A stretch of 63,684 bases of DNA, counting the filler, from Nitrospiraceae bacterium (GTDB lineage: Bacteria; Nitrospirota; Nitrospiria; Nitrospirales; Nitrospiraceae), in the NCBI GenBank assembly GCA_037442105.1. It is 3 parts of 3 records of this genome, joined end to end, with 100 filler letters (N's around TTAATTAATTAA, not from the genome) between each part and the next. Parts side by side here need not be neighbours in the genome. Positions count along the whole stretch, not along the records: positions 38,576 to 63,684 come from JBBIQV010000039.1; 2 more parts are not named here. The stretch is one strand, 5' to 3'. This document shows positions 1-63,684 of this stretch, piece by piece. Under the pieces are notes generated by a model that saw only the letters and a list, made by a program, of their open reading frames with translations, searched no databases and was not told the DNA's origin. Position numbers and translations under genes: made by a program. Position 1 is the first letter of the stretch; the number at the start of each line of letters is the position of its first letter.

Positions 1-1
1 C

Positions 2-154
2 CGGGACTTCTGGAAGGGGCGTGATTTCCGCTACCGGCGTATTGCGTTTGCACAAAAGAATCCGCTCTCCACTTTTGAGCTTCGTCAAGTACTTGGAGAG
101 ATGGGTTTTGGCTTCATGGATGTTCAGTTTAATCATGATCAAATACTAAACTAG
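2..154 (+). CDS. 3' fragment of a gene truncated by the window start
   Basis: Open frame from position 2 (RDFWKGRDFRYRR...DQILN) to TAG at 152-154, same strand as the downstream cluster; function not assignable. Confidence 0.45.
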   Translation, partial: RDFWKGRDFRYRRIAFAQKNPLSTFELRQVLGEMGFGFMDVQFNHDQILN

Positions 155-351
155 CTAGTGAACTTAGTCAAGAGACCGGCGAGTGGGTTGGTGCCGGTAT
201 GACGATGAAAGTTGGCTTTGTTCAAAAGCAGTTCACCGGATCATCGGAACGGAGCGCGGCGCGGCGCGGTGAACCTTCGGACACCATGACATGTCCTGTC
301 TGCAGGGTGCGGTCGGGGGTGCCAGCGACAATCATTTCATAATTTTCCCAC

Positions 352-1782
352 ATGGAAAATGTTTCTCATCTTAAAAGCCTTGCTGTTGCAGGTGGTAAAG
401 CGTTACTGGTTCGGCACGTTGTCGGGTTTACGATCAATTTTGCTGGCGGCGTCGTGTTGGCCCGTCTATTGGGGCCGGAAGTGCTGGGCCTGTATTTCAT
501 TTCATATACGCTTTTCCTTATTTTCCGCCAACTGATTGATTGTGGTATCGGAACACATCTGATCCGCCTTCCGTGTGAGCCAACTTCCTTCGAGCTCCGA
601 TCGGCATTTACTCTTCAGCAGTGCGTAGGAATTATCAGTGCCGTGGTCGGTCTAGCCCTTATCGGCCCATTTGCCGCAAAGTGGTATGGCCATCATGAAT
701 TGCTCTGGCTCATTGGCTCCGCGGGAATCGGAGCCTACTTTTATAGCTGGCAGAGCGTTCCGCTTGCTCTCCTAGAGAGAGGTCTGCACTATCAGAAAGT
801 GGGAGTGATTGAGGTGTCCGAATTGGTCGCTTTTAATCTAGTGGCTGTGACAGGTGCGATTGCAGGAGCGGGAATTGCGGGATTGGCTTTGGGCAATGTT
901 TTGAGGGGACTTGCCCCGGCCGTAGCGGCACGATTACTGAACAAATTGCGAATGGCCTTGCTGCTCGATTTCAGGAGTTCGCGGTCTCTGATGCTAACCG
1001 TCTCTCCTATCCTGGGCTCCAATCTCGTCGTCTGGCTCATAATGCTTGCGCCACCTGTTTTATTAGGCTCCCTTGCCGGCGTAAGAGACTTAGGGCTGGC
1101 ACAGTTGGCCTATAGTCTTTTAGGTCATACGATGGTTGTCGCTTCTATCTTTCAAAGGATCAGCCTGACAGCTCTTTCACGACTTCAGGAAGATATGGGT
1201 CGTTTCAATAAGGCGGTCCAGCAATTCTTGCATTTGCTTTCCGTCATTTACATTACTCTTACAATGGGCATCGCCTCCTTCTCGCCATGGTGGATTCCGC
1301 TGCTCTACGGAGAGCGATGGGCTGAGATGGACAGAGTCATGCTTGTTGGGGCTGTGCCTGTCACAGCCTCGGCCCTGCTATCCATCCTTCTATCAGCTCT
1401 GCTGGCCAAAGGTCAGGCATCTCTAGTCCTCAAGCAGAATATGCTTCATGCTGTGATCTACTGGGTTGTGTTGAGTGCGGCCGCTTCATCTTATAAGGCC
1501 CTTGCTGTTCCCGTTTCTCACCTTACAGCGATGTCGGCGGGATATCTGTTTCTTGCGGGTTACCATACATACTGTGGGAAGCTCGATTACAAATCTCTTG
1601 CTCTCACTTTTATGGCGGGCGTAGCGATTATGGCTCTTTCTTGGCATGCCGTGAGGGAACAAACCTTACTCCTCCCAATTGGTCTGTGGGTGATCTTTGT
1701 GTCTCTATGGGTTATTCTCTCGCAGGCAACGAGGGAGCAGCTTCTGACCGCACTTCGAGCAGTCAAGGAGGGATTCAGTTGA
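352..1782 (+). CDS. wzx: Oligosaccharide flippase (Wzx / polysaccharide biosynthesis MOP family)
   Basis: 476 aa, about 12 hydrophobic segments, N-terminal 'VLARLLGPEVLGLY' flippase motif, located in a glycosyltransferase cluster. Confidence 0.85.
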   Translation: MENVSHLKSLAVAGGKALLVRHVVGFTINFAGGVVLARLLGPEVLGLYFISYTLFLIFRQLIDCGIGTHLIRLPCEPTSFELRSAFTLQQCVGIISAVVGLALIGPFAAKWYGHHELLWLIGSAGIGAYFYSWQSVPLALLERGLHYQKVGVIEVSELVAFNLVAVTGAIAGAGIAGLALGNVLRGLAPAVAARLLNKLRMALLLDFRSSRSLMLTVSPILGSNLVVWLIMLAPPVLLGSLAGVRDLGLAQLAYSLLGHTMVVASIFQRISLTALSRLQEDMGRFNKAVQQFLHLLSVIYITLTMGIASFSPWWIPLLYGERWAEMDRVMLVGAVPVTASALLSILLSALLAKGQASLVLKQNMLHAVIYWVVLSAAASSYKALAVPVSHLTAMSAGYLFLAGYHTYCGKLDYKSLALTFMAGVAIMALSWHAVREQTLLLPIGLWVIFVSLWVILSQATREQLLTALRAVKEGFS

Positions 1783-2678
1783 GCGATTGCCCCGTTTGTG
1801 CAAGGCAAACAAACTGTGAGTTTGTCGAACAGTATGGAAGATACACTCTCCGCTATTGCCGGAATTGCTACGTGGTGTTTTCTGATCCAATGCAGAATCC
1901 CGGATCAGAATGGTATGAGCGATCCGAGATGTACACGCTTGGGAAAGCACTCAATCAGACACCGGGCTGGCATCATAAACAATTTATTCAAGATCGTGGA
2001 GCCTATGGTGAAGATCTCCTGGACGTAGGCTGTGGAACGGGGGGGTTCCTAAGCGAGGCCAGAAAGTTAGGGTATCGAGCTGTGGGTATCGATTTTGACA
2101 GGGACAATGTCGAAATAGCCCGGGAACGTTTTCACTTGGAGAGGGTCTACTGTACGTCTCTAGAATCCTTTCTGCAGGTACACACAGATAGCAAGTTTGA
2201 TGTTGTGACTTTCTTCGAGGTTTTAGAACATATGGATGATCCCAATCGTTTTATCGGCCTAGTCAAGGCGGGTCTTAAACCTGGAGGGTACATTGCTCTG
2301 AGTGTGCCGAACCGTGAGAGATTTTTGGATCCTCTTGGCGAAGGGGATTATCCTCCCAATCATCTCACTCGATGGAATGCCCTTGCGCTTCGAGCCTTCC
2401 TGGAGAAAAACGGGTTTGAGATCATCAAACTGGTCATCAAAGAATTAGGCGCTGATGATGTGGCCGGAGCGTTGAAGGCGAAACTACGCTTCCGTATTGC
2501 CCATAGAATGATCCAAAGAGGGAAAATTCATCAAGACCAAGTTCTCATTCGGAAAGCTGCAACCTTGATGAAGATAAAGGACCTTACTTTCAGGCTCATC
2601 ACAACACCGCTCACACCTCTTTTAAAAACCCTCAAGTTCCAAGGGACAGGACTGTATTGCTTGGCGAGGTTAAAGTGA
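1779..2678 (+). CDS. Class I SAM-dependent methyltransferase with N-terminal CxxC...CxxC motif
   Basis: LLDVGCGTG SAM motif, 'FEVLEHMDDP', 'PPNHLTRW'; TTG start overlaps the wzx stop. Confidence 0.85.
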   Translation: MSDCPVCARQTNCEFVEQYGRYTLRYCRNCYVVFSDPMQNPGSEWYERSEMYTLGKALNQTPGWHHKQFIQDRGAYGEDLLDVGCGTGGFLSEARKLGYRAVGIDFDRDNVEIARERFHLERVYCTSLESFLQVHTDSKFDVVTFFEVLEHMDDPNRFIGLVKAGLKPGGYIALSVPNRERFLDPLGEGDYPPNHLTRWNALALRAFLEKNGFEIIKLVIKELGADDVAGALKAKLRFRIAHRMIQRGKIHQDQVLIRKAATLMKIKDLTFRLITTPLTPLLKTLKFQGTGLYCLARLK

Positions 2679-3784
2679 GAATCGCCGTTCATGCCAAGGT
2701 GTTAAGCGAGGAGCAGCTCAATGGGATTGGAGTCTACACCTATAATGTCTTGAAGGCACTTTCGAGAATTGATACCAAAAACGACTACACGCTGTATTCG
2801 AACCAGCCCATCGTTCATCGATTGCAAGCCGAGAATTTTAATGAAAATATAGTCTCGTTTCCCGCGCTCTGGTCTTACCTTCGTTTCCCATTTGAATTCA
2901 TCAGCAATAAATATGACTTGCTTTTCGTCCCTAAAGAGATGGTGCCCCCTATCAAGAGACCCAAGACAATTGTTGTGTGTTTTGACCTCATGGGTTTGCT
3001 TTTTGCTGATCGTATTTCCATGAAAGGCAAAGTCCATTTTTGGGTCGCAACGCATTATGCACTTCACGTTGCTGACAAAATTATTGCCATATCGGAATCA
3101 ACCAAAACAGATATCATCGAAAAGTGTGGAGTAGATCCAGACAAAATCATGGTGACACCGCTAGGTTACGATGAAGAGCTCTATCAACCACGGCAGGATA
3201 AGAATTCAATCCAGAAAATAAAAGCCAAATACGGGGTAACAGCGAATTACATCCTTAATACTAGTAGCCTCTTATGGTACCGAAAGAATATACCGAGGCT
3301 TATAAAGGCCTTTCATGCCTGTAAGTCTAGAATGCACATCGATCTTCAGTTAGTCATCACAGGGAAAAAAGGGGAGGCTTACGGGGAAGTGGTTAACCTG
3401 CTACATGCGTTAGGGTTGGAAAAGGATGTGATCTTAACCGGCTATGTGCCTAGCCAGGAGATGCCCTTTCTTTTGAATGGCGCGGAAGCCCTGGTGTTTC
3501 CTTCCTTGCATGAAGGTTTCGGCCTTCCCCTTGTGGAAGCGATGGCTTGTGGCTGTCCTGTGATTACTTCCAACTGTTCTGCGATGCCTGAGGTTGTCGG
3601 TGACGCAGCGATTCTGATTGATCCGTATAATGAGGAAGAAATTGAGGCGGCCATGACAAAGGTGGTAGGCGACGCAGAGCTGAGGATACGTATGAAAGGA
3701 AAAAGTTTGGCACGGGCCAGGCAGTTTTCTTGGGAACGAACCGCGAGGAAGACATTAAAGGTGTTTGAGAGCTTGAGAGGGTAG
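2675..3784 (+). CDS. Glycosyltransferase family 4
   Basis: 'FPSLHEGFGLPLVEAMACGCPV' GT4 signature; GTGA overlap with upstream gene. Confidence 0.9.
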   Translation: MRIAVHAKVLSEEQLNGIGVYTYNVLKALSRIDTKNDYTLYSNQPIVHRLQAENFNENIVSFPALWSYLRFPFEFISNKYDLLFVPKEMVPPIKRPKTIVVCFDLMGLLFADRISMKGKVHFWVATHYALHVADKIIAISESTKTDIIEKCGVDPDKIMVTPLGYDEELYQPRQDKNSIQKIKAKYGVTANYILNTSSLLWYRKNIPRLIKAFHACKSRMHIDLQLVITGKKGEAYGEVVNLLHALGLEKDVILTGYVPSQEMPFLLNGAEALVFPSLHEGFGLPLVEAMACGCPVITSNCSAMPEVVGDAAILIDPYNEEEIEAAMTKVVGDAELRIRMKGKSLARARQFSWERTARKTLKVFESLRG

Positions 3785-3793
3785 TCAAAAGAA

Positions 3794-5008
3794 GTGGCAA
3801 ATCTTCGCGTCGTGTTCGTTTGGCATGCGGCTGTGGAGCCAGAGTACCGAAAACTCTTGGCTGCGATTGCGGATTGCGGCGTGGATTTGCTTGCGATCGT
3901 TCCCACAGCATGGACTGAAGGGGGCAAGCTTCTTAAAGTTCGTTCTATGGCTTCTGATAAGGGGTGCCGGATTGAGGCCTTGGCTGCTCTTGGCCGCGAT
4001 CGGGTGAAGCGCTTCTTCTACCCAAACATCCCACGCTTGGCCTCGCTGCTCCGGAGCTTTTCCCCGGATGTGCTCCATGTTTTCGAGGAACCGTATAGTC
4101 TCTGCACCTTCGAGATCCTGCTTCTCAAAAAGCTTGTTGCTTCTAAGGCGCGGGTTGTGATTCACACGTTTGAGAATCTACCGACCGACCATGGAGTCCC
4201 ATTTGCTGCTTCCGAACGGTTCTGCTTTAAGCATGCTGACGCTTTCATCAGCGTTCCCGAAGAGGGAATCAATGTGCTGAGAAGTAAAGGGTATCGGGGG
4301 CCAATTCATTGCATCCCAATTGGCTTAGATGCAAATAAGTTTTACCGCAGAAATAACCCCTTTGATGATCTGGCCTTCCTCGAAGCGGATTTATTGAACG
4401 CGTTAAGAGCGGACACGTTCAAGATTGCCTACGTGGGGCGGTTAGTGCCGGAAAAGGGCGTTGATCTCCTTGCCGAGGCAGTGGCCTCGTTGCGGGCCAA
4501 GGGGATGGACCTTGTCTTGTTCATCGTCGGAGCAGGGCAGTGGAAACGAGACCTTGAACGCCTGGTTGAACAGAAGGGGATCGGGAAACAGACCTTTTTC
4601 CTTGCCCCGCTCCAGAGTTCGGCACTTTCAGCTTTCTTGTCTTGTATGAATACCTTGGTTCTTCCCTCGCGAAGTACGGGACGATGGAAGGAGCAGTTTG
4701 GGCGGGTGCTGATCGAGGCGATGGCGTGTGGTGTCCCGGTGGTGGGATCCTCTTCCGGAGAGATTCCAAATGTGATCGGCGAAGGCGGTCTTATTTTTAA
4801 GGAGGGCGATGTAGAGGATCTCGTGGCAAGGCTCTCACTGCTGGCCGGTGATGATGTCCTGCGAAAAAGGCTCGCTGCAAAAGGGCGAGCGCGCGTTCTG
4901 GAGCGATTCACTCACGAAAAGGTCGCCGACGGGATTGTATCCTGCTACAAAGAGATCCTCCGCGAAGCAGTTCATCACACATCTGCCGATGAGGCATTAC
5001 GCGTTTAA
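3794..5008 (+). CDS. Glycosyltransferase family 4
   Basis: 'YVGRLVPEKG' and 'KEQFGRVLIEAMACGVPV'. Confidence 0.9.
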   Translation: MANLRVVFVWHAAVEPEYRKLLAAIADCGVDLLAIVPTAWTEGGKLLKVRSMASDKGCRIEALAALGRDRVKRFFYPNIPRLASLLRSFSPDVLHVFEEPYSLCTFEILLLKKLVASKARVVIHTFENLPTDHGVPFAASERFCFKHADAFISVPEEGINVLRSKGYRGPIHCIPIGLDANKFYRRNNPFDDLAFLEADLLNALRADTFKIAYVGRLVPEKGVDLLAEAVASLRAKGMDLVLFIVGAGQWKRDLERLVEQKGIGKQTFFLAPLQSSALSAFLSCMNTLVLPSRSTGRWKEQFGRVLIEAMACGVPVVGSSSGEIPNVIGEGGLIFKEGDVEDLVARLSLLAGDDVLRKRLAAKGRARVLERFTHEKVADGIVSCYKEILREAVHHTSADEALRV

Positions 5009-6155
5009 ACGGAAGACGTGGATCATTTTGATCCACGCCATAGATACGATGGGGGACTTGGCTGTTGCGCTGGGACGGAGAATCTTCCCACGCTACGCTC
5101 CAGTGGACGCCACAACCCTCCGGCGAACCGAATTCGCCAACATTCTAGCCGTCCGTCTCGACCATGCAGGGGATGTGTTGCTCGTGCTCCCTGCCCTCCG
5201 AGCCATTCGGGAGCGATTTCCAAAAGCCCGTGTCTCGGTTCTGGCTGCCTCGTGGAGTCTGGAACTATTGGAGGCTCAGGATTGCATAGATCATGTTTTA
5301 ACCTTCGATGCGCCATGGTTTGCTAGAGGACACCATGGGGCGGGGTGGTGGAGTGCGATACCGCTGCTGCTTCGCCTCCGGCGAGAGCGGTTCGATCTGG
5401 CTCTTGAATTCCGAGGTGATATCAGGCATAGCCTTATTCTCTGGCTTGCAGGCATAAGAGTGCGGATCGGCTATGGCGTGACCGGAGGGGGCTTCCTCTT
5501 GACACACGAGCTGGTTCATGCACCAGGGCAACACGAATCGGAGTATGATCTTGACCTGGTCCGATACCTCGGATGGCAGGGACACATAACAGTCAAGCCG
5601 TTTGAGCTTAAGCAAGAGGATATCCAGTTCGCTGATCGTCTCTTCGCAAGTCTAGGGTGGACTGCTGACAACGTTCTGGTGATTCATCCCGGTGCGGGGT
5701 TGCGATGGAAGCGTTGGCCACTCGACCGGTTTCAGAGGACCGCTGTCTGGGCACGTGAGCAACTTGGCGCCCAAATTCTCGTTGTGGGCGGGGGAAGTGA
5801 GTCCAACTTGGGAGAAACAGTCGCGTCAGGTTCTGAAGAGATCATCAATTTATGCGGGCAACTCACATTGCGCCAACTTGCTTCCGTGCTTTCGAAGTCA
5901 CGCGCTTTCCTTGGCAATGACTCGGCCCCAGCGCACATAGCTGCCGCCTATATTCCAGCTATTGTGATCTTCAGTGGGGCGAATGATCCTGACCGATGGG
6001 GTCCGCTGGGCTCTGGTGTGACCGCCCTGTATCACCCTGAAGCCTGCGGTACCTGTCCGCGCAACACTTGTCCGACAATGAAATGCCTCGATGCAGTGGC
6101 TGTTGAGGAGGTTGTTCGCGCGCTCCGCCACATCTGGGAGCCTACGGTTCGATGA
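4989..6155 (+). CDS. Glycosyltransferase family 9 (heptosyltransferase-like)
   Basis: 'RLDHAGDVLL', 'IHPGAG..KRWP', 'GNDSAPAHIAAA', C-terminal Cys cluster. Confidence 0.88.
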   Translation: MRHYAFKRKTWIILIHAIDTMGDLAVALGRRIFPRYAPVDATTLRRTEFANILAVRLDHAGDVLLVLPALRAIRERFPKARVSVLAASWSLELLEAQDCIDHVLTFDAPWFARGHHGAGWWSAIPLLLRLRRERFDLALEFRGDIRHSLILWLAGIRVRIGYGVTGGGFLLTHELVHAPGQHESEYDLDLVRYLGWQGHITVKPFELKQEDIQFADRLFASLGWTADNVLVIHPGAGLRWKRWPLDRFQRTAVWAREQLGAQILVVGGGSESNLGETVASGSEEIINLCGQLTLRQLASVLSKSRAFLGNDSAPAHIAAAYIPAIVIFSGANDPDRWGPLGSGVTALYHPEACGTCPRNTCPTMKCLDAVAVEEVVRALRHIWEPTVR

Positions 6156-7270
6156 GAATTGGTGTGGACTGTAGGGTGATTGGCTCACAAATGCACGGCA
6201 TCGCGAGGCATTGCCTGAATCTCGTCCGCGCTTTTGTGGAGCTAGACGATGTGAATAGTTATGTTCTGCTTGTCTCGAGAGCGTGCCCCAGGGAGCTATT
6301 GCCGGTCGGCCATCAGGTAACTATCCAGCAATGCGATCTTCCGTTGTACGGCGTGAGGGAACAGCTACGACTTCCGGTCCTTCTCCGGCGCATGAAGCTG
6401 GACCTGTTCCATTCACCAACCTTCATCGCTCCCGTACTCCAGGTATGTCCGACAATAATGACGATCCATGATCTTATCCATATCTTGTTTCCGGAGGATT
6501 ACACGCTATACCACCGTTTCTACTATCAGATAGTCGTCAGAGCCGTTGCTCAACGTGCCGCCCGGGTGCTTACAGTCTCGGAGGCATCAAGGAGGGACAT
6601 CATTCGTCTGCTCCAAGTCGAAGGTGACAGGATAGTCTGCATCTCAAATGGAGTTGAATCCGGATTTCATCCTGCTTCGCAGCCAGATGCTACCCGAAAA
6701 GCATTGCGCGAAAAATGGGCGATCGATGGCTCCTTCATTTTCTGGGCTGGTAACCCTCGACCGCATAAGAACTTGCTTGGGGCCCTGCAAGTGTTTCAGG
6801 AAGTTCGTCGTGATTATCCTCGCCGACTTAGCTTGGTCGTTCATGGCGTATCAGAGGATGAGGCATTCCGAATAGCCGGCTGTTTGGCACCGCTGGATGG
6901 CGTCCTTTTCATCAATCGACTCGCCGATGAAGATATGGTCGAACTCTACAGCTTGGCGGAACTCTTTCTCAGTTTATCCCATTACGAAGGGTTCTGCTTG
7001 CCCGTCCTCGAAGCCATGGCCTGTGGCGCACCAATTGTGGCGTCGAACATTCCAGCAATAGCCGAAACAACGGCTGGCGCGGCCCTTCTTGTTGACCCTT
7101 GCGACACACCACTGGTGGCGAAGACTATCCGCATGGTGTTGGAAGACCGCGAGCTTCAGACCGAGATGCGGAAGAAAGGGCGCGAAAGATCCCGTATGTT
7201 CACGTGGAGGCGAGTGGCCGAACGGGTCCTAGCTCTGCATGGGGAGATTATGACGGGAGCGCTCCGTTGA
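6152..7270 (+). CDS. Glycosyltransferase family 4
   Basis: 'TIHDLIH', 'PHKNL', 'YEGFCLPVLEAMACGAP'. Confidence 0.9.
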   Translation: MRIGVDCRVIGSQMHGIARHCLNLVRAFVELDDVNSYVLLVSRACPRELLPVGHQVTIQQCDLPLYGVREQLRLPVLLRRMKLDLFHSPTFIAPVLQVCPTIMTIHDLIHILFPEDYTLYHRFYYQIVVRAVAQRAARVLTVSEASRRDIIRLLQVEGDRIVCISNGVESGFHPASQPDATRKALREKWAIDGSFIFWAGNPRPHKNLLGALQVFQEVRRDYPRRLSLVVHGVSEDEAFRIAGCLAPLDGVLFINRLADEDMVELYSLAELFLSLSHYEGFCLPVLEAMACGAPIVASNIPAIAETTAGAALLVDPCDTPLVAKTIRMVLEDRELQTEMRKKGRERSRMFTWRRVAERVLALHGEIMTGALR

Positions 7271-8476
7271 AAGTTGCGATCGTGCACGACTGGCTGACCG
7301 CTATGCGGGGCGGGGAACGGTGCCTGGAGGTGTTCTGCGAGCTGTTCCCCGATGCGGACATTCTCACCCTTGTCCATGTGAGGGGAGCAGTTTCTCCGAC
7401 TATCGAAAAGCATCCGATCCGAACGAGTTTCATTCAGAGCCTGCCGTACGGTGTCTCGCGCTACCGGTACTACCTTCCGCTGTTCCCATCGGCGATCCGA
7501 TCCTTTGATTTATCCGGTTACGATCTCATCCTGAGTTCGAGTTCCTGCGTGGCCAAGGGTGTCCTGGCCCCACCGCACGCATGTCACGTGTCCTATGTCT
7601 ATACGCCGATGCGGTATATCTGGGATCAGTATGACGCCTACTTCAGCGCCGGGCGTTCGGGTTGGTTATCGAGAAGTGGCATGGGCGCGGTCCGCCGTCG
7701 CCTTCGAGAGTGGGACGTTTCATCCAATAGCAGTATCCATTCACTGCTCACCATTTCCAATTTTGTGGCCGGAAGGATCAAGCAGTATTGGGGTCTCGAT
7801 GCGACTGTCGTCTATCCACCGGTGGACTGGCATGCATTTCGGGCGTCCACCAGGGACGACGGTTATGACTTGATAGTGGGCGCCTTTGCGCCCTACAAGC
7901 GGATGGATCTCGCCATCGAGGCGTTCAATCGAATGCGGAAGCCCTTAAAAATTATTGGCAGCGGACAGGACGAGCGGCGGCTTCGACGAATCGCAGGACC
8001 TACTGTGGACATGCTGGGCTGGCAGCCGGATCATGTCGTCCGCGAGTATTATGAGCGATGTCGTGCTCTGATCTTTCCCTCCGAAGAGGATTTTGGAATT
8101 GTGCCGCTCGAGGCGATGGCTTGCGGGAAACCTGTGATTGCCTACGGCAGAGGAGGTGCAGTGGAGACTGTGGTGCCCATCAATCAGCAGGAGGCAAAGG
8201 ACAAGAGGCAAGAGGCATTGAGCAGCAGCGTGGCGGGATCAAATCTCGAACCACGTGCCCGGAGCCGCGTGCCTCCTACAGGGGGTGTTCTTCTATGAGC
8301 AAACAGTTGAGGCGCTTACCCAGGCGATTCACGTGTTTGAGCGTCATCGAGGAGACTTTGACCCGCACGCGATTCGTGCGCATGTGGCGCCTTTTGACCG
8401 GATGCACTTTAAAGATACAATGCGAGCCTTGATCCAACAGACCTACTTGGCTTTTCAGCAGAAAAGATCATGCTGA
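7267..8476 (+). pseudogene. Glycosyltransferase family 4 with a +1 frameshift at G5 (8281-8285); real or a sequencing error
   Basis: 'KVAIVHDWLTAMRGGE' and 'EEDFGIVPLEAMACGKPV' in the first frame (stop 8298); the typical continuation '(T)GVFFYEQTVEAL...' lies in another frame ending at 8476; deleting one G restores one ORF. Confidence 0.8.
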
Positions 8477-8979
8477 AGCAGCACGCGAGATTTCTTCAGA
8501 GTCTTCTGCTCATCTTCGATCTGACCGTGATCTCTGCCTCTTGGGTCACGGCCTACTATTTGCGCTTTCTGGAAGGTCTGGCGCCGGTCGATAAAGGCAT
8601 CCCACCCTTCTCCATCTATCTGTGGCTGCTTGCTCCCATCGTCTTGGTGTGGGGAGTCTGTTTTAAGACGTTCAACCTCTACCGGCCCCGGCGCATGGGC
8701 TCCCACCTGGCGGAGTTTCTCGATATCGCCAAAGCCAACACGCTTTCGGTTCTGGTCCTGATTTCCCTCACCTTTTTTGTCCGTCAGTTTGACTACTCCC
8801 GTCTGGTGTTTCTCTATTTTTGGCTACTCAACCTTTTGGCGCTGGGTTTCTCGAGGATGTTGTTTCGGGAAGGACTGCGGTTTTTGCGAAAGCAGGGATA
8901 CAATCAGCGGCACTGCCTCATTATTGGCGCGGGGAGACTCGGCCAGCAAATCGCGCATTCCCTTTCGCTCCATCCGGAA
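8470..8979 (+). CDS. Undecaprenyl-phosphate glucose phosphotransferase (WcaJ/WbaP-like priming GT), 5' part only
   Basis: Four N-terminal TM helices, 'YSRLVF', then 'LIIGAG' Rossmann-like start; truncated by contig end. Confidence 0.8.
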
Positions 8980-9079
8980 NNNNNNNNNNNNNNNNNNNNN
9001 NNNNNNNNNNNNNNNNNNNNNNNTTAATTAATTAANNNNNNNNNNNNNNNNNNNNNNNNNNNNNNNNNNNNNNNNNNNN
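8980..9079. other. Artificial contig linker
   Basis: N-run, TTAATTAATTAA (stops in all six frames), N-run; 100 nt in total. Confidence 0.98.
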
Positions 9080-9373
9080 GGCGCGTCCGGCCAACCGCTG
9101 CAGCATCCTCCGAGCCTCATCCTCGTTAGCCGGCTTACCCAGAATGTCCTCATCACAGGCGATCAAGGTGTCGCTGCCGAGTACCAATGCGCCAGGATTG
9201 TGCATAGCACAAGACCTGGCTTTGCCTCGCGCGAATGCTTGCACCTGTTCCTCGACAGACCGGTCGGACCGCACGACTTCGTCAAAAGCGGGGGCGATGA
9301 CCTCGAAGGGGATTTGAAGGAGACCGAGGAGTTCCTTTCGGCGGGGAGAGGTCGAAGCCAAAATGAGCCGCAT
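9080..9373 (-). CDS. maf: Maf family nucleoside triphosphate pyrophosphatase (truncated by contig end)
   Basis: 'LILASTSPRRKELL', 'LGSDT', 'ILGKP' Maf motifs. Confidence 0.92.
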
Positions 9374-9376
9374 GTG

Positions 9377-10552
9377 TTAGGAGAGAACCGGGGCTGAGGG
9401 GACTGGCTCACAGCAGGCGGTCGCACACGCTTCTCCTGAAATGTTGGGCCACGACTCTTCGATCACCTGGGCGACCTCGGCGGCGGAAGAGACCTGGAAC
9501 ATTCGCGCCCGAAGTGAAGCAGCATGGGGAAACCCCTTGCAGTACCATCCCAGATGTTTCCGCATGCGACGGAACTGACCCTGCCCGCACAGAAGTTCGA
9601 ACTGTCGAGCATGCTCCAGCATCACACCCATCCGTTCGCGCAAGCTTACCGGTTCCTCAAACAATTCCGCGTTGGCCCGTCCGTCGGCCACTCCGACATG
9701 TATTACCCGACGCACCCGCTCCTTTGCTCGGAAGAACCACGGAGTCCCCAGCGCTCCGCGCCCGACCAATACACCATGAACCTCGCACTCCATCACCCGC
9801 CGCGCTATATCGCACCAACTCTGGACATCGCCGTTCCCCAAGATCAGCGTGCTCGTGCCACGTGCCACGCGAACCGCCCGGGCGATGGCAGACCAGTCCG
9901 CTTCGCCGCGATACATCTGCTCGAGCGTCCGGCCGTGAATCGAGATGGCCGCCGGTTCTTCCTTCAACAAATGGGCCACCCAGTCCTCGATGACGACCGA
10001 GTCGTAGCCTAGGCGGGTTTTGACCGAGAGGGGAATCCATCTCCGGACCGGGGTCTCCACGCCGGTGCGCCCGCGGTTCATCACCCGGAGTAGTTCCGCT
10101 CGCGCAGGCTTGAGACCAGCTTCTTCGGGGGATTGGCCTGCGACCCAGTCGTCGATTCCTTGTTTGGCCGCGCGCATGATGGCATGGGCAAGCTCCGGCG
10201 TCCGGATGAGCCCGGCACCGGCTCCTGAGGCCGCGACACTCCGTGAGGGACAGCCCATATTGATATCGAGCCCGTCGAACCCCAGTTCGCAAACCATGTG
10301 AGCCGCGATGTAAAAGAGAGCGGGATCCTTGCCATAGAGTTGCGCCACAGCCGGTCGTTCCTGCTCGCTATAGAGCAACGTCGACAGAAGAAATTCGGGA
10401 CCGCGACAGACATCGTGAACATTCGTGAATTCCGTGAAGGTGATGTCCGGCCGGCCTTGTGCTGACACCACGCGGCGGAACGTTGCATCGGTGACGCCGT
10501 CCATCGGCGCCAATCCAATGATGGGGTGAGGAAGAGAGGCCCAAAAGTTCAT
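9377..10552 (-). CDS. dus: tRNA-dihydrouridine synthase family protein
   Basis: 'LAPMDGVTD', 'DINMGCP', 'SVKTRLG', 'IHGRT', 'GNGDV', 'RKHLGWY'. Confidence 0.92.
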   Translation of the reverse strand: MNFWASLPHPIIGLAPMDGVTDATFRRVVSAQGRPDITFTEFTNVHDVCRGPEFLLSTLLYSEQERPAVAQLYGKDPALFYIAAHMVCELGFDGLDINMGCPSRSVAASGAGAGLIRTPELAHAIMRAAKQGIDDWVAGQSPEEAGLKPARAELLRVMNRGRTGVETPVRRWIPLSVKTRLGYDSVVIEDWVAHLLKEEPAAISIHGRTLEQMYRGEADWSAIARAVRVARGTSTLILGNGDVQSWCDIARRVMECEVHGVLVGRGALGTPWFFRAKERVRRVIHVGVADGRANAELFEEPVSLRERMGVMLEHARQFELLCGQGQFRRMRKHLGWYCKGFPHAASLRARMFQVSSAAEVAQVIEESWPNISGEACATACCEPVPSAPVLS

Positions 10553-12060
10553 GCCTTGACCTCAGTCGCCGGGAAGTTCCCTTCATTCGCCATAGCATAG
10601 GCCCTCCGTAGATCAAGCGCTTCCCGTTCCGCCAGTGGGAGGATCATTGGCACCCGATCGGCTATGAAGCGAACAAACCGTTCGACCTTCAGCAAGAAAA
10701 AGTCATACGGTACCGTGACCGGTCGCGGCTCTCGGAACCAGTCGGAGACGAAATCCGACAGGTTGACACCTTTTTCCTCTACCGCTCGGCAGCTCTCCGG
10801 GAACATATCCCGCAGCTCTCCTCCCCAATGCAGGATTTCATGGGGCAGATAGACGGCCTGGTATTCGCCGAGATCTTCGTATGACCAGGAAGGATGCAAG
10901 AGACCGGAGGCGTGAGGATCAAGCCGGCCGGAGGCCATCTTCGCATACCGTTCATAGTCTCGCCGCAACGCACATCTCACATCCTCGTTGGCCTCACGAC
11001 TCGCCTCGCTCTCGCTCCGGCCGGCGGCCGACTGTTTTGGCTTAATCGGCGCCTGCTCCCTTCGCTGCCAGACTTGCCCGAACCGGTCACACAGCCGCGT
11101 AAACTCTTGAACGGTGCGCGGAATCGGTTTCGTATCGACCTCAAGAGCAATGCCCTTCAAATTCGTCAGGCGCGGATTGTCCAACACCTGCCCCAACAAG
11201 TTGAACAACACCATAGGAATCGGCGCTCCGTGAGCATCAATCCACCGAGGAGGAACGTCCTGTGGCTCCCCCGCCTGAACGGTCTCTTGTGAATCGCGTA
11301 AGTCTTCCGGCTCCTCCGGTTGTCTTCCCCACTCTGCGAGACCGGCCAAGTGGATCTCCACGACTCGCTCCATCGGGAAATCGTTCAAGAAGCCATCGAC
11401 AAAAGTTTTGAGAGACTGTTGCCGCCATGCGTCTGTGTAACGATAAACGGTCCAGAGATGGCCGATGTCCAAGACCAGTCCGCATGATGCCTGGTCCGTG
11501 ATCCACGTGAAGAAGGTCGGGATCGGCGATGTCCCAACGCCGAAATAGGTCAGCGGCGGAATTTCGAGCAAGAGCAGTGATCCTGGGAGACCCCCCTGAC
11601 CAAGCACACGGTCCAGATAGCATTGAACGGTACGAGCGTTCTCTGCCGTAACGGCAGCACTCTCTCTTGTATACAAGGGAGGCAGATACGTCCCAAAGGA
11701 ATACCCGGCCATCTGTTTCGAGGCACACTCCACCGTCATCCAAGGGCTTGCCAACGTCCGAAGATGGGTCGTGGCTGTCGTGAGTTCCTCCTCAACCGAG
11801 GGAACGCAGGCAAAATCCGGTTGCGTGACCCAGAGTCCTTCCCCGTGGTAGGTCAGCCTAGTGGACGGAAGCCGGCTCCGCACCTGTTCAATCGCTTTCT
11901 CTGTAGCCTTGAAGACCTCAAGATACCCCACATTCAACCGTCGAGTTGCCAACGTTTCTATCAACTCCGCAAGATCCGGTTGATACACATCCACGGACAA
12001 ACCCAGCCCCTGCGCAGGTAACTGATTCACGCGTTTCATGAACTCGGAGTGAATTCCCAC
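10549..12060 (-). CDS. DUF692 / multinuclear non-heme iron oxidative enzyme (MNIO) with C-terminal extension
   Basis: 'GLGL', 'YHGEGL', 'YLPP', 'LLLE', 'CGLVLDIGH', 'VEIHLAG', 'IDAH', 'ALEVD'; GGAGG RBS upstream of GTG; ATGA overlap with dus. Confidence 0.8.
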   Translation of the reverse strand: MGIHSEFMKRVNQLPAQGLGLSVDVYQPDLAELIETLATRRLNVGYLEVFKATEKAIEQVRSRLPSTRLTYHGEGLWVTQPDFACVPSVEEELTTATTHLRTLASPWMTVECASKQMAGYSFGTYLPPLYTRESAAVTAENARTVQCYLDRVLGQGGLPGSLLLLEIPPLTYFGVGTSPIPTFFTWITDQASCGLVLDIGHLWTVYRYTDAWRQQSLKTFVDGFLNDFPMERVVEIHLAGLAEWGRQPEEPEDLRDSQETVQAGEPQDVPPRWIDAHGAPIPMVLFNLLGQVLDNPRLTNLKGIALEVDTKPIPRTVQEFTRLCDRFGQVWQRREQAPIKPKQSAAGRSESEASREANEDVRCALRRDYERYAKMASGRLDPHASGLLHPSWSYEDLGEYQAVYLPHEILHWGGELRDMFPESCRAVEEKGVNLSDFVSDWFREPRPVTVPYDFFLLKVERFVRFIADRVPMILPLAEREALDLRRAYAMANEGNFPATEVKA

Positions 12061-12366
12061 GCGTTTCGTCCTCCCTAGCTCACCGCACGTTAACTGACAT
12101 CTGTCAGATGACAGCTTGAAAACTTATGAAAAGCCGCGAACCGCCCGGTGCAGCGGCGTATCTGCGACTGTTGCAGAGATGCACACTGAATGACCCGGGT
12201 TAACACAATAGTCGGCGGAACAGGCCTAGTCTATTCGTCAAACCCCTTGTTTGACAAGGGAAGATACGACTCAACTCGCCTTGGGGTGATCTGCTATACT
12301 TGCGTACGTCACAGTACGTCACAACGGTTTTCTGCATAGTTGGGCGCAGCGGCGCTGCACCAGACG

Positions 12367-13158
12367 ATGGGATCGAACCATGACGAAGGCGAAAACCACT
12401 CACGCCGGCCGGCGGCAGGTCAGTGCAGGGCCAGGACATTGGTCTCACATATGATGACTCCAGGTGTCGTACAGATTCCGGGCGACGTCTCGGTCAGCGA
12501 GGCAGCCTTGCTGCTGGAGAAAGAGCAGGTACCCTGTCTTTTGGTAAAGGATACCGAGACCCGCTTCGGTCTCATGACCCCGGCCGATATCGTGAAAAAG
12601 GTCGTGGCACAGGGTCTGGAACCGGAGAACGTCGAAGTTCGCTCGATCATGTCGAAGCCTGTCCGGTTTATCGAATACGATTCCGCGCTCGATGAAGCAT
12701 CGGCGCTTATGGCGTCAGCCGGCGTATCTCTGTTGATCGTGACCCAACAGAATCAGCCGGTGGGCGTACTGACCGCCCGGGACCTCGTGTTGGCTCCTCA
12801 ACGGTGCCAAACCCGTCTTGCAACCACCCTCAGCATCCTGGACGGCCAACAACCTGATGCGAAACACGAAGCGACGATCACCCACCTCAGTCACGCAAGT
12901 GCGACCATCGAGAGCAGTGCGCGGCTTTTACCCGGCACGAGCGTGATCCTCTGCTTCACGATCCCTGGGCTGAACGGCCCCTTTTCCATCCTGGGCACCA
13001 TTCTCAGCAGCGACACCACACCTGCGACTCAGGAGTCCCTGGACCAGCCTCGGAATCCAGGAGTTGACGTCCAGTTCGCGAACATGTCTCCTTCCGACCA
13101 GACTCGAATCAGAGCTTGGGTTCAGCAGCAACGCTCGATTCCGCCGGCACACGCCTGA
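12367..13158 (+). CDS. Tandem CBS domain plus C-terminal PilZ-like domain protein
   Basis: CBS pair ('VSHMMTPGV...GLMTPADIV', 'VGVLTARDL'); C-terminus with RxxxR and 'GVDVQFANMSPSDQTRIRAWV'; start uncertain (12367 or 12451). Confidence 0.8.
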   Translation: MGSNHDEGENHSRRPAAGQCRARTLVSHMMTPGVVQIPGDVSVSEAALLLEKEQVPCLLVKDTETRFGLMTPADIVKKVVAQGLEPENVEVRSIMSKPVRFIEYDSALDEASALMASAGVSLLIVTQQNQPVGVLTARDLVLAPQRCQTRLATTLSILDGQQPDAKHEATITHLSHASATIESSARLLPGTSVILCFTIPGLNGPFSILGTILSSDTTPATQESLDQPRNPGVDVQFANMSPSDQTRIRAWVQQQRSIPPAHA

Positions 13159-13263
13159 GCGTCTGCCATCTTTCCCAGTTTTTGACCGGTCACTGAGTTG
13201 GTTGGTAAAATTTTTACTCTGTGGGAGCTATTAAGCTTTGCCACTCCTAGCCGAAATGGATAC

Positions 13264-14313
13264 ATGATGAAAACTGTGCAGGCACGTCCTCGAATGATCC
13301 CTAGCAACGACGACATGCTGTCGCAGGTTCGCGCCCTTCTGGAACGCCCGGAAGACGACCTCCCGGCAGTGCTGCTGAGAGAGATCCTGGCCGGCGTGCT
13401 GCGGCTGTCCGAGTCGAACCTTCACGCCTTGGATCTCAAGATCGTGAACCGGGCGATCAAGGAGCTTCGGCACGCCTTTGGAGTCTTTCATGGCTATCGG
13501 GATCGGCCCAAAGTCAGCATCTTCGGTTCCGCCCGAACGGCCTCGGATGACCCCAACTACCAGCTTGCCTTTCGCTTCGCCAGACGAATCGTACAGGAAG
13601 GCTACATGGTCATCACTGGCGGCGCCGATGGTATCATGCGGGCCTGCCAGGAAGGAGCCGGACGGGAGAATAGTTTCGGCGTGAATATCATGCTGCCGTT
13701 CGAGCAGGGGCCCAATTCGGTCATCGCCGATGATCCCAAGCTTGTGACGTTCAAATATTTCTTCACGCGCAAGCTGATGTTCCAGAAAGAAGCCAATGCG
13801 ATCGCTCTGTTTCCAGGCGGCTTCGGCACGCATGACGAAGGCTTTGAAATCCTCACGCTCGCCCAGACAGGCAAGAGTGATCCCCAGCCGATCGTCTGCT
13901 TGCAAGCGCCGGGCTGCAATTATTGGACTCAGTGGCACTCCTTCATAACAGAGCAAATGCTGCACCGCCACCTCATCAATCCGGAAGATCTGAGCCTCTT
14001 CAAGATCGTGGAGACCGAGGAAGCCGCGGTAGCTGAGATCACCACCTTCTATCGTCGATACCACTCCCTCCGGTTCGTCGGTCGCCAGTTGGCCGTGCGA
14101 TTGACACGACCCCTGAACGAAGACCAAGTGGCAGAGCTGCATACATCCTTCCACGACTTGCTCAGCGAGGGAACATTCGAACAACGCGAACCTCTCGCCG
14201 AAGAGCTGGATGAGCCAGCCCTTAAAGATTTCCCGCGGCTGGTCTTCCAGTTCAATCGGCGCAGCGCCGGCAGGCTGAGACAGCTCATCGATCACGTCAA
14301 CGCACTTCCCTAG
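13264..14313 (+). CDS. LOG family Rossmann-fold nucleotide phosphoribohydrolase
   Basis: 'VSIFGSAR', 'ITGGADGIM', 'FFTRK', 'PGGFGTHDE'. Confidence 0.9.
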   Translation: MMKTVQARPRMIPSNDDMLSQVRALLERPEDDLPAVLLREILAGVLRLSESNLHALDLKIVNRAIKELRHAFGVFHGYRDRPKVSIFGSARTASDDPNYQLAFRFARRIVQEGYMVITGGADGIMRACQEGAGRENSFGVNIMLPFEQGPNSVIADDPKLVTFKYFFTRKLMFQKEANAIALFPGGFGTHDEGFEILTLAQTGKSDPQPIVCLQAPGCNYWTQWHSFITEQMLHRHLINPEDLSLFKIVETEEAAVAEITTFYRRYHSLRFVGRQLAVRLTRPLNEDQVAELHTSFHDLLSEGTFEQREPLAEELDEPALKDFPRLVFQFNRRSAGRLRQLIDHVNALP

Positions 14314-14479
14314 CAGCCTGTCCGCACACCGCTGCGTCCCTTGCCCTTCGTTGACCGTCGATCCGACTGCACCAGTATCTCGCCGGTATCTCTGCTTATC
14401 CCGCTTCTACGCACCTCATAACCCCCTTTGGTCCAGCACAAGTGTCGTGGTATGCTGTGCGGGAAACAAAGAGGCCGGC

Positions 14480-15346
14480 ATGAGCGCAAAGTTGGATAAA
14501 CCAGCCACCGTAGTCTTCTACCATGCGGAATGTGCCGATGGGTTCGGCGCCGCCTGGGCCATCTGGAAGCGATTTCCCTCGACGAAGTTTGTTGCCGTCA
14601 AACACGGGGATCCACCGCCGCTACTGGAACTCACTGGGCAACGGATCCTGATCGTCGACTTCAGTTACCCCAGGCCGGTGCTCGAGGCCATGGCCGAAGA
14701 AGCAGAATCTCTCCTGGTCCTTGACCATCACATTACCGCCGAACAGGCGTTGGCCGGCCTTCCATTCGCGTACTTCGACCAAAAGAAATCCGGGGCTGTG
14801 CTCGCCTGGGAATGGGCGCACACGGAGCCGGCACCGTGGCTACTCCAATACATTCAGGACAAAGACCTCTGGCAATGGGCCCTGCCGGCCAGCCGAGAGA
14901 TCAACGCCGCGCTCGCCTCCTATCCGTTCGATTTCCACCTCTGGGATCGCTTCAAGCAACATGAGTTGGAACAGGAAGGGCGGGCGATTCTGCGATACGA
15001 AAACGAGCTGGTGGGGAAACTAGCGGCGCAGGCCGAGATGATGGAGTTTCAAGGGCAGACCGTGCCCGCCGTCCAGAGCGCAATTCTGACCAGTCAAATC
15101 GGCGAACGGCTCTCGCCCGATCATCCGTTCTGCATCATCTGGCATGACCGCAACGGTCGACGTTATTACAGCATGCGTTCGCGCGAGGACGGGACCGACG
15201 TTGGATCCATCGCCGCATCGTTTGGCGGAGGGGGACACACTCATGCGGCCGGGTTTTCAGTTCCGTTGAACGGCGATGAATCACCCGTCAATCACCACAC
15301 ACTTCCTCAGCCGGTTTCCGCCAGAAAGAAGAACGCGCCCTCGTGA
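14480..15346 (+). CDS. DHH/DHHA1 family phosphoesterase
   Basis: 'YHAECADG', 'IVDF', 'LDHH', 'GGGGHTHAAG'. Confidence 0.88.
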   Translation: MSAKLDKPATVVFYHAECADGFGAAWAIWKRFPSTKFVAVKHGDPPPLLELTGQRILIVDFSYPRPVLEAMAEEAESLLVLDHHITAEQALAGLPFAYFDQKKSGAVLAWEWAHTEPAPWLLQYIQDKDLWQWALPASREINAALASYPFDFHLWDRFKQHELEQEGRAILRYENELVGKLAAQAEMMEFQGQTVPAVQSAILTSQIGERLSPDHPFCIIWHDRNGRRYYSMRSREDGTDVGSIAASFGGGGHTHAAGFSVPLNGDESPVNHHTLPQPVSARKKNAPS

Positions 15347-15356
15347 CTACCACTCA

Positions 15357-16067
15357 ATGATCCCCCTCCACGACGACAATCCTACCGAGATCACACCCTT
15401 TGTCACTGTTACGCTGATCGCCTCCTGCGCCCTTGTCTTTTTCTACCAGTCGACGCTCTCGACAGAGCCGGGCCGGACGTTCGTGTTCCAATACGGCGCG
15501 ATTCCCGCACTCGTTTTCGGCCGGGCGGAAGCCCCGTCGGAGCTGGCCGGCATTCCTCCCTATGCCACGCTGCTAACAAGCATGTTCCTGCACGGAGGCT
15601 GGCTGCATCTCATCGGCAACATGCTGTACCTGTGGATATTCGGCAACAACATTGAAGATGTGATGGGGCACGCCAAGTTCGTGCTCTTCTATATCACCTG
15701 CGGCATCCTCGCGGCACTGAGCCACGCGCTGACCGATCCCTCCTCGACTATTCCCATGGTTGGTGCCAGCGGCGCCATTTCCGGCGTGCTGGGCGCCTAC
15801 CTGCTCCTGTTTCCGCGCGCGCGGGTTCTCGTTTTCATTCCCATGGGTTTCGCCTCGCGGACGATGTACGTCCCGGCAGGCGTTGTGTTAGGGTTGTGGT
15901 TCGTGATGCAGTTGCTGAGCGGGGGAATGAGCCTGAACACGGAAGGTGGCGGTGTCGCCTTCTTCGCTCACGTCGGTGGATTCATCGCGGGGATGTTGCT
16001 CATCGGCCTCTTCAAGCGGGCGGACGTGCAATTCTTCGCTCCAGCCAGACGCCACATCTGGCGGTGA
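15357..16067 (+). CDS. Rhomboid family intramembrane serine protease
   Basis: 'MIPLHDDNP', 'FLHGGWLHLIGNM', catalytic 'GASG' and 'AHVGG'. Confidence 0.93.
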   Translation: MIPLHDDNPTEITPFVTVTLIASCALVFFYQSTLSTEPGRTFVFQYGAIPALVFGRAEAPSELAGIPPYATLLTSMFLHGGWLHLIGNMLYLWIFGNNIEDVMGHAKFVLFYITCGILAALSHALTDPSSTIPMVGASGAISGVLGAYLLLFPRARVLVFIPMGFASRTMYVPAGVVLGLWFVMQLLSGGMSLNTEGGGVAFFAHVGGFIAGMLLIGLFKRADVQFFAPARRHIWR

Positions 16068-16098
16068 AGACATGTCTTACCCGAAAGACTTGTATCGG

Positions 16099-17955
16099 TC
16101 AGGCGGCATCGAGCACATCTCGAACTGTTCGCAGAAGGACATCCTGGCGGTAGGGACGCTGGAGGACGAACTGGGGGCGAATCCGGTGGTGCGTCATGGC
16201 TTCGTCCGAGTAGCCTGACACGAACAGCGCTTTCATGCCGGGACGCTGGGAGACAAGCCTCTGGGAGAGTTCGTGTCCATTGATCTCCGGCATGACCAGT
16301 TGACTGATGGCCATGTGAATCGACCCCGTGTGTTGCTGCGCCACCAGCAACGCTTCGACAGGCGAGGCCGCTTCCAGCACCTGATATTTGTGACGAGCGA
16401 GTGCGGAGGCTGCAAATTTCCTGAGCAATTCATCTTGCTCGACGAGCAACACGGTCTCGTTCCCATTGGCCATCACCGCCCGATTAGGCTCACCCTGCTG
16501 CACACGACTCGTAGAATCGGCCTGCGGAAGATAGATATGGAACGTGGTGCCGTGCCCCGGCTTGCTGTCCACCTCCAGATTCCCGCCCAACTGCCTGACA
16601 ATGCCGTAGACGGTCGGCAGGCCTAGCCCCACACCGGCTGATTTTGTGGAGAAAAATGGTTCAAACATGCGCGCCTGGATTTCCGGCGTAATCCCTCGTC
16701 CTGTGTCCGAGACCGTAAATCTAACCATTTTGGTAGGCGAAGGAGTCTCGCGCATTGCGGTCGACGACAACGGCCGTTTGACCTGCTTCGTCTCGACGAC
16801 CACATGTCCGCCGTTCGGCATAGCGTCACGTGCATTGATAACCAGATGAAGCAGGACCAGTTCGATTTGCTCACGATCCGCATAGACCATGGCCGGTTTC
16901 GGATCGAGATCCAGCCGGAGATCGATGTTGTTGGGGAGGAGCCCCTCCAGCAAACCCTGTAGTTCGGACACGATCAGATGGAGCGGCACGGGCTCGCGTA
17001 GCCGATTATCGGCCAAATTAAGGGAGACCAACTGAGCCGTCAACGCAGCAGCCCGTTCGCCGGCCCTGAAGATGTCTTCAACCGGCTGGTAGAGCGGGTC
17101 GTTGGGTTTAAGTTTCGACAGAATCACCCCCGTCTGGCTCCCGACCACCGTCAGCAGTTGGCCAAACTCTTTCGCCATCCCTCCCGCAATCCGGCCGAAG
17201 GCCTCCATTTTCTGCGCGTCGCGGAGCTGGCGTTCTAAACCCTGCCGCTCGATAGCACCCGCCTGGATTTCCGTATTGGCCTTCGAGAGGTCCTGCCGCA
17301 GTCCTGTCACGCGAGATTCGAGTTGCTCGCGCGTGGATAGCAAGACCTTCTCCGTCTCTCGCAGCTTATCGACGTCCCGGGTCAGGCTCGTCTTCACCCT
17401 CCGCTCCAGCGTGAGGCTCTCCAGTATGACCCCATAAAAGACAGCCATCACCAGGAGAACCGGAATGCCCATCAGATGTCCGACTGAGAGGAGACCGGTC
17501 TCAAGCACACTTTCGTAGAGCAACACCCCGTAGCCGGCGCAGACGACTAAAGAGAGTCCCAACATCTGGCCCAGCGTCCGCGCAGATGCGGCGAGCAGTA
17601 CCAGAAGAAAGTAGGAAAAATACAACTCGGTCCTCGCATTCCCTGAAAGATAAATCGTTGCCGTGACCGCGATTGTGTTGAGGGTAACAAGCACGCTGGG
17701 CAGCCACGTCGATGCCAGCATCACTTTCGGAAGAATAACAACAGCCAAAATTACCAGCATGAGCCCCGCAACCAGAATCTCGCTGATGGGACGGCCGACG
17801 ATCGACTCTTCCCCATATATCAATTGGTAGGACAACATAATACTGACAAGGCTCTGAAGAAGGACGTAGCGGGACCGAGGGGCGTTGAACAATCGAGCCA
17901 GGCCAGAGGCTGTTGCGGGACAGGAAAGAACGTCAGCAGAGGTTGTGATGTTCAC
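16099..17955 (-). CDS. Membrane-bound hybrid histidine kinase/receiver-like protein with degenerate phosphoacceptors
   Basis: About six TM helices, coiled coil, HisKA-like, HATPase_c (N, G1, F, G2 boxes intact), receiver fold; H-box His and receiver Asp replaced. Confidence 0.88.
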   Translation of the reverse strand: MNITTSADVLSCPATASGLARLFNAPRSRYVLLQSLVSIMLSYQLIYGEESIVGRPISEILVAGLMLVILAVVILPKVMLASTWLPSVLVTLNTIAVTATIYLSGNARTELYFSYFLLVLLAASARTLGQMLGLSLVVCAGYGVLLYESVLETGLLSVGHLMGIPVLLVMAVFYGVILESLTLERRVKTSLTRDVDKLRETEKVLLSTREQLESRVTGLRQDLSKANTEIQAGAIERQGLERQLRDAQKMEAFGRIAGGMAKEFGQLLTVVGSQTGVILSKLKPNDPLYQPVEDIFRAGERAAALTAQLVSLNLADNRLREPVPLHLIVSELQGLLEGLLPNNIDLRLDLDPKPAMVYADREQIELVLLHLVINARDAMPNGGHVVVETKQVKRPLSSTAMRETPSPTKMVRFTVSDTGRGITPEIQARMFEPFFSTKSAGVGLGLPTVYGIVRQLGGNLEVDSKPGHGTTFHIYLPQADSTSRVQQGEPNRAVMANGNETVLLVEQDELLRKFAASALARHKYQVLEAASPVEALLVAQQHTGSIHMAISQLVMPEINGHELSQRLVSQRPGMKALFVSGYSDEAMTHHRIRPQFVLQRPYRQDVLLRTVRDVLDAA

Positions 17956-18148
17956 GGTCGATCCATTCTCTTAACCTACCGGAGAAGAACCAGCAAATTC
18001 TATACCGATCACAAGCTCCTCAGAACCTCTCAGTTTTGATTACTAATGGGCACGAGCATAACCCATGCTGCTATGCAGCCCCCTACAGAAGTTCACAAAA
18101 TGGAACAACTCGAGTCCGGAGAGGGATGGGGATGACAGGAAGGCCTGG

Positions 18149-19363
18149 CTACAAACGGCCCTCACGTTCTTTCAATGCCGGATTTTGTTTCAAAAACATA
18201 TCCTGAAATCGGAGGGCCAGGTCGCGAGCCGATTCCACCTTATCAGCCATAAACGTCACATGCCCCATTTTTCGGCCAGGGCGGATGGTCCGCTTCCCAT
18301 AAAGATGCAACACGGCGCCCGGCGTCCCGAACAGCGCCAGTCCTCCTCGGCCTGTTCGCGCGCTGGTCACTTCTTCGCCGATGAGATTCAGCATGACAGC
18401 CGGAGTCAAGAGACGCACTTCCCCGAGAGGCAGCCCACAGACCGCTCGTACCTGTTGCTCGAACTGCGAAACCGAACAGGCATCGAGCGTGTAATGGCCG
18501 GAGTTGTGAGGACGCGGCGCCACCTCGTTGATGAACAGCGCACCGTCCGGCATCAGAAACATTTCAATGCAAAATACGCCGACGCCTTCCAGCGTCGTGA
18601 CCACCTGTCGAGCCAATGTCGTAGCTTTTTCCGCAACGGAGGCCGAGATGGACGCCGGCACTTGGGACAGACGCAGGATCCCGTCTTCGTGCACGTTCTC
18701 CGCCACCGGATAGACCCGGCATGCGCCGTCGCTCCCGCGGACGACCAAAACAGAAAGCTCCCGCTCGAACCGAAGCAATGATTCGATGATCCACCGGGCA
18801 CCGGGACGCGTGATCTGACGCAGCTGCTGCTGCACGTGAGGCAGATCCCTGCGAGCGGCCATCTGCCACTGTCCCTTACCGTCATACCCGGCCGTCGCCG
18901 TCTTGCAGATGCAGGGGAATCCCACCCGCTCGGCCGGCGTCAGTTCGTCCGGCGACGACACCGGATGGAACGGCGGTACCGGGAATCGCTGAGATGAAAG
19001 AAACTCCTTTTGCTCCAGCCGATCCTGTAACAGGCGCAGGACACGGGAGCTCGGTCGCACAGGGAAGCTCCCCTCTAACGTTTCACACAAAGTGGCGGGC
19101 ACATTTTCCCATTCGTAGGTCACAGCCTGGATCTGTTGGGAAAAGCGGGAGAGGGTTTCGCGATCGTTGAAGGGGGCCGCAAAGGACGCATCGGCTACGT
19201 GGTGGGCCGGAGCGTCGCCATCCGGATCCCAAACTGCGATCCTGTAGCCCAAACGGCGACCGGCCAACGCAAACATCGCACCTAGCTGCCCGCCGCCCAG
19301 AACGCCGAGCGTGGAACCTGGTTCGATGACGTGATGGGCAACGGATGACGGGTGATGGGACAT
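18149..19363 (-). CDS. purK: N5-carboxyaminoimidazole ribonucleotide synthase
   Basis: 'GGGQLG', 'GYDGKGQ', 'NEVAPRPHNSGH', 'RKMGH'. Confidence 0.96.
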   Translation of the reverse strand: MSHHPSSVAHHVIEPGSTLGVLGGGQLGAMFALAGRRLGYRIAVWDPDGDAPAHHVADASFAAPFNDRETLSRFSQQIQAVTYEWENVPATLCETLEGSFPVRPSSRVLRLLQDRLEQKEFLSSQRFPVPPFHPVSSPDELTPAERVGFPCICKTATAGYDGKGQWQMAARRDLPHVQQQLRQITRPGARWIIESLLRFERELSVLVVRGSDGACRVYPVAENVHEDGILRLSQVPASISASVAEKATTLARQVVTTLEGVGVFCIEMFLMPDGALFINEVAPRPHNSGHYTLDACSVSQFEQQVRAVCGLPLGEVRLLTPAVMLNLIGEEVTSARTGRGGLALFGTPGAVLHLYGKRTIRPGRKMGHVTFMADKVESARDLALRFQDMFLKQNPALKEREGRL

Positions 19364-19416
19364 GCGAAGGGAGAAGATCCGAAAGATGGCTGTGCTACTT
19401 GTTATCCATCACTTCA

Positions 19417-19947
19417 TCACTGTTTCTGCGATTCCGGAGACGATTGGATGGCCGATTGAGTCTGCTCGGCGCGGAACCGGAGCAGTCGTTCACGGATCGC
19501 GCGGTGACGGCCGGCCAGGATTTGTGCTGCAAGCAGCCCCGCATTCTCCGCCCCTCCGATGGCTACCGTTGCCACAGGAATACCGCGCGGCATCTGCACA
19601 ATCGATAACAGCGAGTCCAGACCGCGCAAGTTCTCGGTCGGAATGGGCACCCCGATGACTGGAAGATGTGTCTTTGCAGCGAGCATACCCGGCAGGTGCG
19701 CGGCGCCACCGGCCCCGGCGACGATCACTTCGATCCCCCGTCCTTCCGCTTGTTCGGCATAGGCAAAGAGGCGGTCGGGTGTGCGGTGGGCGGAGACTAC
19801 CAACAACTCGTTGGGAATGCCGAGCGTATCCAGAATGGCCACGGCCTTTTCCAGGACAGGGAAGTCCGACTTACTGCCGCCGAGCACGCCAACCAGTGGA
19901 GAGCCGGTTCGGGAAGCCAACTGGTGTTTCCGTTGTCTGACCGTCAT
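19417..19947 (-). CDS. purE: N5-CAIR mutase
   Basis: 'VSAHRTP', '[10 protein letters not shown]', '[14 protein letters not shown]'. Confidence 0.97.
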
Positions 19948-20013
19948 ATAGCGAGGTGGACCGGTTCAGCGTTCATATATCTACTTACTCTACCCGGCGA
20001 AACCGGCGCGCTC

Positions 20014-20042
20014 ACCATAGCCGTTCTCCGGCAGAGGGTCAA
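20014..20042 (-). promoter_or_regulatory. Putative sigma70 promoter for purEK
   Basis: TTGACC-N17-TATGGT on the minus strand, about 70 nt upstream of purE. Confidence 0.55.
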
Positions 20043-20164
20043 GGTCTCCCAACATGTCCCGCCCGTCGAGGGGGAGCTGGATTCCATCACAATTTGACCG
20101 GCTACCGCAGAATCTTTTATGATGATGTTTATAGGGTCTGTGCGAGAACGCGTCTGGAGCAGGG

Positions 20165-21601
20165 ATGCAGCGCGTCGGAAACGACCTCAAGTCGAAGTTC
20201 AAGGCTCTGATCACCCAGCCCACCGGGCTGGACGAGATCGCTGTGGACGATCTCGCGACATCCAGCAAGTTGCAATCGTGGGAAGCGGTCCAGATTCCGG
20301 ACCGGCTGCGATTTTCTTCTCGCCTCGCCCTCAAGCTGGTCTTCCTTTTTGTTCTCGTAATCGCTTTCGTGCCTTGGACCCAAACCATCACCGTCACCGG
20401 TCAGCTCTCCGCATACACACCCTATGAGCGGCCGCAAGACATCGAATCACAGATCACCGGCCGCATCAAGAAATGGCACGTCTTCGAAGGCGTCCGCGTT
20501 AAACAGGGCGACCTGATCGTGGAGCTCGACGACTACGACCCGACATTCATGGCGCCCGACCTTCTCACTCTGTTGGAACAGCGACGAGTCGCGCTGGAGC
20601 AGACCCGCAAAGCCGCGTTAGGGCGAGCCGAAGATTTGGAGAAACGGATCGCGGAGATGCAGAACCTCGTGAAAGCGGCGGTGCCGTCCGCTGAAGCCAG
20701 GGTAGCCGAAGCCGAGAATAAAGTTCGCGAGGCACGGCAGAAGGTGGCCGCGGCCAAGATCGCCGTGGATACGGCCGAGTTGAACGTTGATCGGCACAAG
20801 CTGTTGGTTGAACAAGGCCTTGTCTCGCAGCGTGAACTCGAACTCACCATCCAGGCCGCCATCGCCAGCAAGGCCGATTTGCAAGGGGCTGAAGCCAACC
20901 TGAAGGCTGCCCAACAGGCGATGAAAGCCTTGAGCTTCGGCCGCGATCAGATCAGTGCCGAGGTCTTGCAACGTCTGTTGGATGCCGAGGCGGCCCGGGA
21001 TGCCGCGATTGCGGAAGCCGCCAAAGCGGCGGACCAGTTGGCCGACGTCTCACTTCGTCTATCGAACGCCACCCAGCGGAGAATCGCCAGTCGAATACTT
21101 GCTCCCATCGACGGGACCGTCGTCCGAATGATCGAAGCAGGTGTCGGCGAAACGGTTCGACAGGGAGACAAAATCGTTCGCATCTCGCCCGCCAGTGCAG
21201 ACAAAGCCATCGAGATGGTGGCGGACGGCCTCGATGCTCCGTTGCTGAACGTCGGGCGGAAGGTCCGCATCCTCTTTTACGGCATCCCAGCCATCCCCTT
21301 GCCGGCCTGGCCGGAACTGATGGCCGGTACGTACGGGGGCCTGATCAAGGTCATCGACCAAGTCGACGACGGAAAGGGAAACTTCCGTTTCTGGGTCGTC
21401 CCGGATCCCGAGGAACGGCCGTGGCCCGAACAGGCGCACGTTCGGCAAGGAACGAAAGCCATGGGCTGGGTCATCTTGAACCGAGTACCGCTTTGGTACG
21501 AATTGTGGCGCCGGTTCAACCTCTTCCCACCTGACTACCAGGAACGGCCACCCAGCCTGATCGACACCCTCTTGCCAAAGGCCGGTCGAGGGGCCAAGTA
21601 A
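20165..21601 (+). CDS. HlyD family membrane fusion protein
   Basis: N-terminal TM, lipoyl halves ('ITGRIKKWHVFEGVRVKQGD', 'ILAPIDGTV'), long coiled coil. Confidence 0.9.
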   Translation: MQRVGNDLKSKFKALITQPTGLDEIAVDDLATSSKLQSWEAVQIPDRLRFSSRLALKLVFLFVLVIAFVPWTQTITVTGQLSAYTPYERPQDIESQITGRIKKWHVFEGVRVKQGDLIVELDDYDPTFMAPDLLTLLEQRRVALEQTRKAALGRAEDLEKRIAEMQNLVKAAVPSAEARVAEAENKVREARQKVAAAKIAVDTAELNVDRHKLLVEQGLVSQRELELTIQAAIASKADLQGAEANLKAAQQAMKALSFGRDQISAEVLQRLLDAEAARDAAIAEAAKAADQLADVSLRLSNATQRRIASRILAPIDGTVVRMIEAGVGETVRQGDKIVRISPASADKAIEMVADGLDAPLLNVGRKVRILFYGIPAIPLPAWPELMAGTYGGLIKVIDQVDDGKGNFRFWVVPDPEERPWPEQAHVRQGTKAMGWVILNRVPLWYELWRRFNLFPPDYQERPPSLIDTLLPKAGRGAK

Positions 21602-21723
21602 TCGCACGGCTCGCGACCTTGGCCAGCAACGCCCTATTCGTTTCCCAACCGAATCATGTGAACCCCTATCAGTGGGAGAACCTGCCTTCTCGGCTGAACC
21701 GCCATCAGAAAGGAGCGTATGCC

Positions 21724-23205
21724 ATGGTGCGATGGATGTCCGTGTTCGTCTGCGCAGCTTTCGTATGCTGCGTGGTTGTCTGGAATACGCGGGCGCTCGC
21801 GGCAGAGAGCGCCAAGACCAAGTCATTGCCGCCCATTCCGTTGACCGTCGAAGAGATCCTGGCTTGGATCGACCGATCTCATCCGTTGCTCATGGGAGCC
21901 GGGACGGAAAAGGTCGTGGCCCGCGGGAAAATGCTGAAGGCCTTAGGCGCCTTTGAGCCCACGGTGATCAACGACACGGAGATCGAACGATTCATCTCGA
22001 AGGATAAATTCGGCACGCAGACCGTTGGATTCAACGATACGCTGGTCGAAGCGAAACATCCCTGGGGTTTCCGGGGCAGCGCCGGCATCCGTCAGGCCAT
22101 CGGCGATGCTCAGATCCCCGATCTCTCTTTCGGCAACGGCAACCAGCAAGTCATCCTCGGCGGCTTCTTTCCCCTTCTCAAAGGCCTGATGATGAACCCG
22201 GACAATGCCGAGCTGCAGCGGTCCCAACTGGCGGACCCGCGAGCGGAGATTCAGATTGCGCAGACGCGGCAGGACTTGTTCCTGGCCGCGGCCACGCAGT
22301 TCTGGGATTGGGTCTTCGCCGTGAAACTGGCGGACATCCAGCGGCGAGCATTGACGGTCGCGGAAGATCGGTACAAGCAGGTCGAAGGGCGTGCGAAGGC
22401 CGGCGCCGTGGCTCCGCTCGATGTCGTGGAAGCCGGGCAGGAGGTACAGCGGAGAAAAGAGGTGCTGATCGCAGCCCAGCGACTGATCGAACAAGAGCAA
22501 TACAAGCTGTCCATGTTCCTGTGGGAGCGAAACGCCCCGACCACGCCGCCCATCGAACGGGCGCCGGAGTTTCCGTCCCAGCTCACGACGCCCGCGCCCG
22601 AGATGATTCAGTCCCACAAACTCCAGGCGAAGTCGGAGCGACCGGAGGTCCGAGAAATCGGTATCGAGGCGAAACTTAACAACATCGACCTCGAGCTGGC
22701 CAAAAACAACCTCTTACCAAGCCTTGATGCTGAAGCTGCTCCGGCACGCGCGCCTGAGAAATTCGTCCTCGGCCTGGGATACCGGTTCGGCCTCGAGCTC
22801 AAGATCCCGATCCTGCAACGGAAGAGCCGCGGCGAGGTGCTCGAAGCGCAGGGGAAAGCGGACCGGTTCGTCCTCACGCAGAAGTTCCGGGAGCAACAAG
22901 TGGTGGTGGATGTGGATAATGCCCTGTCGGCCATCGAGCGAGCGAAAGAACGGATCGCGGCGGCGGCGGAGTCGCTTCGCTTAGCCAAGACTCTCGAGGA
23001 AGGAGAACGATTTCGATTCACGATGGGCGCCACGAGCGTGCTGTTCGTGAACCTCCGTGAGCGCAATTCCGTGGACTCGGAAAACCAGTTGATCCGCGCG
23101 AAGGCCGATTACCAGAAAGCGCTCGCGCTGTACCAATGGGCAATCGGCGCCTGGGCGAAAACATTGCCGTCCGTCGTCCCGGTCACCTACAGAGCGCGCG
23201 ATTAA
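21724..23205 (+). CDS. TolC family outer membrane efflux protein
   Basis: Signal peptide, two OEP-like repeats ('AKNNLLPSLD', 'ERFRFTMGATSVL'), AAGGAG RBS. Confidence 0.9.
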   Translation: MVRWMSVFVCAAFVCCVVVWNTRALAAESAKTKSLPPIPLTVEEILAWIDRSHPLLMGAGTEKVVARGKMLKALGAFEPTVINDTEIERFISKDKFGTQTVGFNDTLVEAKHPWGFRGSAGIRQAIGDAQIPDLSFGNGNQQVILGGFFPLLKGLMMNPDNAELQRSQLADPRAEIQIAQTRQDLFLAAATQFWDWVFAVKLADIQRRALTVAEDRYKQVEGRAKAGAVAPLDVVEAGQEVQRRKEVLIAAQRLIEQEQYKLSMFLWERNAPTTPPIERAPEFPSQLTTPAPEMIQSHKLQAKSERPEVREIGIEAKLNNIDLELAKNNLLPSLDAEAAPARAPEKFVLGLGYRFGLELKIPILQRKSRGEVLEAQGKADRFVLTQKFREQQVVVDVDNALSAIERAKERIAAAAESLRLAKTLEEGERFRFTMGATSVLFVNLRERNSVDSENQLIRAKADYQKALALYQWAIGAWAKTLPSVVPVTYRARD

Positions 23206-23357
23206 GCAACGAGAGAGTGGCTTTTTCCCGACTCGTTTGATAGGGTTACACGCGATGTCCATCAAAAACGATTTTGTCGCTGTGGGAGCCGTGTGTGACG
23301 GAAGCGATCGGCGGTCTCACCGGACGCCGAGCCTGATTCCTGGTCGGTGGATGGAGC

Positions 23358-25025
23358 ATGGAGCCGCCTCGTCCTGACGCGCCCGCCAACATATTCCGGA
23401 CGATCATCGGCCACATCGGTCTCCTGCTGCGTCTGGAGAAGCGCATCCTCGGCCTGATCCTGTCCTACTCGCTGGCGATCGGGCTCTTCTCATTGATCGT
23501 CCCGTTGACGGTCCAAGAACTCGTCAACACCTTCGCATTCGCCATTCAACCCATCACCATCGTTACCCTCGCGGCGATCATGGTTCTCGCCCTATTGTTC
23601 GTCGGCGCCTTTCGCGCGTTCCAGTACTACGCGGTGGAAATCCTTGAGCGGCGGATTTTTGCGCGCGTGGCCATAGCGATGACGCAGCGGATTCCGCGCC
23701 TGCGGTTCCAGGGGTTCAAACCACGCTACGCGAACTACTTCTTCGAGACGGTTCTCATGCAGCGCGCCCTGTCCGTATTGTTGGTGGACATGATCAACGT
23801 CGTCGTGGGCGGCGCGGTGGGGATGACGATCCTGGTTTTTTACCATCCCTATTTCTTGCTGTTCAACGCTCTGCTGCTGGCAGGTTTCAACGTGGTGTTC
23901 TTTCTTATGAGTCACGGCGGCTTGAAAGCGACTATCACCATGTCGCACGCCAAGTACGACACGCTGCATTGGCTGCAGGAAATCTCGTATAACATTCTCC
24001 ATTTCAAGTCCACCGACAGCCAATCGTTGTTGATCAACAAAACCGACGATCTCATCAATTCTTACATGGCTGCCCGCCGGGCCCGATTCACCATTCTGAT
24101 CCGCCAGTACCTGACTTCGGTCGGATGGCAAGCCTTGGGGCACAGCGGTTTAATCGCCACCGCTGGCTGGCTGCTCTCGATCGGGCAGCTCACCATCGGG
24201 CAACTGGTAGCCGCCGAGGTTGTCGTCGGTACCCTCTTGCTGAACTTCGACGCGGTCGTCAAGCGCATGGGGCACATCTTCTATTTCATGACGGCGCTCA
24301 CGGAGCTCGATTTTCTGTTCTCTCTCCCGAAAGACCAGGATACCGCGACCCTCTCTGTCCCGCTACCCGATCCGACGATTCACGGGATCAGGTTGACTTG
24401 TAAGGACGTCTCATTCGTGCCCCCCGGCGCGGCACCCGTCTTCGAGAATTTCAACCTGGAAATCATGCCTGGCGAGAAGATCGGCATCTACGCCAATACC
24501 ACGGTCGCAAAGACCGCTCTGGCCCGGGTACTGGCAGGCCTCGATTCACCGACAGCGGGCGTGATCCGTTACAACGGTGTCGATCTCCGGCACCTCGATT
24601 TGGATACCGTGAATCGGTGCCGTGGTTTCGTGTTGGACTCGCAACTGTCTCTCTTCGAAGGCACGCTGGAAGACAACATCATCCTCGGCCGCACCTATAT
24701 CCCCTACAGCGATGTGCGCTGGGCCCTGCGTTTCGTCGAGCTGGAGGAAGAAGTCGATGCCCTCCCGCAGGGACTTAAGACTCACGTCCGGACACCGGGG
24801 CGCGTGTTCGCTCCGACCCATATCCTCCGCATTCTGATCGCGCGCGCGATTCTCGCGCGTCCCCAAATCCTCATCTTCGACGGCATCATCCACAACATGC
24901 AGCCGGCGTTGCGGGAGACAATCCTGCGGCGGCTCTGCGCAAAAGAAGAACCCTGGTCCGTGATCTTCATCTCAAACGATCCAAACCTGACTCCGCACGT
25001 GGACCGCAGGATCGCTCTGGATTGA
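23358..25025 (+). CDS. ABC exporter (TMD plus NBD fusion) with degenerate NBD
   Basis: Six-TM ABC membrane domain ('GQLTIGQLVAAE'), NBD fold ('LFEGTLEDNI'); Walker A, signature and Walker B non-canonical. Confidence 0.85.
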   Translation: MEPPRPDAPANIFRTIIGHIGLLLRLEKRILGLILSYSLAIGLFSLIVPLTVQELVNTFAFAIQPITIVTLAAIMVLALLFVGAFRAFQYYAVEILERRIFARVAIAMTQRIPRLRFQGFKPRYANYFFETVLMQRALSVLLVDMINVVVGGAVGMTILVFYHPYFLLFNALLLAGFNVVFFLMSHGGLKATITMSHAKYDTLHWLQEISYNILHFKSTDSQSLLINKTDDLINSYMAARRARFTILIRQYLTSVGWQALGHSGLIATAGWLLSIGQLTIGQLVAAEVVVGTLLLNFDAVVKRMGHIFYFMTALTELDFLFSLPKDQDTATLSVPLPDPTIHGIRLTCKDVSFVPPGAAPVFENFNLEIMPGEKIGIYANTTVAKTALARVLAGLDSPTAGVIRYNGVDLRHLDLDTVNRCRGFVLDSQLSLFEGTLEDNIILGRTYIPYSDVRWALRFVELEEEVDALPQGLKTHVRTPGRVFAPTHILRILIARAILARPQILIFDGIIHNMQPALRETILRRLCAKEEPWSVIFISNDPNLTPHVDRRIALD

Positions 25026-25165
25026 GCATCGTAGCCATCTAACCACAATTTCCACGTTGGTTGGCTATTAGATCGTGCCGGAGCTACCACCTCGCGCAGC
25101 CCTCATGCGTCAAGGCTTCTCCCGCACGAGCCGATCTGTTAGACTACGAACAAAGGAGAGACCTT

Positions 25166-25918
25166 GTGAGCCAATTCTCGCGCACGCGATTCACCTGGCC
25201 GAGCGGATCCCAGATGCTCATCAGCCTCATGATTGCCGGGCTCGGATGGTTGAGCGGTCAGACACTCAGCCAGGTCGATCAGGACCTCCGCATCATGTAC
25301 ACGGAATACACGCTCGGGGCCGCCGACCTTGCCCACATCTCAGCAGATGTGATGAGGTATCGAAATACCATAATCAGAGCCTTGGAGTCCGACAGCAAAA
25401 AAGATTTTGAACGGATCACGGAATCCCTCCCTGCTCAACGGGCCAGAATTCAGCATGCGGTCGACCGGTATGCAGCGGCGGGATTGCGCGTCTCACGCAG
25501 CGGACGGAGCGAACCGGAGGACATCGAAGCCGTGCGAAAGAGCCTCGACCAATACTTCTCCGTTGCCAGCACTACGATTCAGTTGTTGACGCAGGAGTGG
25601 ACCGCAGGCTCTCCTGCGGAGCGCGAAGCGTTACGTCGCAAGGCTGAGGAACACGCGGCAGACAACGCCGGGCCGAAGATGATTCAAGTCAGCCTTGCGT
25701 TGGACCGGCTCTTGGAAACCGTGGCCGATGTGGCGAAGGATATGCGTGACGAAGGAACGAAAACGATTCGCAACACAAGCGCGATCCTCGTCGGCGGCAG
25801 TTTTTTCATCGCCCTGCTCAACCTGTTTCTGACTCGCTCCTCTGCTTCGCGCCGTGACGACCTGCCGGCCGGGTCGCTATCCCACCCGGCCGCGAATCCC
25901 GCCTTGCCCGGCGAGTAA
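25166..25918 (+). CDS. Stand-alone four-helix-bundle (4HB_MCP-like) sensor-domain membrane protein
   Basis: TM, helical extracytoplasmic domain ('LRIMYTEYTLGAADL'), TM, short tail; AAGGAGAG RBS before GTG. Confidence 0.65.
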   Translation: MSQFSRTRFTWPSGSQMLISLMIAGLGWLSGQTLSQVDQDLRIMYTEYTLGAADLAHISADVMRYRNTIIRALESDSKKDFERITESLPAQRARIQHAVDRYAAAGLRVSRSGRSEPEDIEAVRKSLDQYFSVASTTIQLLTQEWTAGSPAEREALRRKAEEHAADNAGPKMIQVSLALDRLLETVADVAKDMRDEGTKTIRNTSAILVGGSFFIALLNLFLTRSSASRRDDLPAGSLSHPAANPALPGE

Positions 25919-25957
25919 CTGATATTTCCTCAGCCCGGCCCGCTCTTTCGTGGCAAC

Positions 25958-26734
25958 TCAAGTGAAGCGCCGCCCCGTCGATCCCCTGTTTCTCCCTAAC
26001 GCACGGAAGAGCGATTCCCGCTCATCCTCAGACAAATCTTTCCATTGCCCGACCCCCAGCCCTTTGATCGTGATATGCATGATCCGAACGCGATGAAGCG
26101 ATGTCACGCGGTAACCGAGCGCCTGGCACATACGGCGGATCTGCCGGTTCCGGCCTTCGGTTAGGACGATACGGAAGCGCCGAGGTCCGACGCACGTTGC
26201 CTTGCATGGCAACGTGCCTGTTCCCAAGATCACCACCCCCTGCGCCATGCGGTCGAGAAATGTCTGGTCGAACTCCCGGTCCAGCTCTACGAGATACTCC
26301 CGCTCATGCCCGTGTTCGACCCGCAGGATCTCGTTCACGATGTCGCCATCGTTCGTGAGCAGGATCAGTCCTGAGGAATCCTTGTCCAGGCGTCCAATGG
26401 GGAAAATTCTGGCGGGATGCCCGATCTCGGCTATGATGTTGCGCGTCACGTGCGGCTCGCTGGTCGTCGTCACACCAACCGGCTTGTGGTACTTGATATA
26501 CACGAAGGCGCTGCCCCAGGGTACGACCATGCCGTCTCGGGTGATCACGTCGTTCGGTCCCACCTGATCGCCGAGCTTGGCGACGCGTCCGTTGATCGCC
26601 ACCCGCCCTTCTGCAATCAACCGATCCGCCTCTCGCCGCGAACAGATGCCGTGCTGGGTGAAGAATTTATTGATGCGAATGCTGTGAAGGCCGTGAGGGG
26701 TGGGGGATGAGGGGTGAGGGGTTCCGTCAGACAC
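25958..26734 (-). CDS. rRNA pseudouridine synthase (RsuA/RluB/E/F family)
   Basis: S4 domain 'RINKF...SRREAD', catalytic 'GRLDKDSSG', 'EGRNRQIRRM'. Confidence 0.93.
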   Translation of the reverse strand: MSDGTPHPSSPTPHGLHSIRINKFFTQHGICSRREADRLIAEGRVAINGRVAKLGDQVGPNDVITRDGMVVPWGSAFVYIKYHKPVGVTTTSEPHVTRNIIAEIGHPARIFPIGRLDKDSSGLILLTNDGDIVNEILRVEHGHEREYLVELDREFDQTFLDRMAQGVVILGTGTLPCKATCVGPRRFRIVLTEGRNRQIRRMCQALGYRVTSLHRVRIMHITIKGLGVGQWKDLSEDERESLFRALGRNRGSTGRRFT

Positions 26735-26743
26735 TCCTTGCCC

Positions 26744-27682
26744 CTAACTGTTCTGCCTCCGCCGCGAAGCGACGATGCGGCCGAGAATACGATAGATGAG
26801 CCGCGCAACGCAAAACTGCGGCGCCACGAATCCTTCAATGGGCGCAATCTCGCTCACATCCATCCCGACGATACCAGGCCCATTCGCCAAAGCAGTAACG
26901 AGCGCCAACGTGTCGTACCAACCCAACCCGCCTGGCTCCGGTGTCCCCAGCGCCGGCACCAGCGACGCATCCAACCCATCGCAATCGAAGGTGAGGTACA
27001 CGGGACCGGTGCAGGCCTTGACGACATCCGGAATCCAACGCGTCGCCTTTCCCTCATAGGGACCGGTTGGATCCACGATCTGTGACGCGAAGAAGGTCGA
27101 AATAGTCTTGGTGCGCCGGATCAGATCGACTTCTTCGGAACTGATCGAACGAACGCCGACCTGCACCAACGGGCGACCATCCTCTACGACCCGTGCCATC
27201 ACGCTCGCATGGCTGAAGGGATTGCCTTGGTAGGCATGGCGGAGATCGCCGTGTGCGTCGACTTGCACGACGCACAAGCCGGGGTACCGTTTAGCGTGAG
27301 CGCGAATCGCTCCCAGTGCGCCTGTGTGCTCTCCCGTCAGCGTCAACACCAACCGGCCAGACTGAACGTGCGGGAGGACGAAGGCTTCGATGGCATCAAC
27401 GGCGTCGCGGTCCACGCGCCCCTTGAGATCCAACGGCACCGCCGTCGCCACCCCAGCCCATTCCCGATACGGCTCGCACCCCAGCGTCTCGTCATAGAGC
27501 TCGACCTGTTGCGAGGCTTCAAGGATGGCCGACGGGCCTTGATCCGACCCAAGGATGTAACTGGAAGTATGTTCGTAGGGCGCTGGAAGGACGTAGACAC
27601 CGGCCTGGTCCGGATGACACCAGGGCTCGTCGATGCCGAGAAAGTTCTGGCTGGGGCCAAGCCAGCCGGCTGGAAGGGTCAT
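26744..27682 (-). CDS. speB: Agmatinase
   Basis: 'GEH', 'DAHGD', 'DCDGLD', 'GTPEPGG' ureohydrolase motifs; adjacent to arginine decarboxylase. Confidence 0.9.
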   Translation of the reverse strand: MTLPAGWLGPSQNFLGIDEPWCHPDQAGVYVLPAPYEHTSSYILGSDQGPSAILEASQQVELYDETLGCEPYREWAGVATAVPLDLKGRVDRDAVDAIEAFVLPHVQSGRLVLTLTGEHTGALGAIRAHAKRYPGLCVVQVDAHGDLRHAYQGNPFSHASVMARVVEDGRPLVQVGVRSISSEEVDLIRRTKTISTFFASQIVDPTGPYEGKATRWIPDVVKACTGPVYLTFDCDGLDASLVPALGTPEPGGLGWYDTLALVTALANGPGIVGMDVSEIAPIEGFVAPQFCVARLIYRILGRIVASRRRQNS

Positions 27683-27737
27683 AGAAGTCTGCGCGAGCGA
27701 AGCGCCGCATCGGCGGAGACCGGAACACCGCCCGTAA

Positions 27738-28310
27738 TTATCGACGGCGCTCGCGTTTGGGAAGGTTTTCAGGCGGAACGAACACGGCCAGCGCGACCAC
27801 GGTCGTCCAGCGGCCCTTCTTGCCGATCGCGGATTGCGTGATGTTCAAGGTACGGACGATTTTCCCTCCCATCTTGAACACCTGTTCCCGCTCTTTCCAA
27901 GCGATGTTGGGATCAAACTCGATGCCCTGTGTGGTAGCGAGCATCTGCGCAGCCAGGTCCTCAGTGTACTCACCGGATTCCTCGTCCGTCTCGCCATAGG
28001 CATGGTGCTCAGACAGGTAGCCATAGGTTCGACGGTCTGTCGGGATGGCGAGACCGATTGAGGCGGAGATCAGCCGGTTGCGTTCGTTGGTTTCCGACCG
28101 CGCCATCACGCAGAACGTAATCTCGCCGGGATTCACCAGCGTCTCGCCGCGCTTGCGAGGAATGATCTTGCAGTTCGGCGGCAGGATCGACGACACGCTC
28201 ACGAGATTGCAGTATGCGACGCCCGCGCTGCGGAGCGCCTGCTCGAAGGAGGCAAGCTTCTCTCTGTGAACCCCGACCCCTCTCGTCAAGAACATATGTG
28301 TTGGTACCAT
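27738..28310 (-). CDS. pdaD: Pyruvoyl-dependent arginine decarboxylase
   Basis: 'SFEQAL', '[10 protein letters not shown]' (Ser-Ser autocleavage site), 'GYLSEHH'. Confidence 0.92.
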
Positions 28311-28326
28311 CGTCCCTCCCGCTCAA

Positions 28327-28475
28327 CAGTGACCAGTGACGGGTGATCGGTAACAAGCAGTCTACAAGTCTGCATGTCAGAAAATCGCCAAGTCTCCAGG
28401 AGAGTCTGACTTTGGACTTTATGACCTTCCGACTTTATGGACCCGACCGATACGCGCATCACTCATCACGGCTAC
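28327..28475. repeat. Nested heptamer/octamer inverted repeat
   Basis: CAGTGAC CAGTGAC GGGTGAT CGGTAAC; AAGTC-like units with period about 8; complementary GACTT units; GCATCAC TCATCAC. Confidence 0.7.
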
Positions 28476-28545
28476 GCACAAGGTCGCCTTTGTACCAAGT
28501 TTGAGGAGGCTTCCGCAATATGGCGGAGGATTTTTTTTGGCTTCG

Positions 28546-29970
28546 CTACCGCAGGTTGAGCACTAGCATGCGGGGCTCCGTCATCTCTTCGACCGCATAC
28601 CGCACGCCTTCCCGCCCGATCCCCGAATCCTTGACGCCTCCATACGGCATGCGGTCGGAGCGGAAGGTCGGAATCTCGTTGGCCAACACCGCCCCCACCT
28701 CCAGTTGACGGAAGGCTTGGAACAAGCGGGCGACGTCCCTGGTAAAGACGCCGGCTTGGAGCCCATACTCGGAATCGTTCAGAGCCGCGAGAGCCTCCTC
28801 GAATTGACGATAGGGCGTCACCGTCACCACCGGTCCGAATACTTCCTGGCACGACACTTTCATCGCCGGCGTCACGTGCGTCAAGACCGTTGCATCCACG
28901 ACCGATCCCTGTCGTTTTCCGCCCAGCAACAGCCGTGCTCCCTGCTCCACGGCTTCTCCAATCCATTCTTCGACTCGGCGGGCCGCCCCCTGGTCGATTA
29001 AAGGGCCGATGACTGTACTCTCTTCCGTCGGGTCTCCCGCCCGCAGACGGGCCACTTGCATCAGCAGCTTAGTCGTAAACACATCGGCGATCGAGTGATG
29101 CACGAAAATTCGCTGCACCGAGATGCACGTCTGCCCGGCGTAGCCGAACCCGCCGGCCGCGCAGCGCTGCACCGCCAGATCCAGATCGGCATCGGGTTCG
29201 ATGATGACCCCCGCATTGCCGCCGAGCTCCAGCACGACCTTCTTCTTGCCGCACTTGGCCTTCAGCATCCACCCGACGGCCGCGCTGCCGGTAAAACTCA
29301 ACAACTTGAAGCGCGGATCGCCGACCAATCGTTCCGCCACCGCGTTGTCGCAAGGCACGACGTTGAATGCACCGGCAGGAACGCCGGCGTCCAGCCCGAT
29401 CTCGCCCAGCAACAATGCCGTCAGTGGCGTCTGTGGAGCCGGCTTGATAAGGATCGGATTCCCTGCGGCAAGAGCCGGAGCAACTTTGTGCGCAACCAGA
29501 TTGAGCGGAAAGTTGAAGGGGGTGATACCCAGGATGGGGCCGATCGGGAAGCGCTGCACGATTCCAAGATAGGGCTCCATACCGGGCGATGAGTCCAGCG
29601 GGATAATTTCACCGCCGATCCGCTTGGCCTCTTCTGCGGCAATGGTAAACGTCTGGATGGCGCGGCCCACTTCTCGCCGCGCGTCGGCGATCGGCTTTCC
29701 GGCCTCGGCCGTGATCGTGCGGGACACTTCCTCTTGCCGGGATTGGAGCGAGAGGACGATCTTGTGGAGGAAGGCCGCACGGGCATGGGCCGGTAGGTCG
29801 CGCATGACCGGAGCCGCCTCGACCGTCGCCTGGACCGCCGCCTCCGCTTCAGCCTGGCCGGCCTGACAGACCTCAGCAATCTGCTGGCCGGTGAAGGGAT
29901 TGTGAACTATCGCGGTCGCGGCACTCTGGTGCCAGCGACCACCGCTCAAGAAAGGACGCGCGGTTTCCAA
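28546..29970 (-). CDS. NAD(P)-dependent aldehyde dehydrogenase
   Basis: 'TPFNFP', 'FTGS', 'LELGGN', catalytic Cys in 'GQTCIS', 'PYGGVKDSGIGREG'. Confidence 0.93.
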   Translation of the reverse strand: METARPFLSGGRWHQSAATAIVHNPFTGQQIAEVCQAGQAEAEAAVQATVEAAPVMRDLPAHARAAFLHKIVLSLQSRQEEVSRTITAEAGKPIADARREVGRAIQTFTIAAEEAKRIGGEIIPLDSSPGMEPYLGIVQRFPIGPILGITPFNFPLNLVAHKVAPALAAGNPILIKPAPQTPLTALLLGEIGLDAGVPAGAFNVVPCDNAVAERLVGDPRFKLLSFTGSAAVGWMLKAKCGKKKVVLELGGNAGVIIEPDADLDLAVQRCAAGGFGYAGQTCISVQRIFVHHSIADVFTTKLLMQVARLRAGDPTEESTVIGPLIDQGAARRVEEWIGEAVEQGARLLLGGKRQGSVVDATVLTHVTPAMKVSCQEVFGPVVTVTPYRQFEEALAALNDSEYGLQAGVFTRDVARLFQAFRQLEVGAVLANEIPTFRSDRMPYGGVKDSGIGREGVRYAVEEMTEPRMLVLNLR

Positions 29971-29998
29971 CAGACAGGCTCCCTTGCGGAGAGAAAAA

Positions 29999-30277
29999 CT
30001 ATCCGGCGGATTCGATAGGCGAGACTGGCTCGGTCTCCGAGTGAGACGGCTCGACCGCAGCCTGGGCCGCCACCGCTTTGGCGATCAAGTCCTCCGTCCC
30101 CCAATCATGGATGGCCTCCAGGGTAAAGGATTCGTAGGTCGAGACGCCGTGGCAAGTCGGACAGTCCGGCATGGGGACTTTCCGGCGAAAGACTTCGCTC
30201 AAACAGGACATGCAGACCCAGAGATCCGGATCGCCGTCTTGATAGGGAACGGACCAGAACGTTTGTGTAGCTGACAT
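29999..30277 (-). CDS. Small putative metal-binding (two CxxC) protein
   Basis: CMSC and CPTC motifs; co-oriented in the operon with short spacers. Confidence 0.7.
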   Translation of the reverse strand: MSATQTFWSVPYQDGDPDLWVCMSCLSEVFRRKVPMPDCPTCHGVSTYESFTLEAIHDWGTEDLIAKAVAAQAAVEPSHSETEPVSPIESAG

Positions 30278-30304
30278 GATGGTTTCTAACTCCCTGTCGG
30301 TAAA

Positions 30305-31030
30305 TTACGGAATGCGAACGGAATGCATGGCCGGCCTCGCCTGTCCACTCCCCTGCAATCTCTGTGAGGTGGAGGTGTTGGCGAGCATCCGATCTATTTC
30401 CTCGGCAAAGACTTCAAACGGAAAAGCCCCGGGAATGGCAATGGCGGGGTTTTCGTTTGTGGGCGCTTTCTTCGTATACATCAGGACGAATCCCGGCGTC
30501 CCTCGGAATCCCCACTCATTGGCTTCCTGACGATCCTGAAAAATCTGCTCCACGTGCCGACCAGTACGGAGGCACTGACCGAAATCAGCTTGATTGAGGC
30601 CGATAGCTTTGGCATGCCGAGTCAAGGTCGTCTCATCGAGCCGTCCCCCATCGGCAAACAACCGATCGTGCATGGCCCAGTAGCGTCCCTGGTCACCCGC
30701 GCAGCGTGCCGCCACGGCAGCATCGAGGCCGGGACCCTGATCGGCTCTCGGATAATCGCGATAGAGAAACCGCACCTTGCCGGTGTCCACATACTTGGCC
30801 TGGAGACGAGGCCATGTTTCACGGAAGAACTTCAAACAGTAGCCACAGGTAAAATCCGAATACTCAATCAACGTAACCGGGGCCTCCACATTCCCTCTGA
30901 GCCGTATGTCAGGAGCCGCCACACTTGCCGGCGCGGAGGCTACCTGCATAACACCAAGGCTGACCAGAACGGCTACAGCCAGACTGAGTCCCAAACCGGC
31001 GACTCGCAGCGTGGAGAGGCCGGCGTTCAC
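30305..31030 (-). CDS. DsbA/BdbD-like thioredoxin-fold protein
   Basis: 'EYSDFTCGYC', 'GTPGF' cis-Pro loop, N-terminal TM; GTGA overlap with DHS stop. Confidence 0.88.
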   Translation of the reverse strand: MNAGLSTLRVAGLGLSLAVAVLVSLGVMQVASAPASVAAPDIRLRGNVEAPVTLIEYSDFTCGYCLKFFRETWPRLQAKYVDTGKVRFLYRDYPRADQGPGLDAAVAARCAGDQGRYWAMHDRLFADGGRLDETTLTRHAKAIGLNQADFGQCLRTGRHVEQIFQDRQEANEWGFRGTPGFVLMYTKKAPTNENPAIAIPGAFPFEVFAEEIDRMLANTSTSQRLQGSGQARPAMHSVRIP

Positions 31031-32199
31031 TCCTTGCCTCCCGAACCATCCCTTTTCTTGCCGCAGCGTTCGAGCAACCCCATCAGGAGCAGTGGCCATA
31101 CGACCGTGGCGTCGCTGAGGACTTCCGCGAATCTCCCACCTTCATCCGGCGGAACAAACTTTCCCCACGAGATGCCTTCCTGATAGGTACAGCCGCTGAG
31201 TCCCCCCCAATAATCCGGTTCCGGACAGATGCGTACGCCGTAGTAAAACCGCGGCGGCCGTACGTTAAGACCCAGCCGCACGTTCCCGATTTCAATATAG
31301 GGTCCGACCTGCTGTGCCCAATTGCGCGGGACCCCGCCCCCGATGGTGAAGATACCCAATCGCTTCGCCGAGAGCACGTGGTCCGTATAGCTGTTCAAAT
31401 CGAGATAGGGATTAAACGATGGGTAGGACCGATGCAGCGCCCGCAGCACCGCTAGGTCTCCGCCCTGCTGCGCCTGCACCCGAGCCTTGTCTGCGCTTTG
31501 CCCCATAGCCCATGTGCCGACATCGAGTCCCATTTCCGAATCCGTGAAAGCCGGAATATATACGGGCACCTTCTTAAGATATGCACTCTTGAGAATGCCC
31601 TCCCCGTCGAATTCCTCGGCCAGCGTCTTGCCGAGCTCGCGCGTGAGAATCTCCGATGACAAGGGCTGGTCGGTATTGACCCGCTTCAGCGTCTGCGACA
31701 CCACATGCTCAACATAATTGAGGTTCGCTTCCATTTCGAGGGTATCGTACACGCGGTTATACCCTTTTCGGAACAGCTCCTCGTCGCTCATCGAGGAACG
31801 ATGCCGATAATGGGTTTTGCCCACCGACTCGCTCAGGCCGTGGGCAATGAGCGCACCGGTCGAGACCACCACCTGGACCATGCCGCGATCGATCATCGTG
31901 CTGATGATCTTGCCCATTTTGGCGATCGTCATGGCGCCCGAGAGCGTGAGGATCACTGAGCAGTCAGGATCTTCGACCATCGCGGCGAGGACTTCGAACG
32001 CTTCGCCGAGACGCCGGCCACCGAAGGCCGTTTTGCGCATGGCGACGAGCAGATCGGAGAAGGACCGGATCTTCTCCGGGTCCAGCGGCTCCAGCGCTTC
32101 TAAACCGTCTTTGGCTCCATCATGAAATTCGCGTGCGTGCACGATTTGTGGACCCCTGCGTTGACGAGGATGACCGGGAGGCGCCTTTCTTATACACAA
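31027..32199 (-). CDS. Deoxyhypusine synthase-like protein (probable homospermidine synthase)
   Basis: 'GYNRVYD', 'PAFTDS', 'GGGVPRN', 'GGLSGCTYQEGISWGK' with the catalytic Lys; start uncertain (32199 or 32142). Confidence 0.88.
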   Translation of the reverse strand: MCIRKAPPGHPRQRRGPQIVHAREFHDGAKDGLEALEPLDPEKIRSFSDLLVAMRKTAFGGRRLGEAFEVLAAMVEDPDCSVILTLSGAMTIAKMGKIISTMIDRGMVQVVVSTGALIAHGLSESVGKTHYRHRSSMSDEELFRKGYNRVYDTLEMEANLNYVEHVVSQTLKRVNTDQPLSSEILTRELGKTLAEEFDGEGILKSAYLKKVPVYIPAFTDSEMGLDVGTWAMGQSADKARVQAQQGGDLAVLRALHRSYPSFNPYLDLNSYTDHVLSAKRLGIFTIGGGVPRNWAQQVGPYIEIGNVRLGLNVRPPRFYYGVRICPEPDYWGGLSGCTYQEGISWGKFVPPDEGGRFAEVLSDATVVWPLLLMGLLERCGKKRDGSGGKE

Positions 32200-32379
32200 C
32201 CAACGCTAGAGGCGTCAATTCGCGTTTGCATCTGTTGCCCGGTCGTGCGGTTTTCCGCCACGCAACATCAGGACTCGAAGAGCGATGTGTGCAATCTGAT
32301 CACTGGGATGTACAGGGGAAACTCAGAACCACCGGAGGTGTTTATCCGCGGCAACACGAACGAAATTCGGTTCGGCAGG

Positions 32380-32697
32380 CTATACCCCGACCAACATCCG
32401 CAACCGGCTCTCTTCATTTGGAAAGAGATACAGAAACTCCAATCCTGCGTACCCATCGGCCCACCACCGCACTTTCGCAAGCGTGATGACCAGAGACTCC
32501 CGCTCGTCCGGCAACCATACGGACAGTTTCACGCACTCCCCTACGGTGAGCAGCCGCGGACTCTCAACGGCACAGCCAGAAAGACCGACATCCAATAACC
32601 GTCCACAGCTCACGTCCCGGGAAGTCGTGCACATGACCAGGTGGTTCGCCGTGGCGCGAGGGACACTCCGTTGATTGAGGCGTGGGCCGTGACACAT
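32380..32697 (-). CDS. Single-domain PilZ protein
   Basis: 'QRSVPR' (RxxxR), 'DVGLSG', 'AKVRW', 'AGLEF'. Confidence 0.8.
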   Translation of the reverse strand: MCHGPRLNQRSVPRATANHLVMCTTSRDVSCGRLLDVGLSGCAVESPRLLTVGECVKLSVWLPDERESLVITLAKVRWWADGYAGLEFLYLFPNEESRLRMLVGV

Positions 32698-32903
32698 CGC
32701 TGGACACCAGTATTGTTAGGAACACTGTACGGCCAGGAAACAGCCATCGCAATACTACAGAAGGGTGGAGAATGACTCCGACGAGGAAGCCACACGGATG
32801 GGATCATCCGCTGCACACGTCGCATCCCTTGCGTGTCGGCGTGCAGGCGAGGAGAATAACGAGAGTCGCGAACCCGGAGTCGGACAGGTGGAGGGGCTGA
32901 GCC

Positions 32904-34115
32904 ATGAGCGTGACCGGAACCGCGAAGCAAGTGGCCACAAAGGCCGCTACGGTCTTTTATGCCCTGATCATGCTGGAAGTGATCATCATGATCAGCCCGT
33001 TCGCGCTGTACTGGTACAGCTTCTATAGCCCCACGCTACAAGCCTTGCACCGATGGCCCGGCACTGCCTGGCTGGGATGCTTCGTGTTGCCCCATTCGGT
33101 GATCACCACGAGCGCGATACTGGAGGGATTCAGGTGGGCGGTCGGCCCCTATCTCTTCAGCCTCGGGCTGTTGGGCTTTCTCGTCACGGCAACCCAAGTC
33201 TATACGGCCAAGCTTCGGCGAAAAGGGGTGGTCACGAGAGGGGCGTACCGGTATATCCGGCATCCGCAATATCTGAGCCTGGGCATCGCCGGTCTGGGAC
33301 TGCTGACCTACTGGCCGCGGATGATCATCGTCGTCTTCTATCTTCTGATGCTGGTTGCGTACTACGCGCTCGCCCGCTCGGAGGAACGCCGGCTCCTGAA
33401 GCTGGATCCCACCTATGCGGCCTACCGGGCGCAGACCGCCATGTTCATACCGGGCAATCCCGGTGGCCGGCTGTTCGGCTTGCTCTTGGGATGGATGGAC
33501 AACCAGACCCTGGCGCGAGGACTCGCGGTGGTGGGGTTATTCGGGATTGGGATTGCGGTGAGCTTCGCGTTCCGCACTTACACCATGGCCAGCGCGGAAA
33601 CGGTCGCCATCCCGGAGACGAACGTCCTGGCCATCGCAGTCTGGCCTCAAGGCAAAGGCAAGCTGGACCGGTTGAGCCGATTGGCGCTGGATGAGCCGGC
33701 GCTCCGCGCGCGCTTGGCTTCCGAAGGGGCCGGGAGTTACACGGCGCATCTGCTGCCGGCCGATTACGGCATGCTGAGCATGTTCAGCGATCTTGAGGGC
33801 AAGCGTTCCACAATGAGCGCGCAGGGGTTGATCACGTTCGGAAAGATTTTGCTGGAATTCCTCTTCCCGTTCACCGCTCCCGACTTGAAGACTCACCTCA
33901 TGGGGAGTCACGTCGAGCAATATCGCCTGGTCTTTTCGCGAGTGGATGGGCCGGGGAAGACTCGGCTCCCGCCATCACGGATCTTTCAGGCGGATGCCAA
34001 AATGACAGCCGTGGCGGTGGCGGATCTCGATGCCAGCAGCAATCACATCACCAACCTCATCCTGGACCCGCCGCAACGGAGCCGCTGGGGCGACATCACC
34101 ATGCCGATGTTCTGA
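32904..34115 (+). CDS. ICMT/PEMT-family membrane methyltransferase with long C-terminal extension
   Basis: 'TRGAYRYIRHPQY', 'EERRL', 'YAAYRAQTAMFIP'. Confidence 0.75.
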   Translation: MSVTGTAKQVATKAATVFYALIMLEVIIMISPFALYWYSFYSPTLQALHRWPGTAWLGCFVLPHSVITTSAILEGFRWAVGPYLFSLGLLGFLVTATQVYTAKLRRKGVVTRGAYRYIRHPQYLSLGIAGLGLLTYWPRMIIVVFYLLMLVAYYALARSEERRLLKLDPTYAAYRAQTAMFIPGNPGGRLFGLLLGWMDNQTLARGLAVVGLFGIGIAVSFAFRTYTMASAETVAIPETNVLAIAVWPQGKGKLDRLSRLALDEPALRARLASEGAGSYTAHLLPADYGMLSMFSDLEGKRSTMSAQGLITFGKILLEFLFPFTAPDLKTHLMGSHVEQYRLVFSRVDGPGKTRLPPSRIFQADAKMTAVAVADLDASSNHITNLILDPPQRSRWGDITMPMF

Positions 34116-34436
34116 CTCGTCCGGTTTGGATTTTGTAGCCCTTTATCCCCACCTCTCTACAGAAGAAAGGAAAAAGGGCGTCGTGCTCACAGCGCGAATG
34201 CTCAAGCCGCACGGCGGCTCGCTCGCCAAGCTGGACGATCACTGAATAGGATCAAGGTCTTGCAATCCGACATCACCCCAATTTGAATCCTCGCGACAAC
34301 CCTTGCTGTTCGCGCCCGATACGGCCATGTGGGAAAGGACCGTCTCTCGTGAAGCGTCCTTCGGATGGAAGATGGGAACCAGGTTTTGATATCTTCACAT
34401 TCGCCAGGTAACGAGCACCGGCAGGACACACCGCTT

Positions 34437-34925
34437 ATGATTCGCATCAGACCAGCGACCGAAGCTGATTTTGCCGCCCTGCTCCAGGTTCAGCAGGCCG
34501 CCTTCGGCGAATACGCCACTGTCTACGAAGTGAGCGCATGGACCACGGAAACGCTCGACAGCCTCAGGGAAGATGCCAGGGAGAAACGTATCTTCGTGGC
34601 GGAGGCGGATGGAGTAGTGGTCGGATCGGTGCGCTTTTGGACGGTGGCTGGTGTTTGCGTGATCCGGTTGTTATCCGTGAGTCCCGCCCACCAAGGCCAT
34701 GGGGTTGGGAAAGCGCTGATGCGAGAAATCGAACGGGTTACGACCGATGCCCATAAGTTCTATGCCTGCACCATGCTGCGCACGGCCAGGAATGTTCAGT
34801 TTTTCCTGAGTCTCGGCTACAAGGCGGAAACCGTGCTTCCCAACCACTACCACCACCTTGATCTCATCTGTTTCGCCAAATATCGCCAACCGGCATCAAG
34901 GGAAGCCACGCCCTCGCTTACCTGA
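34437..34925 (+). CDS. GNAT family N-acetyltransferase
   Basis: 'IRIRPATEAD', acetyl-CoA motif 'VSPAHQGHGVGKALM', 'FFLSLGY'. Confidence 0.9.
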   Translation: MIRIRPATEADFAALLQVQQAAFGEYATVYEVSAWTTETLDSLREDAREKRIFVAEADGVVVGSVRFWTVAGVCVIRLLSVSPAHQGHGVGKALMREIERVTTDAHKFYACTMLRTARNVQFFLSLGYKAETVLPNHYHHLDLICFAKYRQPASREATPSLT

Positions 34926-35229
34926 TCGACCGTGATTCGTCGCTCGTCGTTCGTGTCTCGGAAACAACGAACAACGCTCCAGGAGAATCGCTTCACAAGG
35001 AACGCCTCACAACAGCCCACGTACTAAAGAGGTCGATTCGCCCGCGAAGGAGATCGCTGACGCGAGGTTGGGACACGCCCAGTATCTTCCCGGAGCACCT
35101 TCTCAATCACAGCCCAATATGCAAGTTTTAGTATATCTGTGCCAAGGGAAGGACGCGTCGAAGGCTCTGCATTTCAGGAGAAAGGTGGGATAGAATTTCT
35201 CAGGACTTTTGTCGCATGAGAGTCGCGCG

Positions 35230-35916
35230 ATGGGCACCAAGCCCCGCTGGATCATGGTGGCCTTGTACGCAGCCGGCATGGCCTGGGTTGAGTCGGCAGC
35301 GGTGTTCTACTTGCGAACCCTTGTTGATCGTGTCGATCCGTACCAACCGCATCCAGTGTTCGTCCGCGAGGACTTGATCTCGATCGAGCTCGTCCGCGAG
35401 GCCGCGACGTTGCTTATGCTCTTTGCGGTCGCGTGGCTGGCCGGCCGATCGAAGGGAAGCCGGTTCGGCTACTTCCTCATTGCCTTCGGCCTCTGGGACA
35501 TTTTGTATTATGTCTTCATGGCCGCCATGAGCGGCTGGCCACGGTCTCTCTTCGACTGGGACATTTTGTTCCTGTTGCCGCTGCCCTGGTGGGGACCGGT
35601 CCTGGCGCCGGTCGCGGTCGCGACCTTGATGGTTCTGGCCGGAATCCTGCTTTGCCAAGCCGAGCAAACCGAGCCGACCCTGCAGCCGCGACGATGGACC
35701 TGGGGCATGAACCTCATTGGAGTGGTGCTGCTGCTCTATGTCTTCATGGCCGATGCCATCGACGTCCTACCCGAAGGGGTCGAAGCCGTTCGCACCGTGC
35801 GCCCGATATGGTTCAACTGGCCGCTCTTCCTGCTGGCGTTACCCGCCGCTGCCGCCCCATTCATCGACTTGGCCAGCCGGCTCTGGACCTGGCACGCCCG
35901 GGCAACGCGGGCTTGA
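35230..35916 (+). CDS. Hypothetical multi-pass membrane protein
   Basis: About six TM helices; 'ELVREAATLLML', 'FGLWDILYY', 'WDILFLLPLPWWGPV'. Confidence 0.75.
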   Translation: MGTKPRWIMVALYAAGMAWVESAAVFYLRTLVDRVDPYQPHPVFVREDLISIELVREAATLLMLFAVAWLAGRSKGSRFGYFLIAFGLWDILYYVFMAAMSGWPRSLFDWDILFLLPLPWWGPVLAPVAVATLMVLAGILLCQAEQTEPTLQPRRWTWGMNLIGVVLLLYVFMADAIDVLPEGVEAVRTVRPIWFNWPLFLLALPAAAAPFIDLASRLWTWHARATRA

Positions 35917-35960
35917 AGAGGACGAGTCACGAGTGAGGGATGGCGCTTCTGGCTCCCGCT

Positions 35961-36178
35961 CTAGGAGTCTGTCCGACATTGCCGTTCGTGGCGAGGCGAA
36001 GGAAATGCGGCCAGGTGCAAGGCCGCCTGTCTGCCGTGGTCGGCACAGGCAGGCAGGCCCGGAAAAACCGGAGGCGTATTCGCCGGAATACGTTGAGAAT
36101 TTTTCCGGGCCGAGAACGATGCAGATGGCCGCAGATCGTTCGCCGCAGTAGAAAGGTCAATGTCGGACAGACTCCTAG
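35961..36178. mobile_element. MITE (non-autonomous IS-derived element), 218 bp
   Basis: Perfect 21-bp terminal inverted repeats CTAGGAGTCTGTCCGACATTG / CAATGTCGGACAGACTCCTAG including terminal CTAG; internal hairpins; no transposase. Confidence 0.85.
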
Positions 36179-37110
36179 TCTTCGTGCAGCCGCCAAAGCC
36201 CCGCTTCGCGCGCGAGTTGCAGGGCCTCCTCCACTTCGCCGGAGAAAACCGGACGGTTCAAGGCGGAGTGGCTGAAGGCTTTCGCGGCAGGATGGTATTG
36301 GTCCATCACGTTGACATACGTGTCGCGGGAGATGTGTCGGGCGAGGAAACGCATGACTTCGGCGGTGCCGGACAGACCGCCGGGCAAGACGAGATGCCGC
36401 ACCAGCAGGCCGCGCACGGCGAGCCCTTCGTCATCCAGCACAAGGTCGCCGACCTGCCGGTGCATTTCTTTGATCGCCGCCTGCGCGGTGGCAGGATAGT
36501 CGGGCACTTTCGACAGCCGCCGGCCGATCGTCGCGTCCGCATACTTGAGATCCGGCATGTAGATATCCACGACGCCCTCAAGGAGACGCAACGTATCCAA
36601 GTCGTCATAGGCGCTGGTGTTGTACACGATCGGAAGACGGAGCCCGCGCTGGGCGGCGACGAGCACCCCTTCCAGAATCTGCGGTACTTGATGCGAAGGC
36701 GACACGAGATTGATGTTGTGGCAGCCCTGCTCTTGGAGATCGAGCATGAGCCCGGCCAAGGCTTCGGGCGCCAATTCCTCCCCGTTCGGCTGGTGGCTGA
36801 TGCCGGCATTCTGGCAGTAGAGGCAGCGGAGATTGCAGCTCGCGAAGAAGATCGTCCCCGAACCGTACCAGCCGCGAATGGGAAACTCTTCTCCATGGTG
36901 TGGTCCTGCGCTGGCCACCAGCGCCTTCGCGCCGACAAGACAGGTCCCCACTTCGCCCCCGATCCGGTTCACCTCGCAATGCCGCGGGCACACGCGGCAG
37001 GCTACGAGCCTGGCGCGCGCCAGCTCGACCCGCTCGTACAGCACGCCGCTGCGCAAGAGCGCCCGGTAGCTCGCTTGTTGTTTGGCTCCAAGGTACGGCA
37101 TGGCCGTCAT
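36175..37110 (-). CDS. Radical SAM protein (PflX-like)
   Basis: 'CRVCPRHC', 'GSGTIFF', CxxxCxxC 'CNLRCLYCQN', 'DIYMPDLKY', 'VRHLVLP'. Confidence 0.9.
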   Translation of the reverse strand: MTAMPYLGAKQQASYRALLRSGVLYERVELARARLVACRVCPRHCEVNRIGGEVGTCLVGAKALVASAGPHHGEEFPIRGWYGSGTIFFASCNLRCLYCQNAGISHQPNGEELAPEALAGLMLDLQEQGCHNINLVSPSHQVPQILEGVLVAAQRGLRLPIVYNTSAYDDLDTLRLLEGVVDIYMPDLKYADATIGRRLSKVPDYPATAQAAIKEMHRQVGDLVLDDEGLAVRGLLVRHLVLPGGLSGTAEVMRFLARHISRDTYVNVMDQYHPAAKAFSHSALNRPVFSGEVEEALQLAREAGLWRLHED

Positions 37111-37166
37111 TATAACAGTTCGCCCGCCCATCCCTGTGACCCACCGGGACGTGCCAGTTGCCCGAA

Positions 37167-37254
37167 GGCAACCAGGTTGATCCTCGCATGCGCGCGTCGA
37201 ACGGGGCCCTTCTGAGGGCGCGCGTTCCGCGAGCAGGAGGACAACCAGGCTGCC
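37167..37254. repeat. Long imperfect palindrome (REP-like) in a divergent intergenic region
   Basis: GGCAACCAGGTTGATCCTC...GCGCGCG...GCCCT-TCTG-AGGGC-GCGCG...GAGGACAACCAGGCTGCC nested complementary arms. Confidence 0.6.
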
Positions 37255-37311
37255 CATCAACTTTCTTCTTTTCGTCTGTGCTCAATTCGCGTACTCTTTT
37301 TGCTCCTCCTT

Positions 37312-38211
37312 ATGGATCAGCGCAACCATTTCCTGAATCCGGGCACCCTCTGGTCCCGCCTGCTCGAACGAACGGACCACGCCCGCCGCTGCGGGAAGAT
37401 CCAGTCCATCCCGACGACAATGGAGGTGGTCGAACAGAGTGGCATGGCATGTCAGGTTCGGATCGTCTCCGCGCTGGCGAAGAAGGTCGAGGCAACAGCC
37501 GCGCAGCCGAACACCAACCCCTTCCTGCCCTATGATCCCGACCTCTTCGTCGCGGAGATCTCCCCGACTCATGTGGCCTTGCTCAACAAGTTCAATGTGG
37601 TCGATCATCACTTGTTGATCGTCACGCGGACATTCGAGGATCAGAACACCCTGCTGACTCGGCAGGACTGCGAGGCGTTGTTGATCTGCCTGGCCGAGAT
37701 CGACGGGCTGGGGTTCTATAATGCGGGACGAGTCGCCGGAGCCAGCCAGCAACACAAACACCTGCAACTGATCCCGCTTCCTGCTTCGCCGGGCCCCCGA
37801 CTGCCGATTGAGCCGCTGTTGCGGTCCGCCCGCATGGCCGGCGTCGCCGGCACTGTGCCGGGCTTGCCCTTCCGGCATGCCTATGCGCCGATGGAGCCGC
37901 ATTGGACCGAGCAGCCCCGGGAGGGCGCTGCCCCCCTGCTCGAACGTTATCACGCCATGTTACAGGCCGTAGGCTTGCGCACACACAGAACTCCGGACCA
38001 CCAACTGCCGTCCATTCCTTACAACCTGCTTATCACGCGGCAATGGATGTTGCTTGTGCCCCGGTCAGCCGAATGTTTCAAGGGCATCTCGATCAATGCG
38101 CTGGGTTTTGCCGGAGCCTTGTTGGTAAAAGACATGCAGCAATTGCAAGTGCTGCGGGAGCACGGCCCTATGACCGCGCTCAGTAGCGTTGCGATCGCGC
38201 GCCCTTCTTAG
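37312..38211 (+). CDS. ATP adenylyltransferase (Ap4A phosphorylase)
   Basis: 'NPFLP', 'LLNKF', 'FYNAG..AGASQQHKHLQ' (HxHxQ), 'SINALGFAG'. Confidence 0.9.
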   Translation: MDQRNHFLNPGTLWSRLLERTDHARRCGKIQSIPTTMEVVEQSGMACQVRIVSALAKKVEATAAQPNTNPFLPYDPDLFVAEISPTHVALLNKFNVVDHHLLIVTRTFEDQNTLLTRQDCEALLICLAEIDGLGFYNAGRVAGASQQHKHLQLIPLPASPGPRLPIEPLLRSARMAGVAGTVPGLPFRHAYAPMEPHWTEQPREGAAPLLERYHAMLQAVGLRTHRTPDHQLPSIPYNLLITRQWMLLVPRSAECFKGISINALGFAGALLVKDMQQLQVLREHGPMTALSSVAIARPS

Positions 38212-38475
38212 TCCGCATTATTCATGAGTTGTCTCTATGAGGAACTGACAAGACTCGAGAGAGGTATTGGAAGACAAGCAGTGGGATCCGGTCGCGTCAG
38301 GCACGATAAACACGCTGAAGAGCGACAGGCACGCCCGAAGTGCGGTGTGGTGCCAACAAGAAGTATGTTGAAGACTCTCTCCGGCGGCGCCAATTTACGA
38401 TACATCGCGGAAGAGCCCCCCTTCGCTGAGGCTTTGGCTGGCAGGCCAGGCGGAACCGGAAGCGAGGGCTGGTGG

Positions 38476-38575
38476 NNNNNNNNNNNNNNNNNNNNNNNNN
38501 NNNNNNNNNNNNNNNNNNNTTAATTAATTAANNNNNNNNNNNNNNNNNNNNNNNNNNNNNNNNNNNNNNNNNNNN
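38476..38575. other. Artificial contig linker
   Basis: Same N/TTAATTAATTAA/N structure as 8980-9079. Confidence 0.98.
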
Positions 38576-38718
38576 CAGTCAGCTTGGCGGGGAGCGCAAC
38601 GGTGCGAGCCATGCCCACTCTCTGGACTCGACGTGAATGACGCGAGACACGCGGCTGGCCACATTCTCCCTGATTTGACCTTAGGCGCGCAAGATCCGCG
38701 TTGGGGGGGAAGTTGTGA

Positions 38719-40140
38719 TCAGGCGGCTGCGGCGGTTTGTCGCTTCTGGCGTTGGCCCAAGATGTCCAACGCGGCGACGCGATAGGCCTCGGCCAAGGTG
38801 GGGAAATTGAAAATGTTGTCGAAGAAGGCGTCCACGGTGGAGCCTTGCTGGAGTGCGAGTTGGCCGACATGAATGAGCTCGGTCGCGCCTTCTCCGATAA
38901 TCTGCACGCCCAGGAGTCGTTCGCCGGCCGGGTCTGCCACCATCTTGAGCAGCCCGTCGGCGATGCCGGAAATCTGTCCGCGCGCCACTTCGCTGAACCG
39001 GGCCCGCCCGATTATCGGATCGCGATATCGGGCCTTGGCCATGTCTTCGTCGAGGCCGATCGAAGAAATTTCCGGGAGCGTGTAGATGCCCAAGGGAATC
39101 TGGTCGGACGACTCGCCCAGCTTCAGGCCGAGCGCATGAGCGACCGCCCGGCGCCCCTGCTCCATGGCGCGAGAGGCCAGCGCCGGTTGCCCGCTCATGT
39201 CACCGACCGCATAGATATGCGGGACTGATGTTTGGCAGAATCCGTTCACATCCAACATCCCCTTGCCTTTGTCGGCCATCACGAGACCCGCCGCGGCAAT
39301 GTTCAAGTCTTCGATGTTCGGCTGGCGCCCCAGCGCCACCAACATTTTCTCACTGGTGATCACCGTGCCGTCCTGTGTCGTCGTGACCACGTGTTCGACC
39401 CCGTTCCACCGGATATCTTTAATGACCTGCTTGCCCAAATATCGACCGCCATGTCCCTCGAACGCATGAACGAACGATTCGACGATTTCCTTGTCGATGA
39501 ACTGGAGCGGACGCTCCGCGCGATCCACCAGCGTCACCTCGACTCCCAGCAGGGAGAAGATCGAGGCATATTCGCAGGCGATGACTCCGCCCCCCAACAC
39601 GGTCAATGAGCGCGGCAGATAGATCATGGAGAGGATCGAGTCGCTATCGAGGATGTGCTCGTGATCGATCGGAATCTCCCTCGGCGCCCGTGGGCGGGAA
39701 CCGGTCGCCAGCACGATGATATCGGCCTGGTAAACCTGGCGGCCCCCATCGACCGACAGCATTTCCACGTCATGGTCCGAGACCAGTCTGGCTTTTCCAT
39801 GCAGGCAAGTGATTCCATTGCGCCGGAGCTGGTTCATGATGTAGGTCGCGTGGGCATTCACCACCTCTTCGAGGCGATGCATGAGGGTGGCGATGGCGGC
39901 GTCGGGACGAAGGCGGAATTCGATCGCCTGGCCGGCCCGCTTCATTCGCTCTAAATGCAACGCGGTTTCCCGCAGCGTTTTGCTCGGGATCGTTCCGCGA
40001 TAGACGCAGTTGCCGCCGACGCCTTGCTCTTGCTCGATCAGCGCGACGCGCTTGCCGGCTTTAGCTCCTTGGATGGCAGCTTTCTGGCCGGCCGGCCCGC
40101 TTCCGATCACCACGATGTCGTAATGGCCGGCCGGGTTCAT
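38719..40140 (-). CDS. sthA: Soluble pyridine nucleotide transhydrogenase
   Basis: 'GSGPAG', CxxxxT motif 'GGNCVYRGTIPSK', C-terminal 'FNFPTLAEAY' lacking the dehydrogenase His. Confidence 0.9.
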   Translation of the reverse strand: MNPAGHYDIVVIGSGPAGQKAAIQGAKAGKRVALIEQEQGVGGNCVYRGTIPSKTLRETALHLERMKRAGQAIEFRLRPDAAIATLMHRLEEVVNAHATYIMNQLRRNGITCLHGKARLVSDHDVEMLSVDGGRQVYQADIIVLATGSRPRAPREIPIDHEHILDSDSILSMIYLPRSLTVLGGGVIACEYASIFSLLGVEVTLVDRAERPLQFIDKEIVESFVHAFEGHGGRYLGKQVIKDIRWNGVEHVVTTTQDGTVITSEKMLVALGRQPNIEDLNIAAAGLVMADKGKGMLDVNGFCQTSVPHIYAVGDMSGQPALASRAMEQGRRAVAHALGLKLGESSDQIPLGIYTLPEISSIGLDEDMAKARYRDPIIGRARFSEVARGQISGIADGLLKMVADPAGERLLGVQIIGEGATELIHVGQLALQQGSTVDAFFDNIFNFPTLAEAYRVAALDILGQRQKRQTAAAA

Positions 40141-41006
40141 AGATTCATCGCCTCCACGATCGCCAGGATATGGTCTTTGTTGCTGAGCAACAGATCGACG
40201 TCGTTCGGGTAGAGGTTGAGATCGGCGAACACCTGATGGTCTCGGAGCGTTTCCTCATCCATCGTGTCCGGATCGAGCAGATGGATCGCCAGCCGGTCCG
40301 CCAGACAAGTCATCGCGCATTCCTGGCGAAAGGTGGGCGCTTGGTTGTGAATCGTATAGTAAGCGATCGCCTCCGCCACCTGCTTGGGCAGGCCCCACTT
40401 CCCCGCAATCAGGCCACCGACCTTGGCATGGTATCCCTCCAAGAAAACGCTCAGCGTCGGTGGATCGAGCGTCACCCGCAGTTCCTTCGCGAGACCGGCC
40501 ACGGTTCTCAAGATCACCGGCTTGCCGATCGTATGCAGCAGGCCACAGAGGTAGGCGCTCTCGACATTGAAACGCCGCGTCCGGGCGATTTCTTTCGCAT
40601 AGGCGCCGCTGGCCAACGCATGCCGCCAGAGTTGTTTCGCCTCGGCCTCATAGCCGGGCACCTGGAAGGCCCCGGCTTTCAACGACGCGGTAAACGCGAT
40701 CTCCGACAGGAGGCTCATTCCCAGCATCGCGACGGCGTGCTGGAGCGACACGATCGGCGAGCGCGGCATATAGGCCGGCGAGTTGGCGACGCGAAGCATG
40801 TGCGCGGCCAAGGCTTGGTCTTGATGGATCAGTGAAGAAAGCGTGGCGGCGTTCGCGTGGGGATCGTTCACCAGCGCCATGACCTGGCTGGCGACCTGCG
40901 GGAGGAGGGGGAGCTCGATCTCTCCCTTCTCCAACCGCCCGACCAACGGCTGTTCGATCTGCTCGATCACCTTGTGATCGGGCGGCTGACTGACCTCGGT
41001 CTCCAT
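40137..41006 (-). CDS. HDOD domain protein
   Basis: 'LPLLPQVA', 'DQALAAHMLRVANS', 'LWRHAL', 'GLLHTIGK'; ATGA overlap with sthA; start may be 41042. Confidence 0.88.
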   Translation of the reverse strand: METEVSQPPDHKVIEQIEQPLVGRLEKGEIELPLLPQVASQVMALVNDPHANAATLSSLIHQDQALAAHMLRVANSPAYMPRSPIVSLQHAVAMLGMSLLSEIAFTASLKAGAFQVPGYEAEAKQLWRHALASGAYAKEIARTRRFNVESAYLCGLLHTIGKPVILRTVAGLAKELRVTLDPPTLSVFLEGYHAKVGGLIAGKWGLPKQVAEAIAYYTIHNQAPTFRQECAMTCLADRLAIHLLDPDTMDEETLRDHQVFADLNLYPNDVDLLLSNKDHILAIVEAMNL

Positions 41007-41070
41007 AGCGGGCTTGCCCCCTTCGTAGCGCGCATTATTCATGAACGCTTCTGCTGCAACTGCCGGGGAA

Positions 41071-41147
41071 CGAATAGCGAATAGCTGATAGCGAATGGCT
41101 CTGAGCTACTCGCTGCCGGCTACTGGCTATTGGCTCCATGCTATAGG
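41071..41147. repeat. Degenerate heptamer-repeat hairpin
   Basis: (CGAATAG)-like x4 followed by complementary (GCTAyTG)-like x4; near-copy at 49910-49967. Confidence 0.8.
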
Positions 41148-41287
41148 AGCTGCGACCAATCTCTTATCGGCAACTAACGGCCAAAACCTAATAGTGAGGA
41201 GCTTCTCCGGCGACGCCGGTGACAACGTTACACTCGGTGCGCTATGGTAGAACCTTATGGATACCGGTCATTGTTGAGGGAGCGGAC

Positions 41288-42220
41288 ATGGCGCTGAAGT
41301 ATGCGCTCTATCCCGGCTGCGCGGCAAAAGGGGCGACGCCGGAGCTGTATCAGTCCACGATGGCCATCATCGACCGTTTGGGCATCGAGGTTGTGGAACT
41401 GGTTGCGTCCTCCTGCTGCGGAGCCGGTGTGGTGACGGAAGCGGACCCGGATGTGGCGTTAGCCTTGAACGCACGAACCTTTGCCCAGGCTGAACAACTT
41501 GGTCTGGATGTCATGACGATTTGCGGGACCTGCCAGGGCGTGATGGGCGCGGCGAATAAACGACTCAAAACCGAGCCCGGCGTTCTGGAGCGTATCAACG
41601 GGCTGCTCGCTCAGGATGATATCCGTTACGGCGGCGCTGTCCAGGTGAAGCATTTGCTCTGGATCGTGGTTCATGAGGTCGGGTTGAAACGACTTGCAGC
41701 AGAGGTGCAGATTCCGCTGCGGGATTTCCGGATCGCCCCCTTCTACGGTTGCTATATCCTGCGCCCTTCGTGGGATCTCGGCTTCGACGATCCGGAAAAT
41801 CCAACATCGCTTGAGAAAGTCATCAAGGCCTTGGGCGGAGAACCGGTCGCGTACGCGGGGCGCACGAAATGTTGCGGGTTCCCCATCATTCTCGAAAAGG
41901 AAGCGATCGCCGTCGCGATGGCAGGGGCGAACATGAAGGAGGCCAAGGAGGAGGGGGCGGATTTCATGGTGACGCCTTGTCCCCTCTGTCACATGAGCCT
42001 GGATATCTATCAGGAACGGGCTGGTCGGGCGGTGCGGGCGACGCTGAATCTGCCGATTCTTCACCTCCCGCAGTTGATCGGGCTGGCACTCGGGGTCCCG
42101 GCTAAGAACCTGGGTGTCTCACGCCATCTCGTGCCGGTCGATTCGATCGTTCGTACGATAGAGAAGCGGCAAACAAAAAGTGATCAGCTATCAGCGGTCA
42201 GCAGACAGCAACCATCTTGA
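41288..42220 (+). CDS. HdrB / SdhE-type CCG-domain Fe-S protein
   Basis: 'YPGC', 'CCGA', 'CGTC', 'YGCY', 'KCCG', 'TPCPLC' (two CCG domains). Confidence 0.88.
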   Translation: MALKYALYPGCAAKGATPELYQSTMAIIDRLGIEVVELVASSCCGAGVVTEADPDVALALNARTFAQAEQLGLDVMTICGTCQGVMGAANKRLKTEPGVLERINGLLAQDDIRYGGAVQVKHLLWIVVHEVGLKRLAAEVQIPLRDFRIAPFYGCYILRPSWDLGFDDPENPTSLEKVIKALGGEPVAYAGRTKCCGFPIILEKEAIAVAMAGANMKEAKEEGADFMVTPCPLCHMSLDIYQERAGRAVRATLNLPILHLPQLIGLALGVPAKNLGVSRHLVPVDSIVRTIEKRQTKSDQLSAVSRQQPS

Positions 42221-42245
42221 GGCTGAGAGCTGAACGCTGACAGCT
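42183..42245. repeat. Degenerate heptamer-repeat hairpin
   Basis: ATCAGCT ATCAGCG GTCAGCA GACAGCA ... GCTGAGA GCTGAAC GCTGACA; overlaps the 3' end of the HdrB-like gene. Confidence 0.8.
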
Positions 42246-42270
42246 CATGAGCTGGGAGGATTGCAAAGAG

Positions 42271-42588
42271 ATGAAGGTGATCAATATTTCTGATTATCAG
42301 CAATTTAGCTCGGAAAAGATGAAGAAGAACAACATCTTTCAGACGGAGCGATTTTTCTGCGACGTCTACTGCTTCGAGCCGGGCCAGGAGCAGAAAGGCC
42401 ATGTCCACGGGGAACAAGACAAAGTTTATATTGTGTTGGACGGGCAGGGGACTTTTCAGGTCGGGAACGAGAAGCAGACGCTAGGGCCAGGGCAGGGGAC
42501 GATAGCGCCGGCCGGCGAAGAACACGGTGTCAGGAATCACACGAGCCAGCGATTGAAAGTGTTGGTGTTCGTGGCCCCGAATCCCTAG
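42271..42588 (+). CDS. Cupin domain protein
   Basis: 'FEPGQEQKGHVH', 'APAGEEHGVRN'. Confidence 0.88.
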   Translation: MKVINISDYQQFSSEKMKKNNIFQTERFFCDVYCFEPGQEQKGHVHGEQDKVYIVLDGQGTFQVGNEKQTLGPGQGTIAPAGEEHGVRNHTSQRLKVLVFVAPNP

Positions 42589-42592
42589 TGGC

Positions 42593-42654
42593 CAAGCGAA
42601 CAGCGACTAGTTCAGAGCGACCGGCTGTTCGCTGCTTGCTGTTCGCTATCGGCT
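42593..42654. repeat. Degenerate heptamer-repeat hairpin between convergent genes
   Basis: CAAGCGA ACAGCGA ... AGAGCGA / GGCTGTT CGCTGCT TGCTGTT CGCTATC. Confidence 0.75.
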
Positions 42655-42659
42655 CTGCG

Positions 42660-43430
42660 CTACCTGCCGGTTTGAAGCGGAGCCGTCACACTGATCGCGC
42701 CGGCCAGATCGCCTTCTTTCGCCCCTTCCTTCGGATAACCGGAGATATCGAGCTCGCCTTTCGGTTCCCCGTGACACTTCAGACAATCCTTGACGTAGTA
42801 AATCGGCATCACCACTCTCAGGGTCCGGCCCTCTTCTGTCAGTTCACTGACATAGGCTTCGCTCCGCGGTCGTCCGGCCAGCCATCTTAGAACCGAGGCC
42901 TCATATTCGTCGGGGTCGTTCTTGGGATTCCTGGGTTGCAACGTCGTCTGCTTCAACTGGACGTGCGATCGTTTGGAGAATCGTGCCGCCGTCTGACTCC
43001 CATAGGTGGCGGGGATAAAATTCTTGTAGCCGATCCCTCGCTGATTGATGACCACCTGGGCGTCGTTTACCACTTCTTTGCTGGCCTGGACCAACGCCGA
43101 GAGCAGTTGTCTGGCTAGTGGAGGAAGAAGAATCGACGGCGGCGTCCTGTCCATCGCGGACAGGTCAATGCCGGTTCTTTGCCGAAATTCCCGGATGAGC
43201 TGCTGCTCAAAGACCTCCGGTGTGAAGCCCTTGTCTCCTCGATGGGGGTCATCAATCAAGGTCTGATTTTGTTCGATCACCAGCCGCCCTGACTGGAGCA
43301 ATTTGGCCAAGAGGCGGGCGGTTTCTTCCGCCTCCGCACGTTCGACCGCCCAGGTCCATCCCACCGTCGCGCACTCTACGACACACGTCATTACCGCTCC
43401 GACCGCCAGTCTCATCCAGACCGTTTTCAT
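42660..43430 (-). CDS. DUF3365 (Tll0287-like) periplasmic c-type heme protein
   Basis: Signal peptide, 'PRNPKNDPDEYE', CxxCH 'CLKCHG', 'GDLAGAISV'. Confidence 0.85.
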   Translation of the reverse strand: MKTVWMRLAVGAVMTCVVECATVGWTWAVERAEAEETARLLAKLLQSGRLVIEQNQTLIDDPHRGDKGFTPEVFEQQLIREFRQRTGIDLSAMDRTPPSILLPPLARQLLSALVQASKEVVNDAQVVINQRGIGYKNFIPATYGSQTAARFSKRSHVQLKQTTLQPRNPKNDPDEYEASVLRWLAGRPRSEAYVSELTEEGRTLRVVMPIYYVKDCLKCHGEPKGELDISGYPKEGAKEGDLAGAISVTAPLQTGR

Positions 43431-43449
43431 AGAGCCTCCGTACTGACTG

Positions 43450-44448
43450 TCAGCGACCGGGTACGATCCGACAGGCGCCTTGGTCGTAGTGTTGAGCCAT
43501 GTTTTCTGCGGCGAAGGGGAGCCCCTCGGTCGCCGCTCGTCGTGGGTAGGCGTACGTTTCTTCGAACCAACGCTGTCGCATCTCGGCGAGTCGGCCGGAT
43601 TCATGCAGCCGAAACAAGACGCCGTTCACGAACCGTCGCAAGGCATAGTTCTCCTCAGCCATCACCACGGCGTAATGTTCTTGTGTCAGCAGTAACGGTC
43701 TCTGGCCATCCGACATGAGTTGCTGCCAACTTTTTCGCACGAAGGTCACGATGTAGTGGAGCACGGGCTGTCTCCCCAAAATCACGTCAATCACCGGGTC
43801 TTGTGATTCGAAGGCCGCCGGCAGCGAGTCACAAAGGACCAGCTTGATACCAGAGAGGTGCGCTTCGGCGTAGAACTGAGCGCTGGTTCCTTGTTGCACC
43901 GCGACAGTCAACCCGGCCAGCGCCTGTCGGAGTGCCGCCGGTTCATACGGCTTTGCCGACTGCCCGCGCAGTTGCGCCCACACACGTTCTCGGACCTCAG
44001 ACCCGGCCACAATGCCGCCGATCCCGCCGTCGTAAAAATAGGGAGTCGAATAGGCCAGCCCGCTCCGCCCTGGGACCGGGACATTCGCGCTGGTGGCCGA
44101 GACGAACAAATCCAGTTTGCTCTCATTCAACAGGACAAACAAATCGCGATACCGAACCAGGTGCAGGACCGGGACGATCGGTTCATTTCCACAATGCTTG
44201 GACAGCGCCGAAGTGAGCTCCTGAATGAGCTCGACATCCAGGCCCGTCACCCGCAGCCCCTCATCGGTAAAGGTCGCGGGAAACACGAAGGGTCGAAACG
44301 GTTCCACCGCGATCCCGACCTGCACTTTCCTGCGCGCGCAGATTGCTTGAACTTCATCGGTCGTGAGAGGACGGACAAGCTGAACGGCATCGATCACCAA
44401 CCCGCAGCCTTGAAGCAACAGGATCATCAGGAAGATGACGAGCCGCAT
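43450..44448 (-). CDS. Substrate-binding protein (family 3-like), probable lipoprotein
   Basis: Lipobox 'LQGC', 'TGLDVEL', 'YSTPY', 'VAVQQGTS', 'SGRLAEMRQRWF'. Confidence 0.8.
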   Translation of the reverse strand: MRLVIFLMILLLQGCGLVIDAVQLVRPLTTDEVQAICARRKVQVGIAVEPFRPFVFPATFTDEGLRVTGLDVELIQELTSALSKHCGNEPIVPVLHLVRYRDLFVLLNESKLDLFVSATSANVPVPGRSGLAYSTPYFYDGGIGGIVAGSEVRERVWAQLRGQSAKPYEPAALRQALAGLTVAVQQGTSAQFYAEAHLSGIKLVLCDSLPAAFESQDPVIDVILGRQPVLHYIVTFVRKSWQQLMSDGQRPLLLTQEHYAVVMAEENYALRRFVNGVLFRLHESGRLAEMRQRWFEETYAYPRRAATEGLPFAAENMAQHYDQGACRIVPGR

Positions 44449-44462
44449 GGGGAGCGTACCCC

Positions 44463-45038
44463 TCAAAATCGGACGCCCGACAGAAATATCCATTGTTGGG
44501 CCAAGCCCCCTTGCCCGCGGAACTCTACCTTGAATTCCGTGTATTGCATGCTGAAATCTACGGCGATCCCCTGGGCGACCGGAAAGCGTACCCCGATCTG
44601 GCCTCCGTACAATTCTCCCGGACGATCCCCGGGGCCCGGCAGCACCATCCCACCGATGGCACCCACGTAAGGAATCGCACGGTCCTCTAGCGGCCCGAAC
44701 AAGACATGACGGATCACGCGGTTGATCGGCATGGCTTTGGGAAAATCGAGGATATCGATGAAGTTGTTCCAGCGAGGATTGAGAAAGGTTGAATGCTGAT
44801 CGGTTTTGTCGCCCTCCGTATGGATGCTGAAGAATTGGTAGGTGTGCCGTACCTCCAAATTGCCGTACCGGATGGCCGTGTACCCGATTTGGACGCCGAT
44901 CTCACGATCATTGGGGGCGAACGATTGCTGGCGGACGGCGACATCGAAGTTGATCGGTCGGACCGGAAACAGCTCGAGAACCGCCTCCTGCGCCCCGACA
45001 ACGGTCGGCATGAACAACGAGAGCAGAGCCGCCATGAT
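44463..45038 (-). CDS. Small outer-membrane beta-barrel protein
   Basis: Signal peptide, 'IPYVGAIGG', 'YGGQIGVRF', C-terminal 'GVRF' Phe signature; start could be 45101. Confidence 0.7.
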   Translation of the reverse strand: MMAALLSLFMPTVVGAQEAVLELFPVRPINFDVAVRQQSFAPNDREIGVQIGYTAIRYGNLEVRHTYQFFSIHTEGDKTDQHSTFLNPRWNNFIDILDFPKAMPINRVIRHVLFGPLEDRAIPYVGAIGGMVLPGPGDRPGELYGGQIGVRFPVAQGIAVDFSMQYTEFKVEFRGQGGLAQQWIFLSGVRF

Positions 45039-45256
45039 CCATCGCTTGCCGGTCTGAATGAAGGCGGGCCGAGACCCATGATGGAGCCGACCGTGAGTCA
45101 ACCGTGAATCCTCCTGGTTGACGACAGGGCTTCAGGACGCGTAGTGACGCAGCAGCATCCGACAAGGTTTGACATGCGCGGAGTGAGAAGGCAGCCCGAG
45201 GATACCGATACGGTCGGCTGGCCCGCAAGCGGCCCCCCCGACGAGACAGGCGTGCA

Positions 45257-46234
45257 CTATTGAGCCGGTTTCGGAGCGATCTCCCAGGGAACCATCGGCA
45301 TCAGCGGGGACGGCTTGGCTTCCGGCGAAGCCAACAACACGGCAATGGCTCCGCGCAACGCGCCGGTCAACGAGTGGGTCACCAGCGGGTAGGCACCGGC
45401 GGATTCCACGACTACGTCGAACGTGGCCGCGCTGCCCGGGCCCACGACGTAGGTTTGCACACCCTTCAGATTATTGGCCGGGTTGCCGCTCTCATAGACA
45501 TTGTCCCAGATCTCGCCGATCGGATGGAACGCGGAAAATTCGCTGGGGCCTGCATTGACGAAAAAGATCCGCACACGCTCGCCGGGCTTTGCATCGAGTT
45601 TCCCACCGCCGGTCACGAAGGGATGGTACTTGAAGATGCCTCCGTTGAAGATCACGTTGTCGAACTTCCGATCGAACATGGCCTGCACATCGTCCGGGTT
45701 CTTGAAGAACTCGGATTGAATCAATACATATTCGCGATCGGCTTTCGGCCAGGCTTTGGCGCTTTTCGGGTCCACGATGATCGCCCCGAACATCCCGCGC
45801 GCGACGTGTTGGATCATGGGCGGCGCGCCGCAGTGATAGAAGAATATCCCCGGCTTCTTGGCGACGAATGTGTAGCTGATGGTTTCGCCGGGGTTGATCG
45901 CTTTGTAGTTCTTGAGGAAATCAATCTCGGCTGCATGGAAATCCATGGCATGGGCCGCTTTGTTCGTCGCCGGGTTCGTGAGAGTGAACTTCACGGTGTC
46001 TCCCTCCGTCACGCGAACCACCGGACCGGGAAATTGCCCGTTGAACGTCCAGGCAGCATATTTCTCTCCGTTTCCTTCAACCACGACGTCGCCCTCGACG
46101 GCCGTCATCTGGACTTCATGGGTCTTGGCCGAAGCGGGAAGAACTGCGCCCATCACCAACCACGTTGCGATGCCCATCATTCCTGCAAACAGGTATGCTC
46201 TCTCCAAGCCGCTGCGCATGCTCAGATGTGTCAT
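45257..46234 (-). CDS. nirK: Copper-containing nitrite reductase
   Basis: 'HAMDFH' (Cu ligands plus catalytic Asp), 'YHC...HVARGM' (type 1 Cu), 'FHPIG' (catalytic His), 'VTHS' (type 2 Cu); signal peptide. Confidence 0.92.
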   Translation of the reverse strand: MTHLSMRSGLERAYLFAGMMGIATWLVMGAVLPASAKTHEVQMTAVEGDVVVEGNGEKYAAWTFNGQFPGPVVRVTEGDTVKFTLTNPATNKAAHAMDFHAAEIDFLKNYKAINPGETISYTFVAKKPGIFFYHCGAPPMIQHVARGMFGAIIVDPKSAKAWPKADREYVLIQSEFFKNPDDVQAMFDRKFDNVIFNGGIFKYHPFVTGGGKLDAKPGERVRIFFVNAGPSEFSAFHPIGEIWDNVYESGNPANNLKGVQTYVVGPGSAATFDVVVESAGAYPLVTHSLTGALRGAIAVLLASPEAKPSPLMPMVPWEIAPKPAQ

Positions 46235-46318
46235 CTTTTGTCCCTCCGTTTAACAGTGTGTCGATTGGTGGCGTGTTTCCCCGAGTCATGGGAAAACCGT
46301 CTGTCTCGAACCGAGAGG

Positions 46319-46360
46319 AGGATAGGCTAGTCCATAGCTTGAAACTATGACATTTATCAT
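46319..46360 (-). promoter_or_regulatory. Putative Crp/Fnr-dependent class II promoter of nirK
   Basis: ATGAT-AAAT-GTCAT near-palindrome (46347-46360) resembling TTGAT-N4-ATCAA, centred about -41.5 relative to a TATCCT -10 (46319-46324). Confidence 0.6.
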
Positions 46361-46401
46361 GTTTTGGTAAACGCGCGACCGGCCGGAAGTGAAGAGGAGG
46401 A

Positions 46402-47130
46402 TCAAGCCGATGCGAGCTGCTTGAGCCCGGACAGGTTTTTGATGATGAGACGGCTTGCGGTTCCTGACACCAGCCGCTCACGATTAAATCGAGCCATGAT
46501 GCGAATGGCGGTTTCCGTGGTCACACCGACCATGTTGGCCATATCCTGTCGCGTCAGTCGCACGGTGAGGCGAATCCCTTGGGGATCTTTGACGCCGCTG
46601 CGCTCGACCAGATCGACAAGAAGAGAGGCGAGCCGCTGATCCGCGCGATCCAAGGCGAGAATCTTGGCTTTCTCCTGGACCTCGTTCAATCGATTCCCCA
46701 GGTACTTGATGACCTCGATTGCAGCGTCCGGATTCCGCTTCAGCATCTCGAAGTAGGCTTTCTTGCTCATCCGGAGAATACTGACATCTCCCATCGGTTG
46801 GGCGGTACCGGGGTGACAGGCGCCGTCGAACACCGCGGCTTCGCAGCAGAAGAGATCGCCCGGCATTAATACTTTGAGCGTGCATTCCTTTCCGCCGGCA
46901 GAAGATTTCACGCACTTGACCGCCCCTTCTTTGAGGATGTGAAAGTATTCGGTCGGCTCGCCTTCCCGGAAGATGCACTCGCCTTTTCCGTAACGGGCTT
47001 CGGTGAGTTCGCGCAACATCGCTAAGCGATCTTGCCCGCGGAGGAAGTTGAACAGGGGAATCTGCTTGAGAATATCCGGCGGGTTCGCCGCCGCGTGATT
47101 ACTTGGCGACTTGTTTGGCTGCTTCGACAA
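46402..47130 (-). CDS. Crp/Fnr family transcriptional regulator
   Basis: 'IPLF', cNMP-like barrel 'IFREGE...GAVK', HTH 'LTRQDMANMVGVTTETAIRIM'; TTG start overlapping tkt is uncertain. Confidence 0.9.
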   Translation of the reverse strand: MSKQPNKSPSNHAAANPPDILKQIPLFNFLRGQDRLAMLRELTEARYGKGECIFREGEPTEYFHILKEGAVKCVKSSAGGKECTLKVLMPGDLFCCEAAVFDGACHPGTAQPMGDVSILRMSKKAYFEMLKRNPDAAIEVIKYLGNRLNEVQEKAKILALDRADQRLASLLVDLVERSGVKDPQGIRLTVRLTRQDMANMVGVTTETAIRIMARFNRERLVSGTASRLIIKNLSGLKQLASA

Positions 47131-48961
47131 TGGACCTCGCCCCGATGCCAAAATGGTCAACCAGTTCCTCAGGTTTCCCGCTGTGGGGAATCTCGCGCAC
47201 CGCCAGCTTGTGCACGCGAATCCCCTCGGAACCCAACGCGCCGAGCACTGCATCGCCGATTCCGCCGTGCGCGTAGTGATCCTCGACCGTCAAGACCCGC
47301 CCTCCCGTCGCTCTGGCGCTATCCATCAAGGTTGCCTTATCAATCGGGGCCACACTGTAGAGATCAATCACGCGTGTGGAGATACCGGCGGTTTTCAACT
47401 GATCGTGCGCCTTGAGTGCTTCGAACAACGTGACACCGGCAGCCACGATGGTCAGCACATCGGACGGACTTTGACGTACGACCTTACAGCCGCCGATATG
47501 GAACCGTTCGTCGTTCCCATACAGGACCGGTGATTTTGGACGGCCTGCGCGAATATAGACCATCCCGCGGTGAGCCGCCGCCGCTTCCACCAGCCTATAC
47601 GTGGAGACCGCATCGGACGGGTAAAGGACCACGACGCCGGGCTGAACCGCCATCATCGCGATATCTTCCAGTCCCATCTGCGACGGTCCATCTTCGCCGA
47701 TACTGACGCCGACGTGGGTCCCGACCAGCTTGATGTTGGATTGACTGATCGCCGCCATGCGGATGAAATCGTACGCTCGGGTTAAGAAGCAGGCGAACGT
47801 CGCGACGAATGGAATTTTGCCGCAGGCCGCCAGTCCGACTGCTGCACCGACCATATTCTGCTCGGCGATAAAATTTTCGAAGAACCGGTCGGGGAATTTC
47901 TTGCCGAACTTGTCCGTGAAGGTCGAGTTTTTTACATCCGCATCCAATCCAACGACGGAGGGATTGACGTCGCCCAAGGCAACCAAGGCTGCGCCAAAGG
48001 CCTCGCGCGTCGCAACGGAGTCCGTCGGCTTGTAAGGTGGGGACGCCATCGTTCCTGCAGGCTTCGGCTCAGTAGCGAGCGCCGCCGGCTTCTTGATTTG
48101 GGGCTCGCTCGCTCCCGGTTTGAGCTGGCGCGTCAACTCCTCGATGGCTTTCTGGGCCTCCTCGCCCTTCTTCAGCGCCTTCCCATGCCAATCAGGATGG
48201 TTTTCCACGAAGGAAATGCCGCGCCCTTTGAAGGTCTGCGCCAACAACACGGTCGGCTTCCCTTTGGTTCTGGCCGCTTCATCAAACGCCGCCAGCAGAG
48301 CCGTGACGTCGTGCCCGTCCACGACGATGGCGTGCCAGCCGAATCCGCTCCAGCGCGACCGATAACTCGCCATGTCGTGCTGGAGCATCGTGGGATCACT
48401 TTGGCCCAGGCGATTCACATCCACGATGGCGCACAAATTATCGAGCGCGTAGTGCCGCGCCACCTCGACCGCTTCCCACACGGACCCCTCCACGGACTCG
48501 CCATCGCCCATCAACACGTACGTACGATAGTCGGTCCTGTCGACGGACTTTGCGTTTAGCGCCATGCCCACTCCGGCCGACAAGCCTTGGCCGAGCGACC
48601 CGGTTGCCACATCAACGAAGGGGAGGCGGGGGGTTGGATGGCCTTCAAGGTCCGACGTGAGCGTCCGCAACTTGAGCAAGTCGGCTTTAGAGAACAAACC
48701 GGCCTCTGCCCAGGCCGCATACAACAACGGCGCCGCGTGACCTTTCGACAAGACAAACCGATCGTGATTGGGCGCTTTGGGATTTTTCGGGTCGTATCGC
48801 ATGACCGAGAAGAAGAGCGTCGCCACGATATCTGCGGCGGAGCAACAACTCGACGGATGTCCGCTCCCAGCCTCCGTGGTTGCACGGACGCTTTCGATGC
48901 GGAGAGTGGTCGCCTTGTTCTGCAACATGGCCACCAAGTCAGGTGCGGCGGGGGAACCCAT
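47099..48961 (-). CDS. tkt: Transketolase (single chain)
   Basis: 'GSGHP', 'DRFVLSKGH', 'LEGHPTP', ThDP motif 'GDGESVEG', 'GEDGPSQM'. Confidence 0.95.
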   Translation of the reverse strand: MGSPAAPDLVAMLQNKATTLRIESVRATTEAGSGHPSSCCSAADIVATLFFSVMRYDPKNPKAPNHDRFVLSKGHAAPLLYAAWAEAGLFSKADLLKLRTLTSDLEGHPTPRLPFVDVATGSLGQGLSAGVGMALNAKSVDRTDYRTYVLMGDGESVEGSVWEAVEVARHYALDNLCAIVDVNRLGQSDPTMLQHDMASYRSRWSGFGWHAIVVDGHDVTALLAAFDEAARTKGKPTVLLAQTFKGRGISFVENHPDWHGKALKKGEEAQKAIEELTRQLKPGASEPQIKKPAALATEPKPAGTMASPPYKPTDSVATREAFGAALVALGDVNPSVVGLDADVKNSTFTDKFGKKFPDRFFENFIAEQNMVGAAVGLAACGKIPFVATFACFLTRAYDFIRMAAISQSNIKLVGTHVGVSIGEDGPSQMGLEDIAMMAVQPGVVVLYPSDAVSTYRLVEAAAAHRGMVYIRAGRPKSPVLYGNDERFHIGGCKVVRQSPSDVLTIVAAGVTLFEALKAHDQLKTAGISTRVIDLYSVAPIDKATLMDSARATGGRVLTVEDHYAHGGIGDAVLGALGSEGIRVHKLAVREIPHSGKPEELVDHFGIGARSIVEAAKQVAK

Positions 48962-49137
48962 ATCGACTCCTTTCAGATCGGTCAGGAATGGCTGTTGAGC
49001 GAATCAGCGTACCGTGTGAAGGCGATGTACATGAGCGCCACGAGGCTAACAAAACAAATCGGGGTGAGTCAATGAACCGCTTTTCCCGCCCCTCAGTCCA
49101 CTTCCTCGGTTTTCTCGAGCGTGAACTTTACCCGCCT

Positions 49138-49515
49138 TTACGGCTTCGTGGCGCTCACTTCCTCGGAGTATCCACTCTCAAGTCCGCTGGTGTTGTAGGC
49201 AGTTACGGCAAAGTAGTAGGCCGTTCCCCGTTGGAGGTCGCCAACAGTGTATTCGGTGCTTTCCCCCACATTGAGGGACCAAGGGTAAGCCCCGGATTGA
49301 GATCGAGACTGAGTCCCGTAATATATCTTGTACCCTTGGACGTCCGGATCGACGACCGGGTCCCAGCTCAACGTGGCGGTTGCGGTCGTGGCTCCGACAG
49401 TTGTCGTCACACCCGGCCCTCCTTCGTTTCCGTTTCCACATGCAGCCAGCGACCCCATCAATATGGCCAGCAGCATGGCAAGTCCGATGGCAACTTCGGT
49501 GCGAGAACACGACAT
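49138..49515 (-). CDS. Fibronectin type III domain lipoprotein
   Basis: Lipobox 'LAAC'; FN3 'LSWDP...GYKIYYG...YYFAVTAYN..GLES'. Confidence 0.85.
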   Translation of the reverse strand: MSCSRTEVAIGLAMLLAILMGSLAACGNGNEGGPGVTTTVGATTATATLSWDPVVDPDVQGYKIYYGTQSRSQSGAYPWSLNVGESTEYTVGDLQRGTAYYFAVTAYNTSGLESGYSEEVSATKP

Positions 49516-49565
49516 GCTTTCCTCCAACCTATTCTTTACGACGAACCGTTTCATGGTTGTTCACC

Positions 49566-49730
49566 TCAGCTTGCAGAGGGCCGATCATTGTTACGACTCG
49601 GCTTATCTTGCCGCTGATTCCTTTCCGTCTCGTTTGGAGAAAACGACTCTGGGGTTCCGCCAGAAGAGGCCGTGCCTGAACCAAGACTCAATGCGACCGC
49701 TAAGGTGATCAGTCCAACGAAGAATGCCAT
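49566..49730 (-). CDS. Putative 54-aa secreted peptide
   Basis: AGGAGG RBS, signal-like hydrophobic N-terminus MAFFVGLITLAVALSLG, directly behind a sigma54-type promoter. Confidence 0.45.
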   Translation of the reverse strand: MAFFVGLITLAVALSLGSGTASSGGTPESFSPNETERNQRQDKPSRNNDRPSAS

Positions 49731-49778
49731 ATCAACCCTCCTGTAACCAGATTGCTGCCTCTTCGGATGAAGAATCTC

Positions 49779-49795
49779 AGCAAGAGGGATGCCGA
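49779..49795 (-). promoter_or_regulatory. Putative sigma54 (-24/-12) promoter
   Basis: TCGGCATCCCTCTTGCT on the minus strand: GG-N10-GC spacing, close to TGGCAC-N5-TTGC. Confidence 0.6.
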
Positions 49796-49909
49796 ACGCG
49801 CAGGGCTGAAAAATGCTTGGAATTGTGCACGCTTGGCAGACCATGAGGTACGCGACTCAGGTCATAGTGGAGGGAGAAACCTTCTGGATGCTGCTGCGAG
49901 CGCCAAGGA

Positions 49910-49967
49910 GCGAATGGCGGATAGCGAATGGCTCTGGCTACAGGCTGCTGGCTATTGGCTGTTCGCT
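49910..49967. repeat. Degenerate heptamer-repeat hairpin
   Basis: GCGAATG GCGGATA GCGAATG / GCTACAG GCTGCTG GCTATTG GCTGTTC. Confidence 0.8.
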
Positions 49968-50004
49968 AGTCTGATTCGCGACGAACCGTCATGAATAATG
50001 CGCG

Positions 50005-50247
50005 CTAGGGAGAGCTTACGCTGGGAATCACACGTCCCCAACGAATCCTGTGCCATACCCGTTCATGGGCCCAGTAGAGGAAGATCTTGGTGAGGGCTTC
50101 AGTCGATCCGATGAAGGCCGCATACTTGACGCTTCCTGTGATGAGAAAACTGATAATCATGGTATCGATGGTGCCGACGGCTCTCCAACTGATCCCTTTT
50201 ACCACGCTCCGGATGTGTGATTCTTTCCCTACCGCATCCTTACCCAT
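50005..50247 (-). CDS. DUF2061 domain protein
   Basis: 'RSVVKGISWR', 'LYWAHERVW..IRWG'. Confidence 0.85.
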   Translation of the reverse strand: MGKDAVGKESHIRSVVKGISWRAVGTIDTMIISFLITGSVKYAAFIGSTEALTKIFLYWAHERVWHRIRWGRVIPSVSSP

Positions 50248-50331
50248 GAAGCACGCTCCCATTTAGAGGCCATGTGTTCGTTCGGCAGAACCATCCTCAG
50301 GCTTCGCACGAAGTGGAGTGCACGCATCGCA

Positions 50332-50772
50332 TCAGCGTGGCTTTTTGCTCGCTCCCTGCGCGAAATCCCTCAGCGTATAGTGATCGAGGATTCCTGCAAT
50401 CGCGTTGCGGACTTCTCCCATCGCATCTTGCAGTGGACAATAGGCTTTGGTCGCATAGGGACAGTCGCCGCACTTTTGGTAGGCGGTCTTGCTCACGCAG
50501 CAAATCGGAGCCAGCGGCCCATCCAAGATGCGGATCACCTGACCTAAGGTAATGTCCTCCGGCGACTTAATCAGGGTATAGCCTCCCTTTATGCCACGGC
50601 GGCTGGCAAGCAACCCCGCACGCTTGAGAGCCAAGAGGATCTGCTCCAGAAACTCCACGGGAATATGCTGGCGTTCTGCAATCTCATGGCGCTGCAGCAT
50701 TGTCCGATCGTAGGCGGCGGTCAGTTCGAGGAGCGCACGGAGCCCATATTCACTTTTCTTTGAGAGTCTCAT
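50332..50772 (-). CDS. Rrf2 family transcriptional regulator
   Basis: 'MRLSKKSEYGLRAL', 'FLEQIL', 'SRRGIKGGY'; Cys-rich loop 'CCVSKTAYQKCGDCPYATKAYC'. Confidence 0.92.
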   Translation of the reverse strand: MRLSKKSEYGLRALLELTAAYDRTMLQRHEIAERQHIPVEFLEQILLALKRAGLLASRRGIKGGYTLIKSPEDITLGQVIRILDGPLAPICCVSKTAYQKCGDCPYATKAYCPLQDAMGEVRNAIAGILDHYTLRDFAQGASKKPR

Positions 50773-50946
50773 AGGGGGCGAAAGATAGATTCTTAACTTA
50801 GTTAATCAAGTTTCATCAAAATAGATCACTTGCTCGGATTGCGTCAAGTACGTTTCTAGTCACAGTTGAGCAGACTTGTTTGCAGTCTGCATCCCAAGAA
50901 TGACTGATCACCGTGCACAACTCTTTGATCAAAGAGGGTTTGTTCC

Positions 50947-50976
50947 TTGACACCTGAAGACCTTTCTTGCTAGCTT
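50947..50976 (+). promoter_or_regulatory. Putative sigma70 promoter for glyQS
   Basis: TTGACA-N18-TAGCTT with a TG extension. Confidence 0.45.
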
Positions 50977-51035
50977 GAAGCCACTTTTTCTGCCGCGCGG
51001 CGCTGAGCCGAGAGTCCCCAACCAGTGGATCGTTC

Positions 51036-51968
51036 GTGACCTTCCAGGAACTCATTCTCTCCCTCAATCGCTATTGGGCGCGTCAAGGGTGCGTGATTCA
51101 CCAGCCCTATGACCTGGAGATGGGGGCAGGCACGTTTCACCCCGCTACCTTCCTGCGCGCATTGGGGCCGGAACCCTGGCGTTCAGCTTATCCGCAACCT
51201 TGCCGCCGCCCGACTGACGGGCGCTACGGCGAGAATCCCAACCGTATGCAGCACTACTATCAATACCAAGTCGTCTTGAAGCCCTCGCCCGGTAACATCC
51301 AGTCGCTCTATCTCGACAGCTTGGCGGAGGTGGGTATTAACCCCCATCACCATGATATCCGTTTCATCCAGGATGACTGGGAGTCTCCGACGTTGGGCGC
51401 ATGGGGGCTCGGCTGGGAAGTGCGTCTCGATGGGATGGAAATCACGCAGTTCACGTATTTTCAGGAAATCGGGGGGATCGCCCTGGATCCTATTACTGTA
51501 GAGATCACGTATGGGACCGAGCGCATCGCGATGTATCTCCAACAAGTCGATAACGTGTACGACCTGGCCTGGACCGATTCCGTCAAGTACGGCGACATCC
51601 ACCACGAAACCGAAGTCCAGTTCTCTCGGTACAACTTCGAAGAAGGCGATGTAGCCATGCTGGGCGTGACGTTCCAGGCTTTCGAGGCCGAATGCAAACG
51701 ACTCCTTGCCAATACCGAGAAGCGGTTAACGCTCCCGGCTTACGATTACTGCATCAAGTCGTCGCATCTCTTCAATCTTTTGGATGCCCGTGGCGCCATC
51801 AGCGTGGCCGAACGAACCAGCTACATCGCCCGCGTCCGGGCCTTAGCCCGCCAATGCGCTGAGCGGTACATTGAGGAACGCGCAGCCATGGGACATCCGC
51901 TGATGAAGCGGGCCACGACCGGACCGGTGTTCAAGGCAAGGCAGGGTCGGATGAAAGCCGGGGCGTAG
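51036..51968 (+). CDS. glyQ: Glycine-tRNA ligase alpha subunit
   Basis: 'TFQELI', '[10 protein letters not shown]', 'GENPNR', 'EITQFTYFQ', 'TYGTER'. Confidence 0.98.
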
Positions 51969-51979
51969 CCTGGATACCA

Positions 51980-54157
51980 ATGGCCAAAGCTGAGACACTT
52001 GCCAAGAAAAAACCGGGGGCCGGAAAGACCAAGGTGCCCGCCTCCGTAGAGAGTGCCGAGCTGTTATTAGAAATCGGCATGGAAGAACTTCCCTACCAGT
52101 TTATCCCCCCCGCGCTGGCTTCCTTAAAAGATTCCGCCGAAGCACTGCTGAAAGAACATCGTCTCTTATACCAGACCGTCCGAACCGTCGGAACTCCACG
52201 CCGCCTGGCCTTGGCTGTCAGCGGATTAGCCGCTCGCCAAGCCGGGACCGTGAAGGAAACCATGGGACCGTCGAAAGCCGTGGCCTTTGACCAGACCGGG
52301 CAGCCGACCAAAGCGGCAACCGGCTTCGCGGCAGGGCAGGGAATCGCGGTGAAAGACCTGCACGTTCGCCAAACGCCTAAAGGCGAGTATGTCTTCGCCG
52401 TGAAATGGGAAGAGGGCAGACCGACGAAGACGGTGCTGATCGAACTACTGCCGCAGCTCGTTACGAAACTCTCCTTTCCCAAGACGATGAAATGGAATGA
52501 CACGGGCGTCCGCTTTGCCAGACCCATCCGTTGGCTGCTTGCGCTCTATGCCGGCCACGTTCTGCCGATCGAAGTCGCCGGGATCAAGGCGAGCGATCGC
52601 ACATGGGGTCATCGGGTGCATGGGAAAGGAAAAGGACTCACCGTTCGCGACTTCGAATCCTACTGCAAGGCCTTGGAACGCCACGGCGTAGTTCCCGACC
52701 AGGATCGCCGGCGCAATATGGTCGATGAACAGATCGCGGCTCTCTGCAAGAAAACCGGATACCGCCTCTCCGTCGACCAGGACTTGCTGGAGCAAGCGGT
52801 GTTTACCACTGAGTGTCCCTATTCAATCATCGGCAACTTCAAACCTGCCTACCTCGAAGTGCCCCAGGAAGTCCTCATCACGGCCATGAAAGAACACCAA
52901 GGGTTTTTTTCTCTGATGAACAGGATGAAGGAATTGGTTCCGCACTTCATTGCCGTTGCCAACATTCGGCTCAAAGATATGGCTCTCATACGGGAGGGGA
53001 ACGAACGAGTGCTCGCCGCAAGGCTCGCGGATGCGAAGTTCTTCTACGACGAAGACCGGAAGATCACGCTAGCAGAACGGGCAAAGAAGCTATCCCAAGT
53101 CACCTTCCACCAGAAATTAGGCACGATGGCTCAGAAACAGGACCGGGTGGCGAAGCTGACTGTGGCGATCGCGGAATGGCTTGGCCTTCAAGACCCGTTC
53201 ATTCGCACCTGTCGTCGGGCGGCGGAGCTGTGCAAAGCCGATCTCTTGTCCGGGATCGTCGGCGAGTTTCCCACCCTCCAAGGCATTATGGGTGGCTACT
53301 ATGCCAAGCATGACAAAGAAAACCCTGAGGTCTGTACCGCTATCAGCCAGCATTATCTGCCCCGCGCTATGGAGGGAGATATTCCTTCGGGAAGTGCGTC
53401 TCAGGTGCTCTCCATCGCGGACCGGCTCGACAGCATCGCGGCTTTTTTTCACGTCGGGATTGTTCCAAGCGGGTCGGAAGATCCCTTTGCCTTGCGCAGG
53501 CACGCGACGGCGATTGTTCGCATTGTGCTTGAGGCGGGGCTCCGTCTGGATCTCGGCCGGCTCGTCGAACGGGCGCGGACGATTGTTGCCGAAGGTGGTG
53601 TGAAGGCGGCACCAGGAACTGATGGTCATCGCAGGGTGGTCGAGTTTCTCTTCGAACGAGTCCGTCACTATGGCCGGACAACGCACTCCTTCAGAGACGA
53701 TGTCATCAATGCCGTGCTTCATGCAGCCGACAAACAATCGTTCGATCTCGTCGACCTATTTGCCAAAATGAAAGCCCTGCAATCGGTGACTGCGCAAAGA
53801 GATTTCGACCCGCTCATGGTCGGATTTAAGCGGGCCCATCGTCTGACCGAGAAGGAGCAATGGGATCACAAGTCCGTGGACCCGGCGTTGTTTCAACACC
53901 CTGCCGAGTCCGAGCTCCATTCGGTCTTTCAAGCCCACCAGCGGCGCATGACCGATCGCATGAAGGCGGGGGAGTATGGTGAAGCGCTCGATTCGCTCGT
54001 GGCGTTGAAGCCGGCGATCGATGGATTTTTCGCGGCCGTCATGGTCAATGTCGATGATCCGGCCTTGCGGAGCAATCGCCTCTCGCTGCTGAAAGACGTG
54101 GATAATTTCTTCATGTCGTTCGCGGACTTTTCCCACATTGTGGTACAAGGGAGCTGA
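51980..54157 (+). CDS. glyS: Glycine-tRNA ligase beta subunit
   Basis: 'LLEIGMEELP', 'TPRRLA', 'FARPIRW', 'EFPTLQG', 'GSEDPFALRR'. Confidence 0.97.
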   Translation: MAKAETLAKKKPGAGKTKVPASVESAELLLEIGMEELPYQFIPPALASLKDSAEALLKEHRLLYQTVRTVGTPRRLALAVSGLAARQAGTVKETMGPSKAVAFDQTGQPTKAATGFAAGQGIAVKDLHVRQTPKGEYVFAVKWEEGRPTKTVLIELLPQLVTKLSFPKTMKWNDTGVRFARPIRWLLALYAGHVLPIEVAGIKASDRTWGHRVHGKGKGLTVRDFESYCKALERHGVVPDQDRRRNMVDEQIAALCKKTGYRLSVDQDLLEQAVFTTECPYSIIGNFKPAYLEVPQEVLITAMKEHQGFFSLMNRMKELVPHFIAVANIRLKDMALIREGNERVLAARLADAKFFYDEDRKITLAERAKKLSQVTFHQKLGTMAQKQDRVAKLTVAIAEWLGLQDPFIRTCRRAAELCKADLLSGIVGEFPTLQGIMGGYYAKHDKENPEVCTAISQHYLPRAMEGDIPSGSASQVLSIADRLDSIAAFFHVGIVPSGSEDPFALRRHATAIVRIVLEAGLRLDLGRLVERARTIVAEGGVKAAPGTDGHRRVVEFLFERVRHYGRTTHSFRDDVINAVLHAADKQSFDLVDLFAKMKALQSVTAQRDFDPLMVGFKRAHRLTEKEQWDHKSVDPALFQHPAESELHSVFQAHQRRMTDRMKAGEYGEALDSLVALKPAIDGFFAAVMVNVDDPALRSNRLSLLKDVDNFFMSFADFSHIVVQGS

Positions 54158-54179
54158 CTAGCGCGCTGGGCATGTAGAG

Positions 54180-54695
54180 ATGGATCACCTGCCTCCTGCC
54201 AGCCGGGTTTTGCATCGGTCGGTTGAAGACGACCGGCGAGCCGGTAAGATACGCCGGTTCTCGTCCTGGATGACCATTCTGATGATCCTCGCGTGTAACG
54301 CCATTTTCTTGCTGGGCATCTGGTGGAGCGGCGTGAATCTGGACCGGCTTGTCCGTATGCCCGACACCTTCAACCCCAAGGAGGATGTCTGCCTTCGTCT
54401 CGGCTGGCAGAAAGTCATCGGCTCCTCCGAGCTGGTGCGTCTCTGCCAGGAGTGGATACGCCTCTCGGACCCCTCCGGAGCGACGCATCAGTTCCAGCGC
54501 GAAACTGAAGTCAAACAGGACGCACAGGGCCGGCTCTATTTCGACCATGGCGCGCTGGTCGATTATCGGCTCTTTGCCCTTGTCCTGTTCATCGCCTGCG
54601 TGGTGATCTTCGGCATCATCATGAAGCGCTTCCTCGTCGGTCGGTATCGCATCCGGCTGGAGGCCGCGGCACGGCATTCATCGTCCGTTCATTGA
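54180..54695 (+). CDS. Hypothetical two-TM membrane protein
   Basis: Fills the glyS-ppdK gap in the same orientation; two hydrophobic helices around a loop with two Cys. Confidence 0.7.
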   Translation: MDHLPPASRVLHRSVEDDRRAGKIRRFSSWMTILMILACNAIFLLGIWWSGVNLDRLVRMPDTFNPKEDVCLRLGWQKVIGSSELVRLCQEWIRLSDPSGATHQFQRETEVKQDAQGRLYFDHGALVDYRLFALVLFIACVVIFGIIMKRFLVGRYRIRLEAAARHSSSVH

Positions 54696-54721
54696 CGGCG
54701 CGAAAGAAGGAGAGAGAACGC

Positions 54722-57514
54722 GTGGCCAAGCAATACGTCTATTACTTCGGCGATGGCAAAGCAGACGGCGCCGGCAACATGAAAGAATTGCTCGGCGGGA
54801 AGGGCGCCGGTTTGGCCGAGATGACCAATCTCGGCATCTCGGTTCCGCCGGGGTTCACCATCAGCACCGAGGCCTGCGTGGAGTATTACAAACGCGGGAA
54901 AACCTTTCCGCCCGGCATGTGGGAGTCCGCCCTGCTGGCGCTCAAGCGGGTGGAACGGTCAATGGGCTCGCGGTTCGGCAATCCGGCCAATCCGCTGCTG
55001 GTCTCGGTCCGGTCCGGCGCTCGCGCCTCCATGCCGGGCATGATGGACACGGTGCTCAACGTTGGTCTTACCACCCACACGGTCGAGGGCCTCGCTGCCA
55101 AAACCAGAAACGAGCGCTTCGCCCAGGACAGTTATCGGCGGTTCGTCTCCATGTTCGGCAGCATCGTCATGGGGGTCGGTCGTGAGCATTTTGAAGTGAT
55201 CCTGAAACACAAGAAGACCGAGCTCGGAGTGGCCCATGAAACCCATCTGGACGCGAAGGCGCTGAAGGAGTTGGTGGCCAGCTACAAGGCTCTCATCAAA
55301 GAACAGACCAAACGCGACTTCCCCGACGATCCGCTCGATCAGCTCCGGATGGCGATCAATGCCGTGTTCTCCTCCTGGTTCGGCGCCCGTGCCGTCACCT
55401 ACCGGCGACTCTACAACATTCCCGACTCTTGGGGGACGGCGGTCAACGTCGTTGCGATGGCCTTCGGCAACATGGGAGAGACCAGCGGCACCGGCGTCGC
55501 GTTCACGCGCGATCCGGCGTCCGGGGAAAAAACCTTCTTCGGCGAATGTCTCATGAACGCGCAGGGCGAAGACGTCGTTGCCGGAATCCGGACGCCCCTT
55601 CCGGTCAGCGCATTGGCGAAGAACGTGCCCCAGGCCTACAAGGATTTAGAGCACACCTACCGGAAACTCGAGCGTCACTACCGCGACATGCTGGATCTGG
55701 AGTTCACCATCCAGGAAGGCAAGCTCTACATGCTTCAGACGCGGGTGGGGAAGCGCACCGGAATTGCCGCCGTCCGCATCGCGGTGGACATGGTCAAAGA
55801 AGGGCTGATCTCGAAGAAAGAAGCCGTGCAGCGCATCGGGCCAGACCAGATCGCACAGTATCTGTATCCCATTTTCGATGCCACGCAGGAGTCACACTGC
55901 ACCGCGCTCGGCAAGGGACTTCCGGCCGGTCCGGGCGCTGCGGCCGGGAAAATTGCGTTGACGCCCGATCGCGCGGTCGATATGAAAGCGGCCGGTGAGC
56001 GAGTGGTTCTTGTCCGCCAGGAAACCAGCCCGGACGACATTCACGGCATGAACGCGGCGCTCGGTTTTCTCACCGCGCGGGGCGGCATGACTTCGCACGC
56101 GGCGGTGGTCGCCCGGCAGATGGGCAAAGTCTGTGTGGCCGGCTGTGACGCCGTGGAAGTAGGAGAGAATCAGACGGTCCGCATCGGCGCCAAGGTGTTT
56201 CGCGAAGGGGATTATCTCTCCATCAATGGGTCCACCGGCAACGTGTACGACGGAGACATCCCGGTCGTCGAATCGGAGATCATTCAAGTCCTGCAGGGCA
56301 AACTCGACCCGACCAACTCCGAAAAGTATCAACGCTTCGCCACGGTCCTGAAATGGGCGGACGAGATACGGACGTTGCGCGTGCGCGCCAACGCCGACGT
56401 GCCGGACCAGGCACAAATCGCCCGCGGCTTCGGCGCCGAAGGCATCGGTCTCTGCCGGACAGAACACATGTTTTTCGCCGAAGACCGCATCCCGATCATG
56501 CAGAAGATGATCCTGGCCCGGACGAAGGACGAACGGGAGAAGTATCTCGATCAACTCCTCCCGCTGCAGAAACAGGATTTCATCGGACTCTATCGAGAGA
56601 TGCAGGGCTATCCGGTGACGATCCGGTTGCTCGATCCCCCGTTGCATGAGTTTCTCCCCAAACGGGAAGAGTTGATGGTGGAGATTGCCCAACTGGAATT
56701 GACGGGGAGTAATCCTGCCGCCCTCGACGAAAAACGACGGCTGCTCGCCCGCGTCGAAGAGTTGCATGAGTTCAATCCGATGCTGGGCCTCCGCGGTTGC
56801 CGCTTGGGCATCACCATGCCGGAAATCACCAGGATGCAGGCACGAGCGATCATGGAAGCGGCCTGCGAGGTAGCCAAGGAAGGGAAGAAGATCGTCCCGG
56901 AGATTATGATTCCGCTGGTCGGCATGGTCTCCGAAATGAAAGCGCAAAAGGATATCATTCGCGAAGTCGCCCAAGAGACCATGAAGCGTTACAACACCAA
57001 ATTGTCGTGCCTGGTGGGCACCATGATCGAGTTGCCGCGCGCGGCGGTGACCGCTGATCGGATTGCCGAAGAAGCCGAATTCTTTTCATTCGGCACCAAC
57101 GATCTGACACAAACGACTTTCGGCTTCTCTCGTGACGACGCCGCCAAGTTCGTGGACTTTTACCGGACCGCCAACATTCTGGATCAGGACCCCTTTGCCG
57201 TCCTGGATCGTGAGGGCGTCGGTGCCTTGATGAAGCTCGCTGTCGCCAGCGGAAGGAAAACCCGTCCCACGATCAAGCTCGGTATCTGCGGAGAACATGG
57301 CGGCGATCCCAGTTCGGTCGAATTCTGCCATCAACTGGGATTGGACTACGTGAGTTGTTCCCCCTATCGCGTGGCGATCGCCCGTCTGGCCGCCGCCCAC
57401 GCGGCCATGGCGGAAACTGATGGGGCAAAATCCTCATCCCGCTCCGCGAGGAAGACTTCCCGCACAGGGATGCAAGCCTCGGCCCGCAAGCGCCGAACCC
57501 GTTCCAAACGGTGA
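54722..57514 (+). CDS. ppdK: Pyruvate, phosphate dikinase
   Basis: 'LLGGKGAGLAEM', 'SVRSGARASMPGMMDT', phospho-His in 'GGMTSHAAVVAR', 'GTNDLTQ', 'ICGEHGGDP'. Confidence 0.97.
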   Translation: MAKQYVYYFGDGKADGAGNMKELLGGKGAGLAEMTNLGISVPPGFTISTEACVEYYKRGKTFPPGMWESALLALKRVERSMGSRFGNPANPLLVSVRSGARASMPGMMDTVLNVGLTTHTVEGLAAKTRNERFAQDSYRRFVSMFGSIVMGVGREHFEVILKHKKTELGVAHETHLDAKALKELVASYKALIKEQTKRDFPDDPLDQLRMAINAVFSSWFGARAVTYRRLYNIPDSWGTAVNVVAMAFGNMGETSGTGVAFTRDPASGEKTFFGECLMNAQGEDVVAGIRTPLPVSALAKNVPQAYKDLEHTYRKLERHYRDMLDLEFTIQEGKLYMLQTRVGKRTGIAAVRIAVDMVKEGLISKKEAVQRIGPDQIAQYLYPIFDATQESHCTALGKGLPAGPGAAAGKIALTPDRAVDMKAAGERVVLVRQETSPDDIHGMNAALGFLTARGGMTSHAAVVARQMGKVCVAGCDAVEVGENQTVRIGAKVFREGDYLSINGSTGNVYDGDIPVVESEIIQVLQGKLDPTNSEKYQRFATVLKWADEIRTLRVRANADVPDQAQIARGFGAEGIGLCRTEHMFFAEDRIPIMQKMILARTKDEREKYLDQLLPLQKQDFIGLYREMQGYPVTIRLLDPPLHEFLPKREELMVEIAQLELTGSNPAALDEKRRLLARVEELHEFNPMLGLRGCRLGITMPEITRMQARAIMEAACEVAKEGKKIVPEIMIPLVGMVSEMKAQKDIIREVAQETMKRYNTKLSCLVGTMIELPRAAVTADRIAEEAEFFSFGTNDLTQTTFGFSRDDAAKFVDFYRTANILDQDPFAVLDREGVGALMKLAVASGRKTRPTIKLGICGEHGGDPSSVEFCHQLGLDYVSCSPYRVAIARLAAAHAAMAETDGAKSSSRSARKTSRTGMQASARKRRTRSKR

Positions 57515-58638
57515 CACCCTCTTTACGCGACCATCGGTTTATGGCTCAGGCCCTTCGTTTGGCGGCGAAGGGCCTGGGTCGGACCAGCCCGAATCCGATG
57601 GTCGGCGCTCTGGTAGTGTCCAAGGGAGCGATCATTGGACAGGGCTATCACCGCCGGGCCGGAGGTCCCCACGCCGAAGTGCTCGCCCTCCGGCAAGCCG
57701 GCTCCCGCGCGCGAGGCGCCACGCTTTACGTCACTCTTGAACCTTGCAGCCACACGTGCAAGCGCACACCACCTTGCACACCGCTGATCATTCAATCCGG
57801 CTTGCGGCGTGTCGTTGTGGCCATGACGGATCCCAACCCGCGCGTGCGGGGGAGGGGAATCAGCCGGCTCCGGCGCTCAGGGATACTGGTCGAGGTGGGA
57901 TGTGGTCGGGTTGAGGCAGAAGCCTTGAATCAGTACTACTGCCACTGGATGCGAACGGGACGGCCGTTCGTGATCCTGAAAGCTGCCATGACCCTGGACG
58001 GCAAAATTGCGACTGCAACCGGCGAGTCCAAATGGATTACAGGCGAGGAGGCTCGCCGGCACGTGCATGCACTCCGTCGTCAGGTGGATGCCATCCTGGT
58101 CGGAGTCAAGACGGCCGTCCAGGACGACCCGTCGTTGACTGCGCGACTTCCGGGATCTTCACCGAGGCTCGCTGTGCGGCAGCCGCTGCGAGTGGTCGTG
58201 GACAACAGGCTTCGCCTGCCGCTCACCGCTCGGGTGCTTGCAAACCTGGAATCCGCGAAAACGCTCGTCGCGACGACCGGGCTGGCTCCTGTCAAAAAAC
58301 GCCGTCGATTAGAGGTGCGCGGCGCAGAGGTATGGGTGCTTCCTGAACGGCAGGGGCGGGTCTCGCTCTCCCATCTCTTGTCGAGGCTTGGTACTCGGCA
58401 GATCACGAGCCTTCTCATCGAGGGCGGCAGCGAGGTCAACGCGTCCTTCTTGCGCGCCTCTCTCGTCGATCATGTCATGTTGTATGTCTCACCGCGTGTC
58501 CTGGGTGGCCAGGATGCCAAGAGCCTGATCGGCGGACGCGGACCACGACACTTGGCACAGGCCACCATGCTCCATGACCTCCGAATTCAGCGCATCAACG
58601 GAGACTTGCTCATCGAGGGCACGCCGGGGAAGCCGTGA
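57511..58638 (+). CDS. ribD: Riboflavin biosynthesis deaminase/reductase
   Basis: 'PNPMVG', 'HAE', 'TLEPC...PPC', 'TLDGKIA', 'IEGG'. Confidence 0.96.
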   Translation: MTPSLRDHRFMAQALRLAAKGLGRTSPNPMVGALVVSKGAIIGQGYHRRAGGPHAEVLALRQAGSRARGATLYVTLEPCSHTCKRTPPCTPLIIQSGLRRVVVAMTDPNPRVRGRGISRLRRSGILVEVGCGRVEAEALNQYYCHWMRTGRPFVILKAAMTLDGKIATATGESKWITGEEARRHVHALRRQVDAILVGVKTAVQDDPSLTARLPGSSPRLAVRQPLRVVVDNRLRLPLTARVLANLESAKTLVATTGLAPVKKRRRLEVRGAEVWVLPERQGRVSLSHLLSRLGTRQITSLLIEGGSEVNASFLRASLVDHVMLYVSPRVLGGQDAKSLIGGRGPRHLAQATMLHDLRIQRINGDLLIEGTPGKP

Positions 58639-58672
58639 CTCCCGACAGATGGTGCGTTACACTGACATTGCT

Positions 58673-59983
58673 ATGCTCATTCGTCTTGTTCTCGTGCTCG
58701 CCTGCTCACTCTGGCCTGTCGTGACCAGCCATGCCGCTGTGTCCTTGTCTGACGCCGCTCCGTCGGACTCTGTGCAGGCGGTTCCGCTACGCCAACTCGT
58801 TCAGGACTACCTCACTACGGAAGATACGGAACAGGCCAAGGAACTCCTGACGGCGATTCTTCAGAACAAGGACGCCACCGTCTCCGCGCTCGAAGAAATC
58901 ATTCGCGCCGGGCCGTCGTACGACAGCCAACCGGTCGGCGTTCTTCCCGAGATGCGCGTAGTGGTGCGGGATAGAACCTACGAGGTCAGCCTGGCCGTGC
59001 CCGACTCCTACCGACCGTCGAACAGTTACGGACTCGTTGTGTGCTTGCACGGAGCAGGCTTCACAGGGGCTGCTTATTTAGAACGGTGGCGACCGCGGTT
59101 GGGCGAGGATTATCTCCTGGCCTGTCCGACCTACCCGCAAGGAGCGTGGTTTACACGCCGGGCCGAGGATCTCGTGCTCGCCACCATTCGCGCCGTACAG
59201 CGCCGGTACCGCATCGCCCCTGATCGGATCTTCCTCACCGGCATGTCGAACGGCGGGATCGGCGCCTGGCTGATCGGCATGCACCATGCCACGCGCTTCG
59301 CCGGCATCGTTCCCATGTCCAGCGGGATCGACACGGTGCTGTTTCCATTCCTTGAGAACTTGCGCGGCACGCCGGCCTATATCATTCACGGGATGCGCGA
59401 TGAGGTCATGCCGGTCGAACTCAGTCGCACCATCGTCAAAGAACTCGCGCGCCTCGGATATCCCTACGTCTATCGCGAACACGACAAGACGCACCCGTTG
59501 GCCGGCGGACATTTTTTCCCCCGGGAAGAACTGCCAGACCTCGTGAAATGGCTCAACGGACAGCGGCGCGCGCCGCTGTCGAAAAGTCTGACGGTGGTAC
59601 GAGATGCCTCGCACCTGTTGCCGTTTGGGTGGGTCCGGATCGATGCAACGGATCGCATCGCCGCGTTTTCTGAAGATCTCGTCGATCGGGGCGATGAGGC
59701 GATCCGCCAGCGGACGTACGCCAAGCTCCACGCCGAGATCACGGCCTCGAATCGGATCGAGGTGCGGATCGAGCGAGTACAGAGCTTCAGCCTGTTTCTG
59801 AACGATCGCCTGATTGACCTGACCCAACCGGTTACCGTTGTGACCAACGGCCGGATCTCGTTTGAAGGTCTTGTCTCTCCCAATGTCGAGACCTTGCTCC
59901 AGCAGGCCAGGCTCCGCCAGGACCCTCAACTCCCTTTCCCGGTCCACCTCCGCATCGCCGTTCCGCCGACTCCTGCGCCATGA
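58673..59983 (+). CDS. Secreted alpha/beta hydrolase (esterase/peptidase-like)
   Basis: Signal peptide, 'VCLHG', nucleophile 'GMSNGG', 'HGMRD', 'GGH'. Confidence 0.8.
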   Translation: MLIRLVLVLACSLWPVVTSHAAVSLSDAAPSDSVQAVPLRQLVQDYLTTEDTEQAKELLTAILQNKDATVSALEEIIRAGPSYDSQPVGVLPEMRVVVRDRTYEVSLAVPDSYRPSNSYGLVVCLHGAGFTGAAYLERWRPRLGEDYLLACPTYPQGAWFTRRAEDLVLATIRAVQRRYRIAPDRIFLTGMSNGGIGAWLIGMHHATRFAGIVPMSSGIDTVLFPFLENLRGTPAYIIHGMRDEVMPVELSRTIVKELARLGYPYVYREHDKTHPLAGGHFFPREELPDLVKWLNGQRRAPLSKSLTVVRDASHLLPFGWVRIDATDRIAAFSEDLVDRGDEAIRQRTYAKLHAEITASNRIEVRIERVQSFSLFLNDRLIDLTQPVTVVTNGRISFEGLVSPNVETLLQQARLRQDPQLPFPVHLRIAVPPTPAP

Positions 59984-59992
59984 TGGTTACGC

Positions 59993-61168
59993 ATGACCCC
60001 GGCGCATAGCTATATCCTCCTCTGCAGCATCGGGGTCTTCTGCTTTATCAGCTACAACCTCGTGCGGATGCCGGTCCTCGCCTTGTTCGCGGAATCGCTG
60101 GGCGCGAGCCCCGAGCAAATCGGACTGATCGTGTCGGTGTCCACGTTGACCGGTGTCTTCCTCAAACTTCCCTCCGGCGCTTTGTCCGACATTTACGGAC
60201 GCCGCCTGTTGCTCCGGGTCGGTGTCGTGGCGTTCGGCGTACCGCCGTTCGTCTACCCATTTGTCTCTGATCTCGACCTGCTCACGGGACTGCGCTTTTT
60301 CCACGGCCTCGCGACGGCGATCTTTGCGCCGAGCGCGCTCGCCACCGTGGCGGAATTGTATCAGGAGCGGCGTGGCGCCGCCCTCGGCACCTATACCGCC
60401 TGCACCCAGTCCGGCGCGCTGTTGGGGCCGGTGATCGGTGGCTGGCTGGTGTATGCGGCCGGATTTCCGACGACCTTCGTCACCGCCGGCATCTTCGGCT
60501 GCATCGCCCTCCTCATCTTTTACAGTCTGCGGTTGAACCCGCCGCCTCCGAGATTGAACGAGAAAGGGTTCCGGCCCTTGTTGGCCGAGATGTGGAAGGG
60601 TTTTTCGGTCGTCGCGAAAAACCGCCGCGTACTCGTCACGAGTTGCACCGATGCCGCGAAGATGATCGCGAACGGCGCCTTGATGGCGTTTCTCCCGATC
60701 TATGGCGTCTCGGTCGGACTGAATCCGGGTGAAGTGGGCCTGTTGTTCGGCGTGCAGGGAATCACCTCGTTCCTCTCCAAACCGGTGATGGGGCGCGTAT
60801 CGGATCACGTCGGGCGGCAGCCGCTGATCCTGCTCGGTTTGGCGATCTGCGCTTCGACTTTTGTGCTGATTCCATTTGTCGCTGCGCTGCCCATCCTGTT
60901 GTTGTTGGCAGCAGGCTTTGGATTCGGGGAGGCCGTCGTGTCTTCTTCATCCTCAGCTCTGGTGGCGGACAGTTCGGAGTTCAAAACCCTCGGAGCTGGG
61001 ATGGGCATGCAGGGGACGATCATGGATATCGGCCATGCCAGCGGCCCGCTGCTGGCCGGCGTCTTGATCGCGCAGATGAGCTACCAGTGGACCTTCAGTA
61101 TCATTGCCGGTCTCCAGTTGGCCGCCGCCGCCGTCTTCTGGCTGGCGATGAGAAGACCATCACGCTGA
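59993..61168 (+). CDS. MFS transporter
   Basis: About 12 TM; motif A twice ('GALSDIYGRR', 'GRVSDHVGRQ'). Confidence 0.92.
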   Translation: MTPAHSYILLCSIGVFCFISYNLVRMPVLALFAESLGASPEQIGLIVSVSTLTGVFLKLPSGALSDIYGRRLLLRVGVVAFGVPPFVYPFVSDLDLLTGLRFFHGLATAIFAPSALATVAELYQERRGAALGTYTACTQSGALLGPVIGGWLVYAAGFPTTFVTAGIFGCIALLIFYSLRLNPPPPRLNEKGFRPLLAEMWKGFSVVAKNRRVLVTSCTDAAKMIANGALMAFLPIYGVSVGLNPGEVGLLFGVQGITSFLSKPVMGRVSDHVGRQPLILLGLAICASTFVLIPFVAALPILLLLAAGFGFGEAVVSSSSSALVADSSEFKTLGAGMGMQGTIMDIGHASGPLLAGVLIAQMSYQWTFSIIAGLQLAAAAVFWLAMRRPSR

Positions 61169-61186
61169 TGCTATAATGGGCCGGCC

Positions 61187-61303
61187 ATGAGGCAGTTTTC
61201 GACGGAAGAAATCACCATTGGGGTGCTCACAGCAATCGGAATCGTGGTGCTCGTCGCCGTCTTTGTGTGGGTCGTTCGTCATGTGTTTAGGAAAGAGTCA
61301 TAA
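61187..61303 (+). CDS. 38-aa single-TM small protein (below ORF-track cutoff)
   Basis: MRQFSTEEITIGVLTAIGIVVLVAVFVWVVRHVFRKES; extended -10 TGcTATAAT (61169-61177) 9 nt upstream. Confidence 0.6.
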   Translation: MRQFSTEEITIGVLTAIGIVVLVAVFVWVVRHVFRKES

Positions 61304-61338
61304 CCGACAGCTCATGGCTATTTGCTGAAAGCTTCTTC

Positions 61339-61995
61339 ATGTTCACCGGCATTGTCGAAGAAATGGGCGCGGTGGCCTCGCTGGAGAAGACTCTCGCCGG
61401 CACGAGGCTCACGATCCTTGCCTCCACGGTCATGAGCGATCTCAAGATCGGCGACAGTGTCAGCGTGAATGGGACTTGCTTGACCGTCGTCACCAAAAAG
61501 GAGAAGGAGTTCGCGGTCGAAGTCTCGCCGGAAACCCTGTCCGTCACCACCCTCGGGGGCCTTGCCGCTGGAACGCCGGTCAACCTCGAACGGGCGATGA
61601 AGCTCAACGAGCGGATCGGCGGGCACCTTGTCGCCGGGCATGTGGACGGCGTCGGCACGATCCGCAGCCGCAAGCAAGAAGGGAACGCGATCGTCTTCAC
61701 CATCGAGGCACCTCCGGAGATCTTGCGCTACTGCATCGTGAAGGGTTCGATCACGGTCGATGGCATCAGTCTCACGATCAATGAGGTGACCGACCGCGGG
61801 TTTTCCGTCGCGATCATTCCGCATACGGCGAAAGTCACCACGCTTGGCCTCAAGCAAGTCGGTGATACCGTGAATTTGGAATCCGACCTGATCGGCAAGT
61901 ACGTCGAGCGGTTGCTCCAAGAGCGTGGGCAACTTCCTTCCAAGCCAACTCCCGTCATCGACAAAGACTATCTCCAAAAGCGCGGGCTGATCTAG
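61339..61995 (+). CDS. ribE: Riboflavin synthase
   Basis: 'MFTGIVE', 'SVNGTCLTV', 'GGHLVAGHVD', 'KGSITVDGISLT'. Confidence 0.97.
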   Translation: MFTGIVEEMGAVASLEKTLAGTRLTILASTVMSDLKIGDSVSVNGTCLTVVTKKEKEFAVEVSPETLSVTTLGGLAAGTPVNLERAMKLNERIGGHLVAGHVDGVGTIRSRKQEGNAIVFTIEAPPEILRYCIVKGSITVDGISLTINEVTDRGFSVAIIPHTAKVTTLGLKQVGDTVNLESDLIGKYVERLLQERGQLPSKPTPVIDKDYLQKRGLI

Positions 61996-62001
61996 TTAAG
62001 G

Positions 62002-62036
62002 GCTGTTAGCCGTCAGCTTTCAGCCGTCAGCCGTCA
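62002..62036. repeat. Heptamer tandem repeat
   Basis: GCTGTTA GCCGTCA GCTTTCA GCCGTCA GCCGTCA; complementary degenerate arm at 61304-61333 on the other side of ribE. Confidence 0.75.
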
Positions 62037-62154
62037 ACTGCGGTGGGAAGCTCTGCTTCAAGAACGGCTGGGCACGGCCCCCCTGCGGTGCTTGCTCAAG
62101 CAGTCCGGTCCAATGAAATGGAAGTATTTCTCAGGCCTACCAGCTAGGTAGCAC

Positions 62155-62183
62155 TTGACGGGGAGTATGAATCGGCTGACAAT
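62155..62183 (+). promoter_or_regulatory. Putative sigma70 promoter for intI
   Basis: TTGACG-N17-GACAAT. Confidence 0.5.
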
Positions 62184-62226
62184 GTGCCGCGCCGGTTCAT
62201 AGGCCCCCCGGCACAGGCATGGAAAT

Positions 62227-63504
62227 ATGGAAGAGTTGGCGACAGCAAGAAGAAATGCTGAGCCCAGTCGGGGTGAAGGGTTGAGAATGCCGATCGAAGC
62301 GATTCGGATTAGGCCGGGAAAAGAAGGGCAGCTCATCGTGCATGTCCCTTATTCTCCCGAGCGTGTCGCGAAGATCAAGACCGTCGCCGGTCGACGGTGG
62401 CATCAGCAAGAGAAACACTGGACTGTGCCCCAAACGAAAGAGACCGTCACACAACTAGTGGCCCTCTTTACTGGAGAGCCGACGGAGGTCGATCCTGCGC
62501 TGGATATCTGGCCCGTCCCCCGACAGGAAAAACGGACGCCGGACACTTCTTCAGCCTTGTTTGAGCGACTCGAGAGGGAGTTGCGCGCTCGGCACTATGC
62601 TCGCCGGACCGAACAAGCGTATGGCCATTGGATCAGACGGTTCACCCGCTTTTATCATGGCCGTCCACCCGCTGAGATGGCCGAACCGGAGATTAATCGG
62701 TTTCTGACGCATCTGGCCGTGACGGAGAAGATCAGTGCCTCGACACAAAACCAAGCGCTGGCGGCGCTGCTCTTCCTCTACCGCCACGTGATTGGGCGTG
62801 ACATTGGCGACCTCGGCGAGGTCATCCGGGCCAGAAAGCCAGAACGGCTGCCCGTGGTTATGACCCGCGAGGAGGTCAGAGCCGTCCTCGCAAACCTGAC
62901 CGGGGACAAGTGGTTGATGGCCTCGATCATGTATGGCGCAGGGCTGCGGCTGATGGAATGCCTGCGCCTCCGGGTGCAGGATATTGACTACGCTCGCAGC
63001 GAACTATTGATTCGCGACGGCAAGGGCGCGAAGGACCGGATGACCATGTTGCCCGAATCGGTCAAAGCTCCGTTACAGGACCATCTCCAGCAGGTTCAAG
63101 CCGTTCATCAACAGGATCTCGCCGAAGGGTGGGGCCGCGTTGTGCTTCCACACGCACTCGACCGCAAGTACCCCAATGCGTCGCGAGACTGGCGCTGGCA
63201 GTGGGTCTTTCCCCAAGACCACAGATGGATGAACGACAAGACCAAGGAACAAGGGCGTCATCACGTTGACGAATCACTGGTGCAGAAAGCCGTTAGAGAC
63301 GCTGTGGCGAAGGCCGGGCTCACCAAGCGGGCCACGTGCCATACGTTCCGGCATTCCTTTGCCACGCACTTGCTTGAGAGCGGCTCTGATATCCGAACCG
63401 TTCAGGAGTTGTTGGGCCATCGCGACGTCAAAACGACGATGATCTATACGCACGTGCTGCATCGAGGGCCGGCGGGCGTTCGTAGTCCGTTGGACGAAAT
63501 GTGA
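62227..63504 (+). CDS. intI: Integron integrase with N-terminal extension
   Basis: SAM-like '[14 protein letters not shown]'; catalytic R, K, HxxR, H, Y ('GLRLMEC', 'GKGAKDR', 'HTFRH', 'LLGH', 'MIYTH'); IntI-specific insert '[29 protein letters not shown]'; start 62227 or 62287. Confidence 0.95.
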
Positions 63505-63523
63505 ACCCATGTCAGGAGGAGTA

Positions 63524-63684
63524 TTATGCCGATCCGCATAAGACGCCGTGATAAATGGCCCCACAGTCGTATCTCATTGAAACGACAACGACAATGGCAT
63601 TATGCCTGGAACATTTGCACGGTGTGTTATACGGACAGAAATCGGCAAATCCGCTCTTATGCGGATCGGCCTAAACATTGTTAG
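63524..63684 (+). other. Putative attI recombination site downstream of intI
   Basis: Ends GCCTAAACATTGTTAG (compare attI1 CCCTAAAACAAAGTTAG); repeated TTAT(G/A)C units upstream; sequence stops within the GTTRRRY core. Confidence 0.65.
63526..63684 (+). CDS. 52-aa leader ORF across putative attI (ORF-11-like)
   Basis: AGGAGG RBS, ATG at 63526, open for 52 codons, TAG stop is the TAG of the GTTAG core. Confidence 0.45.
   Translation: MPIRIRRRDKWPHSRISLKRQRQWHYAWNICTVCYTDRNRQIRSYADRPKHC

Follow-up and report, generated by a model that had tools for sequence, protein, structure and literature searches.

Integron integrases have been classed as simple two-domain recombinases (PMC8138268). Near the end of the stretch of DNA analysed here – the window, 63,684 nucleotides joined from three contigs of a Nitrospiraceae assembly (GCA_037442105.1) – lies an integrase gene whose product has a further segment in front of those two domains, and the locus raises the question of whether this segment is a genuine domain, what kind of domain it is, and what it might do for an integrase. 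An earlier note on this DNA had likened it to the HARP domain of SMARCAL1, suggested that it helps with folded single-stranded attC sites or with the atypical junction, and supposed that it defines a distinct integrase subtype. The features of the locus are collected in Table 1.

Table 1. Features of the integrase locus, in window positions, with the evidence for each
Feature	Positions	Strand	Basis
Candidate sigma-70 promoter of the integrase (TTGACG, 17 nt, GACAAT)	62155..62183	+	promoter scan
Integron integrase gene, P0001, 405 aa	62287..63504	+	TIGR02249 and alignment to VchIntIA 2A3V
HARP-type N-terminal domain, residues 5-72	62299..62502	+	AlphaFold, fold searches, profile matches, conservation, dN/dS
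Flexible variable linker, residues 73-90	62503..62556	+	pLDDT, alignment, dN/dS
SAM-like core-binding domain (PF13495), residues 91-174	62557..62808	+	Pfam E 3.3e-30
Catalytic domain (PF00589), residues 192-391	62860..63459	+	Pfam E 1.8e-33
IntI-specific insertion region, about residues 269-323	63091..63255	+	aligns to 2A3V
attI-region inverted repeat, arms 63524-63543 and 63655-63674 (20 nt, 95% complementary)	63524..63674		repeat search
attI-like core site, predicted crossover between G and TT at 63680/63681	63668..63684	+	relatives' alignment

Judged by its sequence, the product of the ORF is an integron integrase. It scores 470.1 bits against TIGR02249, where the curated cut-off is 265, and its residues 98–404 align with VchIntIA (2A3V) at an E-value of 1.5e-84 with one single-residue gap. 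The catalytic set – R221, K246, H352, R355, H378 and Y387 – is complete and invariant, or nearly so, in the alignment of relatives. Matches to XerA split around the IntI insertion region, while 2A3V aligns across it; this region contains the I2 helix. On a tree of core sequences the protein, which has the insertion, groups with IntI and not with the insertion-less HARP recombinases discussed below. Its named close relatives are mostly Nitrospira records. Among the 30 matches listed, no plasmid record matches the integrase before residue 108.

The candidate promoter is the sole promoter-like match in 61900–63684, where 0.6 matches would be expected by chance, and is weak alone; in an alignment of 11 related upstream regions, 7 have TTGAC at the position of its -35 element. 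A start at the upstream ATG (62227) was rejected, as this codon is not kept among relatives. A conserved chromosomal site was also rejected: ribE is the upstream neighbour solely here and at a single distant locus, and the relatives differ in their neighbouring genes. Contigs of two runs join the end of ribE (61993) to the attI region (63620) with other sequence between; they possibly come from a relative that has lost the integrase at this site, and the match is weak, its shorter side being 40 letters long. The end of contig C1 of the source genome holds another copy, whose N-terminal domain is the same. Other integrase copies or fragments lie at the start of C28, at C35:32169–32276 and at C19:49336–49431, and the end of C1 and the start of C28 share a reverse-complement integrase stretch.

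The extension is present as the earlier note described it: 90 residues precede the start of PF13495 at residue 91 (110 if counted from the ATG at 62227), and the 33-letter peptide quoted in that note is residues 16–48 of the ORF starting at the ATG at 62287. The interval then assigned to the domain covered residues 1–65 and stopped short, since the domain extends to about residue 72. In the AlphaFold model residues 1–70 have a pLDDT of about 88 and are arranged as beta-beta-alpha-beta-beta-alpha-beta, with five strands and two helices. The linker that follows is modelled as disordered (pLDDT below 50 at residues 74–86) and varies in length and sequence among relatives. Residues 1–75 are matched at E≤1e-3 by 51 other proteins, and PF13495 is present in 50 of these.

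Selection has acted differently on the three parts of the protein. In comparisons with 17 intact relatives, dN/dS was 0.11–0.24 over residues 5–70 (17 of 17), 0.10–0.20 over the integrase core (12 of 17 pairs, the rest being saturated) and 0.31–1.44 over the linker (8 of 17 pairs computable), although these pairs all share the window sequence and so are not independent. The start codon is at the same codon in 10 of the 17 relatives (7 ATG, 3 GTG/TTG). As far as coding sequence can tell, the N-terminal domain is under purifying selection. It is thus highly improbable that the segment is vestigial or untranslated and that the enzyme starts at the SAM domain. Many copies are broken, with intact fusions at just 37 of 80 genome loci, and some databases annotate 307-aa starts. 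However, the 307-aa annotation of L024-type copies starts beyond a stop codon and truncates the SAM domain, and the low dN/dS in all 17 comparisons, the conserved start codon and promoter, and the confident fold are hard to reconcile with a vestige. Translation from a downstream start, which the earlier note had raised as a way for its proposal to fail, is disfavoured by the sequence evidence of the domain dN/dS, the start codon (10 of 17) and the promoter element (7 of 11).

The count of 37 loci is a script count of 39 intact fusions less two with a stop inside the domain, and includes five that are insertion-less; the non-intact loci are contig-cut, frameshifted, stop-interrupted or deleted. 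L024 and L028, which have different integrase cores, are both interrupted by a stop, located at one and the same HARP-domain codon. L003, L011, L016, L041 and L052 are internally deleted remnants, in which the HARP-coding 5' end is retained and fused to the final portion of the gene, and at L052 an attC is still present downstream.

The kinship of the domain with HARP was examined by profile and by fold. Against Pfam HARP (PF07443) it scores 15.1 bits, below the gathering score of 25, and because of this it is filed here as HARP-type and not as a member of PF07443. Pfam HARP is matched at E≤1 by 11 of the 14 members of its family (best 1.6e-4). DUF5710 (PF18974) was rejected, with 16 bits against a cut-off of 26.5 and a weak match in 3 of the 14. 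The only PDB sequence match of the 14-member profile is the HARP domain of SMARCAL1 (4O66, E 0.072), in which residues Y22, K31, R36, K43 and W45 of the window domain are identical. HHalign matched the domain profile to the N-terminal domains of P0153 and P0183 (97.6%, E 3e-12). These two are SNF2 helicases; their copies are in tandem, and as whole proteins they reach the HARP cut-off of Pfam. The 14-member profile has 2921 matches at E≤1e-3 among 1.84 billion representatives; 49 of the best 150 of these have an integrase-core match, and many others end in recognisable broken integrase sequence. When 34 longer or multi-copy proteins of this set were scanned with Pfam, two were SNF2 helicases and six were SAM_4 recombinases with 2–4 copies. 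The best 150 thus comprise fusions to recombinases, broken copies of such fusions, and SNF2 helicases.

Fold searches pointed to the same proteins. The top match in VIA-align was the N-terminal domain of T4 UvsW (Z 8.0, near the level the tool calls common; rmsd 2.4, 65 residues aligned), followed by XPB (Z 5.9), the C-terminal domain (CTD) of MotA (Z 4.8) and 4O66 (Z 4.4, rmsd 2.5, 51 residues), with eIF1/SUI1 and ACT-like folds interleaved at Z 5–6. The search of an AlphaFold model with Foldseek, which the earlier note had advised, bore out the HARP likeness in rank, with XPB and 4O66 at the top of the PDB matches, but not in significance, as no PDB match reached E≤1e-3. Against BFVD, Foldseek found phage helicase and HepA-related proteins (TM 0.67–0.70, E 6e-4). 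No arm-binding domain fold was among the matches listed by Foldseek for PDB or by VIA-align. The best ESM Atlas feature score, 0.89 to Bacteroidota clusters, is a lead only. The proposed resemblance to HARP thus holds in profile homology, topology and fold matches, and is qualified by a Pfam score below the cut-off and by modest structural scores. Because these modest scores agree with the profile homology, the N-terminal domain is assigned, from sequence profiles and a predicted structure, as HARP-type. Mason et al. in 2014 are said to have placed HARP, UvsW-N, XPB and MotA in one structure-specific nucleic-acid-binding fold.

Conserved positions of the domain are Y22, K29, K31, G35, R36, R37, W38, K43, W45, P48 and F61. 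Among 318 distinct domains, K31 is kept in 94%, W38 in 98% and W45 in 97%, and lysine or arginine is found at positions 29, 36, 37 and 43 in 77–88%. The net charge of the domain is +3 (10 K/R, 7 D/E). By Pfam, only integrase domains come after the HARP-type domain, and there is no ATPase.

The surroundings of the gene were then compared with those of its relatives. The inverted repeat of the attI region is kept in relatives with and without the HARP-type domain, and the relatives agree with the window up to the GTT (63680–63682) and then diverge at once. The contig, C39, ends at 63684, and the cassette array lies outside the window; Logan contigs of three runs end at 63682–63684, leaving one loose end, and no contig end of the source genome could be joined to supply the window's own first cassette. 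The attC model found no attC within the window. The source genome has six attC matches, on other contigs (C2, C12, C28, C31 and C41).

Arrays are visible in the relatives. In 35 loci, a simple hairpin detector found 35 sites downstream and 2 upstream. An attC model was built from 28 of the detector's sites and applied to 80 genome loci. It identified 87 sites (the 28 training sites among them), spread over 35 of the loci, all 87 on the integrase strand and 85 downstream. In a polarity control, five canonical integrons (L198, L199, L201, L203 and L211) gave upstream minus-strand matches. With attC co-oriented in its relatives, the window locus is predicted to be an inverted integron, an arrangement known from an inverted integrase group of chromosomal integrons that has already been named (PMC3575428).

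The earlier note had asked whether the extension co-occurs with reverse orientation. Every HARP-bearing locus with detected attC is co-oriented, but so are HARP-less ones: a search with a HARP-less sister gave 80 metagenome loci, of which eight had a HARP match (six of them with co-oriented attC). Inversion was also seen at 18 loci that lack HARP although 300 or more bases of upstream sequence were present, a count that leaves out L185 with its possible divergent HARP. The domain is therefore ruled out as cause or marker of the inverted orientation, HARP-less sisters being inverted too. HARP-specific features of attC or attI were also sought, and none was clear in 56 attC sites of HARP-bearing and 31 of HARP-less integrons or in the attI regions compared. 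Median attC length was 79 versus 75 nt, folding energy per base was -0.27 versus -0.25 (p 0.30), and total energy gave p 0.036, uncorrected.

Several other observations concern the attI region. In the window, TTGAAA and TATGCC with an 18-nt spacer (63577–63606) form a possible cassette promoter inside it; relatives have better -10 matches, and the promoter scan did not call this candidate. At L031, L037, L049, L060, L069, L072 and L086, which are unrelated loci, shared non-cassette sequence starts right after the attI GTT. These sequences are possibly insertion elements that target the crossover triplet, and may explain the contig breaks. L049 and L141 have a second SAM_4 recombinase just behind attI, insertion-less and HARP-less; in L049 it comes after the shared sequence.

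The distribution of the domain is patchy. Among the best 120 core homologs, it is present in 39 of the 42 with at least 80% identity and in only 3 of the 78 with lower core identity. Among 251 genomes of the same phylum, 13 have the domain – in some of them on insertion-less recombinases or remnants – and 56 have an IntI over the cut-off. On a core tree of 108 rows the HARP-bearing IntI do not stay together but are spread over several positions; two of the rows labelled HARP-less there, P0237 and L039, represent short annotations or broken copies. Monophyly of the HARP-bearing IntI was rejected with a p-AU of 9e-9, in a test of 20 HARP-bearing and 16 HARP-less rows (36 of the 108, picked after the first tree was seen, under LG+G4 without a mixture). 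On these 36 rows the HARP label needs seven changes, four of them forced by starred branches. The proposal of a distinct integrase subtype is not borne out by these results, with monophyly rejected, seven changes on the tree, and 75 of the 78 homologs below 80% identity lacking the domain; the same domain also occurs on recombinases without the IntI insertion.

Domain and core also differ in their closest relatives. The window domain is 70–74% identical to those of P0018, L059, P0019 and P0011, whose cores are just 54–60% identical, and 56–64% identical to those of the insertion-less L053, L056 and L083, with cores 41–45% identical. The HARP-less sisters have cores 76–80% identical to that of the window integrase, and have intact genes, the same attI layout and retained arrays. 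L025 is 62–82% identical to the window over promoter and HARP, and mostly 48–73% over the core. Because HARP identities exceed core identities across lineages, the scatter of the domain would be most simply explained by a 5' module, consisting of promoter and HARP segment, that was swapped between cores at the variable linker. Repeated loss of the domain is the alternative; the HARP tree, poorly resolved with 2 of 45 branches starred, would allow either direction of transfer as well as several losses. The domain has moved between distant phyla, and in its distribution behaves as an optional, exchangeable module, presumably for DNA binding.

A different extension, of 100–190 residues, is found at the N-terminus of other IntI from the same phylum (L115, L117, L119–L121, L123–L128 and L130–L136). 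In all four of those tested it holds PF13495, a second SAM-like domain, in the place of HARP, as would be expected if this position can take one DNA-binding module or another. Occupation of this position by a second SAM-like domain would also suit another reading of the HARP-type domain, as an arm-binding module that recognises duplex repeats next to attI or its own promoter, in the manner of the arm-binding domains of phage integrases and of the MotA CTD, which binds duplex DNA. Many tyrosine recombinases have an arm-binding domain at the N-terminus (PMC8138268), a complex of the MotA CTD with dsDNA (5JLT) is among the fold matches, and the attI region has its 20-nt inverted repeat. This reading is nonetheless quite unlikely, as the same attI repeats are found in HARP-less L139, L141, L147, L152 and L154, and the attI regions of proteins whose HARP domains are 70% identical are unrelated in sequence.

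Outside IntI, the same domain is carried by recombinases of about 365–375 residues in which 40–44 residues of the IntI insertion are missing, and which form a clade of their own on the core tree. At these loci a GTT site follows the gene, and then co-oriented small genes (GmrSD, HicAB, ParE, GrpB). An insertion-less HARP recombinase, a GTT site and cassette-like genes are seen together at L103:6500–9620 (G114:C75), and also at L102, L053, L083, L090 and L097. At L103, three 85-nt repeats fold as attC-like hairpins whose outer arms are extended. No site was reported by the canonical attC model at the insertion-less loci searched, the L103 repeats being missed as well, and comparable repeats were not clear at L102, L090 or L097. 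The L103 recombinase is frameshifted, and its genome has a canonical IntI elsewhere. P0105, P0108, P0136, P0148, P0155 and P0164 are SAM_4 recombinases of 469–789 aa with 2–4 tandem HARP-type domains.

Both types of recombinase, with and without the insertion, adjoin cassette arrays, and the insertion has been reported as not fully conserved in an integron-like subgroup (PMC8138268). The idea that HARP is purely a substitute for the insertion is ruled out for the window protein: the two modules co-occur in it, so that the one is not simply a replacement for the other. It is possible, though doubtful, that the HARP-type domain was the original branched-DNA sensor of older insertion-less cassette recombinases and was repeatedly passed onto IntI cores, so that two independent solutions to the recombination of folded single-stranded DNA are found together here. 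If so, the window protein would link two classes of integron between which parts, and perhaps cassettes too, are traded, and the older, insertion-less class would be one that standard integron searches miss.

Several functions of the domain can be weighed. In the reaction of IntI a duplex attI recombines with a folded bottom-strand attC in a single exchange followed by replicative resolution, attC sites being recombined as folded single strands via an atypical junction (PMC12614218). The IntI core of the window protein would carry out this usual chemistry – double-stranded attI with folded single-stranded attC, one strand exchange, resolution by replication – and the HARP-type domain, tethered by the linker and lacking an ATPase, would be an accessory that adds avidity and is of use to the enzyme but dispensable. 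Judging by its family, such a single copy probably binds branched DNA, and its conserved basic and aromatic residues are in keeping with this. Its target would most likely be the single-strand/double-strand junction at the base of the folded attC, which it would grip so as to raise the capture of folded cassette sites; we regard this as quite possible, if somewhat short of probable. Against it, the net charge of the domain is only +3, the attC sites of HARP-bearing and HARP-less integrons are alike, with no visible specialisation of the substrate, and sisters without the domain keep intact genes, attI layout and arrays. In SMARCAL1 HARP domains dictate annealing, which needs only the second copy, and work alongside an ATPase (PMC3409536); an isolated copy may bind weakly.

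The likeness of attC structure between integrons with and without the domain would fit a function other than capture, and the domain might instead act at or after strand exchange, holding the atypical Holliday junction or bringing the integrase to replication forks or gaps, and so lead to resolution by replication in place of reversal or a second cut. Its closest folds are those of fork- and junction-processing proteins (UvsW, SMARCAL1, XPB); SMARCAL1 migrates Holliday junctions and regresses forks (PMC3409536), and integron recombination from duplex DNA requires replicative resolution (PMC12614218). However, remodelling in such proteins needs an ATPase, which is absent here, and HARP-less sisters have kept their arrays, and we consider this role rather unlikely.

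A role as adaptor for a protein partner such as SSB, a helicase or the replisome, with no binding of DNA, would suit the low net charge, the long flexible linker, the 2–4 tandem copies in some relatives and the exposed tryptophans, which could form a protein interface. SSB and IntI compete for attC, which is a further point for an adaptor. We hold it to be unlikely all the same, since the residues in common with the substrate-recognition domain of SMARCAL1 are the most conserved ones, and spread between distant phyla is easier to square with DNA as the ligand than with a partner peculiar to one host.

Binding at the base of the folded attC remains the preferred reading, and the interest of the locus lies partly in that step, since understanding is still incomplete of how integrases capture folded attC sites and of how the atypical junction comes to be resolved. 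Sisters with cores 76–80% identical, with and without the domain, make a clean deletion-and-graft experiment possible, and, because recombinases with the IntI insertion and recombinases without it both carry the domain, the origin of that insertion becomes open to test. Many attC clusters without an integrase have been reported (PMC9024848), and insertion-less HARP recombinases may explain part of them. If the domain raises attC recombination, it would be a part for integron-based synthetic biology.

A literature search, mainly of open-access papers, found no HARP domain on an integrase. Within it, no paper was found on integrons and HARP-like domains or on insertion-less HARP recombinases at cassette arrays, and the only N-terminal extension of an integrase met with was an MBP tag. 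The text and seven supplementary files of PMC8138268 make no mention of HARP. The window adds an intact enzyme that has both the IntI insertion and a HARP-type domain, and comparisons showing that integrases can do without the domain, that its bearers are not one clade, and that orientation does not depend on it.

Compared with known systems, the window enzyme has in common with integron integrases (TIGR02249; VchIntIA, IntI1) the SAM-like and catalytic domains, the insertion and the catalytic residues, and its locus has an attI-like core with GTT and, in relatives, canonical attC hairpins. It differs from these enzymes in the extra 68-residue HARP-type domain and linker in front, and its locus differs from canonical integrons in that the gene is co-oriented with the array and upstream of attI. 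In the inverted integrase group, attI and cassettes lie downstream on the same strand, as in the window and its relatives, but the HARP-type domain is present in a minority only (13 of 251 same-phylum genomes, against 56 with an IntI). With the HARP domains of SMARCAL1 (PF07443, 4O66) and of bacterial and phage SNF2 helicases, the window domain shares topology, the Y-K-R-K-W pattern and profile homology; unlike them it is below the Pfam cut-off, present as a single copy, and placed on a recombinase without an ATPase. The N-terminal domains of T4 UvsW and XPB and the T4 MotA CTD are its best fold matches (Z 8.0, 5.9 and 4.8), yet with just 5–12% sequence identity, and the likeness seen is one of fold. 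The insertion-less SAM_4 recombinases, with 1–4 HARP-type domains, have an N-terminal domain up to 64% identical to that of the window protein and are likewise encoded in inverted layout, their genes being followed by a GTT site, but lack the 40–44 insertion residues that the window enzyme has kept.
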